The position numbers and the translations under genes were made by a program. A stretch of 64,000 nucleotides of DNA from Novakomyces olei (taxonomy: Eukaryota). Every line of letters starts with the position of its first letter. Position 1 is the stretch's first letter. Under the pieces are notes generated by a model. The model was given only the letters and a program-made list of their open reading frames with translations. It was not told the origin of the DNA and made no database searches. Of this stretch, positions 1 through 64,000 are shown one piece after another. The stretch lies in NCBI GenBank assembly GCA_016906335.1, contig JADEYG010000003.1, positions 558,001 to 622,000 on the forward strand, read 5' to 3'.

Positions 1-2
1 CA

Positions 3-1502
3 GCGAACAGTGAGAGCAGCGACAGACGGCCGTACTTGCCCGGGAGTTTCCGAGTAGGAGGATCTAGCAATGGACTCGCCGCTGCGGGACTCGGGCGAGG
101 CCAGGGTGAGGGCGAAGCGCTGAACGCGTCAGCCTCCTTTTCCACGTACGATCTGACTTCGCCGACTACGGATTCCTCACATTTGGGTGGCGGAGGCGTG
201 GAGAGACCCTCCACGTCTACTGCCTCCCTTGTCCAGTACGGAGCCGGGCCCCGTGACGATAGTAGAGGCAGTATAGTGCTGCAGGATTTCGGGCAGGACG
301 GGTACGCTCTACCGCCTCCAGTGACCGATTCCTGGAGGCGCATTGACCGCTGGGCGGATACGTGCTACCACGAACTGTGGTGCCAGCTCTCCTACCCAGC
401 AACAGAGGCAGATGTCTCTAGCCTCGAGCAGGCGATCGGGTGCAATCTGCCACAGGATGTACGAGAGTCTTTCTTTGTACACGACGGACAGGACCGTGGA
501 GGGCTGCCGACGGGTATCTTTTGTGGCATCGCTCTGCTCGATATCGAGGAAGTTCAAGAGGAACATGATGTATGGAAAGTCGTTGCGCAAAGGTACAAGC
601 CTTTCCCGAGCCAGTCACGCACCGTCCTTGATTTGATTGCCCGGCAGGATTCAGTGCCGGAGGGAGCAGTGCAAAAGCTATACTCCCACCCTGGCTGGAT
701 CCCACTGGCCAAGGATTTTGTGGGCAACAATATCGGCGTAGATTTAGCCCCGGGACCCGTGGGCGTATGGGGCCAGGTCATCTTGTTTGGCAGGGATTTC
801 GATAAAAAGTACGTGGTGGCCAAGTCCTGGGGCGCGTTTTTAGCTACTTTTGCCGATGATTTGGAGGGAGGCAGCTGGGTCATCGACGAGGAGACTGGAG
901 AGTTGTACATGCACGAGGGCGATGCTTCTGCTGAGCGGCTCAGTTATATCGCTCTGCTTAAACGCCGGGCAGATCGGCGCATGAAGCTGCGAGAGTCTAA
1001 TGAGAAAGTATCGAGCTACATGACGGACAGCAAGGGGAAAAGCCCCGTTCTTTCCAGTGTAGTAACAAGCCGGCCATTGAGGACTACAGTACAGGAAACC
1101 AAGGAGGAAAAGGAAAAGGACGACGCTGCCCCGCTAATTGGCAGCGACGATGGCGATGTTTTGGGGGCAAAGAATAATATCGAGAATAAGAATGATGTTG
1201 GAAATGGTATTGAAAACAATATTACAAACAATATCGAAAACGATATTATTATCGATAAGAATGTGGAGAATAATGACTCTGAAAACACTGGCAGCGTTTC
1301 CCAGCTGGAGGCAGACACTTCTGGAGTTCAGCCTGCCTCCGCCGCTTCGGACGAGCCAGTGATTGTTGAACATGAAGCAAATAATGGACCGGCTGATGGA
1401 GCGCAAGGTCTTGAATCAGGCAGTCAAGCGAATAATGTATCATTGACAGAGAGTGATGATGGTAACGCGAATACCGGTTCAATACCCGACCAGCAGATTT
1501 AA
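3..1502 (+). CDS. SMI1: SMI1/KNR4 family cell-wall assembly regulator (5'-truncated by window edge)
   Basis: SWRRIDRW..LSYPAT..LP.DVRESFFVHDGQ..GG.PTGIF and HPGWIPLAKD..GNNIGVDLAPGP.G.WGQVILFGRDFD motifs. The frame is open from position 3, so the true start is upstream. Acidic/Asn-rich tail. Confidence 0.92.
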   Translation, partial: ANSESSDRRPYLPGSFRVGGSSNGLAAAGLGRGQGEGEALNASASFSTYDLTSPTTDSSHLGGGGVERPSTSTASLVQYGAGPRDDSRGSIVLQDFGQDGYALPPPVTDSWRRIDRWADTCYHELWCQLSYPATEADVSSLEQAIGCNLPQDVRESFFVHDGQDRGGLPTGIFCGIALLDIEEVQEEHDVWKVVAQRYKPFPSQSRTVLDLIARQDSVPEGAVQKLYSHPGWIPLAKDFVGNNIGVDLAPGPVGVWGQVILFGRDFDKKYVVAKSWGAFLATFADDLEGGSWVIDEETGELYMHEGDASAERLSYIALLKRRADRRMKLRESNEKVSSYMTDSKGKSPVLSSVVTSRPLRTTVQETKEEKEKDDAAPLIGSDDGDVLGAKNNIENKNDVGNGIENNITNNIENDIIIDKNVENNDSENTGSVSQLEADTSGVQPASAASDEPVIVEHEANNGPADGAQGLESGSQANNVSLTESDDGNANTGSIPDQQI

Positions 1503-2594
1503 CTGCGTTGATCTATAGGCTACCATTCTTCTTTTAAAATCAGCATTTTGTCGGGTGTTTATGGAACGTTTATCGAATTGCATTTCTATGTTTAATTTAT
1601 TTACTTTTGCTTTATTCTGAATCTATTTATATATTCATTTGTTTATTCATTTATACTTTTATTTTGTTCAGATTAAATTATCCCGTTATTCCAATTTGAT
1701 TGTTCGCCGTACTGTTTAGCTTTTCCCTCTTGCCAATTTTGGATTCAGTTCTACATCATGTCTTTATTACAATATGCCCCTCTTTTCCGAATGCCAAGCA
1801 ATTATACGAGAAACAAGTTTGACGGCTTCTTCTTAGATCACAACATACCTGTCTGCGTCAAGAGCTCTCCTTTTTTTTTTTTTTTTGTATCGTTAGTTTA
1901 GAATACACATATTCTAATGGTTCATCTCTTTGTCATTTGCTCTATTCTATTATTATGGTCTTTGTCCATACTTGGAGTCCTGTTGTGTGAACTTTGACAG
2001 CCTTGTTGAATATCCGAAGTAAAGGCTTTTGGTCACTCCAAACTTGAACTGTAATAGCATTGTTCTGTCCTGGATGAATACCTCACAGTGTAGCCTTAAA
2101 TTATCGGTGAAAAGTAGAATGGATATAGGAGACAAGAAAAGACCAACTTTGCCTTCTTGCATCAGCAATATTATACGAACTTAGCTGACATTACAGTAGA
2201 CTCATTCTAATACCATCACCTACTGTTGAACTTCATGCGGTTTGCCTTGATAAATGCTACAAAAGAGCCTTAAAAGTTTAATTATAAGAAAAGTATAAAG
2301 CAGAATGAGGTCGCAAAATGAACGCCAACACCCAGCAAGCATATATTGAGACACGATTCATATGCAAAAATAAAACGTAAATGGACATGAAACCAAAGCT
2401 GCAGTGAGAGCATCCAATATTGCTTCAACGCCCATACTGATATGAACACTAAATAAAATCAATAAAAAATTGGAAAAACAGCACAAGAATAACGAAAGCC
2501 TGACAAAGAAACAGACACGATATTAAGCAGATGTAAATGCGTATTGCTAAAGCCGATAAAAAAGATGCTAAACCAAGTGGCACCGAGTAAAGTC

Positions 2595-3092
2595 TCAGTC
2601 AAAAGCGCTTGTGCCTGCCTTTTCACCCAGTCCAAGCACACGTCGCAAATCTTGCTCTATTCCAAAAGGCGGCCTTGAAGGCCGCGGCAGACTGGTCGCA
2701 GCAGTGGGCGCAGCACTGCCAGCAGAATCGGGCGCCGCATTTCTTTGTGGAGAAAGCATACTAAGCAACTGCGCTGACTTGTGCCTCAGTTCAGCTTCCT
2801 TAACGCCGACCTGCTTATCGCCGCTCTTCGCTTTAACTCCGGATACTGGAGTCCTCGGACTTTGCGGCGATTGCTGCACGTGACCAGTCGCACCGTTGAC
2901 GGAGGTCTGTGATGGTAAAGCTGCCTTGTTCAAAAACGCGGGAATAGGAAGCGCCGACGGAGCAGGCGAATTATGAAAATCCGGACCCGCATAGTGTTGG
3001 GCCTTCCCACTGCTGCTGCTGCTGCTACTTTGAGCAGAACGATTTGCTGCCGCCCGAGTCGGCGTTCGCGGATCGTCTTTGACTTTCTTCAT
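2595..3092 (-). CDS. PNRC-motif protein, Edc1/Edc2-like decapping enhancer
   Basis: HYAGPDFHNSPAPSALPIPAF is the PNRC/Edc1 YAGxxF...SP.PS.LP.P motif. C-terminal helical LxxLL-like motifs (LLSML, LRRVLGL). Start uncertain. Confidence 0.75.
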   Translation of the reverse strand: MKKVKDDPRTPTRAAANRSAQSSSSSSSGKAQHYAGPDFHNSPAPSALPIPAFLNKAALPSQTSVNGATGHVQQSPQSPRTPVSGVKAKSGDKQVGVKEAELRHKSAQLLSMLSPQRNAAPDSAGSAAPTAATSLPRPSRPPFGIEQDLRRVLGLGEKAGTSAFD

Positions 3093-3653
3093 ACCGGATC
3101 ATTTGTTGTCATCGACAGCGATCGCTCTTGCGTATCAGTTTTGTATGGAGCGTTTGCTTACATTATTCTATTGTTTTATTATGTAGAGTTTGGGTTATAT
3201 AGTGGTCTAATGATTACTTGTGCTTGGGAACAAGCAGTACTTGAGTGGTACTATTAGACCTGTTCTGTGCTTATTCTGTGTTTATCCTCTGTAACTAACG
3301 ATTCTTTCTTTTGCAATTCTATCGAGTTGCCTTTATCTGTCTCGTATTTAGAGGATGGATTGGATTGGTTTTGCCTGCAATACACTTTTTGTGACATGTG
3401 GGTTTATTTTCAATATTTATCGAGCTGACAATCACCTTTAATACACCAAAATAAACATATAATTAATCGATAATTATTAATAATTAATAATTAATGATTA
3501 ATACTTGATAATTAATAATTAATACTTGATACTAATATTAATAGATATTTCTGAAACAAAGATGTTGAAACAAAAGCTCATTTACTAACACAACACTGAT
3601 GCTTTTCAGAACGCGACTACGCGCGATTTTACGCAAGGTATTTTCTTGCAGAA

Positions 3654-5420
3654 TTATGCTGCATTTTGCGGCTTTGTGCCGCTTTTATGGTATCGCCGTG
3701 GCGCTTCGCCATTCGGTTTCAGACGACGTCGCTCGTGTATAGTGACCGTATTGCCCTTAAATTCGAGTGTATTGCTTGGCAGTGAAAGTGCAAGTTTAAC
3801 GGACCTTGGGTCCTGGAATCCAACATATGCAGTTCCCTAATCATAAGCAAAAGGTACATAATAAATAAATAATGTTTTAAATAAATAATATTTTAATTAA
3901 TCGAAAAATAAAAATTACCTTGTTGCGGTCCATTCGCAAATAAGAAATATGGCCGAAACGTGCTAAAGCTTCCCTCAGCGCTTTCTCAGGCACGTTTGTA
4001 TGAATGTTTCGCACAAACACGCTATCTTCCTGCTGAGCTCCTGTCTCCTTTGAAGATGAAGTGGAAGAGGCGGTGCGTGCTTGTTCGTGCCTGACTTCTG
4101 AAGGCGCCGAAACCGATGCGTTGGGCTGGGGCTGGGGTTGGGGTTGGGGTTGGGGTTGAGGCTGCCTTTTAATTTGTCTGGTATTTTCGTCAGCCTCAGG
4201 CTTGACTGCCACCAAAGACGCCCATGATCCCGGTTTCGGAACAGCAGACTGCACCGGTTCTGGCTGGTACGGAGCGGAGACAGGGTTAGCAATCTCTGAG
4301 TCAGTTGGCTCCCGATGTTTGGGCTCATCTGGTTCTTGTTGCTGGACAACTTGTGGCTCAGGTCCATTGCCGAATCCATTGTCTACAGCGCCGTTGACAG
4401 TGCTGTGCTCATAACTGGAACCAGCGTAACCATTTCCATAAGCTGTGGAAGTGGGGGCCAGAGTGGGGACAGAGTTAAGGCCATTGCTGCTGGTGGGGGC
4501 CACAGTGTTTGTGGGGGGAAACGGCTCTGGAGATTTGGCAGAGCTTTCCTCGGAAGCAGCTTCATCAAAATCCTCTTTGATATAGCGGAAGATATCATTG
4601 AGAACAAAATACTCCCCTTTGTCCTGCTCAGCCAGGAAAAACGTCTGTACAAACTTCCGTGCCGGTTGGTCCCTATTCGAGATCTCTCCGAGAGATTGAA
4701 TGAGAATTCCACCATCCAAGGACTCTTGAACGTCTACATTCGATACGAATACCTTACAGCGCTCAAGTCCGAGCGATTTGAATTTGTCATGAATCATCTT
4801 TAAAGGGTCAGAATAGGAATTTAAAACATTTTCAGGCTAATTGTAGAAAGGCAAATATTGGAGCATACGGAAAGCAAGAAAAGATTTGCAAAAGGTAAAA
4901 TAAATGAAATAAATTATTTAGAAACCCATTAAAAAAAAATAAGACGATAGAGCCGAGCACAACAATAAAACGATATCAAGTGCGGAAAGACATTTACTGC
5001 GAAAAGTCCATAAATATACTTAATGAAGGTGAAGGACAAAAAGCAAAATCGAGATCAAGGCCAAAATAAAAAATTAAAAAAGCAAAACAAAAGAATGAAA
5101 TTAGAGCGTACCCTTTGTTCACGGTACACCTGGACCGGCTCCGTTTCGTGACCATGAATAAGCTGCGACCGTTTCGTGTAGAATCGCTGGGAATCAGTAT
5201 AAAAGATCTAGTAAGAACTATAGAGAAGAACAAAGTAACTCCAAAAAAAAGTTGCTCTGCCGTTACGTACGTGCATCTTTGAAGGGTCCTCATAAAGCAA
5301 AGTGTAATACTGTTGCACAAACATCCATCCAATTTCGCCCTTGGAGGGCAAATGCGGTGTCGGCTGTGCCGCCGCGGTATTCGCAGCCCCAACTTGACCC
5401 GAAGATGTTTGTTGGAACAT
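3654..5420 (-). CDS. nxt3: NTF2-like + RRM protein, G3BP/Nxt3/Bre5 (Ubp3 cofactor), spliced
   Basis: IGWMFVQQYYT, RKFVQTFFLAEQ..YFVLNDIFRY (NTF2 domain). SWASL motif. RRM SVFVRNI..ALARFG. Last exon 3654-~3837 ends ..KPQNAA*. An extra 5' exon is possible (CTAACAG acceptor near 5436). Confidence 0.88.
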
Positions 5421-5799
5421 TGGAGCGGCAAAAGCCTGTTAGGCGGCCAAGTCGCTATTATTAAAGGCCTTTTGAGAATTTTTTAGTATATAATAAGCTC
5501 AATTTAATTATTGGCCTGTACTTTACAGTGAATTAATTAGTTTAATTTTTAATTTTTAATTTTAATTTTAAATTTAAATTTAAATTTATTTTAGTATCCA
5601 TAACCTCCACTGCATACTAAAATAATAAGGCATATTGTACTCTATAAAAATCTATTAATACTGTGGACAACAGTGTAGAATTTACATTATTATGGCAGTC
5701 AGATAGATTTAATCATCGATTGAATCATTATATTATAATTTAAAAAAAGAAAAGAGAGGCAGTTAGAAGTCGTGTCACACTACACTCGAGCAAATACAC

Positions 5800-8700
5800 A
5801 TGGATGAGGTCGAACGGGCGGTTGAAGTAGCACTCAATCCCAACGAGGACGAATCACTTCGTCGGCAGGTATGATAGATCTTTTGTATTTGATTTACTTT
5901 TTATTCGGCAGTCTACTTGAGTGTCATCGTCATCAGTGTACTAAACTTACAGGCGACTGAATTTTGTGAGACTGCTAAACGGACTCTGGAAGGCTGGCAT
6001 GCATGCCTTGACCTTTTTCTAGCCTTGCCGCCAAGGTATAATATTGCAGTCATCAAATTGCTTACACTTCAGGTCACAGAGTGCAAGGTTCTTTGCCCTA
6101 CAAACACTAGAGCAAGCAATCCGGCAAAGGTAGGTGTTTACTGGCCTAGGGATTACTGACACGTACAGGTTTTTCCCCATTGACCAAGCTCTGCTTATTC
6201 AAGCAAAGAATCGGTTGCTTGCATTTCTTGCTGACTTTGATTACCAAAGTACACAAGCGAGCGGAGAGCCATCATGTAATTTCATTCACGTGCTTTTCTA
6301 TTTAGATCTTTTAGATGCTTTTCTCTTTCCACGCTCAAATTTTGTGCTTGCGATTGCTTTCACCTTCCTTTCATCCTTTGACTTTTCTCTTAGTCTTTTT
6401 TTAATAAACTTTTCTACAATAACAAGACTAACGTTAAAGATATCCGCAACAAACTTGCGCAGGTCATCTATCTCGCGTTTGAAGGTCTTTACGCCAATGC
6501 CTGGCAAGGATTTTTCGATGATTTCTTTTTGCTGGCAAAAACAAATCATGCGTCTGATTGCGAGTTCAACGTCTTTATAGTTGACATTTTCCTTCGAATC
6601 TTAATGACTATAGACTCGGAAATAGGAGACGTGATCTTTGTTCGTAATTCCGATCAGCAAGGACGCAGTGCCGGCCTCAAAGATTTAATCAGAGAACGAG
6701 AATCAGATAAGCTAGCAAAGTTTTGGTACGAAGCAGCCGTCAGTCTCGATCAAAATTACCCCGAGACAGTTAAACTGCTTTTGGAAGTAGTATCAAAATG
6801 GGTCTCTTGGTTCAATATTGGAACTGTTGCGAATGACCAATTTATGTTGTATGTTTTCTCCAAATTACAGCAAGATTCCCGGCTGCGTATTACTGCCTGC
6901 TCAATGCTGGAGAGTGTTATTTCCAAGAAAATGCCCCCACTAGTGAAACTGCAGATCATTGATTCCATGAAGTTGGATTACGTCGTCGGCCAGCCTGTAG
7001 CTGATGACGATGATTTTGTGGAGGAACTGGCTCGTCTTGCCAATGCTCAGGGAGTCGAACTTGTACGCGTGCTAGAGGATGCATCTCTACCTATAGAAGC
7101 CGGTCAGAGCTGCGAAATTGCTTTGCAACGTGTCATACCTCAGTGTATGCAATTTTTACGGAATCCTTTTGACGAAGTGTCAGCGTGTGTGCTACCTTTT
7201 ATTGCTAATTATTTGCATTATTTTAAAAGGCGCCAGGGCGGTCGTACAGGCACAGGAGCGATTACAGGAAACGGAGGCGCAACTGGTGAAAATGGAAGTT
7301 TGTCCACAAATGACCAGGGTCTTCTTAAATTTATACTCGCAGAAGTTGTGGGCAAAATGAAGTACGACCCCGATAATAGCTATGATGCCGTTGAGGACGA
7401 GGAATCTGAATTTCAAGAATTTCGTCGCAATTTAAAGACACTAGAGGATACAATTGCGGCTATCTCGCCGGGATTAGTAGCTTCATATATTAACAGTAGA
7501 GCAGCTGATCTGCAGCAGACACCGTCGGACGCTGGCTGGCCAGAGTACGAGCTCTTATTCTACCAAGTGCTGAATTATGCCGACAAGCTGGGTATGATAT
7601 ATGTTTTTGTTTCTTTATATGTAAATTAATTTCAACATCTATGTATATATAAACATATATTTATAGACGTTCTTTATTTCTGATTTTTGTTCTCTTAATC
7701 TAGTTTGAGATTTGATTCTAGACATTTTTCTTTCCTTGCCATTATATCATTCTTCATAAACTAATTTCAAGGTCTTGGCAGTAATCGAGCACGGCAGCAA
7801 TTAACGGAAGAAGCAGCTGATCTAATGAACCGAATATTGAGCTTGGGTATTTACAAATTCTTATCATTATCATAATTATCTTTATTTTAATAAATGAATA
7901 ATTGCTAATTATCAAGATAAATCAAAGTTTGAAGTCTTACCTGTGAGACTGCAGCTGATGGAGATTTGTTTGAAATTCTCCATATTCTTTAGAGCTCGAC
8001 AAGACATGATACCCATTGCATTAATTGTTTTTCTGGATCAGTCCGCGGCACATTCAAATGTTCCCCGCATTAAAGCCAGAGCGTGGTACTTGCTCTGCCG
8101 TTTTGTACGACAGCTCAGCGATCTTATGCGGCCGTTTATGGAGGGGATACTTAACAGTCTGGCCGATCTTCTTACCCTTGACGATAATATTATGATCCCA
8201 GACAAGGAGGAAGATGTGAATGTGGAGGTATTGGAGGCCGATCTTCTCTCTAGCCGACTTTACCTCTACGAAACCTGCGGCATTTTGGCATCGAATTCTG
8301 AGCTGTCACAGTTTGAGCAGGCTCAATTTTCAAAGGTAATCTGGATTTTAAACCGATTTATATGTGCCAAGTATATACTTTACTTTCTGTTCTATATTTT
8401 CTCGCAAGCACTTTCTATTTCTTTTCATTTTCTTCTCATATTGAGCATTCCGCTTTTGATTGGAAATAAATCGGAAATTATTCATTTCAGTCAACTTTGA
8501 TACTGATTAAAAAGGACGTGATTGAAGTTTTGCTGGCAAGTATTGCGAACAAATCCAACGAAAGCCAACTCGGTCTACGCTCATTTATATTAATATATCG
8601 CGATATTTCTGCCTTGGCTGGCTTTGCTAAAGGATATCCTGAGTCTGTGAAGTCTAATACAGAGCTTCCTTGGTCTGAAGAGTTTGCACGCTCGGCAAAT

Positions 8701-9947
8701 CTTGCCGTCTCAGTACTTCGTGCGGGAAATCGATACGAATTTATACGGACAATTGTAGGGAAAAAAGAACCAAAAAATTTATAACATATAAGAAAGAAAT
8801 ACGAATCTTTCAAATTCAATCGGCTAATTCTCCAGGTTCGACAGTATCTTTCCCGTGTAATCAATCTCGCTTCTGAAGCTTGTCTTGGCATATTTTCAGA
8901 AGTTATTGACCTGCTCGTTTCCAGCTCTTCCAGCGCGGAAATTGTAGAGATTATCTCCTTTTTCCAACTGGGAATGCATAAATATGGTGTATGTTTCTTA
9001 TCCTTTCCTATTTTATCGCGTTTTATTTTAATAATATTGGATTAGATTGTATACTAAAGACGTTCTAGCCTGCGTTTTTGCCTGTCTTGGACACGAGACT
9101 ACAGCCACTGCTTCAATCAATATTTTCTGTTATTGGAACAGCGCCGACGGATGACGAAGGCAGCCGTGTCAAAGTTAATGTTTGCAAAGCATATTTCAAT
9201 CTTATATCCGTCATTTTCACTCAAGATTTATCCTCAATACTGTTAAGAGAACGTAAGGCGGGATTTACTTAACCCTTTTGAGTTTTCTGTTATTCTATTT
9301 TGCTTTCATTTTAACATGGCACAGATTTCTCCGCGTGTTCTCAGTCAGTTATACAATCAATTACACATTTCATGCGCGATGACTCTGAGCCTACATTACA
9401 AAGGGCAGCAATTCAGACTTTCAGCAAAATTATAGCAGTATGGCTTGCGCCAGGGAAAGAGTCTCCGAGTGAGTTTGGCACTCTGTCCTTTAACATTGTT
9501 GCCAATGCGGCACTGGACATTCCTTCTCGACCAACGTTCAAAACAGATGACGCCCAAAGCCATCTTGTAAGTTAATTTGCGAGAGACTTTTACTCATTTT
9601 GATTCTTATCGTTTTAATTGATTTCATAATTCTACAAATTATTTTTGAAAGGCTATCCTTTTATCCTTTATGTTTATCAATATCTTACATCAAGGTTTTG
9701 AATGACCTGGCTGGGTTACAAAAGCAAATGGTACTTTTGCAGGAGGCGGAGTTTAGTCTTTATTTGCGAGACATCTTTTTCCCCAGTCTACAGGTCCCAT
9801 TAGACACAATGGAAGAGTATATTCGTGCCCTCATCACCGCGGACGCAAAAGCGTTTCGGCATTATTATACGGTAGGTGTACGGGTACAAATATATTTGCT
9901 AACAACGGCAGCAATTTATCACAAAAATCAATTCGACCCAGTCATGA
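5800..9947 (+). CDS. los1: Exportin-T (tRNA export receptor), many introns
   Basis: Start MDEVERAVEVALNP..RRQ. Contains FLRILMTIDSEIGD..LKDLIRER, W.SW..I..VAN, EFQEFRRNLK, RAWYLLCRFV, LYLYETCG. Canonical GT/CTAAY/AG introns. Ends QFITKINSTQS*. Confidence 0.88.
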
Positions 9948-10396
9948 GCATGGATCATTATACGATTTAAACCCCAGACGCGGGGTTTGTACTGTGCAAG
10001 AAGCACAAAAGATAGCAAGCTAAACAATATTCTATTGAATAAATCTATAATTACATGAAGAAACAAATAGTACAGTAATGTAAATAGCCGTGATACTTTT
10101 CAAATCAATGGATGCCGTTGTCCTGATGATGTCGAAGTCGCTCCGTATTGTTTTTCATTGGCCAAATTATTATTATTATTATCTTTTTTTCAGCAATAAT
10201 AATCTATTTATAAAAATTTTATATTAATTTATCATGTAATCAAAACTCCTATATTTGCGTATAGTAATCGCGACTCGAATTAAGATAATCCACACGCGTC
10301 TGCTCGCGCAGAACCATAAGCATTCATGAGTCCTTCAGACCGGTCGGCGCGGCTTTGAGGCAAAATGCAGATTTTTTTTGGATTTCTAATTGAATA

Positions 10397-13300
10397 ATGC
10401 CACGGCCTTTTCTCACTGGAAATGGGTCTGGTGCAGGAACGCGACATGGCCGCCAGCGCAGCTTTATGCTGCATTGGACGCGTTCAGCGAGTCCGGCTGG
10501 ATCTGCAGAAGCGGCAGACGCGCAAGAGTATTCTAAAGAAAGCCCAAGTCTGATTGTGCGTCTTAAACTGCCCTCAAAAGTGGTTGAGCGAAACAGTAAA
10601 GGCGGAGATGACGGCACGAGACAAAGGGCGCCTGTGCTGATAAATATAAATGACGACGAGGAGGGCACGAGTATTCCACCAGAATCATTGGCTGCTGCTT
10701 CTCGAGAAATTCATCCTTTTTTCAGTACGTTTTGGAAAAAGCAGGCTCGAAAATCTGTCAAAAACGGGGATAATATAAAGGAAAATGGGAACGATATAAA
10801 GGAAAACGGGAACGACATAAAGGAAAATGAGGACGATAAATTTGGAGACGCAACCAAACCAAATGGCAAAGATGACAACGGCAAATCTGTCGAGGATGAA
10901 AAACGGAAAAGTGCCAATAGTGAGAGCAAATCCAGTACGGGGCCCGTGCCTTTATTTACGACAGACCGTACACGACCCTCGTCAGCACTGTTTCCTCGTT
11001 TAAAAAGGCGAAAGAAGCAGACTTGCCCTTGGCCGACACGGGACCAGTTTCATGTTAAAAGCGAGACGTCTGCTCGCCACAGCGCTGGAAATGCGTCTTT
11101 TCCCTTTGAAAATGAGGACGTGGACGTGCACAAGCAAACGTTTCCGCAACGATTCGCCGCTCGAACAAAAGCAGCGCGCGGTAAGGTTAAAGCAGACGAC
11201 TATGAGCGGGAAACTCGAGCTCTTCTCGAAGCAGTTTTAGCAAAAGCAGCAGCAGCAAACTGTCACGGCGGACACGTTTGCCATCCACAGAAACGCATTG
11301 TCCCCAGCGACAAAGTCTGCAATCTGCTCTGTCGAGCAGAGAGTAAATTCGCCTTTAATTCTGCAGCGCAAAATCTTGTGCAAAAAGCCAAAGACTTGAA
11401 TGCGTTTGATCGTAACGAGTACAGTGACGAGCTGTGGACACACTTTTTCCGGCCACAGACGTGTGAGCAAATTCTTGATAACGAAAAGGCAAAATCAGTG
11501 TTTAAACAATGGTTGCACTTGTGTAAACTCGGGCAGATTCCGGCTTTCAGTGAAGGCAAACAGGGTGGTGCGATGAAGAGATCCGTTTCAGATTTGTATG
11601 CCTGTGCCTCCGACACAGAGTCTGATACGACTGTCGATAATGACTGCGAATGGGATTACAGTAAACGAGCGAAAAACGAGTGCTACAAGAGCTCGAGCTT
11701 TACGATAATCTGTGGAGCGACAGGCAGCGGCAAGTCGGCCATGGTCCACGCTGTAGCGCAAGAGTTGGGCTATGAAGTATTAGAGATCAATTCAAACTCA
11801 CGGAGGTCTTTTCGGGATATTGCAGAAACAGCGTTTGAAACGAGCCAGAGTCATACTGTGCACAGGGACAAGGGCGGTAAAAGAGCAGAGGGCAAAGGGC
11901 CAAGGGAGCAAAGCGGTGAAGGTGGTACACCGTCTGGACAAGGGAAAAGCTTGTCTGCTGAACTAATTGGTCCGGCAATCAAAGAGGCTGATGGGCCAGA
12001 GAGATGGGCAAAAGAAACAGCCAGCCAAGAGACTGTAAAGGGGGAAACTGATCGGGGCACAAGTACACTAGAACCAGATTGTGAGCAGATAGACCAAACC
12101 CAAACGTGCACTCTGAGCCGCTCGTCTCTGGAACCGAACCCGCGTCTAAAGCAATCGCCAGCGCAGGCGCTTATTCTGATCGAGGAGGCAGACGTTTTGT
12201 TTGAAGAAGACCGGGGATTCTGGCCCGGAGTCGAATCTCTAATTTCCACTACTAAACGGCCGATTGTCATTACGTGTACTGACCTTGATTTCGTGTATAC
12301 GCGGCTGATTGATGCAGGAAACACAATCTATATGCAAGCGGCCCCTCCTGCTTTAGCTGTGCCTTTTCTTCAGGCCCTGTGCCTCTGCCAGGGCCATGTC
12401 GTCAGTGAGCAAAGCATGGCAGAGCTGTTTAACCTGTGCAAAGCAGATCTGAGGAGCTGTATAAATAACCTGCAGTTCTGGTGTCAGATGGGTGTGGGAG
12501 ACGACAAGGGAGGACTCGGCTGGTTTCCTGACCATAAAACTGGCTCTGGCTGCAGGACTATATCCGTAGGCGCTTTCCGGCCTGGACTGTTCTGGAACAC
12601 AGAGTGCTTGGACGAGTGCGTAGAGTGGGTTGTTGATGAAATGCCTTTGCTACTGGATACTTGTTTTGCTCCTATCGTCAAAGAAACTGTGGATGACGGT
12701 CATCAGCAGGAAAATAAAGGCGACGAGGAGGGGTTTACAGAGAGAGGAGTAGAGACGTTTAAAGAAAAAGAGCTCAATGAGAAAGAGCTCAATGAAAAAG
12801 AGCTCAATGAAAAAGAGCTCAATGAAAAAGAGTCTAAAGAAAAAGAGTCTAAAGAAAAAGAGTATACAAAGCCAATAGACTCTGCAAAAGACAAGCGCAA
12901 ACCGTACCATCGGGAGCAGAACAATATTAGCGCTAAAGCTGGGGCCGATAGGGACCGTTTACACAGACTTGACCGCGTTTCCAGCTATATAGAAACCCTC
13001 AGTCAGGCAGATACGTTACAGTCAAGGAAATCATCGCTTTTCGAGCACGATTACAGTGTGAGTAAGGATGAGAGGGTCGGGTATACTACGGTCTGTGAGC
13101 TTTATGGAGGCAATAGAGCCGACAAAGAGCCGGGAGATCTCGGGACAGTCTCTGCGATATACAAGCAGGCGCTACTGTGCCTTTTCAATGAGAGCGGAGG
13201 AGAAACCGAGAATAAAGATCAATTTTCACAGACGATTAGGGCAAATATAACACAAAGGATACGCAATGCCAAGAGCAAAGACTCGAGTATTTCTCAGCCT

Positions 13301-13660
13301 GCCGTTGATCTTCGAAAGGCTTTAGAGCCGTTTTCTTTTGCTCCATTTTCAGATTCTCTTTCTTTTAATGCCGTTGATTATCCGATCGCAATTGTGGCTA
13401 CTGAGCTGGCTCCGGCAGTCAGAAATCTGGCGCGTAACGATATTTACCGTGCAACGCGTACTCAAAAGAGGCGGCGTGTAATCGCGCAAGACGATGACGA
13501 TGAAGATGACAACGGCATCATAAGTTTTACCGGCCGGCCTCGTCGATCTACGCGTAAAGCAGAGCCGATACGCGATTATCTACGCGTTCCTCTTGAAGGG
13601 ATTATGAAGACGTGGAGGCTTCCAAGTCAGTTGGCGTCACCAGACTGGGACGAGAACTGA
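10397..13660 (+). CDS. ELG1: Elg1/ATAD5 RFC-like AAA+ PCNA unloader
   Basis: LWT..FRPQ, Walker A GATGSGKSAMVHAVAQELGYEVLEIN..SRRS, LILIEEADVLFEEDRGFW, KRPIVITC, DLR..INNLQFWCQMGVGD. Confidence 0.9.
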   Translation: MPRPFLTGNGSGAGTRHGRQRSFMLHWTRSASPAGSAEAADAQEYSKESPSLIVRLKLPSKVVERNSKGGDDGTRQRAPVLININDDEEGTSIPPESLAAASREIHPFFSTFWKKQARKSVKNGDNIKENGNDIKENGNDIKENEDDKFGDATKPNGKDDNGKSVEDEKRKSANSESKSSTGPVPLFTTDRTRPSSALFPRLKRRKKQTCPWPTRDQFHVKSETSARHSAGNASFPFENEDVDVHKQTFPQRFAARTKAARGKVKADDYERETRALLEAVLAKAAAANCHGGHVCHPQKRIVPSDKVCNLLCRAESKFAFNSAAQNLVQKAKDLNAFDRNEYSDELWTHFFRPQTCEQILDNEKAKSVFKQWLHLCKLGQIPAFSEGKQGGAMKRSVSDLYACASDTESDTTVDNDCEWDYSKRAKNECYKSSSFTIICGATGSGKSAMVHAVAQELGYEVLEINSNSRRSFRDIAETAFETSQSHTVHRDKGGKRAEGKGPREQSGEGGTPSGQGKSLSAELIGPAIKEADGPERWAKETASQETVKGETDRGTSTLEPDCEQIDQTQTCTLSRSSLEPNPRLKQSPAQALILIEEADVLFEEDRGFWPGVESLISTTKRPIVITCTDLDFVYTRLIDAGNTIYMQAAPPALAVPFLQALCLCQGHVVSEQSMAELFNLCKADLRSCINNLQFWCQMGVGDDKGGLGWFPDHKTGSGCRTISVGAFRPGLFWNTECLDECVEWVVDEMPLLLDTCFAPIVKETVDDGHQQENKGDEEGFTERGVETFKEKELNEKELNEKELNEKELNEKESKEKESKEKEYTKPIDSAKDKRKPYHREQNNISAKAGADRDRLHRLDRVSSYIETLSQADTLQSRKSSLFEHDYSVSKDERVGYTTVCELYGGNRADKEPGDLGTVSAIYKQALLCLFNESGGETENKDQFSQTIRANITQRIRNAKSKDSSISQPAVDLRKALEPFSFAPFSDSLSFNAVDYPIAIVATELAPAVRNLARNDIYRATRTQKRRRVIAQDDDDEDDNGIISFTGRPRRSTRKAEPIRDYLRVPLEGIMKTWRLPSQLASPDWDEN
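12773..12862 (+). repeat. Coding 15-bp tandem repeat (EKELN x4, EKESK x2, EKEY) within ELG1
   Basis: gaaaaagagctcaat repeated, then gaaaaagagtctaaa units. Confidence 0.9.
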
Positions 13661-13937
13661 TCAGCAGTGGTCTGTCTCGAAACAAGTGGACTCGTAATGG
13701 CGTTTGTAACGCTCTTTTATTGATTTATGTATATATATTGATAAATGTTTGTAAATTAATAAATGTTTATAACATAAAGTTGAACAGCTTACTGATGAAT
13801 GATTCTGATAAATGTTTACAGACTGCTTTCATTTAACCCTGACTAACCCTAAACTTTAAAGTCACAGTCGTAAGAGCCGTTGGTAAAGTACCCAGATCAT
13901 TTGGCTTTTTGCTATAAACGATTATTTAAAGGGGTAT

Positions 13938-16900
13938 TTAAATGGGAGGAAGGGAATGCCGACAAACAGGACAAGCCAGGCGAATTTCCATCCATTCTTC
14001 GAGACATTGAGTATGGAAAATATGCCGACACGGAGTAATCTGTCCATTGATTAGAGAAAGGATATTAACGGAAATTAATTTAACAGGTTTGTTTTTTTCA
14101 ATTGGCATTTTGAATTTAATTTTTTTTTTCTACTTTTTATTTTTAAAATTTCTTTTGCATCTCTTGCTTTGTTTTGCTGCTTCTTATTCTTTTCCTGTAA
14201 GTGTTCAAATACCATATAAGCTCTCCGAGCCAGTATCGAAGGAGCAAACGCGCTTGAAGTGTACAACGGTATTTGCACGGGATTCATGCAAATAGCACAA
14301 TCAACAGAATGGCCATCTCCGGCCTTTTGAGGGGAAGACGAGGCAAAATTAGGTTCTCCGTTATTGGCTTCTTGTGCTGACTCGAGGTCGTCTGCGCGAA
14401 TGAACTGATGATAATCATAGATAGGCGGTACCAGCTGTAACAAGGTTAACATCTGAGTAATGGAAATAAAGTGAAGAAAAAAAATAAATTCATATAATAA
14501 AATTCATTGACAGTTTTATCATGAATTGATAATTTTAATTATTTTCTTTTAAATAAAATACCTTTTTCGGTACTAGAAATCTCGGTCCGAGTGCCGCTTG
14601 GACGCCTAACAAAAAGACTTGAACCCAAAATACAAGCACACATACAACGATCGGCGTCTTGGCAATTTTGAAATGAACGAGGTCTGCAGGGTAAATCCCA
14701 ATGTAGAAAATGGTTGCCTAATAGAGTCAGCGAGGGTTTTTAACAGTATTGTTTGGACAATAATTCTAAAATAGAAGAATGAAACAGGTACATAAAAATA
14801 ATTATACTAGAGAAAGGAGGAACAAAACTTCACCAAGGACATAAGCGAACGTTTAGAGTATTCCCATTTAACAAATATACTCATTGAAATCAATCAAATT
14901 CAAAAAACTGAAAAGAATTTATAGAAAAGAAAATAAATGAGTGCAAACAATGATTCACAAAGTTTCACACTTACCATTCTCGTTAGAGTTGTTCCAATCA
15001 CAAACTGAAGAGTAAAAGGCTTCGGAGTTCCTCGCATTGCGTTTCGATATATCTGGGGAAACCAAAAACAGCACGAAAGAATAAGGTACGCGTACAGTGA
15101 CGATTTTTGTACAAATGTCGGTAAAAAAAACAGTTGAGAAAAGAAAAACATGGAGCACAGTAATGCGATATAGAATTTTCCATACAGGCTTCCAAAAAAA
15201 GAATTTGACTGGCCCGGAGTCGTTTCTGTATCATTTCCAGTATTCTGGTTTCCAGCCAATTGGGTTCCAGAGCTTGGGCTTCCAATCTGGTCAGCAACTT
15301 CGCGGCGCCGTTCCTCTGCCTGAACAGTTCTTTCAGACTGATGAACACCGTTGAGTAGTACCATAAATCGCAACGAAAACAGTGATGCTGATACAAACGA
15401 TATAAAAGTACATGCAATAAAAGTGAGGAATAGGGAATCTAGAATATGGGTTAGCTTTGGCAACGCTTTTTTTCTTTTTTAAATTTGTTATCAATTTTAT
15501 TTTAATTTATTTTGTTTTGTTCTGTTTATTGTTATTTATTATTTATTTTGAACAAATTCTTCTCAGTATTGTCCTTACATGACCAAAGGGACAGATGAAA
15601 GTAAAGCATTGAACAGCAGCCGTCCGTGTACGCTTGCAATGCAATAGTCCAGAAAGAAATACGTGAAAGCGCCTATTTGTTAGAGAGGATAGAACAAGAA
15701 GAAACGTATTAAAAGACAACGAAGATTAGCCATATAAAAACTTACAGACGGAGTTGTCGACTTTTTTAGTTGCTGAATTTGCAAAGAAATCTGAATAACT
15801 GCAATGAATAGTTGAAACGTCCCAAAATTCAATAGAGAAATAACGCGCGATTCGAACTTAATTCCTTGCAAAGAATCAAGATCAATAAACAGCCCACAAT
15901 CGGGACTCAGCAAAGTGCCAACAAGCGAAAGGCGAGGCACTTTAGGGAGAAATGTTCGAGATTTTAGCCGTAAGTCCATTTCAAGATCATCGACTTGCTT
16001 TTGAGTAAGTCCGGAATCGACGGGTAGAGCGCGTAAAAATCCGATCCACTGGCAAGTATTATTGAGAGGCATCGAAGTCAAGTACGGAGTAGCAGACTCT
16101 TCAATGCTCTCAATGCCATCGTTCAAAATACTGAGTGTGACATTTCGATTTGCTTCAAATTGATCCGGGAACAAAGTCATTCCAACCAGAGTCGCATACC
16201 CATCAAATCTGATATTAGCAAGGACAGTAGACAGACAGCATTTGTTTAAATTCATAAACAGATCACAAATAGCTAGTCGTTGGAAAACTTACTCTTCTAG
16301 CGGAGTGGACGCGAGTATGGTTCCATTTTCAGTGTGATGAAGTCCATTTAGAATAATCGACTTCTTGCCAAACCACGAAGTACCGATATCGACGGACAAC
16401 TAACCATTAGACTACCAAAATTACATTTCTTTTGCAATTATCTTACCCTTGACAATCTATACTGAGAGCCATAAAACGAAGGAGGGCCAGAAATAACTGT
16501 CTCCGTCAAGTCTATTTCGATATTACGCTCCTCGCCTTGCAAGACACGAATCCATTGCTGCTTGTCTTTAAGCGCTTCTTCCTCATCACTGCCTTGCTTG
16601 TTATTTCTAAACGATTTCCATGAGCCATAAACGGTCCCTGTTAAATTGGAGTATAATGGCAGATCTGATTCTTGAGCAGTTGCGCTTGATACTTGTCGCG
16701 AGTCTTCTAGTGCCTTTGCGATTAGTACAGAGTAATTGTACTATTGCATGGCTATTCAGAATCGATTCCGCATCGACCCAGGCTAAGAATAAAACAGCTT
16801 CTTATTCATTTTTTTTTCAGAAAATACCTTCAAATCAAACTGGCTCGGCTGGAAAAGATCATTGGTAGAGTTGGCTGTTTCCAGCAATTTCGCTCGGGCC

Positions 16901-17043
16901 TTGAGCGTATCGATGCGATGACTCGCCTCATCGCGGGTTACTGAGGTCGGTGTGTTTGGCGTTAAAATCATGATAAGAAACAGCATGAGAAGGAGAATTT
17001 CACGATTTGGCCGAGGCCTAACGAACCGTGAATCCTCGTCCAT
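13938..17043 (-). CDS. TUL1: Transmembrane RING-H2 E3 ligase Tul1/Dsc1, spliced
   Basis: N-terminal hydrophobic segment, lumenal LLSPDCG, multiple TM segments, FWFPQIYRNAMRG. C-terminal CAICM..RRAYM/ITPCRHIFHTQCLEEWMEIRLACPVCRHSLPPI*. Confidence 0.9.
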
Positions 17044-17416
17044 ATTAAAATTGACGGGCAGTCCGTTAGTCGAGAGTCGACATAGCCGTTGATTTATTAA
17101 TATAGTGTGATTAATTAATTAATTTATTAATTGATAATTCGTATCAAGATAGATCGGTAATGTCACACAATATATTATATTATTGAATGAGGTGTGCAAG
17201 CTGCCGTATACACATATAAGTGCATTCATTCATTTAGTCAATAATAGATTAAATTGACGCAGTTCCATATATTAACTGCCCATGGCCATAGTATATTATA
17301 ATTTTCGCTATAGCGCGAGCAGAAAGCAACTATGCTATCTAATCTAATCTAATCTGATTTAAAGGAAATTATTTGTATTTGTTCCTGAATACGGACAAAT
17401 GATTGATCGCTGCTGA

Positions 17417-18347
17417 ATGACGACAGACAATTGGAAAGCGCTGACTGTAAGAGTCCATCTGATATTTTTATACGATTTACTGAACAATTCAGTCAGGCGC
17501 AATCGCGGGAGTCGCTGTTGACGTGTCGCTTTTCCCAATTGACACGATCAAAACACGATTACAAGCGAGTGGAGGATTCTTAAAGAATGGAGGTTTCAGC
17601 GGTCTTTACCGCGGAATGGGCAGCATCTTTGCTGGAAGTGCTCCGGGAGGTAAGAAACGAAAATTCCGTATAAAAGAGCTGTTTTTTGCTATGAAAGAAT
17701 ACTATAAACCTGTCTTCTGTTCAATTCCCTAACCAGCTGCAGCCGGCATTTTTTTTCTAGCCTACGAGCAAAGCAAATTGGCATTTCACGATAATTTATT
17801 TGGAAATATGGCCGCGTCTTGCATAGGCGAGACTGCGGCTTGCATTGTACGCGTCCCCACAGAAGTCGTCAAGTTACGTACACAAACAGCTCATAATGCG
17901 ACATCGCTCTTAACTTTGCGATCAATACTGAGCGAGACGAATGCTTTGCGCCAGCTTTACCGTGGCTGGTGGAGCACGCTTGCGAGAGAATTGCCGTTTA
18001 CCTGTATCCAAATGCCTCTGTGGGAGACGTTGAAAAGGAGACAGAGTAAGAACAATTATTCAGCTGCTGATGCCGCAGTTAGTGGTTCAATTGCTGGAGC
18101 AGTAGCAGCAGCTTCTACTACTCCGCTCGACGTGATCAAGACTAGAGTCATGCTTCTACGTACACATAATACAGCCTCGGCTCGGTGGTCACGAGTTGCG
18201 GTGGATATCTATCGGACAGAGGGCTTTCGTGCTTTCTGGCGTGGAATTGGGCCCCGTGTGTTTTGGATATCAGCCGGCGGATTCATATTCCTGGGGGCGT
18301 ATGACGCGTGTAGACGGATACTGTCCAGACAAGAAAATATAGAGTGA
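17417..18347 (+). CDS. PET8: Mitochondrial S-adenosylmethionine carrier (2 introns)
   Basis: SGAIAGVAVDVSLFPIDTIKTRLQA, ETAACIVRVPTEVVK, RELPFTCIQMPLWE, TTPLDVIKTRVML: three Px[DE]xxK carrier repeats with the SAM-carrier signature. Confidence 0.92.
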
Positions 18348-18524
18348 TTATAGAAGAAAGAAATAATTTAGTATTCAACATGTGTGTACTTATCGTGCCG
18401 CACAAAAAAGACTAAACTTACAGCTCTTAGCCGGGTTTAAACGAAATAAACGCAGTAGATAAGATAGTTTTTAAACCCATTAAATAAACGCTTTGCACTT
18501 GATATCACATATAATCACATATAA

Positions 18525-19999
18525 TCACCCGCTTTCACTCTCTAATCTCTCGCGAAATTTAATAATTTGTGAATCGGCAATGCTGGTCTTAAAGGCACAC
18601 TGTACCTCCAGCTCTGACCTTTTATTGATGCCAAATGAAGGCAAAGCTACTGCCCATTCACTGCCGCCATTGTGACTTTTGCTATTAGTTTCCACCAAGA
18701 CTGGAAGAGTCTCAAGCACATTACCGCCTGGCTTTTTCCCCATTTGGTTTCCAAACTGTTTCCAATGCCGCCCTTTAGCAGGCTGGATGACCCCCATAAA
18801 AGGCTCATGTGCTGTTTGATCTAATTTCAGAGTTATCCACCATCTTTTGTCCCAAAACACCTGCACCCTCTCACCCGGCTTCAAATTAATCATAACGTTA
18901 GGATTTTCCCAGTGACAAAAAGGCTCTCTTTGCACGATTATTTCTGATCCACTGCGCTGTACAACGCATTTCGCAACTGTAAGTTTGCCCTTCAATGCCC
19001 GCACGCTCTGTGCTACACTTCGTTCCCGAATTCTATCCACCGGCGAAACGAGCAGAAGGCAATGGCAAAGCAAATCATCGTGCAACGCATGATTTTCAAG
19101 TAAGTCTAATTTAACCCGGCCTAGTGAAGGGAACAATTGCACTCGTACACGGCCACTGTCAATCAAGGTTTGCAAAGCATTCATCACCGTCCTTCTTTGC
19201 TCGTAAAAGTACTCACCCAGTGACGTCAGCGCAGCCGGCTTTAGAGCTCCCGGCAGATCGGAATCATGTGAGAGTATGTATCTAATCGCATTACGTGCTG
19301 TCAAAGTGCAGTCCTTATTGGACGCGTCTTCGCTCCATCGGACTCGCTTCTCCAAGCAGTAATCGCTCAAAGCCATCTTTTCTACATTCAATAGCGGTCT
19401 CAGTGCACGCAATGATCGCGCCGCCTCCATGTCTTTTACTTCTGGTAGAGCCGCAACGAGAGAAGGTCGGCAAAGTGCAGAGGCAGATTTTGCTCTTTGC
19501 GAGAGTCTCAGCCAGATCTGTTCAGCCACATCGCCCGCGTGATGAGCAGTCATTACACATGTAACCTTGTTTTCCAGCATTAATTGTGCCAACAGCCGGT
19601 ACCGTTGCGTGCGAGCCGCTGCTTCTAAGCCAGCGACGGGAGGACCAAACGTCCAATCCACCTTTTTCGATACATGAACAAAACCTGGTCGGTTAGACGT
19701 GACGAGAAAATGCCCTTGTCGGGTTAAATACCTAATTTGCTCAGCTCTGTCTTGACAAGATCAATCTCAGCAGCAGACTCGGGTCGCAGGCCGTGATCAA
19801 TACTAAAGCCAAACAGTAAAGGCGCCTTTGATCTCGGAGACGCTGCAAGTGCACGTGCTCGGTGGGCGCTCAGCAAAGCACAGAGCGCCATACTGTCGCT
19901 GCCACCGGATACAGCAACGGCGACCTTTGCCGGAAGGTGCAATGGCTCTCGTGGCCATAGTGAAGAGAGTGCTTTTTGCAGCGCTGCTTCTGGTCGCAT
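18525..19999 (-). CDS. tRNA(Ile)-lysidine synthase TilS-like PP-loop protein (1 intron), probably mitochondrial
   Basis: VAVAVSGGSDSMAL, SIDHGLRPES..E, EAAAR..RY, TAHHAGD, LRPLL.V.K, WSEDASN, RNAIR. Confidence 0.85.
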
Positions 20000-20091
20000 G
20001 CGAGCATTCTGAAACAGCAGGATGTATCTATAAGAATCGCATTACGATTAAAAAGATTATACGGTTTCACGGTCAATAAATAAATTAATTA

Positions 20092-20180
20092 ATAAATAAT
20101 AAATAATAAATAATAAATAATAAATAATAAATAATAAATAATAAATAATAAATAATAAATAATAAATAATAAATAAATAA
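20092..20180. repeat. (AATAATA)n microsatellite in the TilS-like/PIF1 divergent promoter
   Basis: Perfect 7-bp unit repeated about 11 times. Confidence 0.9.
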
Positions 20181-20290
20181 TGTATGCACAAAACAATTCT
20201 ATACACAACGGATCGCGTAAACCCGTCAGGTCGAGCAAGTTGTAGTCAAACCGCGGAAAGCAGACGCGCGTGTTTTGTCTGCGGCAGTGT

Positions 20291-22957
20291 ATGCAATCGA
20301 GTCGTAGCGGATTGTGTTCTAGACTCGTCTCACGCGTACGTCTTGTCCGCCGGAATCATAATCATCGGCCAAGGATCGGTTGCTTTTCGTCTCTGACGAT
20401 GGCCGGTCATGGATCTTCGCCAGCTGTGCGCCGAGTGCTGCAGCCGTGCGAGCCGAACCGGCAGTTTAGGCCTTTCACAGAAAAGCACGTGACTGTCGCT
20501 TCGACTGCCGAGCAGAAGCAAAAGCCAATTGCTGCGCAAAAAGCAGCTGGCGGAGATGGCGAGGTTGTAATAGTGAATTCTGTGCTCAATTCGTTACACT
20601 GCAATAATGCCTTTGCGCCGGGCAATAGAGCGGCTGAAACTGGGATGTTTGGGGTTCGTGTGGACGAGGCTGATTTTGAGGACGACTTGAATTTTGATTT
20701 TAACAGCGACGGCGATGAAGTGGAATGGTCGAGCTCGCCAATGGAGAATAAAGTCTGTAAAAAGGCGGACAGCAAACAGCAAACGGATTTGGGCAGACAA
20801 ACGAGTAATGCAAATGCTCACATGGAGACTATACAGGCGCGTACCTCTGTGGATGCGTCTACGCTTCCGAATGGAACTGTGCCTACAATAGAGGCAAATG
20901 TGGGCACAAAGGGCAGTTTTGGTGCCGCAAACAATTCTGCTTTCAAGCAACAAAATGCTGCACGCGGATTTGCTACACGAACTGTTTGTAGAAACTCGGA
21001 ATCGCTGCAAGTTCAGGAAGCAGCGGCACCTGTCTCGCAAAACCCTAAACCTATAGGTAAGGAGGAGAAAGTTGCGAAAAGAAAACGGGTTTTGCCGCCC
21101 AGTATAGCGCGAAAAGAGCCAGTGAATCAATCAAAGCCTGCGGAAACCAAACCTCAGACTGATTGGCTGGCAGTATTACGTGGAAATACCGACTCTTCAA
21201 CGAAAAGAAGGCGTACAGCCAGTGCTGGTTCGGATAAGAGTACCTCTTCTGCAGGGAATGCTAGTAAGCATCGGCCAACAAGAGTTCCTCACATTTTTCT
21301 ATCGGAAGAACAGCAGCGTGTAGTGCGTATGGTAGTACACGAAGGGAAAAGCGTGTTTTTCACTGGGTCTGCTGGAACAGGGAAATCGGTTTTGCTCAGG
21401 GAGATTATTGCAGGACTGCGTAGAAAACATTCATTCTCTCCGGAACACGTGGCTGTTACGGCGTCTACGGGGCTGGCTGCCTGTAATATTGGCGGGGTTA
21501 CTCTACACTCTTTTGCCAGCATTGGCCTCGGTAAAGATCCAGTGGAGCAACTGATACGGCGTATTCGAAAGAATAAAAAGAGTCTGTCACGCTGGCAACG
21601 GACAGAGGCTTTAATTATTGATGAAGGTAAGCAGACTGATTTATTGATGTTGAAAAAGTAAAGACAAATTGAGAAATAAACTTAATTATTAATTCTTATT
21701 TCTTTGCTTCTTTCCGATATTTTGGTCTTGCGACTAACTATAGTCTCAATGCTGGACGGCGACTTGTTTGACACTCTGGAAGAGATTGCACGCACAGTAC
21801 GAAAGAATCCGAAACCGTTTGGTGGCATTCAACTAGTTTTGACGGGAGATTTCTTTCAACTACCTCCCGTACCCAAACCTGGGCTCCCCGCAAAATTCTG
21901 TTTTGAAGCAGAGAGATGGAAAACGTCTTTGCCTCACATGATTATGCTCCATCACGTTTTCCGTCAGCAAGACGAGAGTTTTGTGAGCATGCTAAACGAA
22001 ATGCGCCTGGGCACTCTATCGGCTGCGTCAATCGCCAGATTTCAAGCATTATCTCGGCCGCCTAACTATAGCGATGGACTAGTACCGACCGAGCTTTTCC
22101 CTACTCGGCACGAAGTGGAAAATGCAAATGCCAGCCGAATGCGCGGCCTTGACGGTGAAATTCGACGGTTCGCTGCTGTCGATAATGCCAAAATTATGGA
22201 GGAGAACGCTCGAAATGCAATGTTTGCAAACTTTATGGCACCAGCAACGCTTGAGCTCAAACCCGATGCACAAGTAATGCTGATAAAAAACTTTGATGAG
22301 CAGCTTGTGAATGGAACACTTGGCCGTGTTGTTGGATTTATGGATGATGAAACGTATCAGCTACAACAAAAGACAGAGATCTTACAATCAACTGCCGAGT
22401 TTGAAGACGAAAATATTGCTAGATCTGCTGCCGCTACTGCTGCTTCGTCTGCCAAAGCCCCGACTAGGGGCCGGCAATGGCCGCTGGTTCGGTTTGTACT
22501 TACTACAGGCTGTACTCGAGACCTGCTTTGCCAGCCAGAGACTTGGCGAGTCGAGTCTAATGGTGAAACAGTGGCAACACGCACTCAAGTGCCATTAATC
22601 CTGGCTTATGCTATCAGCATCCATAAAGCACAGGGCCAAACATTGGACAGGGTGAAAGTTGATTTGGGTAAAGTCTTTGAAAAAGGTCAGGCTTATGTTG
22701 CGCTCTCACGCGCAACGTGCCAGGAAGGATTGCAAGTGTTGCGCTTTGATGCGCGTAAAGTACAAGCTCATCCGCGTGTTGCAGAATTCTATCGTACATT
22801 AACGCGTATAGATACTCAGCAAAACGAAGAGCAAATAAACGGGCTCGGCAGTATGGGCATTGAACATAGAAGGCGGCCACGAATTCGGCCAGTACAGAAC
22901 GATGCTGCTGCTAACTGGTCCGCAGAGTTTAGGCATACGGGCTCGCAGACAGGATAA
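20291..22957 (+). CDS. PIF1: Pif1/Pfh1 5'-3' DNA helicase (intron ~21627-21743)
   Basis: LSEEQ..V, FFTGSAGTGKS, VAVTASTGLAACNIGGVTLHSFA, LIIDE/VSM, FGGIQLVLTGDFFQLPPV, FRQQD, QVPLILAYAISIHKAQGQTL, GQAYVALSRA. Confidence 0.96.
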
Positions 22958-23892
22958 GCTTATTTGTAAGATGGGGGTGTTTTATGGGGAAGATCAAGAG
23001 TTCTATAGTAGAAATGAATAGAGGTGCTTCCATGCCAAGCTGGGTCGTTATGGCATTTTTGATATTACCGTATATCATTGAGAAAGTTTATATAATAATA
23101 GTAAATAAATACATACATAATAAATAAATAAATAAATAAATGTATATATATATATATACATAAATGGGTAGGTGATTATCTAATTTGTTTAATGGATACA
23201 GACATTATGGCACAGTTTCTAGAAATAGAACGCATTTATCCGACATACGTTGCACTATCTATCCTGGGCGGCAATACTTCTTGTGCAGTACCATCGTTTG
23301 CTTTCTATTCCCTTATATCGACACTAAATCGAAGACTCGCGAATCGCCAAGAACTCGTCTGCATAAGAAGATCGCTATAGGTCGCAAAGGGTTAGGGTTA
23401 TTCATTTGAACCAATCACGAAGTGCTTATATAATATTCTCTGTCACCTGCATATCATATTTGTCCCGGATAAACTATGTCATACAAAGACCCTTTTTCTC
23501 GGTTATTTAGAATAATAATATGTATCGTGTTGGCTATAATTTGATTGATTTTTCGGTTCATTAATCATTCATTTTCCAGACACTGTGTCCAAACATGATG
23601 ATAATTTTCGACGGCGGCTCTGATTTTCGGTTATCCGGTCAAAGTGCACCGTCTTTTCCCGTCTGTCTTTGTGTGTATTCATGTATCAAAGCGTCGGCTG
23701 ATCGATAAGACAATGACCGATTGATGTAGATAAATAAACGCGTGTCCGCTATGTAAATAAAAACCAAACGCGCTCTTCGGTTAATTAATTTTTGTCCAGT
23801 GCAATGATGTATGTCATTAAATATATTTATCGATCTGATTTGCCCTTCATTCTTTGTAGTATTAGCAACTTGTAGATCGAGAACCGTTCGTT

Positions 23893-23950
23893 TCGACTAA
23901 ACAACTATGTCGACTAAACAACTATGTCGCAGCTAAACAACCAAGTCGCA
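23893..23950. repeat. 17-bp tandem repeat (2 perfect + 1 degenerate copies) upstream of NDE1
   Basis: tcgactaaacaactatg x2, then tcgcagctaaacaaccaag. Confidence 0.8.
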
Positions 23951-24421
23951 ACACAAAAACTACGTCACACTCTGCTCATATGTTCTTCCTAGATTTGGAT
24001 GACACTACATGGTACAGGGCGTATTACAAATTATTATGTATACTGATATACTGTATACCACTACTCGTGTCGAAGACAGAGCTATACACGGCAACGCGGA
24101 GCAAACGTAAAAAGTAGAATAATAGTGTACGTGAGCAACAGTGTCAATATTAAGCATCTGCAACAAAATTGCAGCAAAACTGCAGCAAAACTGCACGCGT
24201 CATTTCCATCCAATCCACAAGCAAACGAAACCCTACTCCGCGTGTCGCAAACAGTGTCTCCCTTGGACCGCTCGCATGTAACACTACTTGTGCATTATAC
24301 GCAGACAATAAATAATTTAAAAGAGTGCCGCAGGTGTACGCAAACGCACGCGGCAGAGCAGTGTAGGACTCTGACACGGTACACCGAACGGACGGCAAAG
24401 CCTCCACTGCCTATACCGGCA

Positions 24422-26272
24422 ATGATCAATGCGGCAGCGCGCTTCGTAGCGCGGCTGCCTCCGCCCTCAATCGGCATTTGGCGGCCGAGCAGCCGTGCCT
24501 TCTCACGATCCGCCTTTAGGTCCAATACCTCGTCCCCAAATCTGTCCCCTCCTCCGCCTCCACGAGGCCGTTTCCGGCGGTACCTGACGCGTCTGGAGCG
24601 CGTAGTACTCTACGGCAGTCTCGTCGGTATTGCGTCATTTGCATATACCGTCTACAATCGCCGTCACCCGTACGATCAGCCTCCGCCTGACCCGTCAAAG
24701 AAAACCCTGATCGTTCTCGGGACAGGTTGGGGCAGTACTGCGCTGCTGAAAAACATTGATACGGCAGCGTACAACGTCATTGTCGTTTCGCCACGCAATT
24801 ATTTCATGTTTACGCCACTGCTGCCGAGCTGTACGACAGGAACGATTGAGCAGCGCAGTATTATGGAGCCTATCCGCCATATTACACGCAGAAAGGCCGC
24901 GTCTGTGCATACGATCGAGGCTGAATGTACAGGTGTGGACCACACTGCCAAGACTATTACCGTCGCTGACCGGGCGAGCGGCGGCGAGCAGACTCAGACG
25001 GTAATCCCGTTTGACTACCTCGTTGTCGCTGTCGGTGCGGAAACACAGACGTTTGGTATTCCCGGTGTACGGGAAAACGGGTGCTTTTTGAAGGAGATTG
25101 AGGATGCGCAAAAGATCCGGCAAAAAATTATGGACTGTGTTGAAAAGGCCAATTTTTTGGGGCCCAATGACGCTGAGGAGAAAAGGCGATTGCTGCACAC
25201 TGTCGTTGTGGGCGGTGGTCCAACTGGAATCGAATTTGCTGCTGAATTGGCCGATTTTTATGCCGATGATTTGCTGCGCTGGTACCCGGAAATTCGAGAG
25301 TATTTCAAGGTCACTCTTGTGGAAGCTCTGCCCTCTGTTTTGCCCATGTTTAGTAAGAAGCTGATTGACTACACGGAGAGCACATTCAAGGAGGAAAACA
25401 TCTCCATCCAGACAAAGACGATGGTAAAGGACGTGCGCCCCACGGAAATTGAAGCGCAAGTTACCCGACCAGATGGATCAAAGGAGACGGTTATTATGCC
25501 CTATGGGCTGCTCGTTTGGGCCACGGGCAATACTCCACGCCCTCTCACTCGCGACCTTGTCAGCTCTATTCCCGAGCAAAAGGGATCACGCAGAGGACTG
25601 CTGGTGAACGACTACCTCGTGCTCGAGGGCACTGAAGGCATTTGGGCCCTCGGAGACTGCACTTCGACAAAGTATGTGCCCACTGCTCAAGTGGCTACAC
25701 AGCAAGGCAAATTTTTGGCTAATTTGTTCAATACTCTGGGACAAGTTGAGCAGCAGCAGCAGGATATTGCGTCCCTGCAGGGGTACCTGACAAAGATGCC
25801 GGCAGCTGAAGATCGCCAGGAGGTTGAGCAGGAAATCCAGCGACGTGAGAAGAAAGTGGCGTCCCTGCGCCAGCAGATGGGACCCTTCCACTACTCCCAC
25901 CAGGGCAGTCTTGCTTACATTGGCTCGGATAAGGCGATCGTCGATCTGGAGATTCCGTGGTTCAATGGCAACTGGGCTAGTGGTGGAGGAATGACGTTTT
26001 TGTTTTGGCGCTCTGCCTATATTTCCGAGATTTTCTCTGGTAAGTTGGATCATTGGGATCTAAAATCTTGTATTTTGTGGATTTCTTTTTATTTCAGCCT
26101 TCACGTACACGTTTTTGTATCACCGCTTTGCTAATTTTGTTGATTTTTACTATTTTTATTGATTTTTGCTATTTTTGTTACTTTTTGCTAATTGCTAGTG
26201 CGACTGCGAACATTGGTCATTTTAGACTGGCTCAAAACCAAGGTTTTCGGGCGCGATGTATCTCGCCAGTAG
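24422..26272 (+). CDS. NDE1: Mitochondrial type-II (alternative, probably external) NADH dehydrogenase (intron ~26040-26198)
   Basis: Arg-rich presequence plus TM. LIVLGTGWG, VSPRNYFMFTPLLP, VVVGGGPTGIEFAAEL, WALGDC, TAQVA.QQG, F.YSHQGSLAYIG. Last exon ends DWLKTKVFGRDVSRQ*. Confidence 0.95.
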
Positions 26273-26412
26273 ATCTGGCTTTTCACAGACTGGTTTTGAA
26301 TATTACAGAGTTTTATCGAGCGAGTTAGGCGCGGCTATAGAGTAGTGGCAACGTTGTATGTGTCCCCTATATGCGTTTTAGTATAGCAAATCCCTTTGCC
26401 GCGCCAAGTCTG

Positions 26413-26829
26413 TCAATGTAGCAGCCTGTAGCCCATAATGAAAAGGCCGACCAGCGTCGGTACTCCCAGGAGTCCCGTCCCGCTCGAGGCGCGAATGGTT
26501 GTACGCAAAAACGCAGTCAAAGTCACAGTAATATTTTTGGCCAGCAAAACAAGCAAGAAACTGGAAAGCAGCACAATAAGTGAATCCGGAGACGATCTAC
26601 CCGTTAGTAGTATACATTGGCAATAGTGTAGATTGGGCTATTGATCTGGCCGAGAGTCTATCTGATATTTTTAGAATTCCATTTAACGCAAATTATTCAG
26701 ATCAAAAGTATACAACAGCTCAATGGTCTTGGTAGTCTGTAATAAGCCAACAGCGCAATTGAACTTGTCTATCTTTTTGTTTGCCACAGTGCAAAGGCAA
26801 ACATAACCGCGTGTTTGGACTAAAGACAT
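26413..26829 (-). CDS. Small 2-TM membrane protein, weakly Apq12-like (spliced, not in ORF track)
   Basis: ATG at 26829. Intron GTATAC..CTAAC GGGTAG (~26710-26597) joins in frame to LSSPDSLIVLLSSFLLVLLAKNITVTLTAFLRTTIR..GLLGVPTLVGLFIMGYRLLH*. Confidence 0.45.
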
Positions 26830-27094
26830 AGTATACCAACACGTATTTATTATATTCATAATCAAATAATTGAGCGAGTTTATAATAAAATAAAATATTA
26901 ATTATTTACAAATAGAATAATTATTATTTACACATAAAATAATTATTATCTACACATAAAATAATTATTATTTACAAATAAAATAATTATCTACAAATAG
27001 AATAAATATTTACAAATAAAATAATTATTTACAAATAAAACAATAATTATTTACAATAAACACAGAACGCTGGCCGCGCTGGAAAGCGAGCGCC

Positions 27095-27764
27095 ATGCCG
27101 GCGCCGAGCGGCGACAACACCGCGCCGAGCGGCAATACCGATACTCGTGTCGAAAAACGAAAACCCTTTGAAGCGGAAGAAGAGGAGGAGGAAAGGCGGG
27201 AAAACGAGGATGTGACAAGCAGCAGCAGCGACTCTGGATCTTTTACTATGGAGGTCGGTGTTCCACAGCACCATCGCCACCCGCACCGGCGAGAGTCGTT
27301 CTCCCGCACAGAGACTGTACAGCATCCCGCGGACGAGGCGGACGACGAATATGAGGATGAGTATTTTACTATAGAGCTTCCGCCCGGAGGAAACAGTGGA
27401 AATACGACAGCAAACACTGTCGCTGCCAACTTGCAAACGAGCTTGGACGTTTCGCAACTGCAGGATTTTCAGGTTTTAGTATGTCTCAAATCCACTGCAA
27501 TTCAAGAACTAATCCTCAATGTTAGGGAATAGATACGGCGGCGCCTCTGTTCCAGTTTGGTGACCGTACCTTCCGAGGCCGCTGGACAAAGCTGCTCGGG
27601 ACTGAACTTGCTATCGATCCGCAAGGTAGGTGCCTACTTTGTATGGTTTACTGTGCCCGTCTAACTTTGCAGACAGTAATTTGCAGATTAAAACGGACCG
27701 CCGTTGCGTCCTGTCCCCCGTTACATTGCGACCGACCGACAGAGCAATGAGCAGTGAGCAGTAA
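27095..27764 (+). CDS. TFIIIC subunit 6 (Sfc7/GTF3C6-like), 2 introns
   Basis: Acidic N-terminus, EDEYFTIEL. Spliced QVL/GIDTAAPLFQFGDRTFRGRWTKLLGTELAID matches the TFIIIC_sub6 pattern. Confidence 0.75.
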
Positions 27765-27882
27765 AGAGCAATTGCATTTTTAGTATATAATTATCAGTGT
27801 ACATTGATGATCCAGTTTTTGGTCGGTGCCGTTTAATCCATTTTATCTAGTAATTAGTGCTGTATAAATAAATGATAAATAA

Positions 27883-27884
<2 letters not shown>

Positions 27885-27913
<29 letters not shown>

Positions 27914-28038
27914 GAATAAATGAATAAATGAATAAATGAATAAATGAATAAATGAATAAATGAATAAATGAATAAATGAATAAATGAATAAATGAATAAA
28001 TGAATAAATGAATAAATGAATAAATGAATAAATGAATA
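27885..28038. repeat. (AAAT)n grading into (AAATGAAT)n microsatellite
   Basis: About 16 perfect 8-bp units following an AAAT run. Confidence 0.95.
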
Positions 28039-28179
28039 AGCAATTAATGTATTTTGTCCATATTACGCAGACGATAATTGCCCTATTTTAAATTTTTTTT
28101 TTTAAAAAAGCCTTATCAGCTATCTGAAATAAATATTGTATGAGCGACAAAGCCCATCGAGGTCCACTCCAAAATCTTT

Positions 28180-30105
28180 ATGAGCAGCGACAACGCGACC
28201 TGTCTTGCTGCATCTGCAAACGACCCCAAAGTCCGCATTTTATATGATTGGGCGCGAGAAAATGGGATATGGATCCACGATGGAATCGCAATTGCTCCAA
28301 TGCCCTTATTGCCAGGTTATGGAGTATACGCACGGTCGCAGATAAGAGCAGATACCGTTGTAGTTCGTGTACCCAAAAGTGCTTTGCTGAGTGCCAAAAA
28401 CTGCGGTATCGGCAATCTTATAGACGAGGCTGGAGATACGATTGAGCGTATGGTTCGACTCACTCTGGCTTTTATTTACGAGAGGGAAAAGGGCACTGAA
28501 AGCCCTTGGTTCGGGTTCGTTCAAATCCTTCCTGAACAAGAGTTTGTTCCGCGCTATTGGGACGGAGAGAGTAAATCACTTTTGCGTGGAACTGAGGTGG
28601 AAGCTGTAGGCGGCTTGGATCAAGAAATTGTGAAGAAAATGCTCGACAACCAAGTCGTGCCCTTTTTCCAAAAGCATGAAGCACTGCTCAAGATACCCGC
28701 AGCCAAGATTACTTTTGATTTTTTCTCACGTGCTCTCAGTGTAGTAGCGGCAAGAGCCTTTGAGATTGATAATTACCATGAGGTGGCAATTGTGCCAATT
28801 AGTGTAATGCTAAATCATACAGACGATGAGCATGTGCATTTTGAGGGAGACGCTTACGTATGTGATGAATGTGGGAGCGCAGGCGCGTGTGAGCATGCTT
28901 TGGCAGAAGAAGGAGAAAAAGAAGAAAACCAGTTTGAGTTTATAGAAGAGGAGCCGCCTCTTAAAAGGGTCAAAAAGATCGAGAGCGAAATGGACAAAGG
29001 CGTGGAGCAGGGACAAGGGGAGGAGACTAATAGGCAGCAAGACCAGCAGACTTCAAAAATGAATAATGCTGCTGAAAACGTAAACGAAAAGGAGAATGTA
29101 AAAGGCTTTGGTAATGGAAAACAAATTAATGGGAATGATCCAGTTCAAAAGGACGTGCAATCTCAGGGCGATAGTGAAAACGCAGAAACAGAGGAGGAAC
29201 AGGACACTTGCGATTTACGACTAGTGCGCGGCGTCAATCCCGGTGAGGAGATATTCAATACTTATGGAAGACTGGGCAATGACGTTCTTCTTTCGCGCTA
29301 TGGCTTTTCTCTGTGGGCGAACAGGTACAATCGAGTATCTGTAAAGACAGAAGTTAATCGGCTATTCAAACAGACGCCTGAGCTTGCGAGTGTACGTGAA
29401 TGGTGGCGTCGGAACGGTGCAGTTGTCTGTGATTTGCTGCAGATTGTAGGCGACCCACTTGACTCGGACGATGAGGAGGAGGAAGAGAACGGGACTAATC
29501 ATGAAAATGATGAAAACAATAATGCAAATAATGATGCAAATAATGATGGAGACAATAGTCATAACGTAGACGTGGCCTCTGAATCAGAAGAAGAGCCTAG
29601 TGACAATGATAATTCAGACGAAGAGCCGGACGAGTTTGATGATGATTGGCTATGCATTTTTGCTCCTTCTTCGCCTCATCGTGCTCTCATTCTAACCCTA
29701 ATTGTTTACCACGCTGGACCGAAAAAGCTTACGCAGTTTGAAAATGACATGCATCAGTGCTGCCGACACTTGAACAAGCTAATGGATGCTAATGAGCGGG
29801 CAGTAGCCGCGATTCGTAACAGGGAGTCTCTGCCACAAGTCTTGTCCAAAAGCCAAGCTGCCAAGTTAGTTGCAGTTTACGATACACTAACCCAAGTTAT
29901 CGGCCAACGGGGAAAAAGGTACAAGGACGCTGCTATTTCCAGTGCAGAGTACAAACAGCTTCTCGACGGGTTACCCGAGACTAGAGAGAATTTCGTTAAA
30001 ATTTGTGCTCTACGTACTGTCGGCAGCGAAAAATCTGTGCTTGAAAGTTGCCAAGCCGGATGCGTGCGGACCGCAGCTGCACTTCGAGCTGCTTACAAGC
30101 TATGA
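28180..30105 (+). CDS. SET-domain protein-lysine methyltransferase, Rkm3/SETD6-like
   Basis: GYGVYA, VPKSALLS, SPWFGFVQILP, RAFEIDNYH..VP...MLNH, VCDECGS.G.C.H insert, GEEIFNTYG.LGN..LL.RYGF. Confidence 0.88.
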   Translation: MSSDNATCLAASANDPKVRILYDWARENGIWIHDGIAIAPMPLLPGYGVYARSQIRADTVVVRVPKSALLSAKNCGIGNLIDEAGDTIERMVRLTLAFIYEREKGTESPWFGFVQILPEQEFVPRYWDGESKSLLRGTEVEAVGGLDQEIVKKMLDNQVVPFFQKHEALLKIPAAKITFDFFSRALSVVAARAFEIDNYHEVAIVPISVMLNHTDDEHVHFEGDAYVCDECGSAGACEHALAEEGEKEENQFEFIEEEPPLKRVKKIESEMDKGVEQGQGEETNRQQDQQTSKMNNAAENVNEKENVKGFGNGKQINGNDPVQKDVQSQGDSENAETEEEQDTCDLRLVRGVNPGEEIFNTYGRLGNDVLLSRYGFSLWANRYNRVSVKTEVNRLFKQTPELASVREWWRRNGAVVCDLLQIVGDPLDSDDEEEEENGTNHENDENNNANNDANNDGDNSHNVDVASESEEEPSDNDNSDEEPDEFDDDWLCIFAPSSPHRALILTLIVYHAGPKKLTQFENDMHQCCRHLNKLMDANERAVAAIRNRESLPQVLSKSQAAKLVAVYDTLTQVIGQRGKRYKDAAISSAEYKQLLDGLPETRENFVKICALRTVGSEKSVLESCQAGCVRTAAALRAAYKL

Positions 30106-30447
30106 TAGAAATGGTAAAGTATAGGCTTATTATTCATCCGTTTATATAATGCATATAGTTCATTTCCAAGGACGAGACAAAGAGGTTTGAATAGAGATAG
30201 GGTGATTCAAAGAGGGATTGTATTTGTTTCATTCAGTCTTTCAGAGACCGACTTTTTGCAAATGCAATAGATCTTAGATCTGTAGTTGAAAAGGCGGTGC
30301 TTGTTTAGTATTGTCAATATCGCATGAAAAGTATTGAAGACAGAGCGAACAATCAAGCACTGTATCCCTCAGGGAAGAGTACAGAGCACTGAATTATTGG
30401 CCAATTGTATAATAACTAAAACCCTATCTGTATGGGTGGTATCGAAT

Positions 30448-30934
30448 TTACCGTTTAGGCGGCGCAATCATAATTACAGAGTCTCCACGCACAAACAGCA
30501 TATCCGAGTTCTTTTTCACCAACTTTGCGTAAACCATTAGCACAAGTAAACCCTAATCCTCTTGTTTACCTTTACACCATCGACATCCTCAGACTCTGCA
30601 TCTTCATCGCTGACGATAGTGATTGTTTCTTCCACGTTGGACATGACGAGATTCTTAGACATTAGGATCAGTGACGACATGTAAAGCTTACCAGGTGACC
30701 ATCGTACGCCTGTCCAGTTAGTAGATATTCGGTATAGAAAGCCAATATTAATCATACATGCAAACGGCCTCGTAACTCGCGATCTCCACGAAGTTTTACG
30801 TAAACCCGCTCTTCAAGAGAAAGCCGAACCAAGTCCAATGGCTCTGCAACCTTAACATTTGTTAGCGCGAACAGTGGCTAAAACAAATCTGGGTTTCGTA
30901 CAGTCGCGACGCCGCCCGTTTCTGTATCGGCCAT
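30448..30934 (-). CDS. LSM3: Sm-like protein Lsm3 (4 introns)
   Basis: Spliced: [87 protein letters not shown]. Confidence 0.95.
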
Positions 30935-31191
30935 ATTGTGCAGTTTTGTTTGATAATAATTAATTCGATAAACCTGTAAGCCTAAATTTTGGCTATACCC
31001 ACCATATAAATTGTAAACCCTAACAAACCCTAAGAAAATATTATATGAGTTTTTAATGGCGTGTAAGATTCCTTGAAACAAACTGCTTTTAATTCTACAC
31101 AATTATTTGCTTGTCGATATTATAATAAAATAAATAAATTGTCTAATAAATAAATTGTCTACAAAAAAAGATAGTCGCTCAAAGATCAGCA

Positions 31192-32466
31192 ATGTTTGCC
31201 CTGAGCAGGCTGGCCAGGCCTTTGGCTCCGCCTCGCTTCAGTTATTTCACAGCTCTGCCTCTGGGAAAGGTCCGGCTCTTTTCACAGCCAGCGCTTAGCC
31301 AATTGAAACCAAACAAGGGCTCTAAGCATTATGTAAGGCAGAGTCATGGTAATACAGGCCTTTTTACTGATCGCAATCCCTAGAAAAAACGTACTGGACG
31401 CGGTGCCGGTTCAGGACGCGGAGGCCATACTACAGGACGCGGACATAATGGTCAGAAATCGCGGTCCGGATACTCTCGGCCACGGCCTGGATTTGCCGGC
31501 GGTCAGCTGCCTTACCACATGCAGTTCCCCAAGATCGGAATGAAATCGTACGTATACCGATGGCATTTTATTGACAAACAAAACGAAATTAAATAATGTG
31601 GAAATGGGGAAAATTTAAAAGAATTCCTCCTGAAAAACAAAATCAATTTATTTGGCGCATTAATGAAATCTATTCTAACAATGTAGGCGTGTACCTAAAT
31701 TGAGTATTTTAACGCTCGAGAGGTTACAGCTTTGGATCCAAGAAGGACGAATTGATCCAGAAAAGCCTATAACAATGGCGGTTATACAGCAAAGTGGTTG
31801 TATCACGGCAATAAAGCACGGACTGAAATTGCTGGCAGCTGTATGCTTCGTTAAACTGTATATTTTTATTTTTCTGACAGCTAGGGCCATGAATATTTCA
31901 AATTTCCCATTAACATTACGGTATCGAAAGCCTCAAGGCAAGCTATTGAGGCTATCGAAGGAGTAGGAGGAACAGTTCTTTCGAAATATTACACCAAGAA
32001 AGGTCTACAGCGTATGCTGAACCGCCCGGCTGAATTGATAGTCAAGCGAGGACCGGACTCGTTGCCTATCAGACGGAAGGATATAGGTACAGAAGAAAAA
32101 CAGTTGATTGATTCACAATGTTAAATTTAATTCTGTTCTTTATTTATACTATTATTCTTAGCTCTTCGTCATTTCTGTTTTGTTTTTTATTATTACGGCC
32201 TTAATTGGCGGATTGATGGTTAATACATTCTTGGTTTGGTGTCCATCAATGTAGTCTGATGTCCTCATTTATTCCGTTATATTTTATGTTTTCTCTATTG
32301 CTAACGTTCAGAATATTATCGCAATCTAAACAATCGCGGTTTTATGTCCTTTCTACCTGCATTGGCGCCTTACAGGCCGAAAGCCAAAAGGGAATCTAAA
32401 AGGATGCTGGCAGAGGCTGTCTACAACCCACTCACGCAGCAGTTGCAATATGAATAACAGGAATAG
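31192..32466 (+). CDS. MRPL10: Mitochondrial ribosomal protein uL15m (4 introns)
   Basis: Presequence. [10 protein letters not shown]../[78 protein letters not shown]. Confidence 0.92.
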
Positions 32467-32663
32467 AAAATCATTATTGAGAATACAACAAATACATAAT
32501 CAATAAACATCTCTTTGAACAAAGATCCAAATGTAAAGACTTGACAGTCTGGCCCTTTCTTTTATTCATTTATACTATATTTTTCACAAATTCGTTTCTT
32601 TTATTTACAGTTTTTATTTACTACTTATACGGCATTATTATAGACCGTTAAACATGCAGTCAA

Positions 32664-34454
32664 TCACCAATTGTCGAAATTACCAAACCCTAGTTTTGGT
32701 TTCTTTTTAACAGGCTCAGGTTGCGATACAGTATCCTCCACGCTTGCTGGTGCAGCAGATCCAAGGTATTTTCCAACAGGAGTTTGGGAGTCATTCGCCC
32801 CTTTTGAATCTAATCGTTTCCCTGTCCAAGTCACTGCTTCATTCTCATCATCCTCTTTACTATTTTCCTTGCTTTCCTTTTCCTGGTCTTTTCCTTTCAA
32901 ATATTCTTCAAACGGGTCTATAAACACATTGATGCTCGTTATTGATATGTTCTCTTTCGGTCGGCTGTTAGGTCCAGTTGCTTGCTGTTCCAATCGGTTA
33001 AGGGTATCGTTTCCGCCCACGAGCTTTCCGAATATAGTGTGCTTTTTATCCAAATGTTTTGCAGGTGCAAATGTAATGAAACTGGTAATTAATAAGATAG
33101 ATTTCATTGTACACTGAAAAAGAAGAAAGAGAAGAAAAGAAAATTGAATTAAATCACCAGCCAGTCAAACAAAAAGCCATTCCAAAAAATAGGGAACAAA
33201 ACTCGATCAAAATTTGCGAGCAAATTTATAATTAAAAATCATAAGAAACAGGTCGATCACTTACAATTGCGAAGTATTGGTGTCCGGCCCCTTATTAGCC
33301 ATCGACAAAACTCCACGAGAATCATGAGACAGAGCATTATTAACTTCATCCTTGAAAGAATCCCGCCAAATAGAATGCCCATCTGTACCCGTACCTGTAG
33401 GATCCCCTCCTTGAACCATAAAGCCCTTTATAATCCGGTGGAAAATAGTATTATTGTAATATCCACTTTTAGCCAACATGATAAAATTGTAAGCCGCCAA
33501 TGGTGCTTGTTCAGCAAACAATTCAAGGTTCAAATCTCCCAAACTAGTTTGGATTTGTACGTAACCTTTTGCTTTAACTTTGCGAGGCACAAGAAGCCAG
33601 TCTCTTACAGATTTTTCCTCGTATTCCATCTTTGTATGAGGCGTGAAAGCTGTTGATGTAAACGAAGCGGCTGTTAAACCCTTTGATCGAGCTGATAAAT
33701 GCTCTGGCCGTTTTGTCATAGTTTCGAGAGATTTTAACTTTGAACCGTTTTCCTCCTTTTTATTTATGTCATTTTGCCGTAAATTCTTTACTGCCTCTTT
33801 AGCCCTTTGAATCCTTGAATCTGCATTTAGAGTGCCCCTTATCTTTTCATCTACACCATCTTTCCCCTTATCATTTAGCGCCTGCTTTTCCTTGGCACCA
33901 TCACTCTTGACAGACTGGAATGCAGCCATATTTCGGTTAGCCAGATTATGAGGATCCTGAATAGTAATAATATCCTTGCGCCGAAACTCTTCGCCGGAAA
34001 CGAGATCATTCCAGTTTCGAGGCTTAATGTTTAACCGCTCTATCGTGTCATACGCAAAAACGTTCCCCGAAGTTCGGAGCGCGACAATGTGTGTATGTTC
34101 CGTGAGGACTTTAAAAGTTACCGGGTCGATATACTCACCCTCAGAATTCTTGTGGAACCTCAGCTTCAGCAGCTGCGAGAGAGCCAGAGGCTCGCCACTT
34201 ACAGGATTAGTGCCGTTTCGTTTTACATAGGGGACAATATGTGCAAGGTCAAAGACAGTGGCCATTCCTTCACTGTCAACCACGCAAACAGCATTGCGAA
34301 AGGGCTGCAGCGAAAGACTGCAGTACTGGAAGGGAAGCTGTTTAAACAGCTGAGCTGTCTTGCGTGCAGTGATTCCGGAAGAAGCGCTGTGCGCTCCATA
34401 CTGGCCCGAGTGCTCAGAGTGGGTGACGTAAAGTTTATCTGTGTTTTTGCCCAT
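32664..34454 (-). CDS. U-box + cyclophilin PPIase Cyp60/PPIL2 (1 intron)
   Basis: [83 protein letters not shown]. Ends GFGNFDNW. Confidence 0.93.
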
Positions 34455-34660
34455 CGCTGAGCCGAACGGCAGTTGGCTCGCGCCGTATAGATACGTGCCA
34501 CTGTGTCTGCTGCGTACGGCGTTGCTGCCCGATTATTATTACAGAACAATATTGCGTCGCTCAGCGATATACAATAACCCTAACCCTAAATAAATCTGAG
34601 TATACTTTTTTTGGAGAAACAAATATAATTCTCGACGAGAGAATATTGCATTAAAAATTT

Positions 34661-37374
34661 ATGTCGAAACGGCAGCGTACAGAACCGACCGCGAGGCCAC
34701 GCGGCTCAAGGCTGTTTGCGCCGTTCCGGTCAATCGCGCATGTTTCAGACAATGTCCCGTTTCATGTGCATACGCGCGGAAACCAGCACCTTGTCACTAC
34801 TTCAGTCGGTGCTGCAATTCACACATACGATGTAGGTGTAGAATCATAATTTGGACACTAGTATTAACAGTCAAGGCGGCACATCTAAACCTGCTTTTTG
34901 TGAACTTTACCAGCGCACCAGCAAGAGCGATCTCGAGTGCTGGTAACATTACGCTTGCAGGTCTTGCCCGTGGAATTGTCGGGTTCACACGTGGTCGGCA
35001 AGTTTTGCAGATCGATATCGGTGGGGGCAAGAGTGGCAGTGGGGGTCTGGTGGGGGTCTGCGCGTTTGGTGGGCTCGTTGTTGCTGCCACCTCGAGTGGG
35101 CTGCAGACTTTTGCGCTTGATACTGGAGCCCACGTGTCCACCGTGGAATGTGGGGCGGTATCGCACGTTATTCACATGCCCACGTATCTCAATAAAGTAG
35201 CGGCGGCACTCGCAGACGGCAGACTCGCTATTGTTAATGTCAAAACGGGCCGCGTAGTTTACACGTTTGCTCATGACGCGGCTATAACGGCACTGAGTGC
35301 GGCGCCTGCTCTTGACGTAATTGCCGTCGGTTTGGCGGATGGCCGTATACTGCTACGGAATATCCGAAAGGACACAACGCTTATCCAGTTCCGGCACTCG
35401 CAAAAGTGTACTGCTTTGACGTTTCGCACGGATGCGCCCATCATGGCCAGCGCTAGCGAGGATGGGGTGGTATTATGGAACTTGGAAAAGTGCCGTGTGC
35501 ATTATATGCTACGCCAGGCGGCGCCCGCCAGCCAAGTACAGTTTTTGAACGGTCAGCCTATTCTCATTACTAGCGGGGACAATACGTTGGTCGAATGGAT
35601 CTGCGATTCATTGGATGGCTGCCCTCGGCACCTAAAGTCACGCAGTGGCCATCGGCTACCGCCTAATCGTATTCGCTTTTATTCAGGAGACTCGCATTTC
35701 ATGCTGTCGAGTGGCCAGGATGGGATGCTGCGGGCAGTTAGCTGCTACAACGATTCTCAATCGCAAGTAATGGCGGCGCGGGATGCTTACGGGCCGGTTA
35801 CCGCCCTCGCACTATCCCGCACAAGAGAACGCGATTGGGATAATATTATTACCGCCCACATAGATGATAGTCACGTGCGTACGTGGAACTGGCAGCGACG
35901 TGCTATTGGCAAGCACGCGGTGCCCACGTCCGATGGGACGGTAGCACGAAGCGTGGGCGTAAGCGGGTGTGGGAATTTCGGATTTATCGGTAGCGTGGGC
36001 GGCACGATCGATGTGTTCAACATGCAGAGCGGACGGAAGCAGCGGCACTGGCCCGCGCATCGTCGGGCAATTACGGGGCTGGCATGCTTTAACAGCATTC
36101 TTGTGTCAGCGTCCCTTGACGCCGATGTCCATTTTTGGACATTTGCGGGGGAATTATTGGCAACACAACAAATTGAAAGCGCTATTACCCTTTGCGTTTC
36201 GCACGCAGATACGGAACTGGTGGCAGTTGCCAGCGATGATTTAGCGATAAGAATCATCGATGCCGAGACACACCGGTGCATAAGGGAGTTGTGGGGCCAC
36301 AACAATCGGATTACGGACATTGCTTTTTCTGGTGATGCACGGTTACTCGTAAGCTCGTCCCTTGATGGCACTGTACGAACATGGGATCTCCCCAGTGGGT
36401 TAATGGTGGACGCGTTTGCTGTACGCGACACGTGTACATCTGTCGCGTTTAGCCCGATTGATGATTTATTGGCAACTACGCACGTCAATGACGTGGGCAT
36501 CAGCCTTTGGACAAATAAGGCACAGTTTCGCCCTGCTGCTATGCAGCACATGTCAGAAGACGACATTGTGCAAGTTGATCTGCCCGGTCACGGCAGAACA
36601 ATAGGCACAAGTGTAGTGGAGGCCGCCTTACAGAGCGAATCCACAGATGCCCAAAAATTTACTGGTGACAACACACTCGAAAACTTTGAGCAGCTACACA
36701 AGGACATTTTGACACTGTCTCTCGTACCGCGAGCAAGGTGGCAAACTTTAGTTAATCTGGAAGATATTCGGGCAAGAAACAGGCCGATTGAGCCGCCCAA
36801 GCAACCGGAAAAGGCGCCATTCTTTCTTCCGAGTTTACGCGATGTGCGCAAAGCAGAGAATGCCGATTCGCCAGGGGCCGAATCAGCCCACGCAAGAAAA
36901 AAACTGGATTCCGAATTCGTTTCGGAACCAGGTTCCGAGCCTGCCCGGGATTCCATGTCCCTTGCTAGTACGCAAGTTCCGACGGCCGATGTAAGTGGGG
37001 CCAGTCGCTTACTCGTAAGGTGCCACCAAATCAAAAGCTACTCTGAATTTATAAAATACCTTGAGGAACTCTCGCCGGCCGCGACTGATCTTGCTATCGG
37101 AGGATTTTCTCTGTTTCCTCCTTTTACTGAGCATATTGCTTTTTGCAAAGCGCTTACGGAACAAATAAGCAGGCGTAAGGATTTTGAATTAGTGCAAGCT
37201 TGGATGACGACATTTTTACGCAAGTATACAGATGTACTTTTAGCAAACGTGGAAGAAAATGAGCTGATGGATGCTTTAACGGAATACCAAAAGGCACAGC
37301 AAGCCGAATCGCAAAGATTAGCCGATTTAATTGGCTACGCCTTGGGCGTCGTGAATTTTGTGCGATTAAAATAG
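34661..37374 (+). CDS. UTP21: U3 snoRNP WD40 protein Utp21/WDR36 (1 intron)
   Basis: SRLFAPFR, PTYLNK, WD repeats (GHNNRITDIAFS.D.R), C-terminal RWQTLVNLEDIRARNRPIEPPK.PEKAPFFLP, DFELVQAWM. Confidence 0.94.
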
Positions 37375-37569
37375 ATCAGACATGAGTTTTATAGACATTG
37401 CATGAATAAATTAGGTTGCACCAGGTTTGATAAGCTGGCATATCATGAATATATATATATATATATATACATATATATATAAATCTTGAAGACTATCGGT
37501 TTATTTAAAAAAATGAGACAAAAATGAAAATGCTATAAATATTTTTCATTAGAATGTGCATGCTCGATC

Positions 37570-38955
37570 TCAACTAAAGCCAACTCCAGACGGCCGTTTC
37601 TTCCGAGCATTTAATTCTGCGCGTTTGAACTCGTTCACGATAACAGGGACCGACTTGCTCGGCAATAATCCCATCTCAGACACACACACAGAAATAAGCT
37701 TACTGGGGATAATATCATAGAGAAAATAGAGTACTTGCAAACTCGCGTCATCACTCTCAGCACGGAAAAACATGGATAGAGCGTCCGGGTTGATTAGTTC
37801 GTTATTTACCAATGAATCGAGCTGAACCCGCTCTGAAAACTTGTATGATTCACAGAGAACCAGAACAGGAACCCGATTCTCTCGACCAGCAAGAGCTAGC
37901 ATTCCGCTTCCGGCTCGAGAAGAAGCGTACCCATTAGAGAGCATCCCATGAGCAGCCAGCATTATCTTTGTAACGTCAGCCATGCAATAATGTAACGCAG
38001 AAATCAAGGCGTAATGCACTTCAATTTCCTCATCAGACAAAGCCTTAGCCAAGGTTTTGCCTTCATAAAATGGACCAGAATCGAGGACAATAACGCGAAA
38101 CCTTTTGCCCTCTTTCCGAGCAGTTGAAAAGACCCGGCGCAAAAGTGAAGAGTGAGCAAAAGTTAAGATTACGTCACCGTCCTCGATCTTTTCACATGCG
38201 TACTGTGCAATCGCGTTGCCGGGTATACTTATCCTCTCCCTTATAAAAGTGTCAACAGACTCGAGAAGGATTTGCTTGCACTCGTCTTCTCGCAGGGCGA
38301 TATCGAGAATTGATATTTCGAGTTTTAAAAACCGGATAGCCGTGCCCATTCCTACACTCAGAGGGCGGCAGCTTACCAAGTAAGCAATCTGTGCATTCAT
38401 ATACGTCATCAAGTGCCGTGAAAGTGTAGTACCAGGCGGCGTTTGATAGTCACTAATTACCGTCTTGAAGGCTTGCAGCATAGCAAGACAGCGGCTGTTC
38501 GAGCCAAGGCAGCGATAAGACGAGTACATTAACCCTAATTTTAATATGCTGGGATGGATATCTTTACTGGCTGACTGCGTATTCAACCGCTTCCGCGTCT
38601 CCAAGTGGGAGAATAGCGCTAGTGGCCTCGAGCTTTCTGACAGTTTTTCACTGTCTTTCTCTGCCAAGGCCGAATTGCCTTGTCCTGAGGCTGTTGCCAT
38701 CGCTGAATTTCCTGCTGCTGCTCCTGACGCTGCTGCAGTCTGCCTGCCTTTTACGTCTGACGCGGCCGCTGCGCTAGTCGCAGCTGAATTGGACTTGCCT
38801 TGCCCTTCACGATCCTCTTTTTCACGTGCTCTTCGCGCAGCTTTTTCCCGCTTTGCTTTTTGTTTTGCAGATAATTTTTCATCGCCGCCAGTAGCTGACT
38901 TGTCTCCTGAATCATTGCGCTGACTGGCTAACTGCCGCCTGTCTGGCGTGGCCAT
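37570..38955 (-). CDS. GCD2: Translation initiation factor eIF2B delta subunit
   Basis: LFSHL, IHPSILKLG, GSNSRCLAML.AFK.VI.DYQTP, CRPLSVGMGTAIR.LK, VPVLVLCESYKFSERVQLDS...NE. Confidence 0.94.
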   Translation of the reverse strand: MATPDRRQLASQRNDSGDKSATGGDEKLSAKQKAKREKAARRAREKEDREGQGKSNSAATSAAAASDVKGRQTAAASGAAAGNSAMATASGQGNSALAEKDSEKLSESSRPLALFSHLETRKRLNTQSASKDIHPSILKLGLMYSSYRCLGSNSRCLAMLQAFKTVISDYQTPPGTTLSRHLMTYMNAQIAYLVSCRPLSVGMGTAIRFLKLEISILDIALREDECKQILLESVDTFIRERISIPGNAIAQYACEKIEDGDVILTFAHSSLLRRVFSTARKEGKRFRVIVLDSGPFYEGKTLAKALSDEEIEVHYALISALHYCMADVTKIMLAAHGMLSNGYASSRAGSGMLALAGRENRVPVLVLCESYKFSERVQLDSLVNNELINPDALSMFFRAESDDASLQVLYFLYDIIPSKLISVCVSEMGLLPSKSVPVIVNEFKRAELNARKKRPSGVGFS

Positions 38956-39336
38956 TTTGATCAGATAATGACTCAATTGTCTTTTTTAAAAGCCCATTAA
39001 TTTATTTTGCCATTTGCCGTTTCATATTATTATACAGAATTCGGTTTATATTTTCAGTTGAGTTACAACTATAATATTAAAAATATAATTTAAAAATATA
39101 ATATTAAAACCATGATATATTAATATTAATATAATATAAAAATCAATAGTAATATCATTAGAAATATGTGTTATTGTACACAGTGGTATTATTATACCGC
39201 GGAAATCTGTTGTAATAACTCTTGTCATATTCAAAAGATCCTTCTTCCATTCACGCAGACACATTTAACCGGTTTGCGCGAGGAACAGAGCCGGAAAGCG
39301 TCGCGTTGTAAATAAACGCTACGCAGTCTCCTCACA

Positions 39337-39685
39337 ATGATGGGCTTGGCCGGTTACGTGGCCGTATGGTCTACAATGGGTACGGAAGGAACATAATATA
39401 AAACTGCCCAGACTATGCTAACAGGACGAGGCATCGTTACCCGCGCCGTTTTGAACTCGCACCGACAGTCACCTTTCCGGTGGAATGGTATCTATTGGAT
39501 TTTTGAAGGATTGAATGCTGATCATATTTACAGACTACTCCAGTTTTGCTCGATGGGCCGCGGTATGGGCTGGTCTTGGGTACGGATTGTTCCACCACCA
39601 GCGAAACTTGGAGGTCGCCAAACTTGATCGCTTTTATGCTCTGCTTTACTTGCGCGAGCAGCGTGCTAAAGGCATTGCTGTATAG
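39337..39685 (+). CDS. Probable complex I accessory subunit (fungal 14-kDa / NDUFC2-like), 2 introns
   Basis: Spliced MMGLAGYVAVWSTMG(RG)IVTRAVLNSHRQSPFRWND YSSFARWAAVWAGLGYGLFHHQRNLEVAK..LREQRAKGIAV*. Two hydrophobic segments, W..G...R.......PF pattern, basic tail. Confidence 0.6.
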
Positions 39686-40336
39686 ATGTTTGTGAGGTGT
39701 GCTCTTGACCAAGGAATAATTTAAATACTCAATAAGTTTAATACTCTACGACGTAGACCAATGTGCCTATTGTGAAGAAAACTAGATCTCCAAGTAGATT
39801 CGTCTTGGCCGAATGTTTGTGCTTGCTCAGCATGGTTTTATTACACCCAACTGCAATATAAATTGCGCTTTGTTGAATATGCGGCAAGATGCAAGCTGCT
39901 CGCTTTTGACCGTTCAGTAACTCTGGCAAAATTATGGCAAAGTTAGGGGTACACGCCTATTGTAACCAGCTGGCTCAGTTCTCTACATTGACACCAAATC
40001 CATTCAGAGCCAATACTGGGCGGTAGTGCAATAAAATGGTAAAAGAATACGTTGTACTCGAGAGGCTTTGGTCAAGAGTCATTGATTAAGAGTCTCATGT
40101 ATCTGCCAAACGAGACTATGAGAAAGGTAGGGTCGAGCGGTCCCAAAATTACAAATCAAGCTAGGTTTTAAACAAAATGATCATTGAACATACTTAAATT
40201 CCTAGGCGTTTTAGCAATACTTCCGGGACTACACTCCTACTCTATTTCTCGATTCGATTTTTCGTGTTTATAGAACTCTCAAACCAAAATACATTTCAAA
40301 AACCTTATATCATTCAATGCTCTATACATGCGGGTA

Positions 40337-40965
40337 TCACGTAGGCGGCGGCCGAGGCGCCTCGTTCGTCTTTGAAGTACTGTCTTTATTCAACTCCGCC
40401 AGCTCCATCTGCACACATTTAGCCAAATATTAAAGCAAGCGCCTTACTTCAATCCGTTCGAGCGCACGATACGCTTTAGATTGCAGGTAGAAAGAGCCAC
40501 CCTTCTTCGGATCGTTTGCCTCAAAGATATCCTGATACCGCTGACATCTTAGCAACTATAATATCTCCATTTGAAATATTTGTTTTTTTTTATTTAATAT
40601 ATATATATTTTTTTTCATTTTGATTATTTTCTAGTCTTGCCCACAGTACCTTGCGAACGGCTTCTAGATCTGCCTCGCCCTTTTTGACGTTCAAAATTTG
40701 ATGGGCTTCTTCAACACTCATTCCAGTTTTCCGAGTAATATTGTTCTGTACGGATGAAGCACCGGCAGCAGTCGCGCCTTGGCGCGCACTATTGGCCGCT
40801 GCCTGCCGGTACGCTTCCACAAAGGCCTTTCCCACCACTTGTGTGCCGACAATAATAAATTGGCTATTTGCAAATTAGCTTCCCTTGTTAAACAGCCATG
40901 TGAGCTTTACGCTATAATCCTGTGCGCCTACAAAGTTAGCTTTGCGTATTCAGCCGACTTACCAT
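40337..40965 (-). CDS. PAM16: Mitochondrial import motor J-like protein Pam16 (4 introns)
   Basis: M/AHRII/..IVGTQVVGKAFVEAYRQA, GMSVEEAHQILNV, RYQDIFEANDPKKGGSFYLQSKAYRALERIE. Confidence 0.95.
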
Positions 40966-41566
40966 ATTGCTCTGCCGTAGCAATTTTTTCTATACTGCGA
41001 TACACATGAAACTGGCCAAAAATAATATATCTGATCTTTTTGTATTATATGAATAAAGTAGAACACGATTACAAAATACGGCATATAAATTAGCATACCG
41101 CATACGATAAGCTTGCAACTTTCATGGACAAACATTTAAAAGTAACGTTAGAAGCAAACAAGCCTTATCCTGTTAGAATTCAATATAAAATATACATACA
41201 ATTTCTAAAATTATTCGAAAAGGGTCGGGGACAAGGGAAAAGATGATATTGCTAGCGAAAATTTGATTAAACGGTTTCAATGAATACGAATTGCGAATCT
41301 AATTCGACGTAGATGTATTTAGATAAGAAGTTCTAACAATGAGTTGTTATATAATCTGAACTAGTATAGTCATTGAGAAATAATGAAATAAGAATATAAT
41401 ATAGTATCATCTCATATATTATACAATATAATAAAAAGTAATAAAAAGCATTTCTTTATTTTTATACATGATAATTATATTTATTAATATTAGAATTATT
41501 ATGATTTCATAGAAGCGCCGTCATAATTGGGCGCGATTATATGCCACGTAAATACACTCGAACGCT

Positions 41567-42515
41567 ATGGCCGAGGCAAAGGTGGAGTCGGACTCGTTCG
41601 AGCCTATGTGCCGAATATGTTTTGGTGGAAAGGAGGACGAAACTACTCTAGGCCGATTAATCTCACCCTGCCGATGCAAAGGTACGAATTCCCATGATAA
41701 TATCTCTAATATTTTGTTTATAGGCTCGAGTCGATGGATTCACGTTGAATGCTTACAAGAATGGCGGCGGCGGGCGAAAAAGCAGCAAAGCTTTTTCCAG
41801 TGTGACCAGTGCCATTACCGCTACTCCTTCAAACGCACTACTATTGCAACTGTTTTGTTTTCTCCATGTATGCATAGCCGTGCTTTTGTATTCCTTTCAC
41901 GATTGACTTCCTTTAAAATTAAATCTATTTTAACGGTACCGCATCGAGCAGAATGCTAATTCTTCAGCGGTTCAGGCTATAATAACAGCAATTGTAATGC
42001 TGGGTCTCGTTTATTTATGCGGAATTTTGGCAAAGTTAAAGTTATATTATTGGGATACGTCTACGACACCTCGTGGCTTTTTCGAACCTGATCTATTTTC
42101 ACGGACCAGCTACTCAATATCCATTGGACCATTCTCCTTTTCCAATTATGGCAGTGGGTCTGCCCTGCTTGATATTCCCTCTATAGTGGACGATATCGGG
42201 CTACAGAGACCTTCTTCCTTGTTGGAGTGCTTTGCTTTCGATATCGCTCATGTTATTCTTGGCTCTGCCGTTATCGGCATGGCAGGTCTTATAACGTTAG
42301 TTGGCCTTTTCGCAAGCGGCATTCGTGGCTTTGGTCCCATATTCTCGTCTCGTCGAGGGGATCGTGTAGCTGGCCTATCTATTGCGCTTTTGGCTGTTGT
42401 ACTAATAACCGGGTTTGCACGAATCTGCAAAAGTATATGGAGCCTTGTAAATGTGTACACTGCTAGGGTAATGGATTCATGGGGAAACACTATCCTTGAG
42501 GTGAATGACGATTGA
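41567..42515 (+). CDS. RING-CH (RINGv) membrane E3 ligase, MARCH-type (2 introns)
   Basis: CRICF..RLISPCRCK/GSSRWIHVECLQEW..CDQCHY followed by several TM segments. Confidence 0.85.
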
Positions 42516-42729
42516 ATTGATTTAGGTATTATTAACCTGAGTATAAAATCATGAATAAAATATTTGAGCGTAAATTATTTAGCAACAACGTATATTAGAA
42601 AATTGATAGAAGTAGACTCGAGTAACCCTTTGTGGGAAAGTACAACCGAAATCGGACCAGAAGAAATTCGAGTCAAAGGTCAAGAAAATCTTGATAAAAC
42701 TACAGAACTAGAGAAATATTGTTTAAACC

Positions 42730-43500
42730 AAAAAGAAAAAGAAAGTATAGCTCTAATGTTTGCGAGCCTCTGGCATTTGCTATGCCAGCGTCGTCGCGAT
42801 TGGCAGACAACTGAAATGCCCTACCTTTCACTTTAAAGCCTTTTAAGGTTTACAAAGCCATAGGATATTTTATATAAAGTTTAAGCCATGGCCTTCTATT
42901 CATTTTTCTGTATTGTTTTCACAAAATGTCCCAGTGCGCTGTACACGCCCTGCAAAATGACAACAGGGCAAACGCAGCCTCGCTCTGGTCTCCAATGCCG
43001 AATGATAATAATAATAGAAAAAACGTTTCCTTATAAAATCCCAGCAAAAAGGTCCAAAAGGCATGGATCAACACAAAACGTGATGATAATACCTTAAATT
43101 TTGAACACAACGGAATTCAATATCTGCGACATGACTGATTACCTGGCCACGGCAATTTAATACCTTTCAGGTAGGCCGATAACTTAATTAGACGCAAAAC
43201 TGATCAGTCAAATTTTACTGCGTAAAACTAGAGAAATTGATACGAATCAACTGGCCTCTAATATGATCGCTGTAAAACTTAACTGATCAACATGTTTGTT
43301 AAAAAGTCTTCAATTTTATTTTTCAAGAGTACATGAAATGTACTCTTGTAATTTTAGCAAGATTATGTAGGATTTGTCTCGCTTTCGCAAAGTAGACCTT
43401 AGATTATTAAAAAACCATTGTAATCCTACATTAGGATTAGGGTTAGGGTCAATAATTTGACAGCAATATACTCTATAATGGCCAATAGTAACACGTAAAA
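42730..43500 (-). ncRNA. Candidate telomerase RNA (TER/TR); 3' end may extend to ~42560
   Basis: Minus strand: TATAAA (43534-43529), boundary hairpin GUCAA-AUUA-UUGAC (43461-43448), template CCUAACCCUAA (43447-43437), 22/23-bp arm with G-U pairs, pseudoknot with U-run + GCUGGGAUUUU pairing to AAAAUAUCCUAUGGC, core-enclosing helix 43480-43470/42839-42829. Structures paired by eye. Confidence 0.7.
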
Positions 43501-43602
43501 TCTCCCCACGGTAATGACGGTGTGGTACTTTATAGGTGAAATAGACCGGATTTTACCACACGATCGCACTCGTATCCACCACGCACTGTAAATTTGGCCA
43601 GA

Positions 43603-44091
43603 ATGATCCGCTCAGCAATGCGAGTCTCCCGGGCAGCTACTCTTCCTCGATTCTCACGGGTCCCGGCTCCTATGAGATTCGGTGCACGTGCATTTTTCGC
43701 GTCCACAGGTCGATGGGACAAGTACTATACGGAGACGCACGAGTACGTTGACGTTACCGACAACATTGCTACTATCGGAATAAGCGAGTACGCGGCCAAC
43801 TCCCTCGGAGATATCACGTTTATCGAGGTCTCAAAGGACGCCCGTGACGAGGTTTCTCGTGGAGACGAAATTGGAGCCGTTGAAAGCGTTAAAAGTGCGA
43901 GCGATATATACTCTCCAATCACGGGTATCGTGGTTGACGTAAACAAGTCGCTCGAGGACTCGCCCAGCAAGTTGAAAAGCAAAAACGCGGAAAGTACAGG
44001 ATGGCTCTACAAGCTGGAAGTCACGCAAAAGGCAGAATTGGAAGAGCTTTTGACGCCGGCGGATTACAAGTCTCTTTTGCAAGACAGTTAG
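43603..44091 (+). CDS. GCV3: Glycine cleavage system H protein, mitochondrial
   Basis: Arg-rich presequence. YTETHEYV, TIGISEYA..LGDI, lipoyl motif AVESVKSASDIYSP, GWLYK. Confidence 0.95.
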   Translation: MIRSAMRVSRAATLPRFSRVPAPMRFGARAFFASTGRWDKYYTETHEYVDVTDNIATIGISEYAANSLGDITFIEVSKDARDEVSRGDEIGAVESVKSASDIYSPITGIVVDVNKSLEDSPSKLKSKNAESTGWLYKLEVTQKAELEELLTPADYKSLLQDS

Positions 44092-44401
44092 TAATATACT
44101 TTTAGCGATTCTTATAGTGTACACATATTGACATAGCTCAACTTTAGCTCACTGTAAATTGCAGTTGGACTTTTTTGTTTTGTCCAGGGGGTTTTAAATA
44201 TCAATACTTTGACGTTGCTGCATTTTCGGCCTATTATTACAATACCGCACTATATTTATCCATTTAATTGCCGATTTTATTCAGTTTCATCCATTTGTTA
44301 TAACCTATTCCATTGCAACGTTGCTCAAACGTCTCTCGCGCATCTCGTACAAAGACTATCCCAATTCCGATAATCAAACCTTTTGTATTTCTCTAAACTC
44401 A

Positions 44402-46246
44402 CTATAATTCAATGCCGCTCATATCACATTTTTCCTTCTCCGTATCCGCCTCCAAATTGCGAAAAAAGGATTGTGCCTTCTTCTGCACAAGCAGTCTCCC
44501 CTCCAATTCACGTCTTTGGCCCTCCATACTATCCACAGATCGTTGAAACGCAGCTCTTAAATGCTCTTCTGGGTACCGTAACACTTTCCTCACTTCCCCA
44601 GAAATCCGATTAGTCTGGTACTGAACGAAATCCGTATCATCCAGTATTGTGCGAACTTTTGCCGCCAGTTTCCTGGGCACTGCATTTGGAACATCAGCCA
44701 CGAAAAAGACGAGAGCACCTGCTGCCAGGGCTCCGGCAAAAACGGGAACAATACTTCGCGCAGAGGATTTAACGCCAAAGTACCGGACTGTTTGTTGCAG
44801 GATTGTATGAAAGGATGAAAAGTACCTTTCACCCAGTAATAAGGAGGCCGACAGGGAAAGCGAAACTGCTCCCAGCCTTTCAGATTGATCCAAGTTTACG
44901 TAGTCAAACATGCCAATATCCACATGTAATTGAGCCCGTTCTCGGCGTTTCGAAAACATCAACTGTGGACGGAAAGGCTTAAGGCTAAAGTCTCTGATTT
45001 TCGATAAGCCTATTGTCTGAATAGCTTGAACTGCCGCTGTAGTCCGTGTTCTCGCGTAATCTTCACACGAAACAATACGGCCATTTACGCGCTCAAGGAT
45101 CTCTTGTCGTACTGCATCAGCATATTGTTTAGCCGCCCAAAGGCCTTTGTATTCTGCTACTATTCCATTGTCTAGTGTTGAAATCGCTTGATTTAAAGAG
45201 CGACGAGTGTTTACAGCGACTTGACCAACCGTCCGCTCCAGTATCATTTGCGTTTCCGTCGCAATATTGGCCCTGTCATGAACGTGCTCTTCAAGTTTGG
45301 GCTGTAGAGCATCTAGTTGCAGTTTTAATTGCTTTAATTCGTCTTCAGACCCGTCCTTTGAATTTGCACAAATCTTGCAAATATCCTCCAGCAAGTTTAC
45401 AATATAGTTTTTAGCCGGTAAAAGTTTGGACTTTGCCCTATTGTTTAGCACAAAACTTCGCAGAGAGGCCTCCATCTGGGCGAAAAGCCGCTTATACTCC
45501 TCACGACCAGGCTGATCAAGGTCCTTGGAGGCAACGAAATGCACAAGGTCTTGAGACTCACCGTAAGTCTGTGGTGAAAGACGGGCTAACTGTTCGGAAA
45601 TAAGTCGCTGACAGCGTTCTTTATTGCGGATTCCATCAAATTTGTTTACAACGATAAAAATATGGCTTTTCTCGTGCGCCGACGACCATATGAACTCTTT
45701 TGCACTTAGTGTAAAATGGTTCTCAGCGGAAACAACAAACACAATAACGTCAATTTCTTCTTGTCGGGAAAAGATCGACGTAGTTTGCATGGTTGAAGTA
45801 TTCAATCCGGGAGCATCAATCAGCGTGATATCCACGACACCGTTGTGAAGGATAGACTGGTCAATAGACCTACTATCCTTGACAAAGACTTTTACTAATT
45901 TCCATGATTGTGAATCGAGAATTACATTGTCAATTTCGTCCAGTTTAAACTCGGTATAGGTATCCGGGTCACTTTGAACGTATTCTTTATCGTGAGGCAC
46001 AGCATGAGCCGTTTCGACGCCTCCGTTGCGACGTGCATCCAGAATCTCACAGAATACTTCAGTACACGGCTGCTGATCGGTGGGCAAGACATCACGATGG
46101 ATTAGCTGATTGCAAAGTGTAGATTTGCCCGCGTTTAAATCGCCGGTAATGAGAACTTTGGATGAGCGGTCTTGAATGCGTTCGTACAATGCATCAAGGT
46201 GCGTTTTGATCTGCGGTTAGAAAGGACAAACAAACAAACAAACAAA

Positions 46247-46293
<47 letters not shown>

Positions 46294-46834
46294 CATAAGT
46301 TCTAAATTCTACCTTGTTCATGTGTTTTGTCAGCAGCTTTGTAACAGCAGAGCCATCCAACGACTCGGCCAGCTGACCCTCACGAGTGTAGCCCATGCGC
46401 AGATTTAGATCCAAGATTCGCAGAGCGTCGGGTGATATATTCTCTCTATCAGCCTGCAGCCCTGCAGCTGGCTCAATAGTACTTGATCGAGCAAGCACTG
46501 GTCTGGTATCTAATATGACGTTGGGATCAGCTGTCTCTGATCGACGAAGCGCCTGTCTTCGAGACGTCACACTTTGCTCTGGAGAGTAAGGCAGTCTGAT
46601 ATTCCCATCGTACTCAATCAGCCTTGTCAAAAGGCCCTCGGAGCGACTTATACTCTGCAATAACTGCTGCCTGTGATCATTAAAGAGAAGTGTGTTTGTG
46701 ATGGCCGCTCCCTGAGCATCAAGGCCTTCGGCTCTCGCTTGAGAGCGAAGTAGATCATCAGGGAAGACCATTACGGGCGGTGTCGCCGTGCTTGGAGACA
46801 CGACTGATTCGGAGAAGCCAGAATCGCGATCCAT
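44402..46834 (-). CDS. FZO1: Mitofusin GTPase Fzo1 (1 intron ~46211-46312)
   Basis: LRILDLNLRMG, RIQDRSSKVLITGDLNAGKST, LPTDQQPCT, LIDAPGLN, RQEEIDVIVFVVSAENHFT, VVNKFD, C-terminal TM segments plus coiled coil. Confidence 0.95.
46226..46292. repeat. Intronic (ACAA)n(ATAA)n microsatellite in FZO1
   Basis: Compound 4-bp repeat filling most of the intron. Confidence 0.9.
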
Positions 46835-47090
46835 ATTAGCGTAGAACTGCAAAAGACGTTCAATTTCGTCTAAAGCTGCATTTTATTATGTGCCTTAAAG
46901 CACTATTCAGCAGTATGTCATGTGAAGCCGAATAAATGGAATTGTCGGGCTCACTCAAGGGCTAATTTTATGGTATGACATGGCTTAATAATATAACATT
47001 CTACGATAAACCTTTAAGAAGGCTAAAATGATAAATAATGTATACAGTGAGTAAATCTGGTAAAAACCGGAATAAAATAAAATAAAATAA

Positions 47091-48987
47091 ATGTCCCCAA
47101 GCGTCAACTATCAAAACATGATAGACGCAGTGCCTATTGTTATTAATCGCTGAATAAATAAATAAATAAATAGTATTCCAAGCGATTTTCGGGCATAGAT
47201 TAAAGACGATCGAAATCTTGTGTCGCTAATTGCATCTGACTGTACAATTTATGTGCGTTTGTTACTCTATGTATGCTTAAGCTTTGGTTGCCTCAATAAT
47301 TTTTAACAAAGCCAGCACTGCGAAAAGAAGCGAGAATATTGATGGTCGAGTCCTTGATTGCGCAATGAAGAATGGATGTAAAATTATTTGATTTAAAATT
47401 AAATGAGCCCTTATCGGCGGACGAGCTACAAAGTCTTTTGCGGCTCTTACTGCCGATATTGACCAGCCGAGATCAGCAAAAGCAATTTTTGTAAGTTTAA
47501 TTAATGGAAATCTAAAACAATCAATCACTCTGATTCTTCTCTATATTGCCATTTTCCGATTTAATCAATTCGCGAAATGACAAAATAAAAAAGCAACCAT
47601 TACATTTAATTCGTCGATCTAACGTTAGTGAATCGCAAACGGACATCAAGCTCATTTCAAAATGTGCACAGCTATCCGCCCCGAGCGAGATGCTGTTTAA
47701 AGTTCTCGTCAATGCGACAGCTGGAAATGCTGCCTCTGCCCGAATCTTGGCTGTTCGGTCATTTAGCGCAGCTTATGCCCCTGTTTGGGATTTGCTACAA
47801 AGGTAACGTGGCACGCTTAGCCTTAATGATAGTTCCAGACTAATGCTTTAGACTACTTGAAAAGGAAGTAATGGTCTCGATTGTATTCTTGAACACGGTT
47901 TTATTTCAGGATATTAGAATCTGCTATGATTTTCTTCCGCTCAAAGACGCACTCTCGCACCTCTTTGATCGGGCTTCTGTAGAATACGATTTCTTATGGT
48001 ATGTCTTTTTGTGCTTTATCAAATACGGCTTATATTTATTTATTAAAATTATTGATATCGATATTTTCAAATTTCAGTGGGGATTTACTAATGCCGTTTC
48101 AGTTCTCTGTTTGCTTATAGGCTGTTACAAAAAGCAGGCGCGCATTTTGTGGCTTCTTGCATTGGGCCTGGCCAACCAGCGCGAGTGTATGATTTCATTT
48201 TCCATTCGATTGTGGAAAATGGAGTGGAATCGACCGTGCATCAATGCATATTACTATCGCATTTAATACTAGTCATAAATGGCCAATTGGGCACAAATAT
48301 AGATGATTTACAAGACACTGTTCCTACACTACGTAAATGGATTGTTATCGTGAACGATGGAATCATCAAAAGCACTTCAGATGGCAAAACAGATCTCAGT
48401 TGTGCAACTGATCAAGTGAATTTTTTCGTTTGCTCAAGCATAAAGCTCTTGGATCTTTTAGATTCAATGGTGGCTAAAAACACTTTGGCAAAGGCACGGT
48501 CTGGCCAGCAAGAGAGAATGGGAGAATTGTTCCACGGAATAAAGCGCGAAATTGTATTTCTGCTGACACTGTATTGCTATACTTTTCCCGAGGCAAAAGA
48601 CGTCGTTCGTGAATGTGGAGCGATGGCGGTCTGTCTGTCTTGCTGTCAGCACGACGATGATAATCCCTGTAAGTTATCTTAATGATTGGCTTTTTGCGCT
48701 TTAGTGTATTCAATGATTTAGTATTTTAAATTATCTATAACTGTTTTATTTGCTTTATATTTCATTTCTATATTTGACGTTCTCTCTTGCAATTTTCTAA
48801 CAGACTAGATATCCGTGAGTACACTGTCCTTTTAATACGTTTCCTGCTTTCTGGAAACCAGGAAAACCAGAAAATTGTGGCCGGACTTGAGGCAAAGGGG
48901 CTGACCGAGGAAAGCCAAAGTGTTCTTACAAAGGCAAGAACGGGCAATAGCCCTGGCGTACCAGTACGCCGACCTATTCTTGATTGA
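47091..48987 (+). CDS. Ataxin-10/Ctr86-like ARM protein, multi-exon
   Basis: C-terminal AKDVVRECGAMAVCLSCCQHDDDNP/YIREYTVLLIRFLLSGNQENQKIVAGLEAK is the ataxin-10 domain. 5' exons tentative. Confidence 0.8.
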
Positions 48988-49261
48988 TCTTTTGCTCAGC
49001 ATGCTATTGTAATAATTGGTGATACAATAACAATAACAATGCCAATGAAAGAATAATAGTATTATGACAATTCCAGCGATATGAAACGCTTTATCAATTT
49101 ATAATTTGCTAATCTTTTTATAATTCGTTCTTCAAATCTATTTTAATGCTTGATCAAAATATTAGATTTTTTAAATTTGCTCTGCGGGTCAAACCTGAAA
49201 TTTTATGATTCGTTAAATCTTAATTATTTAGTTGTTCTAGAGATCTATAAATTAATCATCA

Positions 49262-51970
49262 TTACTCCATATCATCATCTGCCTCTGGCTTGTCCAAGTA
49301 TGAATATAATCGATCAATCTCATCGTATATAACGCGCCAGGGCAACGTTTCATCCTTTGCTTCTGGATAAGTATAGACGCCATCATAACCGGCTGCCTGA
49401 TCGTGCAGGGATTCGAGATACTCAAATCTGCGTCTGGAACAGTCGGACCGTACAACAGCATAAAACTGTTCAATGTTGGGCGAATGGGCGACCCATTTCA
49501 AATACTGTAGGCTGTCCATGCCAAAACTAGATACCCGTTTAAGCTCATCCGTATCAAAAAGAAAATTAGACAGTCTGTTATATGAAGAGCCATCGAGAGC
49601 CTTTGATCTGGACAACTTTGCTTGCTTCTTATCCGTTTCGTCCGCAAAAGCATTCAGACTCAGATCGGGAGACTGCCCCGAAAACATTTTAGACAACCGT
49701 TCTTGACCCGTTGCTCTTTGTGCGGCGGGAAGAGAATCGTGACTGGAAGATTTGTCTGCCGATGTATCGTAATAGGCATCGGACCCACCAACATCTGAAT
49801 CACTGCCGCTGTAATTTTCCACTGGCGGCTGAGGGAAGTCTGACAATGCTTCAGATTGAGGTGATGCCTGATCGCGATCAACAGAAAAAGGTGAATTGTT
49901 GAACGAGTCAATTTGCCTAGAATCTGGTCTATTCAAGTCTGTCTGCCTTGAACCGATACCCTGATTTCCCAACGTTGCTGGTTGAAGACTTGCAACTTCA
50001 GCCGGGAAAGAATAGCCTTTGTCATTGCCTCTTTGCCCTCTATCAACAGTCTGAGTCCAGGACACGTCCCTGCTGGACTCGTTAAAATCTTCGTCTTCAT
50101 CGACGTCTACGCCGAGATCTCGATCAAGCTCAACGTCACTTACATCGCTCTCGGCCGTGTTGTCTATACCCGACCGTGGAGGTTGCTGAATATTCTTGTG
50201 CACATTTGCCAAAAGCTGCTGCTGCCTGAAAATATTTGCCAGACTTTCACTTGCCGCTAATGTTTGCCTATTTGCTGGATGACTATCATTAGCTTTTGAA
50301 TGCTCTTCTCTTTCGTCCAAAGGCGACTGTGCGACCGGCTCGTTAGACTCTTGTTCGTGAGACTCTTGTTCGTAAGGCTCGTTCACAGCTAATTGACCTT
50401 GATTTTTCTTGCCCTGCTTTACGTCCCTCCCGGCGTATCGACCCACATCTGTTTTTGAAGTTTTGCTTCGGTGGAAAAGAAAATTTATTAGACCCTTTCT
50501 TTTCTTTTTAGGGGCTTGTTTTGCCTTTTCAGTATCGGCGGATACATTAATGGCTGAGTCGGATACTTTTCTCTGTGCCACCTTGGGAAACGATGCGTCA
50601 TAGGCTTTGTGCATTTCCGGGTTAGACGAAGACCGTCTTTTAGACAGAACCGGTGTAGGTTTCGACTCAGAGTCAGAGGTTGCCTCTGTCGGACCGGATC
50701 TTCTTTGTTCAATAGCAGGGTGCCTTTCTGGTGAAGACACGGAATGTTTATTATCATTATTAATTTTTGTCCTCTTTTTGCCAGAACCTGCCTTGCTTTC
50801 TGCATCATCCAAATGCATACGGTACTCCCGCTCTGAAGCTTCCCAACGATCCCGTGCAGCTTTCTCCTCGTAACCATTTGCGTTGGACTTTTTACGTATA
50901 TAAAGCTCTGCATCGTCTGTTCCATGCGATTTATCTCCGTTCTGCTCCGACGATTCATCCACAGAAGAATCTAATTCTCGAACACTAGCAAACTCCTCCT
51001 CCGATATATCTTCGCTTTCATCCTCCGATGAGTTCGGTACATAAGGATACGGTGGAGGATCAATATAAGTAGGAGACTCGAACGAAACAAGCCGGCCTAA
51101 CGCATCCAGTTCCCTAGTAACACGCCGTTGTCTGTTTGGCAGCTCAACCAGTTTGCCTTTTGCAGACGCATCTTCAATCCCGGCTGCCAGCTGTAAAACG
51201 TTAGTTATTTTTTGAAACGATTCGTTTTTTTTTTCTTTTTTTTTTCTTTTTTCTTTTTTCCTTTTCTTATTTTTTCTTTTTAATTTTAATATGTTAATTT
51301 CATTGTCTAGTAATAATTATATCTCCATGTACACTGCTTCCTTAATCTTGTCTGTCATTCTTATATTCTTTTACTACTGCAACTAAGTCAGACACGAAAG
51401 AGCTGGTTGAAACGCGCGTACATCGGTGCTTACCTCCACATTACGGTGCTTGTTCAACCGTGCTAATCGTTCAGTAGGCAGCTCAATATGCTCGGCCGGC
51501 AGGTACCCAATTGTATTATCAGTTGGGTCCTTTACGAGCCACCAATAAGAGTGAGAATCGTCCAAGAGCACCATCTTGTCGCCCTTTTGTGCGCTACACT
51601 GTCCCTCTACGGTAGCCACGAAATTGTGTAGAGCGTAAACCATAGAGAAATCGATATCTTCTTCCGGTGCAATTGACGAAGAGGACGAAAGCGAAGCCAG
51701 CTCCAAATCATTGTCCTCAGACTCTGCATCAACAATCTCATCGTCTTCGTCTGACGCGATTGTCCCTTCTTGATCTGTATTGTCGTCATTGTCTAAATGG
51801 CCTCGGCCACCTTCAGGATCGCCATACTCTATCGCCTCTCCAGCGTCATCATCGTCATCTGACACGGTCGAGGCAGTTGAAAAATCCCTATAATGGAGAC
51901 TCCCTGTGCTTGGCGAGTAATCTGCCGCCATTGGACCGGCTGAGAGCGATTGCGTCGCCAGCGACGCCAT
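49262..51970 (-). CDS. tea4: SH3-domain cell-polarity/PP1-targeting protein Tea4/TeaC/Bud14 (1 intron)
   Basis: DIDFSMVYALHNFVATVEGQ..KGD.MVLLDDSHSYWWLV..IGYLPAEHIELPTERLARLNKHRN. RVxF-like RLVSF in exon 2. Confidence 0.85.
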
Positions 51971-52915
51971 TGCTCATCGCGATTTGACGCGTCGCTCTTC
52001 CAGTGCCATGCTTGTCATTATGGAAAAGTCAGGGTTTTCTGGGTATAATATTAGGTAAAGTTGTAGAATAAATTAAAAATAGTAAATTATAAATAATAAA
52101 TTTGTAGTAATAGATTAAAAATAATAGATTAAAAATAATAAAACAGTACACGGCCGGGTCGAAAGGAGACATCTCAATGCACGATTGCTGGGGATAATGC
52201 TTGCACATATACCGGCGCGATCAAGGCTAGTGTGCGCGGTTGCGTAAAGGACACAAGGCGATTGGTGTACGGAGACTGTCGAGCAATATTCAAGCCAAGA
52301 CGTTTGATCTGGCCAAGTCTAATTGCTTTAGTGCAGTCTACAAGCACTCACTAGCGAACGGACTGATCTGTGCAGATATTATCGTGGTTATCGTCTTTGG
52401 CCGTTGCAAAGACTAAAGGGCGCTTACAATTTAGACAGAAAAGGCTCAGAGTATTTGGAGTATTGCAGATTTGCTTTTGCTTCGAGGTCTAAAAGTAACA
52501 GTAATTGCACATCGGCTCAAGCAGTCTACTGCCTCTATCTAACCTTTCCTCCTGGTTTCTTTTTTAGAGGCAAAGAACGTAAAGACTGTGGCAGCAATTG
52601 ACGCAAGGCCTTGACTGGCTGGCTGGCTGGATCGATCAATCATTAATCAAAAGTTTGGATAGTTGGCGATTGCCTGCAAGGATATATTGCATGCGCTACT
52701 GTACATACATTTTGCAGAAAACAACAAAATCCTGCAAAATCGCTCTTGTGAGCGTTTGCATTCAAGCTGCTCTAACACTTCATTTGAAAATATTGTGACT
52801 CTACTGTTGTTTAATTCCTGTGAAAAGGGCAGATTAGCTTTATTCTTTATTTTCCGGTCTACGGTACCGTTCTTTATTGCACAGTACGTCCTGCATTGAA
52901 ACGGCACGCGTCCGT

Positions 52916-54409
52916 ATGGCGTCAGCGCGTCGAATTCCGTCAGAGTCTCGGCGCTTTACAGGAAACACGAGCCGTTCTTCCTCAGAGGCAGTGTCACCGG
53001 CATCGCTTTACCTGAACTCCCTGCGCGATGCGAGTCCTCTCTCTGCTCGAATGCAGAGCAGTATCTACTCCGACACAACTGAGCCCACGTCTGGATCGGC
53101 AGAAGGCCCTTTCCCTGGCATGATGCTCGAGGCAATGCCAGTCACAAAGCCAAGAATGGCGCCTTCATTAGCTTCAATGTCTGTATCGGCATACAGTGAC
53201 GGGGGAGAGGGGTACTTGTCCTCCGACACGGATTCTGCTCCGCAAAAATTTGTACTTGACAAGATTATCGCTACTGGTGGATCTTCTACCATCTGGCGCG
53301 CAGTGGGGTGCGGCACGTTTGCCCAGTCTTCCATTGTCGCTGTGAAAGTAGTGCAAAAAGTACCGCCTCCATCGTCGGCCTCGTCAGCAATTTCTCGAGA
53401 TCAGCAGGACTCGTCGAGCACTACGAGTCTTACATTATCGCCCACATCCCTTTCACCGTTCGAACGTACATATACCGCTGCGGCTCCCGCCTCTTTACCC
53501 TCAACGGCCAACTCTACTAATGGCTTTTGCAGTGCAAGTCAGGGCATCTCTTGTATAACAACAGCAACGACGACGACGACAAACTGCCAGCGAGACGTTT
53601 ATCATGAATTAGATGTTTGGAGATCGATAAGCTCACGGGGCCTGTGTCACCGTAACATTCTGCCGATGACTCACATGCACGAGAGTGCCAATTACATGTA
53701 CATTGTATCCCCCTTCATGGACGGAGGATCGCTGTTTGACTTTCTAGTCAAACGGGAAAAAGCAGGCAAAAGGGCCTTACTGCCTTTGCAAGTCGTCCTT
53801 CGCTGGACAAAGCAAACAGCTGAGGCTTTGGATTGGCTTCATAACGTTTGCGGAGTCGTTCATGGCGATATTAAACTGGAAAATATCTTACTCGCGAGGT
53901 TTGGCGACGGTCCCTGCGATATGAATGCTTTTATCGCGGATTTTGGAATGGCGCAGTACCTTCAAACAAGCCTTACTCAACCTGCTTCACCTAATAATGA
54001 AACCACGTCTTTAGCTTCAAGCGCTGCTGGACTAAATACTGATAGCTTAAATACTGCTGGAGGCCCAGTTGGATCTCTGGCTTACGCGTCTCCTGAACAA
54101 TTACGGTGCCTAGGGAGCAATATTCGTACAAAGGACAGTGATGCTTGGGCTTATGGCTGCTGCGTTTACGGACTGCTTACTGGCCAACTGCCTTTTGCTC
54201 ATCCAATGCCACAAAAGCTGAGGCAACTGATCTTGGCCGGAGAGTATGACAATGAATTGCTAGAGCAGATGGCACTCAGTATTGAGGGATTGCCAGTGAA
54301 CGAGGGACAGAAAAGTGTACTGGCCCGAGTTGTTCGTCAGTGTCTAGATCCTGATTGTGCGAGCCGATGCAATTTATCGCAGATACTAATGGATTTGTAT
54401 GTCCACTGA
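52916..54409 (+). CDS. Ser/Thr protein kinase (CAMK-like, non-RD) with large inserts
   Basis: IATGGSSTIW, VAVK, HRNILPM, GGSLFD, VHGDIKLENIL, DFG, GSLAYASPE, SDAWAYG. Confidence 0.88.
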   Translation: MASARRIPSESRRFTGNTSRSSSEAVSPASLYLNSLRDASPLSARMQSSIYSDTTEPTSGSAEGPFPGMMLEAMPVTKPRMAPSLASMSVSAYSDGGEGYLSSDTDSAPQKFVLDKIIATGGSSTIWRAVGCGTFAQSSIVAVKVVQKVPPPSSASSAISRDQQDSSSTTSLTLSPTSLSPFERTYTAAAPASLPSTANSTNGFCSASQGISCITTATTTTTNCQRDVYHELDVWRSISSRGLCHRNILPMTHMHESANYMYIVSPFMDGGSLFDFLVKREKAGKRALLPLQVVLRWTKQTAEALDWLHNVCGVVHGDIKLENILLARFGDGPCDMNAFIADFGMAQYLQTSLTQPASPNNETTSLASSAAGLNTDSLNTAGGPVGSLAYASPEQLRCLGSNIRTKDSDAWAYGCCVYGLLTGQLPFAHPMPQKLRQLILAGEYDNELLEQMALSIEGLPVNEGQKSVLARVVRQCLDPDCASRCNLSQILMDLYVH

Positions 54410-55278
54410 TGAGAGAAGAAAAGGCGATAGGAAAGAGGGAATACGGAAAGAAAATCAGGGAAAAAAGAAAACGAAAAGGAAGGAGAAATTACGAGGAAAA
54501 CAAAATATATTACGGGGATAATAATAATGAAAAGGAACAGGGACGTGATGATATCGGGACTGGAATAAGTGTTCTATAGTGTGCAGCTGTGCAGCTTTGC
54601 TGTTTGTATTTTTATGAAAAGCTAAATTTTTATGGAAAATTTAAAGTTGTTGGTGTTTGTCTGATTTTGTTTTGTTGATAGCCAATTGAGCGGGGTCACT
54701 GGGTATGGTTTTATGTTCATATTTGTTTTGATTCGATTATACTTTGTGAGACGATGGAAGATTATATTTATTTTCATTCGTCTGTTTGTGGAAGTATTCT
54801 CAATTGTTTTTTTTGTTACGTTTCATGTCATCTACTTCAATAGTTATATTAAACCATACATATCCGACAAAATGCATCTTTCGCGAGCAAAGTCATTGAT
54901 CAAAGACTGTTTATTATCTTGGGTAATTTGCTCTAGCTTTTTCTTTTTTGTATTCTGGATTTTTGATGCTTCCTATCATTATGGCTTGTTATCACATTAT
55001 TATTTTTCTTGTTTTGTGATTGATAATTGATATTTTTCGTTCTTGTGCAAAGGGTGGTATCACCTCTTCTCTCCGCCGTTCGTTTTCGTACACGGAATGG
55101 CAGTTTTTATGGTTTTACAACAAGAAAAAGGTTATATTGCATAATAGTATTATTATATATACAATAATATACAATAATATACAATAATATACATAGCATA
55201 TAACCCTCGAACCTTTTATCAATAAGCTCGAAGTAGTCATTGGTCCAGTAGATATATCCGATTCTCTCTTCCGTCTCA

Positions 55279-56459
55279 TTATCCAACCCTGGGCGGTGCT
55301 GGTTTGCCGGCGTCAGGGTCCTTTTCGCTAGAACGTTCAATTTCACGACGAACAATCTTGTTGGCAGCATTGATATAAGTGCCGACAATAAACGCGAGCA
55401 AGTTGAAAAAGGGTACCCAATACTCTGGAGGCAAGTATGCCTGGGCGAGGAACAGTGCAGGTGGTGAAGTGGCCCAAGTAAGTTTAATGGCCTGATATTA
55501 GTAAGGAGATAAAACAAGGAAAGAATTTAAAACTGATACTGAAAAACAACGAGAGTACACAACAACCAAATTGACGTGCTCTAGTAACCCTTTTAAAAAT
55601 AGATAAAAAAAAAAACAGTACGCAATCGACAAATATAAAAAAAATGGTAAAATTGAGAAAAGACCAACAAGCAAAACTGTAGAGCTTACATGTGGGAACC
55701 CAGCAGCAACCGTTCTACGCACTTGCTTAAACGATCGTGCGCCAGCAATTATGGCCATACTTGCAAGATAAACGGCATTTTGTATTGGCGCGATCTGATA
55801 ACATTAGCACGCCCATGGATAAATGAATGTAATTCTTACTCCCAGATTGTGAAAAACAATCTGCAGCAGTTTGGCAAGCATCGTATTTTTCTTGCCCTGA
55901 AAAAGCCGCTGGGATAACCCAATTAAATCTGTGAAAAGATTAGAGGGATGTTGTACGCTATCTTCTTACAATGCGATACTGGTGCAGACACGAAGAACCC
56001 TGTGGCGGAGTTAGTAAAAGCTCAACCAGCCTGGCAACTGCCATGGCTCTTGTCCATTTTTTACTCTTTTTCATTTTTTTCTCCTGTTCAGTTTTCTTTC
56101 GTTGACAATGCTTATTTTTAGATTCTTTTTGGTCCCTTCACTATGCCTTTTGTCTCTTGTTGGCATTATCTAATCAATCTCTCCAAACACTGTCTCAATT
56201 GCCTCATTTTTTGTGCAGTCGTACCATAGATAAACATTTTTGGAACTCGCGGAGTAAAGTAAGCGCCCAAAGCAGATTTCGCGTTGGCATTACGCGCCGA
56301 GCGCGGAGCATAAGACCGCGCTACCTTCTCTGCCGCGACGGTGGCAAGAAACTCTCCGAGAGCAGAAAGAGTTCCCGAAGTAACAGATTTGGTTAAAAGA
56401 GGCCGACGCGCCAGTGCTTGACTGTACTCGCGAGCTAAAGCGTCCACGCCTGGAGCCAT
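55279..56459 (-). CDS. Mpv17/PMP22-family peroxisomal membrane protein, spliced
   Basis: Y..LARRPLLTKSVTSG.L..LGEFLA, RVPKMFIY/GFFVSAP, MAIIAGAR, AQAYLPPEYWVPFFNL.AF.VGTYIN. Confidence 0.9.
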
Positions 56460-57405
56460 ATTGCAGAGTCTTGACTGTACAATTGAAAATTAAATCAATT
56501 GCTCAAGGCGGTAAGTATAAGGAAAAGTGGATAGGCTCAAACAAAAAGGTTCAAAGCAAATAGGCTCAAAGTATAAAGGCTCTAATCGTGGTGGGTTAGC
56601 AAACTGTCTGCCACAGCTTTCGGCAGCTCTAGCGGGGTTTGACGGCGGGATGTTTGCTCAAGCAATACTGATAAGATTAGTTTGTTATAGCGCAGTTAGC
56701 GCTATATATAAAGTCTTTACACAGTGTATACACGTCTATATATGTATGTGTTCTGTCTATATTCAAGTGCCAACTTGTTCTTTGTTCTTTCAACGTTTTT
56801 CGGACAATAGACTATTTTAACTAGCTTTACTCCTAAATACACATATTCGCTTACTGGACGACGCGTCCACGACAGCTGTCTGTCTTTTAATTTTAAGTTT
56901 ATATGTAGCGTACTCTATTCTTTTAATTTCCGCATTTTAGAGTATAGCCACTTATCGGTCTCGTGTACAAACAATACAGCCAGAGCATGCCGATCCCATT
57001 CATTCTGCATATTTAGAAAGCCTATTTTCGAATCGGGATTGCGATCGGATTCAGCGCGCGCGTTTATCTTGACACTTTGTGTTTATTAAGGCTCCAATCT
57101 AGTGTCTCAGGCTCAAATTGTTGGATACAGGAACGATTCTGCTAGTTTGTAGCAATATACTTGCGCCATAAAACTCTACGCTTGCAGACTGAGCCGCGTT
57201 ACCGAAAGCGTGCAGTTCAGTGTTACTTGAAACCACGCCAAAGCAATCTTCGCCGTTTCAGTCTGCGTAATAAATTTCGGTACTACATTCGATATTACTT
57301 GTCCTTACCTTGTGTCGCCTCAGGGACTGTTTAGGGTTTTCTGCGCCGTTCTATTAGACAGACTTTTGAAGCAGGAGGAGCAGATCAGACTGGCCAGGTT
57401 TCGCG

Positions 57406-60282
57406 ATGCAGCAAGGCACGGGCCCCGTAATGATGCCCAATCTGGGCTCAGAGTCATACAAGACACTGGCACGGTCTTCACGGCAAAGGAACCGTACTCA
57501 GGTGGCCTGTACGGAATGCCACCGGCGAAAACAAAAGGTAACTTTTACTGAATTAATTTACTAGGCAATTTGATGGAAAAAGCGGGGGACTCCCCAAGCC
57601 GCCTCGACGAGGGGGAAAAAGCAAATTACGGTAGAATGGATCGTGTAAAAATACGCGAGAGCAGGACTGGGTGTTGAGCTCTTTAGCGCCACAGTCCTTT
57701 ATTCCTTTTATTTCAACAAAAATAAAAAAGTACTGGAGCGAGTAACTAACTGTCAGTGTAACCATGAATTGCCCTGCAATCAGTGTATAGCGCGCAAAGT
57801 CGGTGGGCTTTGCCGGTACGTCGATCGCAAAGACCGCAGATCTTCTGGTCCTGTTGCGGAAACACCCGACTCGTCAGGGACGATACCGCCATTCCCTCGG
57901 CCTCCTCAATTGCTCTCTGACGCGTCATCTCTGCTGGACCGGGTAGAGCTCTTTGAGAACCAGATACTGAGCCAGCAAATATCGGCGGAAGCCTCCGTAA
58001 AGTTTGCCGCTGGCAGCGGAACGGCATTACACTTGCCCAACGATCCGTCACTGTCGAGTGTATCTTCCTCGTCGGAAACGAGCCCCGAAGTTCACGGAGC
58101 CGGGTCCGCGCATACCTCCGAGTCCGACCGGGACGATGAGGAGGAGGCTGAGCACATGGCGACCCCGAGCTATGAGCTCGGGTACAGAGCGCATGCTCAA
58201 AACTCTGTACAAAAGCAATTGGACAATTTAAAGCTGGACTATGACGCTGCAGAGACCACGGAGGATCGGCTGTCGAACGCGGGCTTTAGCACGCCTCTTT
58301 CCTCGTCCCGCTCAAGGCAAGCCCCACCTCTGAGCGTGTTTGAAAAAGGAGAGATTGAGCGGTACATGGACTTTCTCCCTCCGCTGCCGTATGCCGTATT
58401 TCTGGTGGATTTATACTACCAATCACACGATCTCCATCTCTTGCCGCACCGTTCACACTTTATGAAATCGTTTGAGGCCTGGAAATCGACTCTAGCCAAG
58501 AGCGAAAAAGATCTGAATGTTACAGTGCTTGTGTTTTTCATGATGCAGTACAGTTTGCATAATCTGAACGATGCACAAAAAAAGTATGTCCTTGAGCTCG
58601 GCGACCCACTCGACATTCTTCGCCAAAAGTACTACCGGGCCGGCACGTACCTTCTCGGCTACGTACGCTGTGGGTTCTCCAAAGTCCTGTCGCTCGTGGT
58701 CAAGTTTGTATGCCACGCAGCGGCAGGAGAGATAGGAGAGAGCTGGCTTACCAGCTGTGCGGCAGTGCATTTAGCGCAGGATATGAATCTGCACCTGTCC
58801 GACAGAGAGCTGAACGTCTCTCCCGAGCGGAAGCAGCGTCGGCGGTACCTTTGGTGGCACCTGTACATCTACGACAGGCTTGTTGCGGACAAGCTTGGCC
58901 GGGCAAGTGTAATTGACCTGAGGCAGGTCAGTGTAGACCTGCCTGACCCAGAGCAGTTTGAGGGATCGGACAGGTACACTGTCCTGTCCCTGAGGGACAC
59001 TGCTCTCCTGCTGCTGACCCTCGAGCGTCGGCACAGTGCCTCCCGTGACCTCGACCACGAGTACATCCAGTCCCTGTCCTCACTGCTGACCCAGCGGGCC
59101 AAGTGCCTTACGCCAGTGTACAGGATACTCAACTGCGACACCTCCCTTGACGCTCGGCACCCAGAGATACTAAAGTACAGGTACTTTATCCACTCGCTGA
59201 TCTACTACACCTTCCACACTCTGCACCGGCAGTACTTTTACACAAGCAGCTCCCGTCTGGCTCCACACTCTTTGACGGCAAAGCAGTGGGAGGAAGGCTG
59301 CCGGGCGGCTATAAAGTACGCTCTTCTGCTTATTGCGGCACAGTACTTTGCCGTCAACGACAATGTCGTTTCCGGGTGCAAGTCTGGCGTCTCCTATTTC
59401 ACAGTGGACGCTTGTGTGCTGCTCACTGTCGCAGTCGTACGTGACCCATGCAACGAATGGGTGCCCGAGTGCCTCTCCGGCGTCCGCAAGGGCAAGTCTA
59501 TCGTCAGCCAGAGGGGGAACAAGCTGGCTGATCGAGGGTACAGGATTATATGTGCCCTGGAACAGAGAATGAATGCTGCCTTGGCATCAGCAGTTAAACG
59601 CCGAAAGGTGGGTGGAGGGCCGGAAAGGCTGAAGCCATCTCTGCCTCTGCCGAGCCAGTCACTAGAGACTCGGTCATCAGAGACTCGGTCACTAGAGACT
59701 CCCGAGTCTCAGGCAGGTTTTGGCACTGACAATGCCTCTGTAGCCCAGCAAAGGAGCCAGGCTCAGGCTGAGACTCAGTGGCAGTCTCAGACTCAGTGGC
59801 AGTGGCCGGCAGCGCAGCCGGTGCCGCCAGACTCTTTTTCGTCCGCCTCCAATGTGGACGGCAGCAGCGAGTCCTTCTTGGAGAGCCTCGACGGCGTAGT
59901 AAAGTCGCTCGTTTCCACCGATGGGTCTATCGGCTCTGTAAGCAGTGCTGACGATCTTTCACCAGAGTTTGGTGTTGTCACGCCGGAGCTGACAGACGAT
60001 GCGTGGACGTCGATTCTGAACAGCTACAATTACGATCCGTCAATGGCCGCCAGCGAGAACGATGCTAATGGATATACTGGCACAGAGTTTCCACCGTTCC
60101 AGCAGCCAACTGCCCCACAAACTGACCCGCTGGCCATGTACACTTCCGCCGTTAAGGACACGGGTGGTAATGACACGGTTGCCAGCGGAGTCGGCGAAAC
60201 GAGGCTGCCGAAACGGACGGCCGAGCTGTTGTACGACTTGAACGAGTACCAGTACCTGGAACAGTTTTCGTTTGGGCTCTAG
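57406..60282 (+). CDS. Zn(II)2Cys6 transcription factor with fungal TF middle-homology domain (intron 57538-57756)
   Basis: Spliced RNRTQVACTECHRRKQK/CNHELPCNQCIARKVGGLCRY. AVHLAQDMNLH..RRRYLWWHLYIYDR..LGR..DLPD. Acidic C-terminal tail. Confidence 0.92.
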
Positions 60283-60487
60283 ACGGACACTGTATGGCTG
60301 TACAGCACTGGCACTGGCTGTGACTATATTTGCTCTTTTCGTTGCCGCCATTACTTTGTTTGATTATGTTTTACCGCGTGTACATCTTGTTTACTAGTGG
60401 ATAGTGCGTATCGTTCCGGATTTTTGCGGGGGGAGGCTTGTTTTGCAGTGCAGGTGTGTGTTTATGTACGGTTGTTTGTATGGGCTT

Positions 60488-60564
60488 ATAAATATAAATA
60501 TAAATATAAATATAAATATAAATATAAATATAAATATAAATATAAATATAAATATAAATATAAA
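60488..60564. repeat. (TATAAA)n microsatellite
   Basis: About 12-13 perfect hexamer units. Confidence 0.95.
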
Positions 60565-60647
60565 TTACAAATAGATTGCCAAAATTGGGATAAAAGCTGT
60601 AATCCTCTATTAAAGCAGCAATTATTATTTGTTGGTAAACTTCGATA

Positions 60648-60778
60648 ATTAATTCAATAATTAATTCGATTAATTCACAATTAATTCGATTAATTCACAA
60701 TTAATTCGATTAATTCATAATTAATTCGATTAATTCATAATTAATTCGATTAATTCATAATTAATTCGATTAATTCAA
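60648..60778. repeat. 20-bp tandem minisatellite (ttaattcgattaattca[c/t]aa) x~6
   Basis: Visible as aligned 20-bp units 60661-60780, immediately upstream of the ATG at 60798. Confidence 0.95.
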
Positions 60779-60797
60779 TAATCATGTTTGCCAAACC

Positions 60798-62129
60798 ATG
60801 GCGGCAATTCAGGCCCTGTCTCCGCAAGACTTGACGTCATTACCGGACCCAATTGACGACGACGCGCTTGACCGTCTCGCCGTGTCCTCACGCTCTATAG
60901 CTTTGCGCGATGCAATCGTTGAGCACGAGCAGATTTTGAAGTCTGTTCGATCGAGTCTGAGCGAAGCGGCCCCGACACTCAACGCTGGCCGCGCTTACGC
61001 CGCGCTCACACTCCTAAGTCATCTAGCCTCCAACGGTTCAGGGCACGTGACTGACGCGTCACTGTCTTTACTGCGTAATGCAGCAGCAGCACGTTTAGGC
61101 GCGGGACAAGACGCGAACGCGTCAGAGCGGGCGCGTAAACTCGTGCAGAGTGGGATCGCGTTGGATATTATTTCACGGGTTTACAACGGGAATGTCTCCC
61201 TGTGTGCATTGGCGAGCCGAGTCGTTTTTGATCTGGCCGCTGTCCAGGATCTGCGTCCCTTATTGGCTCAGCAAGGCGCCCTGCGTATTACTGCTCACGT
61301 ATACTTTACTGCTGAGGCATTGGCTGCCGATTTAAAGGCTCAGCAGACGCCTAATGACGCAGAATCAAAAGAGCCAATTGGCTCTACCGACTCGGCGTCT
61401 GTTAATGCTGCAAATGCTGTTTTGCAGGCTCGAACGTCGGCAGCCAGAGCTGTGGCTCGGATACTGACCCGCGTTAATCCTGACGTCTTTTTCGCTGGCA
61501 GAGTAAGCGCCCGCACGGGAATTGTTCCCGTCGTTGCTTTTTGCCTTGAACAGAGCACACGTGACTTGGCCTGGTCAACATCGTGCTTTGAAGCACTTGT
61601 GGCGCTTGCCAATTTAGCCTCGAGCGACGAGGATGCGTGTATTGCCATTGTAGAAAAGCATCTGGCTCCTATATACTCTATCTTTACCACTATGGATGGA
61701 GATCTACAGCTGCAACGGGCTGCCGCTCAAGTTTTATGCAACTGCTCTGCTTCTGATCGCGCGGCTATCCTCCTTTTGAAGGATGGAAAGGGGCCAAAGA
61801 TCATTGATACTTTGGTCACGTGCCTGGCCGCGCAAGATGAGGCGACGCGTACTGCCGCCAGTGGGGCAATCGCCATGCTGACAGAGAGTGATGACGTCAT
61901 TGATTACCTAAGCCAAGGGGAACCGAATTTGGTCGCTGTTCTTGTGCAAGGGTTTTCTGCTCAAGACACGGGTGTACAGCTGCGTGAGGCTACTGCCTTG
62001 CTGAATATGGCGACGCGTAACGCGGGGCTCAAGACGCGTATTGCAAAAGGCATTGCTCACCTTGAAGCAGCAGATGATTTGGAAGTGAAAGCCTTGCTCG
62101 CTGAATTGAAGGAGATATGTAGCAAATAG
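60798..62129 (+). CDS. UCS-domain myosin chaperone (She4/Rng3/CRO1-like), short form
   Basis: R..LAQQGA.R, AARAVARIL..VNP..FF, FEALVALANLAS, QRAA..LCN, TR.AASGAIAMLT. Confidence 0.8.
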   Translation: MAAIQALSPQDLTSLPDPIDDDALDRLAVSSRSIALRDAIVEHEQILKSVRSSLSEAAPTLNAGRAYAALTLLSHLASNGSGHVTDASLSLLRNAAAARLGAGQDANASERARKLVQSGIALDIISRVYNGNVSLCALASRVVFDLAAVQDLRPLLAQQGALRITAHVYFTAEALAADLKAQQTPNDAESKEPIGSTDSASVNAANAVLQARTSAARAVARILTRVNPDVFFAGRVSARTGIVPVVAFCLEQSTRDLAWSTSCFEALVALANLASSDEDACIAIVEKHLAPIYSIFTTMDGDLQLQRAAAQVLCNCSASDRAAILLLKDGKGPKIIDTLVTCLAAQDEATRTAASGAIAMLTESDDVIDYLSQGEPNLVAVLVQGFSAQDTGVQLREATALLNMATRNAGLKTRIAKGIAHLEAADDLEVKALLAELKEICSK

Positions 62130-62294
62130 CCTGAGCCATTTCAAGAGAGGGAGACGCATGCTTCTTTTATAAGGCAACAGTCTGGTTATGCGTTCTGGAA
62201 GGGTCCTGCGACCGTTCTCAAACATTTAGTGTCTCTTGACTTGTATACATCTCTATTATTTGCTGTAAAGATTATTTGTCTACATACAGGGGTA

Positions 62295-63727
62295 TCATTG
62301 AGGGTTGGCCGGGTTCGAAGAGGCTTCATTTTTCCACTTCTCCCGTTCCATTTCATCATACTCATCACGATAATCGATCCAGCGCATTTGATCGTCCTCC
62401 TTGGCCTCACCGCCTTGTCTTACTGCCGTCACAAAAATATCATCGCCTGCTCCCTCAGCTGCACCGAACGCGTACCCGCCTGCACGATCTATAACGTGCA
62501 GTAAATGTGTCATTGAAGCCTTGTCTTCAACAGCTAAAGTCTCAAAAGCAACAAGGCCAAAATCTTCGACGATCTCAGCTACAGCTTCGTTTAGCCGACC
62601 GTACCGCGCAAGTCGAGGGTCGCTATTGAGTCGAGGCAGCAGGTAGCTTAGGTCTTGAACTTGCTTGTAGAAATCAAGATGGAAGTCTATGAAACATGGG
62701 TTAGATCTATCTTTGACGTGTTCAAACTTCAAAAATAAAGCACAGTCGATCATCATTAAAAGGCAAAAGAACAGAAGAGGGTGAAATAATCAGGATCAAA
62801 TAAACAATTAACAATCAATACACCTACCGAGCGGCCCGTAATTTGCAAGCAAATCGATCTTTGAAAGCACATTGACTTGTGGCAGTTCAAGTTGCAGCAT
62901 ACTCTTGAGAGCCAGCATCAGGACAGAAATGTACTTTGCCGGATCGCTGCAGTGATGCGAGTCTACCAGATTTACGACAACAGGCTTCCAAGTTAGCGTG
63001 AATTTTAATTGAAGAGTAGCATTAATGGAAACAAGTAAAGCGCCAGATGATTAAGTAGCCAGACTCGCGAATCATAGCTGGCTCCATAGCAGGTGTTAAT
63101 TTTAACAGCATTCAACCCCACCGTGCCTTTCTTGATCTTCTTTTAAACGATTTATCATTTAATTTAATTTAATTTTGATTTTTTTTTTTTAAATTATTTT
63201 TTTGGAATTAATTAATCATTATTTAATTCTCGTAATTATTTGTGACAACTTACCCTGTACCCGAGCCGCTCAATGTGACCAATAATCGTCCGTAGAGCGC
63301 TGTGATGAGTAAACAGCTCAACTTGTCCCGGACAGTCGAAAAGCACATAGTTTTCTAGCAGGATTAGTACATTCAAGTACACAATAAACCCCAAACCTTG
63401 CAGCCTTTGCAACCCGCGCGAGAGCCAATCAGCGTTGGCCTCTATTGTCTCCATTGCATGAATAATCCCTCCGTTTGGCCCCAAGTTGGCGTCGTCCATA
63501 ATATCAGACAAGGGCACAAGGTCCATCGCGTTCAGTTCACAGGGATAGGAGAGACGGTCGTTCGCAGGGTCCAAATTAACTACTGAGCATTTGCGGCCGA
63601 TAGCCGAAAGAAACTGGTGCATCCCATTACAGTATGTTGTTTTACCGCTACCCGGTGGGCCGATAACTATCTAAAATGCGTGAGCAAGTACGGTTTGTCT
63701 CGTCCGCCTTACCTGACAGAACGGCAT
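62295..63727 (-). CDS. GPN2: GPN-loop GTPase 2, spliced
   Basis: MPFCQ/IVIGPPGSGKTTYCNGM, VNLDPAND, LGPNGG, YVLFDCPGQVELFTHH, NVLSKIDL, FGLVAFETLAVEDK. Confidence 0.95.
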
Positions 63728-64000
63728 TACGACAAGACCGGCATCTGCATTTCCTTTAAATAATAATAATTAATTATTATTATTTATTTATTGTATTACA
63801 ATAATATATTATTATATTAAATGTTTAATATTATTAATATTAATATTATTATTATTATCATTATTATTATTTTCCTGTGATCGTCATGATCCTATGATCC
63901 CAATTCCTACGGCGGCCGTTCTGTTCCCAAAGAGCACGCCATTCTTTCATAGACCCGAGTACCGCCGGACAGTGCTCTCAATATATCGCCGCTGCTTAGA

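What the first reader, a model, noticed from the sequence alone, without database searches (positions are those of the whole stretch)
42730..43535. Unannotated minus-strand structured RNA with telomerase-RNA architecture between the RING-CH gene and GCV3
Read 5'->3' on the minus strand, these elements are seen. (1) TATAAA at 43534-43529. (2) CAUUAUAGAGU (43480-43470) pairs 10/11 with GCUUUAAAGUG (42839-42829), a candidate core-enclosing helix. (3) Hairpin GUCAA-AUUA-UUGAC (43461-43448), a candidate template boundary element. (4) CCUAACCCUAA (43447-43437), about 1.8 copies of the complement of TTAGGG. (5) A structured arm. (6) A pseudoknot. (7) A 3-way-junction-like domain. This is the established order in vertebrate and ascomycete telomerase RNAs. 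The gap has no credible protein-coding gene. Telomerase RNAs diverge too fast for routine annotation, so this one is probably undescribed for this organism (inference).
Basis: partly seen in the sequence, partly recalled or inferred. Interest (0 to 1): 0.92.

Follow-up and report, generated by a model that had tools for sequence, protein, structure and literature searches.

The report
Candidate fungal telomerase RNA gene, unproven
A gene-free gap next to GCV3 in a deep-branching ascomycete holds an unusually well-folding stretch that starts with a telomere-template-like sequence, so it may be the telomerase RNA gene, but the same sequence also occurs as a promoter motif nearby and no expression or comparative data could be obtained.

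Summary

Evidence for an RNA on the minus strand:
- The gap is the best-folding of 32 ORF-free 600-nt windows (z -5.6; next best -3.9). The excess stability is larger on the minus strand.
- The template-like stretch is predicted single-stranded, in the top 10 of 813 nine-nt windows.
- A 5-bp hairpin ends exactly at the template's 5' edge. Chance for a non-coding position is 1.4%.

Weaknesses:
- AACCCTAA is a general enriched motif here (12 observed, 1.8 expected).
- Perfect telomere-like stretches of 9 nt or more occur at three loci in 64 kb. One sits in the Utp21 promoter, and this one lies 155 bp upstream of the GCV3 ATG.
- No triple-helix pseudoknot was found.
- There were no Rfam hits, no RNA runs, no relatives and no genome.

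Verdict: telomerase RNA about 0.5; promoter motif plus incidental structure about 0.38.

The parts
43529..43534 (-). TATAAA(G) box-like element, 82 nt upstream of the template-like stretch; also 69 bp upstream of the GCV3 ATG on the other strand
   Evidence: Sequence read. No other TATA-like element lies between it and the GCV3 ATG at 43603 (read), so it cannot be assigned to one strand.
43464..43475 (-). 5' strand of the MFE terminal helix (UAGAG + AUAUUG), paired with 42721-42709
   Evidence: MFE helix list, 11 Watson-Crick pairs in two blocks with no G-U. My rough estimate of chance is about 0.2 (inference).
43448..43461 (-). Template-boundary-like hairpin GUCAA-AUUA-UUGAC, ending directly at the template-like stretch
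   Evidence: Chance of such a hairpin ending exactly at a non-coding position is 1.4%.
43437..43447 (-). Template-like CCUAACCCUAA (with C43448 it reads CCCUAACCCUAA): 5 nt for alignment plus 6 nt for copying if the telomere repeat is TTAGGG. On the + strand it is a TTAGGG-type double motif 155-172 bp upstream of the GCV3 ATG
   Evidence: Predicted unpaired, with mean P(unpaired) 0.857 over the first 9 nt; only 10 of 813 nine-nt windows are as open.
43422..43438 (-). Hairpin AAUCCUA-AUG-UAGGAUU directly 3' of the template. Its 3' arm can instead pair perfectly over 10 bp with 43374-43365
   Evidence: inverted repeat I4.
43200..43290 (-). Long imperfect hairpin arm of about 90 nt, with 3 G-U pairs in the outer 19-bp helix as read on the minus strand
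   Evidence: It scores 29.8 bits on the minus strand and 20.8 bits on the plus strand against an unrelated long-hairpin Rfam model.
43324..43348 (-). Perfect 11-bp hairpin CAAGAGUACAU-UUC-AUGUACUCUUG
42931..42988 (-). Three-way-junction-like element: CCAG/CUGG pairing (42988-42985 with 42934-42931, overlapping the last base of the P6.1-like stem), P6-like GCCCUG...CAGGGC, and P6.1-like GUGU-ACAGC-GCAC
   Evidence: It is at chance frequency (116 such double hairpins in 128 kb), the loop is not NUNGN, and the MFE prefers an extended single hairpin.
42749..42811 (-). Three consecutive G+C-rich hairpins (GUUGUC/GACGAC, CUGGCAU/AUGCCAG, GGCUC/GAGCU)
42728..42745 (-). U-rich tract CUUUUUCUUUUUGG with an Sm-like UUUUUGG
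   Evidence: It does not begin with the consensus A, and no GU[AU]NGU 5' splice site follows it.
42709..42721 (-). 3' strand of the MFE terminal helix (CAAUAU..CUCUA); approximate 3' limit of the structured region

Best explanation
The minus strand of about 43500-42700 most likely encodes the telomerase RNA (TER) of this organism. The organism is a deep-branching, Taphrinomycotina-like ascomycete.

Proposed mechanism (inferred):
- A Pol II transcript starts shortly downstream of the TATAAAG at 43534.
- The single-stranded CCUAACCCUAA (43447-43437) is copied by TERT into TTAGGG repeats, using 5 nt for alignment and 6 nt as template.
- The 5-bp hairpin that ends at 43448 acts as the template boundary.
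- The hairpin arms further 3' act as a scaffold.
- The U-rich tract at 42745-42728 binds Sm/Lsm proteins.

Shown here: the sequence elements, the exceptional predicted folding, the strand bias of that folding, and the predicted accessibility of the template.

Not shown: transcription, the telomere repeat of this genome, binding to TERT, a pseudoknot, and a canonical P6.1.
For: 1. Folding. Among 32 ORF-free 600-nt windows folded on both strands with 10 dinucleotide shuffles each, 42759-43358 ranks first. On the minus strand the MFE is -180.9 against a shuffle mean of -137.2 (z -5.6). On the plus strand it is -145.5 against -119.9 (z -6.9). The next best window has z -3.9 and -3.7. The tool's own runs on 42700-43520 give z -3.69 on the minus strand (excess -35.0 kcal/mol) and z -3.13 on the plus strand (excess -23.0). 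Structure is therefore stronger as minus-strand RNA.
2. Template. CCCUAACCCUAA lies at the 5' end of that structure on that strand. Its first 9 nt have mean P(unpaired) 0.857, and only 10 of 813 nine-nt windows are as open.
3. Boundary hairpin. A 5-bp hairpin ends exactly at the template's 5' edge. Chance is 1.4% per non-coding position.
4. No competing annotation. The 1087-bp gap has no ORF above 69 aa and no Pfam match reaching its cut-off. It is unique within the window. It matches no other Rfam family, so the common long ncRNAs are not the explanation.
5. Lineage. The Utp21 ORF's best named hits are Saitoella, Taphrina, Neolecta, Schizosaccharomyces and Protomyces at 41-43% identity. Taphrina, Pneumocystis and Saitoella have TTAGGG telomeres (PMC7857110, passages).
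6. Order of elements. 5' helix, boundary hairpin, template, arms, junction-like element about 200 nt from the 3' end, then a U-tract. This matches fungal TERs as described in PMC3592445 (passages).
Against: 1. The template-like sequence is not specific here. AACCCTAA occurs 12 times against 1.81 expected (0 of 100 shuffles reach 12). Perfect telomere-like stretches of 9 nt or more occur at three loci (23389-23401, 34575-34590, 43437-43448).
2. The tandem pair at 34576-34589 lies 73-86 bp upstream of the Utp21 ATG (34662) in a divergent promoter about 200 bp long. There is no room for an RNA gene there.
3. The candidate's motif lies 155-172 bp upstream of the GCV3 ATG, where a promoter element would sit. 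Tbf1 and Teb1 bind TTAGGG in promoters (PMC12449055 and PMC7857110, passages).
4. No pseudoknot with a U-rich loop and U-A stem was found.
5. The only P6/P6.1-like element is at chance frequency and has ACAGC instead of NUNGN (consensus from PMC3592445).
6. No canonical 5' splice site follows the Sm-like tract.
7. No telomerase family of Rfam matches even at E up to 10.
8. About half of the excess folding is also present on the plus strand, so DNA-level palindromes contribute.
Confidence: 0.5

Rival explanations
1. The TTAGGG-type tandem motif is a Tbf1/Teb1-type (telobox) promoter element of GCV3. Under this reading the rest of the gap is ordinary intergenic DNA: the GCV3 promoter, the 3' UTR of the RING-CH gene, and incidental palindromes. 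There is no telomerase RNA here.
For: AACCCTAA is enriched about 6.6-fold in the window (12 against 1.81). A tandem pair of the same motif lies in the Utp21/cyclophilin divergent promoter. The candidate's motif is 155-172 bp upstream of the GCV3 ATG. Myb-type factors that bind TTAGGG act at promoters in budding and fission yeasts (PMC12449055 and PMC7857110, passages). At 3 telomere-like loci per 64 kb, a genome of roughly 12-18 Mb would hold hundreds of such sites and only one TER (my estimate; the upper size comes from run X1's 18 million letters). The pseudoknot, the P6.1 consensus and the enclosing helix all fail to rise above chance.
Against: This reading needs several coincidences. The motif must sit beside the best-folding of 32 ORF-free windows. 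It must read as the C-strand on the strand that folds better, and at that strand's 5' end. A hairpin must end exactly at its edge (1.4%). It must also be among the most accessible 1.2% of positions in the fold. The region 23090-23689 next to the telomere-like site at 23389-23401 shows no such folding (z -1.5 and -1.3).
Confidence: 0.38
2. The gap encodes a different, undescribed structured non-coding RNA on the minus strand, or a cluster of small RNAs. The telomere-like motif would then be its promoter element, or one shared with GCV3, and not a template.
For: The folding is exceptional and stronger on the minus strand. Tbf1 sites are reported to mark snoRNA gene promoters in S. cerevisiae; I saw this only as a title in the reference list of PMC12449055. 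A C-box GTGATGA at 43080 and a CTGA at 43135 lie on the plus strand.
Against: There is no Rfam match to any snoRNA, snRNA, RNase P/MRP or SRP family at gathering score, and only noise at E up to 10. The minus strand has no C box. I could see no terminal stem around the plus-strand C/D motifs, reading the plus strand as the reverse complement of the minus-strand read. If the TATA at 43534 is used, the motif lies inside the transcript, not upstream of it. The hairpin adjacency and the accessibility of the motif would again be coincidences.
Confidence: 0.07

Closest known systems
Fungal telomerase RNAs of Taphrinomycotina and Pezizomycotina (S. pombe TER1, Saitoella complicata TER, Neurospora crassa TER; Qi et al. 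2013, PMC3592445)
   Same: The template complements about 1.8 TTAGGG repeats. A helix lies directly 5' of the template. Long hairpin arms follow. A P5/P6/P6.1-like element lies near the 3' end, followed by a U-rich tract. The gene appears to be Pol II-type with a TATA box (paper passages).
   Different: At about 0.8 kb at most it is much shorter than TER1 (1212-1213 nt) or N. crassa TER (2049 nt); those sizes are from the paper texts. The boundary helix is a local 5-bp hairpin. No triple-helix pseudoknot was found. The L6.1-like loop is ACAGC, not NUNGN. There is no recognisable 5' splice site for spliceosomal 3'-end cleavage. There is no Rfam hit.
Vertebrate telomerase RNA (template/pseudoknot plus CR4/5)
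   Same: The template is 11 nt long, the same length as the human template and covering the same repeat in a register shifted by one base (the human sequence is recalled, not from a call). The order is template first, then a junction element.
   Different: No Rfam match of any kind reached threshold; that Rfam holds a vertebrate telomerase model is recalled. I did not look for an H/ACA domain and noticed none. The pseudoknot was not found.
Tbf1/Teb1/Tay1-type TTAGGG ('telobox') promoter elements
   Same: The motif has the form (A/G)CCCTAA, is in tandem, and lies within about 170 bp of a start codon. It is enriched in the window, with a second tandem copy in a ribosome-biogenesis gene promoter.
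   Different: A promoter element does not explain the adjacent hairpin, the predicted accessibility, or the exceptional minus-strand folding of the next 700 nt.

Membership tests
Telomerase RNA (fungal/vertebrate type) | Template complementary to at least about 1.5 telomere repeats | tested here: met
   CCUAACCCUAA at 43447-43437 covers 1.8 repeats of TTAGGG. Two other loci in the window also carry 9 nt or more of the same repeat.
Telomerase RNA (fungal/vertebrate type) | The organism's telomeres consist of the repeat that the template specifies | not testable with these tools
   No genome is held and the window has no terminal repeat array. TTAGGG is reported for Taphrina, Pneumocystis and Saitoella (PMC7857110), but this lineage has no close sequenced relative.
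Telomerase RNA (fungal/vertebrate type) | Template boundary helix directly 5' of the template | tested here: met
   A 5-bp hairpin at 43461-43448 ends at the template. Chance is 1.4% exactly at the position and 3.3% within 2 nt. Function not tested.
Telomerase RNA (fungal/vertebrate type) | Template single-stranded in the folded RNA | tested here: met
   Mean P(unpaired) is 0.857 for the first 9 nt. Only 10 of 813 windows are as open. This is a prediction only.
Telomerase RNA (fungal/vertebrate type) | Template-proximal pseudoknot with U-rich loop and triple helix | tested here: inconclusive
   The strict descriptor gave 0 hits (5 of 60 shuffles have at least 1). The relaxed descriptor gave 2 hits against a mean of 58.7 in shuffles. 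The descriptors are my own and could miss a real fungal pseudoknot with large insertions.
Telomerase RNA (fungal/vertebrate type) | Three-way junction with P6 and a 4-bp P6.1 carrying a 5-nt NUNGN loop (4-5 nt loop in S. pombe and S. complicata) | tested here: inconclusive
   A double hairpin at 42969-42934 has a 4-bp stem and 5-nt loop ACAGC. The G is present and the U is replaced by C. There are 116 such double hairpins in 128 kb, and the scan found no separate P5. The only NUNGN hairpin on the minus strand is next to the template. Consensus from PMC3592445.
Telomerase RNA (fungal/vertebrate type) | Sm/Lsm site and 3'-end processing signal (spliceosomal cleavage in many fungi) | tested here: inconclusive
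   There is an Sm-like UUUUUGG at 42734-42728, but no GU[AU]NGU or AUAAGU on the minus strand across 42400-43560. This organism's own 5' splice sites are degenerate: GTACGA, GTATGC, and GTGTAG or GTAGGT.
Telomerase RNA (fungal/vertebrate type) | Match to a curated telomerase RNA model | tested here: not met
   There was no Rfam hit at gathering score on the whole window, and no telomerase family at E up to 10 on 2.2 kb or 0.6 kb. TERs of new lineages often fail such searches; S. complicata TER was not found by BLAST (PMC3592445).
Telomerase RNA (fungal/vertebrate type) | Stable transcript of the right strand; association with TERT; covariation in relatives | not testable with these tools
   No RNA holder was listed and only DNA contigs were laid. 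The metagenome scan for GCV3 found only relatives at 42-44% identity. There were no look-alike windows.
Tbf1/Teb1-type telobox promoter element | RCCCTAA/TTAGGG motif, enriched in the genome, close upstream of genes | tested here: met
   12 observed against 1.81 expected. A tandem copy lies 73-86 bp upstream of the Utp21 ATG. The candidate is 155-172 bp upstream of the GCV3 ATG. Three of the 12 lie inside long ORFs, so not all are promoter sites.
Tbf1/Teb1-type telobox promoter element | Bound by a Myb-type factor and needed for expression of the neighbouring gene | not testable with these tools
   Needs ChIP or a reporter assay.

The most novel reading that the evidence does not exclude
This is the telomerase RNA of a deep, so far unsampled Taphrinomycotina-like lineage, in a stripped-down form. 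It would be only about 0.8 kb, with a ciliate-like local hairpin as template boundary, a non-canonical L6.1 loop, no classical U-rich triple-helix pseudoknot and no spliceosomal 3'-end cleavage. It would be transcribed head-to-head with GCV3 from a shared promoter about 100 bp long.
Probability: 0.2. Interest if true: 0.6.

Novelty: new member of a known kind. Interest (0 to 1): 0.42.

Why it matters
Telomerase RNAs evolve so fast that each new deep lineage has to be found afresh. Within Taphrinomycotina, the passages I read describe TERs only for Schizosaccharomyces pombe and one Saitoella species (PMC3592445). A compact TER from a lineage only about 43% identical in Utp21 to any sequenced relative would add an independent data point on the ancestral fungal/vertebrate core (template boundary, pseudoknot, P6/P6.1).

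The case also carries a practical warning. In genomes that use TTAGGG-type promoter motifs, a template-like sequence alone has almost no predictive value. In this 64-kb window there are three such loci.

Tried and rejected
- Whole genome: none is held, so chromosome ends and competing TER loci could not be checked.
- Sequencing runs: no RNA holder was listed. The only holders are two DNA runs that may be the source. Laying X1-X4 at 80% likeness gave identical contigs from X1 and X2, nothing from X3 and X4, and no joints or differences.
- Relatives: the scan's own index has no look-alike windows and no notes. The metagenome scan with the GCV3 protein matched 598 stretches; 2 were confirmed, at 44% and 42% identity (L001, L002), too distant to use.
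- Rfam: nothing at gathering score. At E up to 10 there were only long-hairpin, CRISPR-repeat, leader-hairpin and H/ACA noise hits.
- Three-way junction as evidence: rejected, since it is at chance frequency and off consensus.
- Pseudoknot: not found with two descriptors of my own.
- Repeat or MITE origin of the hairpins: no other copy in the window.
- Small ORFs in the gap: no Pfam match reaching its cut-off.
- snoRNA boxes: none on the minus strand. One C/D-like pair on the plus strand, with no terminal stem that I could see by eye.
- Supplementary tables of PMC3592445 (TER lengths and alignments) were not opened. They could bear on the expected size and the P6.1 consensus in Taphrinomycotina.

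Full report
**What is in the sequence**

I read 44000-42300 on the minus strand.
- TATAAA is at 43534-43529.
- CAUUAUAGAGU (43480-43470) and GCUUUAAAGUG (42839-42829) pair at 10 of 11 positions, three of them G-U.
- The hairpin GUCAA-AUUA-UUGAC is at 43461-43448.
- Directly after it comes CCUAACCCUAA at 43447-43437, followed by UCCUAA.

The flanking genes are as stated. A RINGv-domain gene lies at 41567-42515 with introns, and a GCV_H gene at 43603-44091, both on the plus strand. The 1087-bp gap has no ATG ORF above 69 aa, and its two small ORFs have no Pfam match reaching its cut-off.

**The organism**

No genome is held for this window. The Utp21 ORF at 35176-37374 finds its best named relatives at only 41-43% identity. 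These are Saitoella, Taphrina, Neolecta, Schizosaccharomyces and Protomyces, followed by Mucoromycota (745 proteins with E at most 0.001 among 8000 candidates scored). The window therefore comes from a deep-branching, Taphrinomycotina-like ascomycete with no close sequenced relative.

Taphrina, Pneumocystis and Saitoella are reported to have TTAGGG telomeres (PMC7857110, passages). A TTAGGG template is therefore plausible, but it is not shown for this genome.

**Is the 'template' special?**

It is less special than it looks.
- CCCTAACCCTAA with up to one mismatch occurs three times against 0.23 expected. One of those is at another locus, 34578-34589.
- The 8-mer AACCCTAA occurs 12 times against 1.81 expected, and 0 of 100 shuffles reach 12. 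It accounts for 12 of the 20 CCCTAA hexamers.
- Perfect matches of 9 nt or more to the telomere repeat occur at three loci: 23389-23401, 34575-34590 and 43437-43448.
- The tandem pair at 34576-34589 lies between a cyclophilin/Rtf2-type ORF on the minus strand (ATG at 34454) and Utp21. The Utp21 start I place at 34662, because homologues align from 34658. That is a divergent promoter about 200 bp long with no room for an RNA gene.
- Tbf1 and Teb1 are Myb-type factors that bind TTAGGG in promoters of ribosomal-protein, histone and other genes (PMC12449055 and PMC7857110, passages).
- The candidate's motif, read as TTAGGATTAGGGTTAGGG on the plus strand, lies 155-172 bp upstream of the GCV3 ATG.

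A promoter-element reading is therefore a serious rival. At three such loci per 64 kb, a genome of roughly 12-18 Mb would hold hundreds of them and only one TER. This is my estimate; the upper size comes from run X1's 18 million letters.

**What a promoter motif does not explain**

*Folding.* I cut all ORF-free gaps (no ORF of 110 aa or more) into 32 windows of 600 nt. I folded both strands, each against 10 dinucleotide shuffles.
- Window 42759-43358 ranks first on both strands. On the minus strand the MFE is -180.9 against -137.2 (z -5.6). On the plus strand it is -145.5 against -119.9 (z -6.9).
- The runners-up are 3185-3784 (z -3.9 and -3.7) and 39061-39660 (z -2.75 and -3.25).
- The window next to the telomere-like site at 23389-23401 is unremarkable (z -1.5 and -1.3).
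- The tool's own runs on 42700-43520 give z -3.69 on the minus strand and -3.13 on the plus strand.
- The excess stability is larger on the minus strand in both analyses: -43.7 against -25.6 kcal/mol, and -35.0 against -23.0 kcal/mol. This fits G-U pairs in a minus-strand RNA. Roughly half of the signal is palindromic and visible on either strand.

*Boundary hairpin.* The 5-bp hairpin ends exactly at the 5' edge of the template-like stretch. This happens at 1.4% of non-coding positions, and at 3.3% within 2 nt.

*Accessibility.* In the partition function the first nine template nucleotides have mean P(unpaired) 0.857. Only 10 of 813 nine-nt windows are as open. The stretch sits between the boundary hairpin and a second hairpin at 43438-43422.

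*No competing annotation.* The region is unique within the window. It matches no Rfam family at gathering score, so the usual long ncRNAs are not the explanation.

**What did not hold up**

The MFE uses a better terminal helix of 11 Watson-Crick pairs, 43475-43464 with 42721-42709. I estimate that even this arises by chance about one time in five.
- The three-way-junction-like element is P6-like GCCCUG...CAGGGC followed by GUGU-ACAGC-GCAC at 42969-42934, flanked by a CCAG/CUGG pairing. It is one of 116 such double hairpins in 2 x 64 kb. My scan found no separate P5, and its loop lacks the U of the NUNGN consensus (consensus from PMC3592445). The MFE folds this region as one extended hairpin instead.
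- A strict pseudoknot descriptor (contiguous helices, U-rich loop, at least 3 U-A pairs) found nothing. A relaxed descriptor found 2 hits against a mean of 58.7 in 60 shuffles. These descriptors are my own and could miss a real fungal pseudoknot.
- An Sm-like UUUUUGG lies at 42734-42728, but no canonical 5' splice site follows it. The organism's own 5' splice sites are degenerate, however.
- No Rfam telomerase family appears even at E up to 10 on 2.2 kb or 0.6 kb.

**What could not be tested**

- Expression: no RNA holder was listed, and the two DNA holders are identical to the window.
- Conservation: no relatives could be reached.
- Telomere repeat and competing loci: no genome is held.

**Weighing the evidence**

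For a random telomere-like site, the joint chance of all of the following is about 2 x 10^-4 by my rough multiplication (for the folding, for the hairpin):
- lying beside the best-folding of 32 windows;
- being on the right strand and at the right end;
- having a hairpin ending at its edge.

Against several hundred such sites in the genome, this gives about even odds with the single true TER. The accessibility result raises the TER side. The missing pseudoknot and the off-consensus P6.1 lower it.

If a structured RNA really is made here, TER is by far its most likely identity. My estimates are:
- TER: about 0.5
- Promoter motif plus incidental structure: about 0.38
- Some other ncRNA: about 0.07
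- Anything else: the remainder

**Novelty**

If real, this is a new member of a known kind. It would be a compact fungal TER of about 0.8 kb from an unsampled deep lineage, with a local hairpin as template boundary. It would be of moderate interest to telomerase specialists. If not real, it illustrates that in genomes using TTAGGG-type promoter motifs a template match alone is not evidence.

Noticed in passing
window 13845, 21041, 23392, 29694, 30549, 31016, 31026, 34576, 34582, 38531, 43437, 57331: AACCCTAA is enriched about 6.6-fold (12 observed, 1.81 expected). Tandem or closely spaced pairs occur at 31016/31026, 34576/34582 and 43437/43443. It looks like a telobox-type regulatory motif, but 3 of the 12 lie inside long ORFs and some may be intron branch-site-like (CTAAC or CTAAT).
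   Followed up: partly
window 34454-34662: A divergent promoter of about 200 bp lies between a cyclophilin/Rtf2-RING ORF (minus strand) and Utp21 (plus strand, ATG placed at 34662 by homologue alignment). It carries a perfect AACCCTAACCCTAAA.
   Followed up: yes
window 3185-3784 and 39061-39660: These two other ORF-free windows fold better than their shuffles (z -3.9/-3.7 and -2.75/-3.25). The first is rich in ATTAAT-type simple repeats. Neither was examined further.
   Followed up: no
window 43080-43138 (+): A C-box-like GTGATGA is followed 55 nt later by CTGA on the plus strand, inside the candidate region. I could see no terminal stem, and there is no Rfam snoRNA hit.
   Followed up: partly
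window 43365-43374 / 43422-43431: A perfect 10-bp complementarity links the 3' arm of the hairpin next to the template with a copy of AAUCCUA 50 nt downstream. This would be an alternative pairing that frees or occludes the 3' end of the template-like stretch.
   Followed up: no
window 60663-60784: Tandem copies of an AATTAATCGAATTAATTA-like unit of about 20 bp appeared in the hairpin scan.
   Followed up: no
window 34836-34866, 41683-41723: Introns are very short (about 30-40 nt) with degenerate 5' splice sites (GTACGA, GTATGC, and GTGTAG or GTAGGT) and CTAAT/TTAAC-type branch sites.
   Followed up: partly

Follow-up and report, generated by a model that had tools for sequence, protein, structure and literature searches.

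Telomerase RNAs (TERs) evolve so fast that, to our knowledge, none is known for most fungal lineages. In the 64,000 nucleotides of DNA analysed here (the window), an intergenic stretch carries a motif that resembles a telomerase template and, further along the same strand, two helices that cross beside a run of U residues. A preliminary description had taken these helices for the pseudoknot of a telomerase RNA. Does the stretch hold the core of a fungal TER, or is the motif a promoter box that happens to lie near fortuitous helices?

Genomic setting

Long open-reading frames (ORFs) in the window have fungal homologues, among them Utp21, eIF2B-delta, a RING-variant protein, the glycine-cleavage H protein (GcvH) and mitofusin/Fzo1. 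Introns apparently split some of the window's ORFs, and the window holds no chromosome end. The locus lies between the RING-variant gene and the GcvH gene (Table 1), in a gap of 1087 nt that extends from the RING-variant stop at 42515 to the GcvH ATG. An ORF scan of this gap found no ATG-initiated frame longer than 69 aa. The promoter region of GcvH overlaps the 5' end of the candidate RNA.

The Fzo1 ORF offers a view of the source organism. Its closest relative is 64% identical, and the best named matches, at 45-46%, are from Pezizomycetes, followed by Orbiliomycetes, Lipomyces and Schizosaccharomyces. A single-gene tree was built from 39 rows, comprising the query and 38 of the 120 matches, chosen to represent named groups plus 5 top matches. 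In this tree the query and its 64% relative fall outside a group of Saccharomycotina plus Pezizomycotina that has 100% support, beside Schizosaccharomyces. The tree covers one gene with Schizosaccharomyces as the furthest outgroup, and we treat the position as a lead, not a placement; it hints that the source may be a deep-branching ascomycete-like fungus.

Table 1. Features of the candidate locus and its flanking genes, in window coordinates
Feature	Position	Strand	Remarks
GcvH gene	43603..44091	+	first ATG of ORF; Pfam GCV_H, E 5.6e-34
TATAAAG	43528..43534	-	86 nt upstream of the template-like motif
Hairpin GUCAA-AUUA-UUGAC, candidate template boundary element	43461-43448	-	5 bp; pair probabilities 0.63-0.95
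CCCUAACCCUAAUCCUAA, two perfect telomere-complement repeats and one degenerate	43448-43431	-	motif scan
8-bp hairpin UAAUCCUA-AUG-UAGGAUUA	43439-43421	-	sequesters 3' UAA of second repeat; p 0.56-0.99
Near-perfect hairpin, 14-nt arms, 3-nt loop	43351-43321	-	93% complementary
89-nt bulged hairpin	43289-43201	-	main source of fold-energy excess
P2a 5' strand CCAUGCCUUUUG	43066-43055	-	pair list
UUUUU run, proposed triple-helix loop	43050-43046	-	directly 5' of P3
P3 5' strand GCUGGGAUUUU	43045-43035	-	pairs with AAAAUAUCCUAUGGC
GC-rich hairpin in spacer, 16 Watson-Crick pairs	42988-42931	-	CCAG/CUGG, GC/GC, GCUG/CAGC, GCCCUG/CAGGGC
P2a 3' strand UAGAAGGCCAUGG	42898-42886	-	C42891 bulged; pairs with CCAUGCCUUUUG
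P3 3' strand AAAAUAUCCUAUGGC	42871-42857	-	pair list
CUUUUUGG, only downstream Sm-like site	42735-42728	-	does not fit AU4-6GR
RING-variant membrane protein gene, two ORF pieces	41567..42515	+	Pfam RINGv, E 1.9e-9

A template-like motif that may be a promoter box

The template-like core CCCUAACCCUAA (43448-43437, minus strand) lies 370 nt upstream of the crossing helices, on the same strand. It holds more than one and no more than two telomere-complement repeats, and the ensemble of an 816-nt stretch leaves its first 8 bases (43447-43440) single-stranded, at p 0.87-0.98; the 8-bp hairpin takes up the 3' UAA. The 3' arm of that hairpin can alternatively form a perfect 10-bp helix with 43374-43365 (p 0.005). 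With up to one mismatch allowed, the motif has 3 matches in the window against 0.23 expected. The 5-bp hairpin at its 5' end abuts it, within the approximately 0-2 nt that separate fungal boundary helices from the template 5' end, and an abutting hairpin of such a kind occurs by chance at 4.2% of AT-rich positions. An 11-nt template CCUAACCCUAA (43447-43437), bounded by this hairpin, would give TTAGGG repeats. As for the TATAAAG further upstream, 7.4% of AT-rich positions have a TATAAA 40-130 nt upstream by chance. GcvH, on the opposite strand, also has this element ~70 nt ahead of its ATG.

Read on the plus strand, 43437-43448 is TTAGGGTTAGGG, 155-166 nt upstream of the GcvH ATG. Two tandem TTAGGG units thus stand in a promoter location, and they recur. 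A 446-bp divergent promoter contains a second perfect double repeat (34578-34589), at a distance of 124 bp from the start codon of a cyclophilin-type gene and with no space for an RNA gene; a 1.5-repeat copy at 23388-23399 is upstream of another ORF. The orientation is uniform at the four promoter-side sites (23392, 34576/34582, 43437 and 57331): relative to the nearest downstream ORF, the sense strand reads TTAGGGTT. AACCCTAA is enriched six-fold, with 12 occurrences in the window where 1.81 would be expected, and none of 100 shuffles reaches 12. For the proposed promoter box, what is shown is the motif, its position and its enrichment. Double TTAGGG repeats in S. pombe promoters are bound by Teb1, and Tay1 and Tbf1 have TTAGGG promoter sites, according to the accessible portions of two papers (PMC4839565, PMC12449055); in one of these, Teb1 requires two TTAGGG units (PMC12449055). 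The enrichment of AACCCTAA points to a widely used Myb-factor regulon in the host.

Crossing helices downstream of the motif

Re-reading the sequence returned exactly the strand coordinates and letters of the preliminary description, and both helices are present as it had drawn them. The 12 pairs of P2a include 2 G-U, and one C is bulged. P3 comprises 11 pairs, also with 2 G-U, interrupted by 2-nt bulges at 42861-42860 and 42867-42866, and at its end UUUU stands opposite AAAA (A-run 42871-42868). The helices cross by position, which is an H-type topology. Three CCAUGG-like palindromic words (43066, 42890 and 42864) in and around these strands are able to pair mutually.

The spacer from the P3 5' strand to the P2a 3' strand is 136 nt long (43034-42899). 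Some 130 nt between the P2 strands had been described as one GC-rich hairpin. Such a hairpin exists, but it takes up only 58 of the 136 nt, and the remainder is AU-rich. It folds on both strands and, since it has no G-U pair, carries no information on the strand. The sole contiguous alternative to P2a is a 4-bp CCUU/AAGG helix, earlier and tentatively assigned as P2b, which leaves a 3-nt U loop.

The arrangement had been likened to the human TR strands UUUUUCUC-GCUGACUUU / AAAAAUGUCAGC. In the solved human structure the triple-forming U residues begin at the junction end. At this locus the U-run adjoins the far end of P3, which would make triples with the AAAA end geometrically awkward.

Do the helices exceed chance?

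The answer depends on the test chosen, and the evidence is mixed. When the best crossing-helix pair by duplex energy was scored for each U5 run in the window, the candidate reached -25.6 kcal/mol, compared with a 25th percentile of -25.1 and a median of -20.9 kcal/mol over the 301 runs. Its plain helix energy is ordinary. The best scores of this kind come from GC-rich coding DNA.

A second test was constrained by pattern: a U5 run followed after 5-12 nt by U3, an A4+ run no more than 450 nt downstream, and P2 strands confined to set windows. Among 365 combinations at 95 sites on both strands (128 kb), the candidate alone was as good on both helices. The stretch downstream of the template-like motif (43430-42430, minus strand) was also shuffled 1000 times with dinucleotides preserved; no shuffle equalled both helices and 4 equalled the energy sum. 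We read p as roughly 0.004-0.02, since the candidate's own values served as thresholds and the candidate had in part influenced the pattern.

Conventional folding gives a different picture. The 221-nt piece that holds the helices folds at z = -1.2, with 27 of 200 shuffles folding equally well, and 200-nt tiles over the pseudoknot stretch reach z of only -1.3 to -1.7. The nested ensemble of the 816-nt stretch assigns a probability of 0.0 to each pair of P2a and P3, because all four strands have local partners. In the minimum free energy (MFE) fold, UCGGCA/AUC at 43005-42996 competes locally for the P3 5' strand, and the 3' strands of P2a and P3 pair with each other. A fold with P2a enforced is 2.7 kcal/mol less stable (-53.3 versus an MFE of -56.0). 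If the P3 strands are left unpaired, the remainder folds at -46.1 kcal/mol, to which the P3 duplex adds about -6.5 kcal/mol. These energies make the pseudoknot and the nested fold roughly isoenergetic, leaving aside any pseudoknot penalty or triple-helix bonus. The claim of a telomerase RNA pseudoknot survives in part: crossing helices with a U-run and an A-run are rare, as the pattern test indicates, but neither their plain energy nor the nested ensemble sets them apart.

Hairpins between the motif and the helices

Two further hairpins lie between the template-like motif and the pseudoknot (Table 1). In the longer one, both transition mismatches are G-U pairs on the minus strand. The 816-nt stretch folds at -224.6 kcal/mol on the minus strand, with z -8.0 (20 shuffles), versus -187.4 kcal/mol and z -3.9 on the plus strand. 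Among 228 tile-strands of 800 nt (positions 1-46000), the minus strand of 42801-43600 has the largest residual. At finer scale, 200-nt tiles at 43100-43399 give z -6.95 and -7.68 on the minus strand, and -2.9 and -4.5 on the plus strand. The excess localises to the hairpins at 43100-43400 and not to the pseudoknot, so we gave less weight to the fold excess of the whole region. An origin of the 89-nt hairpin from a MITE was considered and rejected, as its 22-nt arm is without a further copy in the window, the 2 matches being its own arms.

The 3' side and other hallmarks of telomerase RNA

P6/P6.1, an element 3' of the pseudoknot in which 4 bp close a 5-nt NUNGN loop (Taphrinomycotina: 4-5 nt), is described as essential and as conserved in vertebrates, Pezizomycotina and Taphrinomycotina in the accessible part of one study (PMC3592445). 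A strict scan for P6.1 over 43500-41500 (minus strand) gave 5 matches, none of them between 42857 and 42516. Seventeen four-bp hairpins were found in 42870-42400, and none of the 10 with 5-nt loops has both the U2 and the G4 of NUNGN. Three candidates were set aside individually: AGAG-CUAUA-CUUU (42754-42742, minus strand) has U2 and no G4; GUUG-UCUGC-CAAU (42811-42799, minus strand) has G4 and no U2; and GUGU-ACAGC-GCAC (42946-42934, minus strand), likewise with G4 and no U2, lies inside the GC-rich hairpin, on the wrong side of the P3 3' strand.

TER processing signals (an Sm site and a 5' splice site) are described for Aspergillus and S. pombe in the available text of Kuprys et al. (2013, PMC3603654). 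Downstream of the candidate helices there are 0 matches to the Sm consensus AU4-6GR, and the one Sm-like site, CUUUUUGG, starts with C. No 5' splice site stands beside it; the only AUA[AC]GU is 135 nt further on. Neither CUAAC nor CUGAC occurs in the intergenic gap.

Searches by similarity were negative within their scope. Rfam gave 0 matches at gathering score in the 64-kb window. Over 41500-44200 no telomerase family appeared at E up to 10, a result bounded by the fungal TER families that Rfam 15 covers; the best match there, mir-3912, scored 29.8 bits where its gathering score is 95. A search for orthologous loci by GcvH in metagenomes recovered 2 loci at 42-44% identity, neither of which has the TTAGGG double repeat, and searching at the protein level with a spurious 69-aa ORF that overlaps the pseudoknot recovered no DNA from relatives. 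The 5' leader can pair with 42859-42794 at -26.2 kcal/mol, in a helix that would enclose the core. Between 10 and 70% of shuffles equal this value (200/1000, 104/1000), and we dropped the helix as evidence for a TER because it failed this shuffle control.

Weighing the explanations

The reading we prefer, at a probability of about 0.48, is that of a promoter box with fortuitous helices, and it leads the telomerase RNA reading by a small margin. The stretch would then be ordinary intergenic DNA between the RING-variant and GcvH genes, TTAGGGTTAGGG would be a promoter box for Myb-type TTAGGG-binding factors (Teb1, Tay1, Tbf1) 155-166 bp before the GcvH start, and the helices at 43066-42857 would be fortuitous complementarity in AU-rich DNA, aided by the three CCAUGG-like words. 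Binding of a factor to the box, and the lack of an RNA function, would both belong to this reading. The ordinary helix energy, the nested probability of 0.0 and the fold z of -1.2 to -1.7 count for it, as do the lack of a P6.1 hairpin, of a canonical Sm site and of an Rfam match. Against it stand the pattern test (sole pass of 365), the boundary hairpin (4.2%), the minus-strand TATAAAG, and the 816-nt fold with its z of -8.0 versus -3.9 and the top residual of 228 tile-strands. A promoter box leaves all of these, together with the hairpins at 43201-43351, as unexplained coincidences. In a third account, which has nothing to do with telomerase, the stretch would hold a structured non-coding transcript or a cis-element; those hairpins would be real and the pseudoknot incidental. 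It may be, for example, an RNA transcribed divergently or antisense from the promoter region of GcvH, or the relic of a small inverted-repeat element. The fold excess is indeed concentrated in 43100-43400 of the minus strand and not in the pseudoknot stretch, and both strands show an excess there, as a DNA palindrome would. Yet the arm of the 89-nt hairpin has no other copy in the window, no Rfam family rises above threshold, and the result of the pattern-constrained pseudoknot test would go unexplained; we consider this account improbable.

The main competitor of the promoter box, to which we give a sizeable but minority share of belief, is that the stretch is the template-pseudoknot core of a fungal TER of ~770 nt, on the minus strand from ~43500 to ~42728. 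It would be a compact Pol II transcript, with functional steps that we infer from features of the sequence: the hairpin at 43461-43448 would set the template boundary and CCUAACCCUAA would template TTAGGG, the bulged hairpins at 43351-43201 may be protein-binding arms, and the U-run may form U.A-U triples with the UUUU/AAAA end of P3. Several observations argue for such an RNA. A hairpin abuts the template-like motif, whose first 8 bases are unpaired, and TATAAAG stands 86 nt upstream on the same strand. No other combination tried matches the U5/U4/A4 crossing helices (0-4 of 1000 shuffles pass), and forcing P2a is cheap. The minus-strand fold excess is the largest among the tile-strands, the G-U pairs favour that strand, and the gap is free of ATG ORFs above 69 aa. 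Fungal TERs, in the accessible parts of two studies (PMC3603654, PMC3592445), have their elements in the same succession: boundary hairpin, template, hairpin arm, pseudoknot, 3' multi-helix domain, U-rich site. Set against this is a low prior: about 3 template-like sites per 64 kb suggest hundreds in a genome of 10-20 Mb, and hence a prior per site of ~0.1-0.2%. The tree puts the host beside Schizosaccharomyces, in whose group P6/P6.1 is reported as conserved and essential (available text of PMC3592445), and 42857-42516 contains no 4-bp hairpin with a NUNGN loop. The 136-nt insert sits at a helix junction at which non-yeast pseudoknots have no unpaired residues, and the U-run adjoins the far end of P3, an awkward placement for triples. 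An AU4-6GR Sm site, an adjacent 5' splice site and an Rfam telomerase match (E up to 10) are all missing, the core-enclosing helix is not above chance, and P2a and P3 are absent from the nested ensemble.

We put these points together with likelihood ratios that are rough judgements, not computed values. Those in favour of a TER were ~40-fold for the pseudoknot pattern, 4-10-fold for the boundary hairpin, 2-fold for the TATA box, ~2-fold for the hairpin arms and ~2.5-fold for the free space in the gap; those against were 0.25-0.35 for the missing P6.1 and ~0.55 for the missing Sm and splice signals. The judged posterior odds of a TER are ~0.3 to 2. The locus is a credible TER candidate; since core features that define non-yeast TERs were looked for and are missing, we do not file it as a TER. 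Slightly less probable than a fungal TER in general, in our judgement, is the more specific reading that it is the telomerase RNA of an unsampled lineage outside Saccharomycotina plus Pezizomycotina: it would be unusually compact at ~770 nt, with a hairpin boundary and a three-way-junction insert in P2. A limited literature search found no paper covering this lineage, which is a weak claim.

Both outcomes would be informative. A true TER would be a data point on the retention or loss of the vertebrate-like core (pseudoknot, P6/P6.1). A promoter box would be a warning to those who search for TERs: where a genome employs TTAGGG repeats in its promoters, a template-like motif and a hand-drawn pseudoknot would be insufficient proof.

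Comparison with known systems

Among known telomerase RNAs, the candidate may be set beside those of Pezizomycotina and Taphrinomycotina. It shares with them a TTAGGG-type template of ~1.5-2 repeats, a short stable helix at the template 5' end, a U-rich stretch, a U-ending strand paired with a downstream A-run and an extra helix in the pseudoknot span. In vertebrate and non-yeast fungal TERs, PK1 and PK2 adjoin each other directly and the upstream loop has 4-5 U; PK2.1 and other insertions sit in the downstream loop, for example in Neurospora, as described in the accessible part of Qi et al. (2013, PMC3592445). At this locus 136 nt separate the P3 5' strand from the P2a 3' strand. The likeness to a P2.1-type insertion of filamentous fungi that had been suggested is topologically off, as the insert here lies at the PK1/PK2 junction and PK2.1 in the downstream loop (same source). 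The candidate also differs from these TERs in having no P6/P6.1 and no AUAAGU-type 5' splice site next to a U-rich 3' site, and in having no sequence or covariance-model match. Its length of ~770 nt compares with 1.2-2.4 kb for the TERs covered in the available portions of PMC3592445 and PMC3603654.

The likeness to the vertebrate TR CR2/CR3 pseudoknot lies in the strand order, the U5 run and the U-ending P3 opposite an A-run with an adjacent bulge; the template would be ~50-90 nt from the likely 5' end of the candidate, as in vertebrate TR. Unlike vertebrate TR, the candidate has no match to Rfam Telomerase-vert, a P2b of only 4 bp with a 3-nt loop, a 136-nt three-way insert and a distance of ~370 nt from template to pseudoknot. 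The TERs of budding yeasts (CS3/CS4 pseudoknot, Est1 arm, 3' Sm site) also have a long bulged hairpin between template and pseudoknot. The smallest of them are compatible in size with a candidate of ~770 nt. The candidate's CS3-like strand has GAU followed by U residues, and yeasts tolerate unpaired residues at the junction. However, the host lies outside Saccharomycotina in the tree, only the GAU of the AKUN0-2GAU consensus is present, and the Sm-like site begins with C.

The closest parallel for the preferred reading is the class of Teb1/Tay1/Tbf1 boxes, including the S. pombe HisBox AGGGTTAGGGTT. GcvH is neither a histone nor a ribosomal-protein gene, the box in front of it is putative, and the flanking hairpins and crossing helices are left unexplained by this parallel. 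What the locus has in common with such boxes is two tandem TTAGGG units ~125-165 bp upstream of starts, in the sense of the gene, and a motif family that is enriched in the window. On both main readings the element would belong to a known kind, as a TER from an unsampled lineage or as a promoter box of a known type.

Telobox-like octamers

Across the whole window there are 12 sites with the telobox-like octamer AACCCTAA, where 1.81 would be expected, and none of 100 shuffles had as many as 12. A quarter of the sites (3 of 12) fall within long ORFs, and these copies are unaccounted for by a promoter role. Two AAACCCTAA boxes form a pair with 10 nt spacing in a 3-kb region without long ORFs (30105-33261).

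Features of the window
Feature	Positions	Strand
AACCCTAA sites	13845, 21041, 23392, 29694, 30549, 31016, 31026, 34576, 34582, 38531, 43437, 57331	
AAACCCTAA box pair	31016-31033	+
CCAUGG-like palindromic word, three copies (CCAUGCC, GGCCAUGGC, CCUAUGGC)	43066, 42890, 42864	-
Bulged hairpin, 89 nt, 22-nt arms	43201-43289	-
AUGUAGGAUU, immediately 3' of template-like motif, two alternative partners	43421-43439 and 43365-43374	-
Mitofusin/Fzo1 gene, two ORFs	44402-46852	-

Candidate RNA structures

In the nested ensemble of an 816-nt minus-strand stretch, AUGUAGGAUU pairs over 8 bp with the third repeat of the template-like motif (telomere-complement repeats), with pair probabilities of up to 0.99; its second partner, which lies 47 nt downstream and is perfectly complementary over 10 nt, has a probability of 0.005. 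This two-way pairing looks like a possible switch, which would sequester or free the template-like motif. The strands of the crossing helices P2a and P3 can pair among themselves in multiple combinations because of the three palindromic copies. The 89-nt hairpin has two transition mismatches, both of which are G-U when read on the minus strand, and no second copy of it was found elsewhere in the window. An Rfam match to mir-3912 at this hairpin scored 29.8 bits, below the gathering score of 95, and is regarded as chance.

The Fzo1 gene and lineage

The upstream Fzo1 ORF piece terminates in a run translating as FIYLFIYLFIYLFIYLFVCLFVC, which suggests an intronic, pyrimidine-rich short tandem repeat. 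Novakomyces olei seems to represent a lineage without an annotated genome among the Fzo1 matches. A quick tree built from Fzo1 places the organism, together with one relative (64% identity), outside Saccharomycotina plus Pezizomycotina and adjacent to Schizosaccharomyces.
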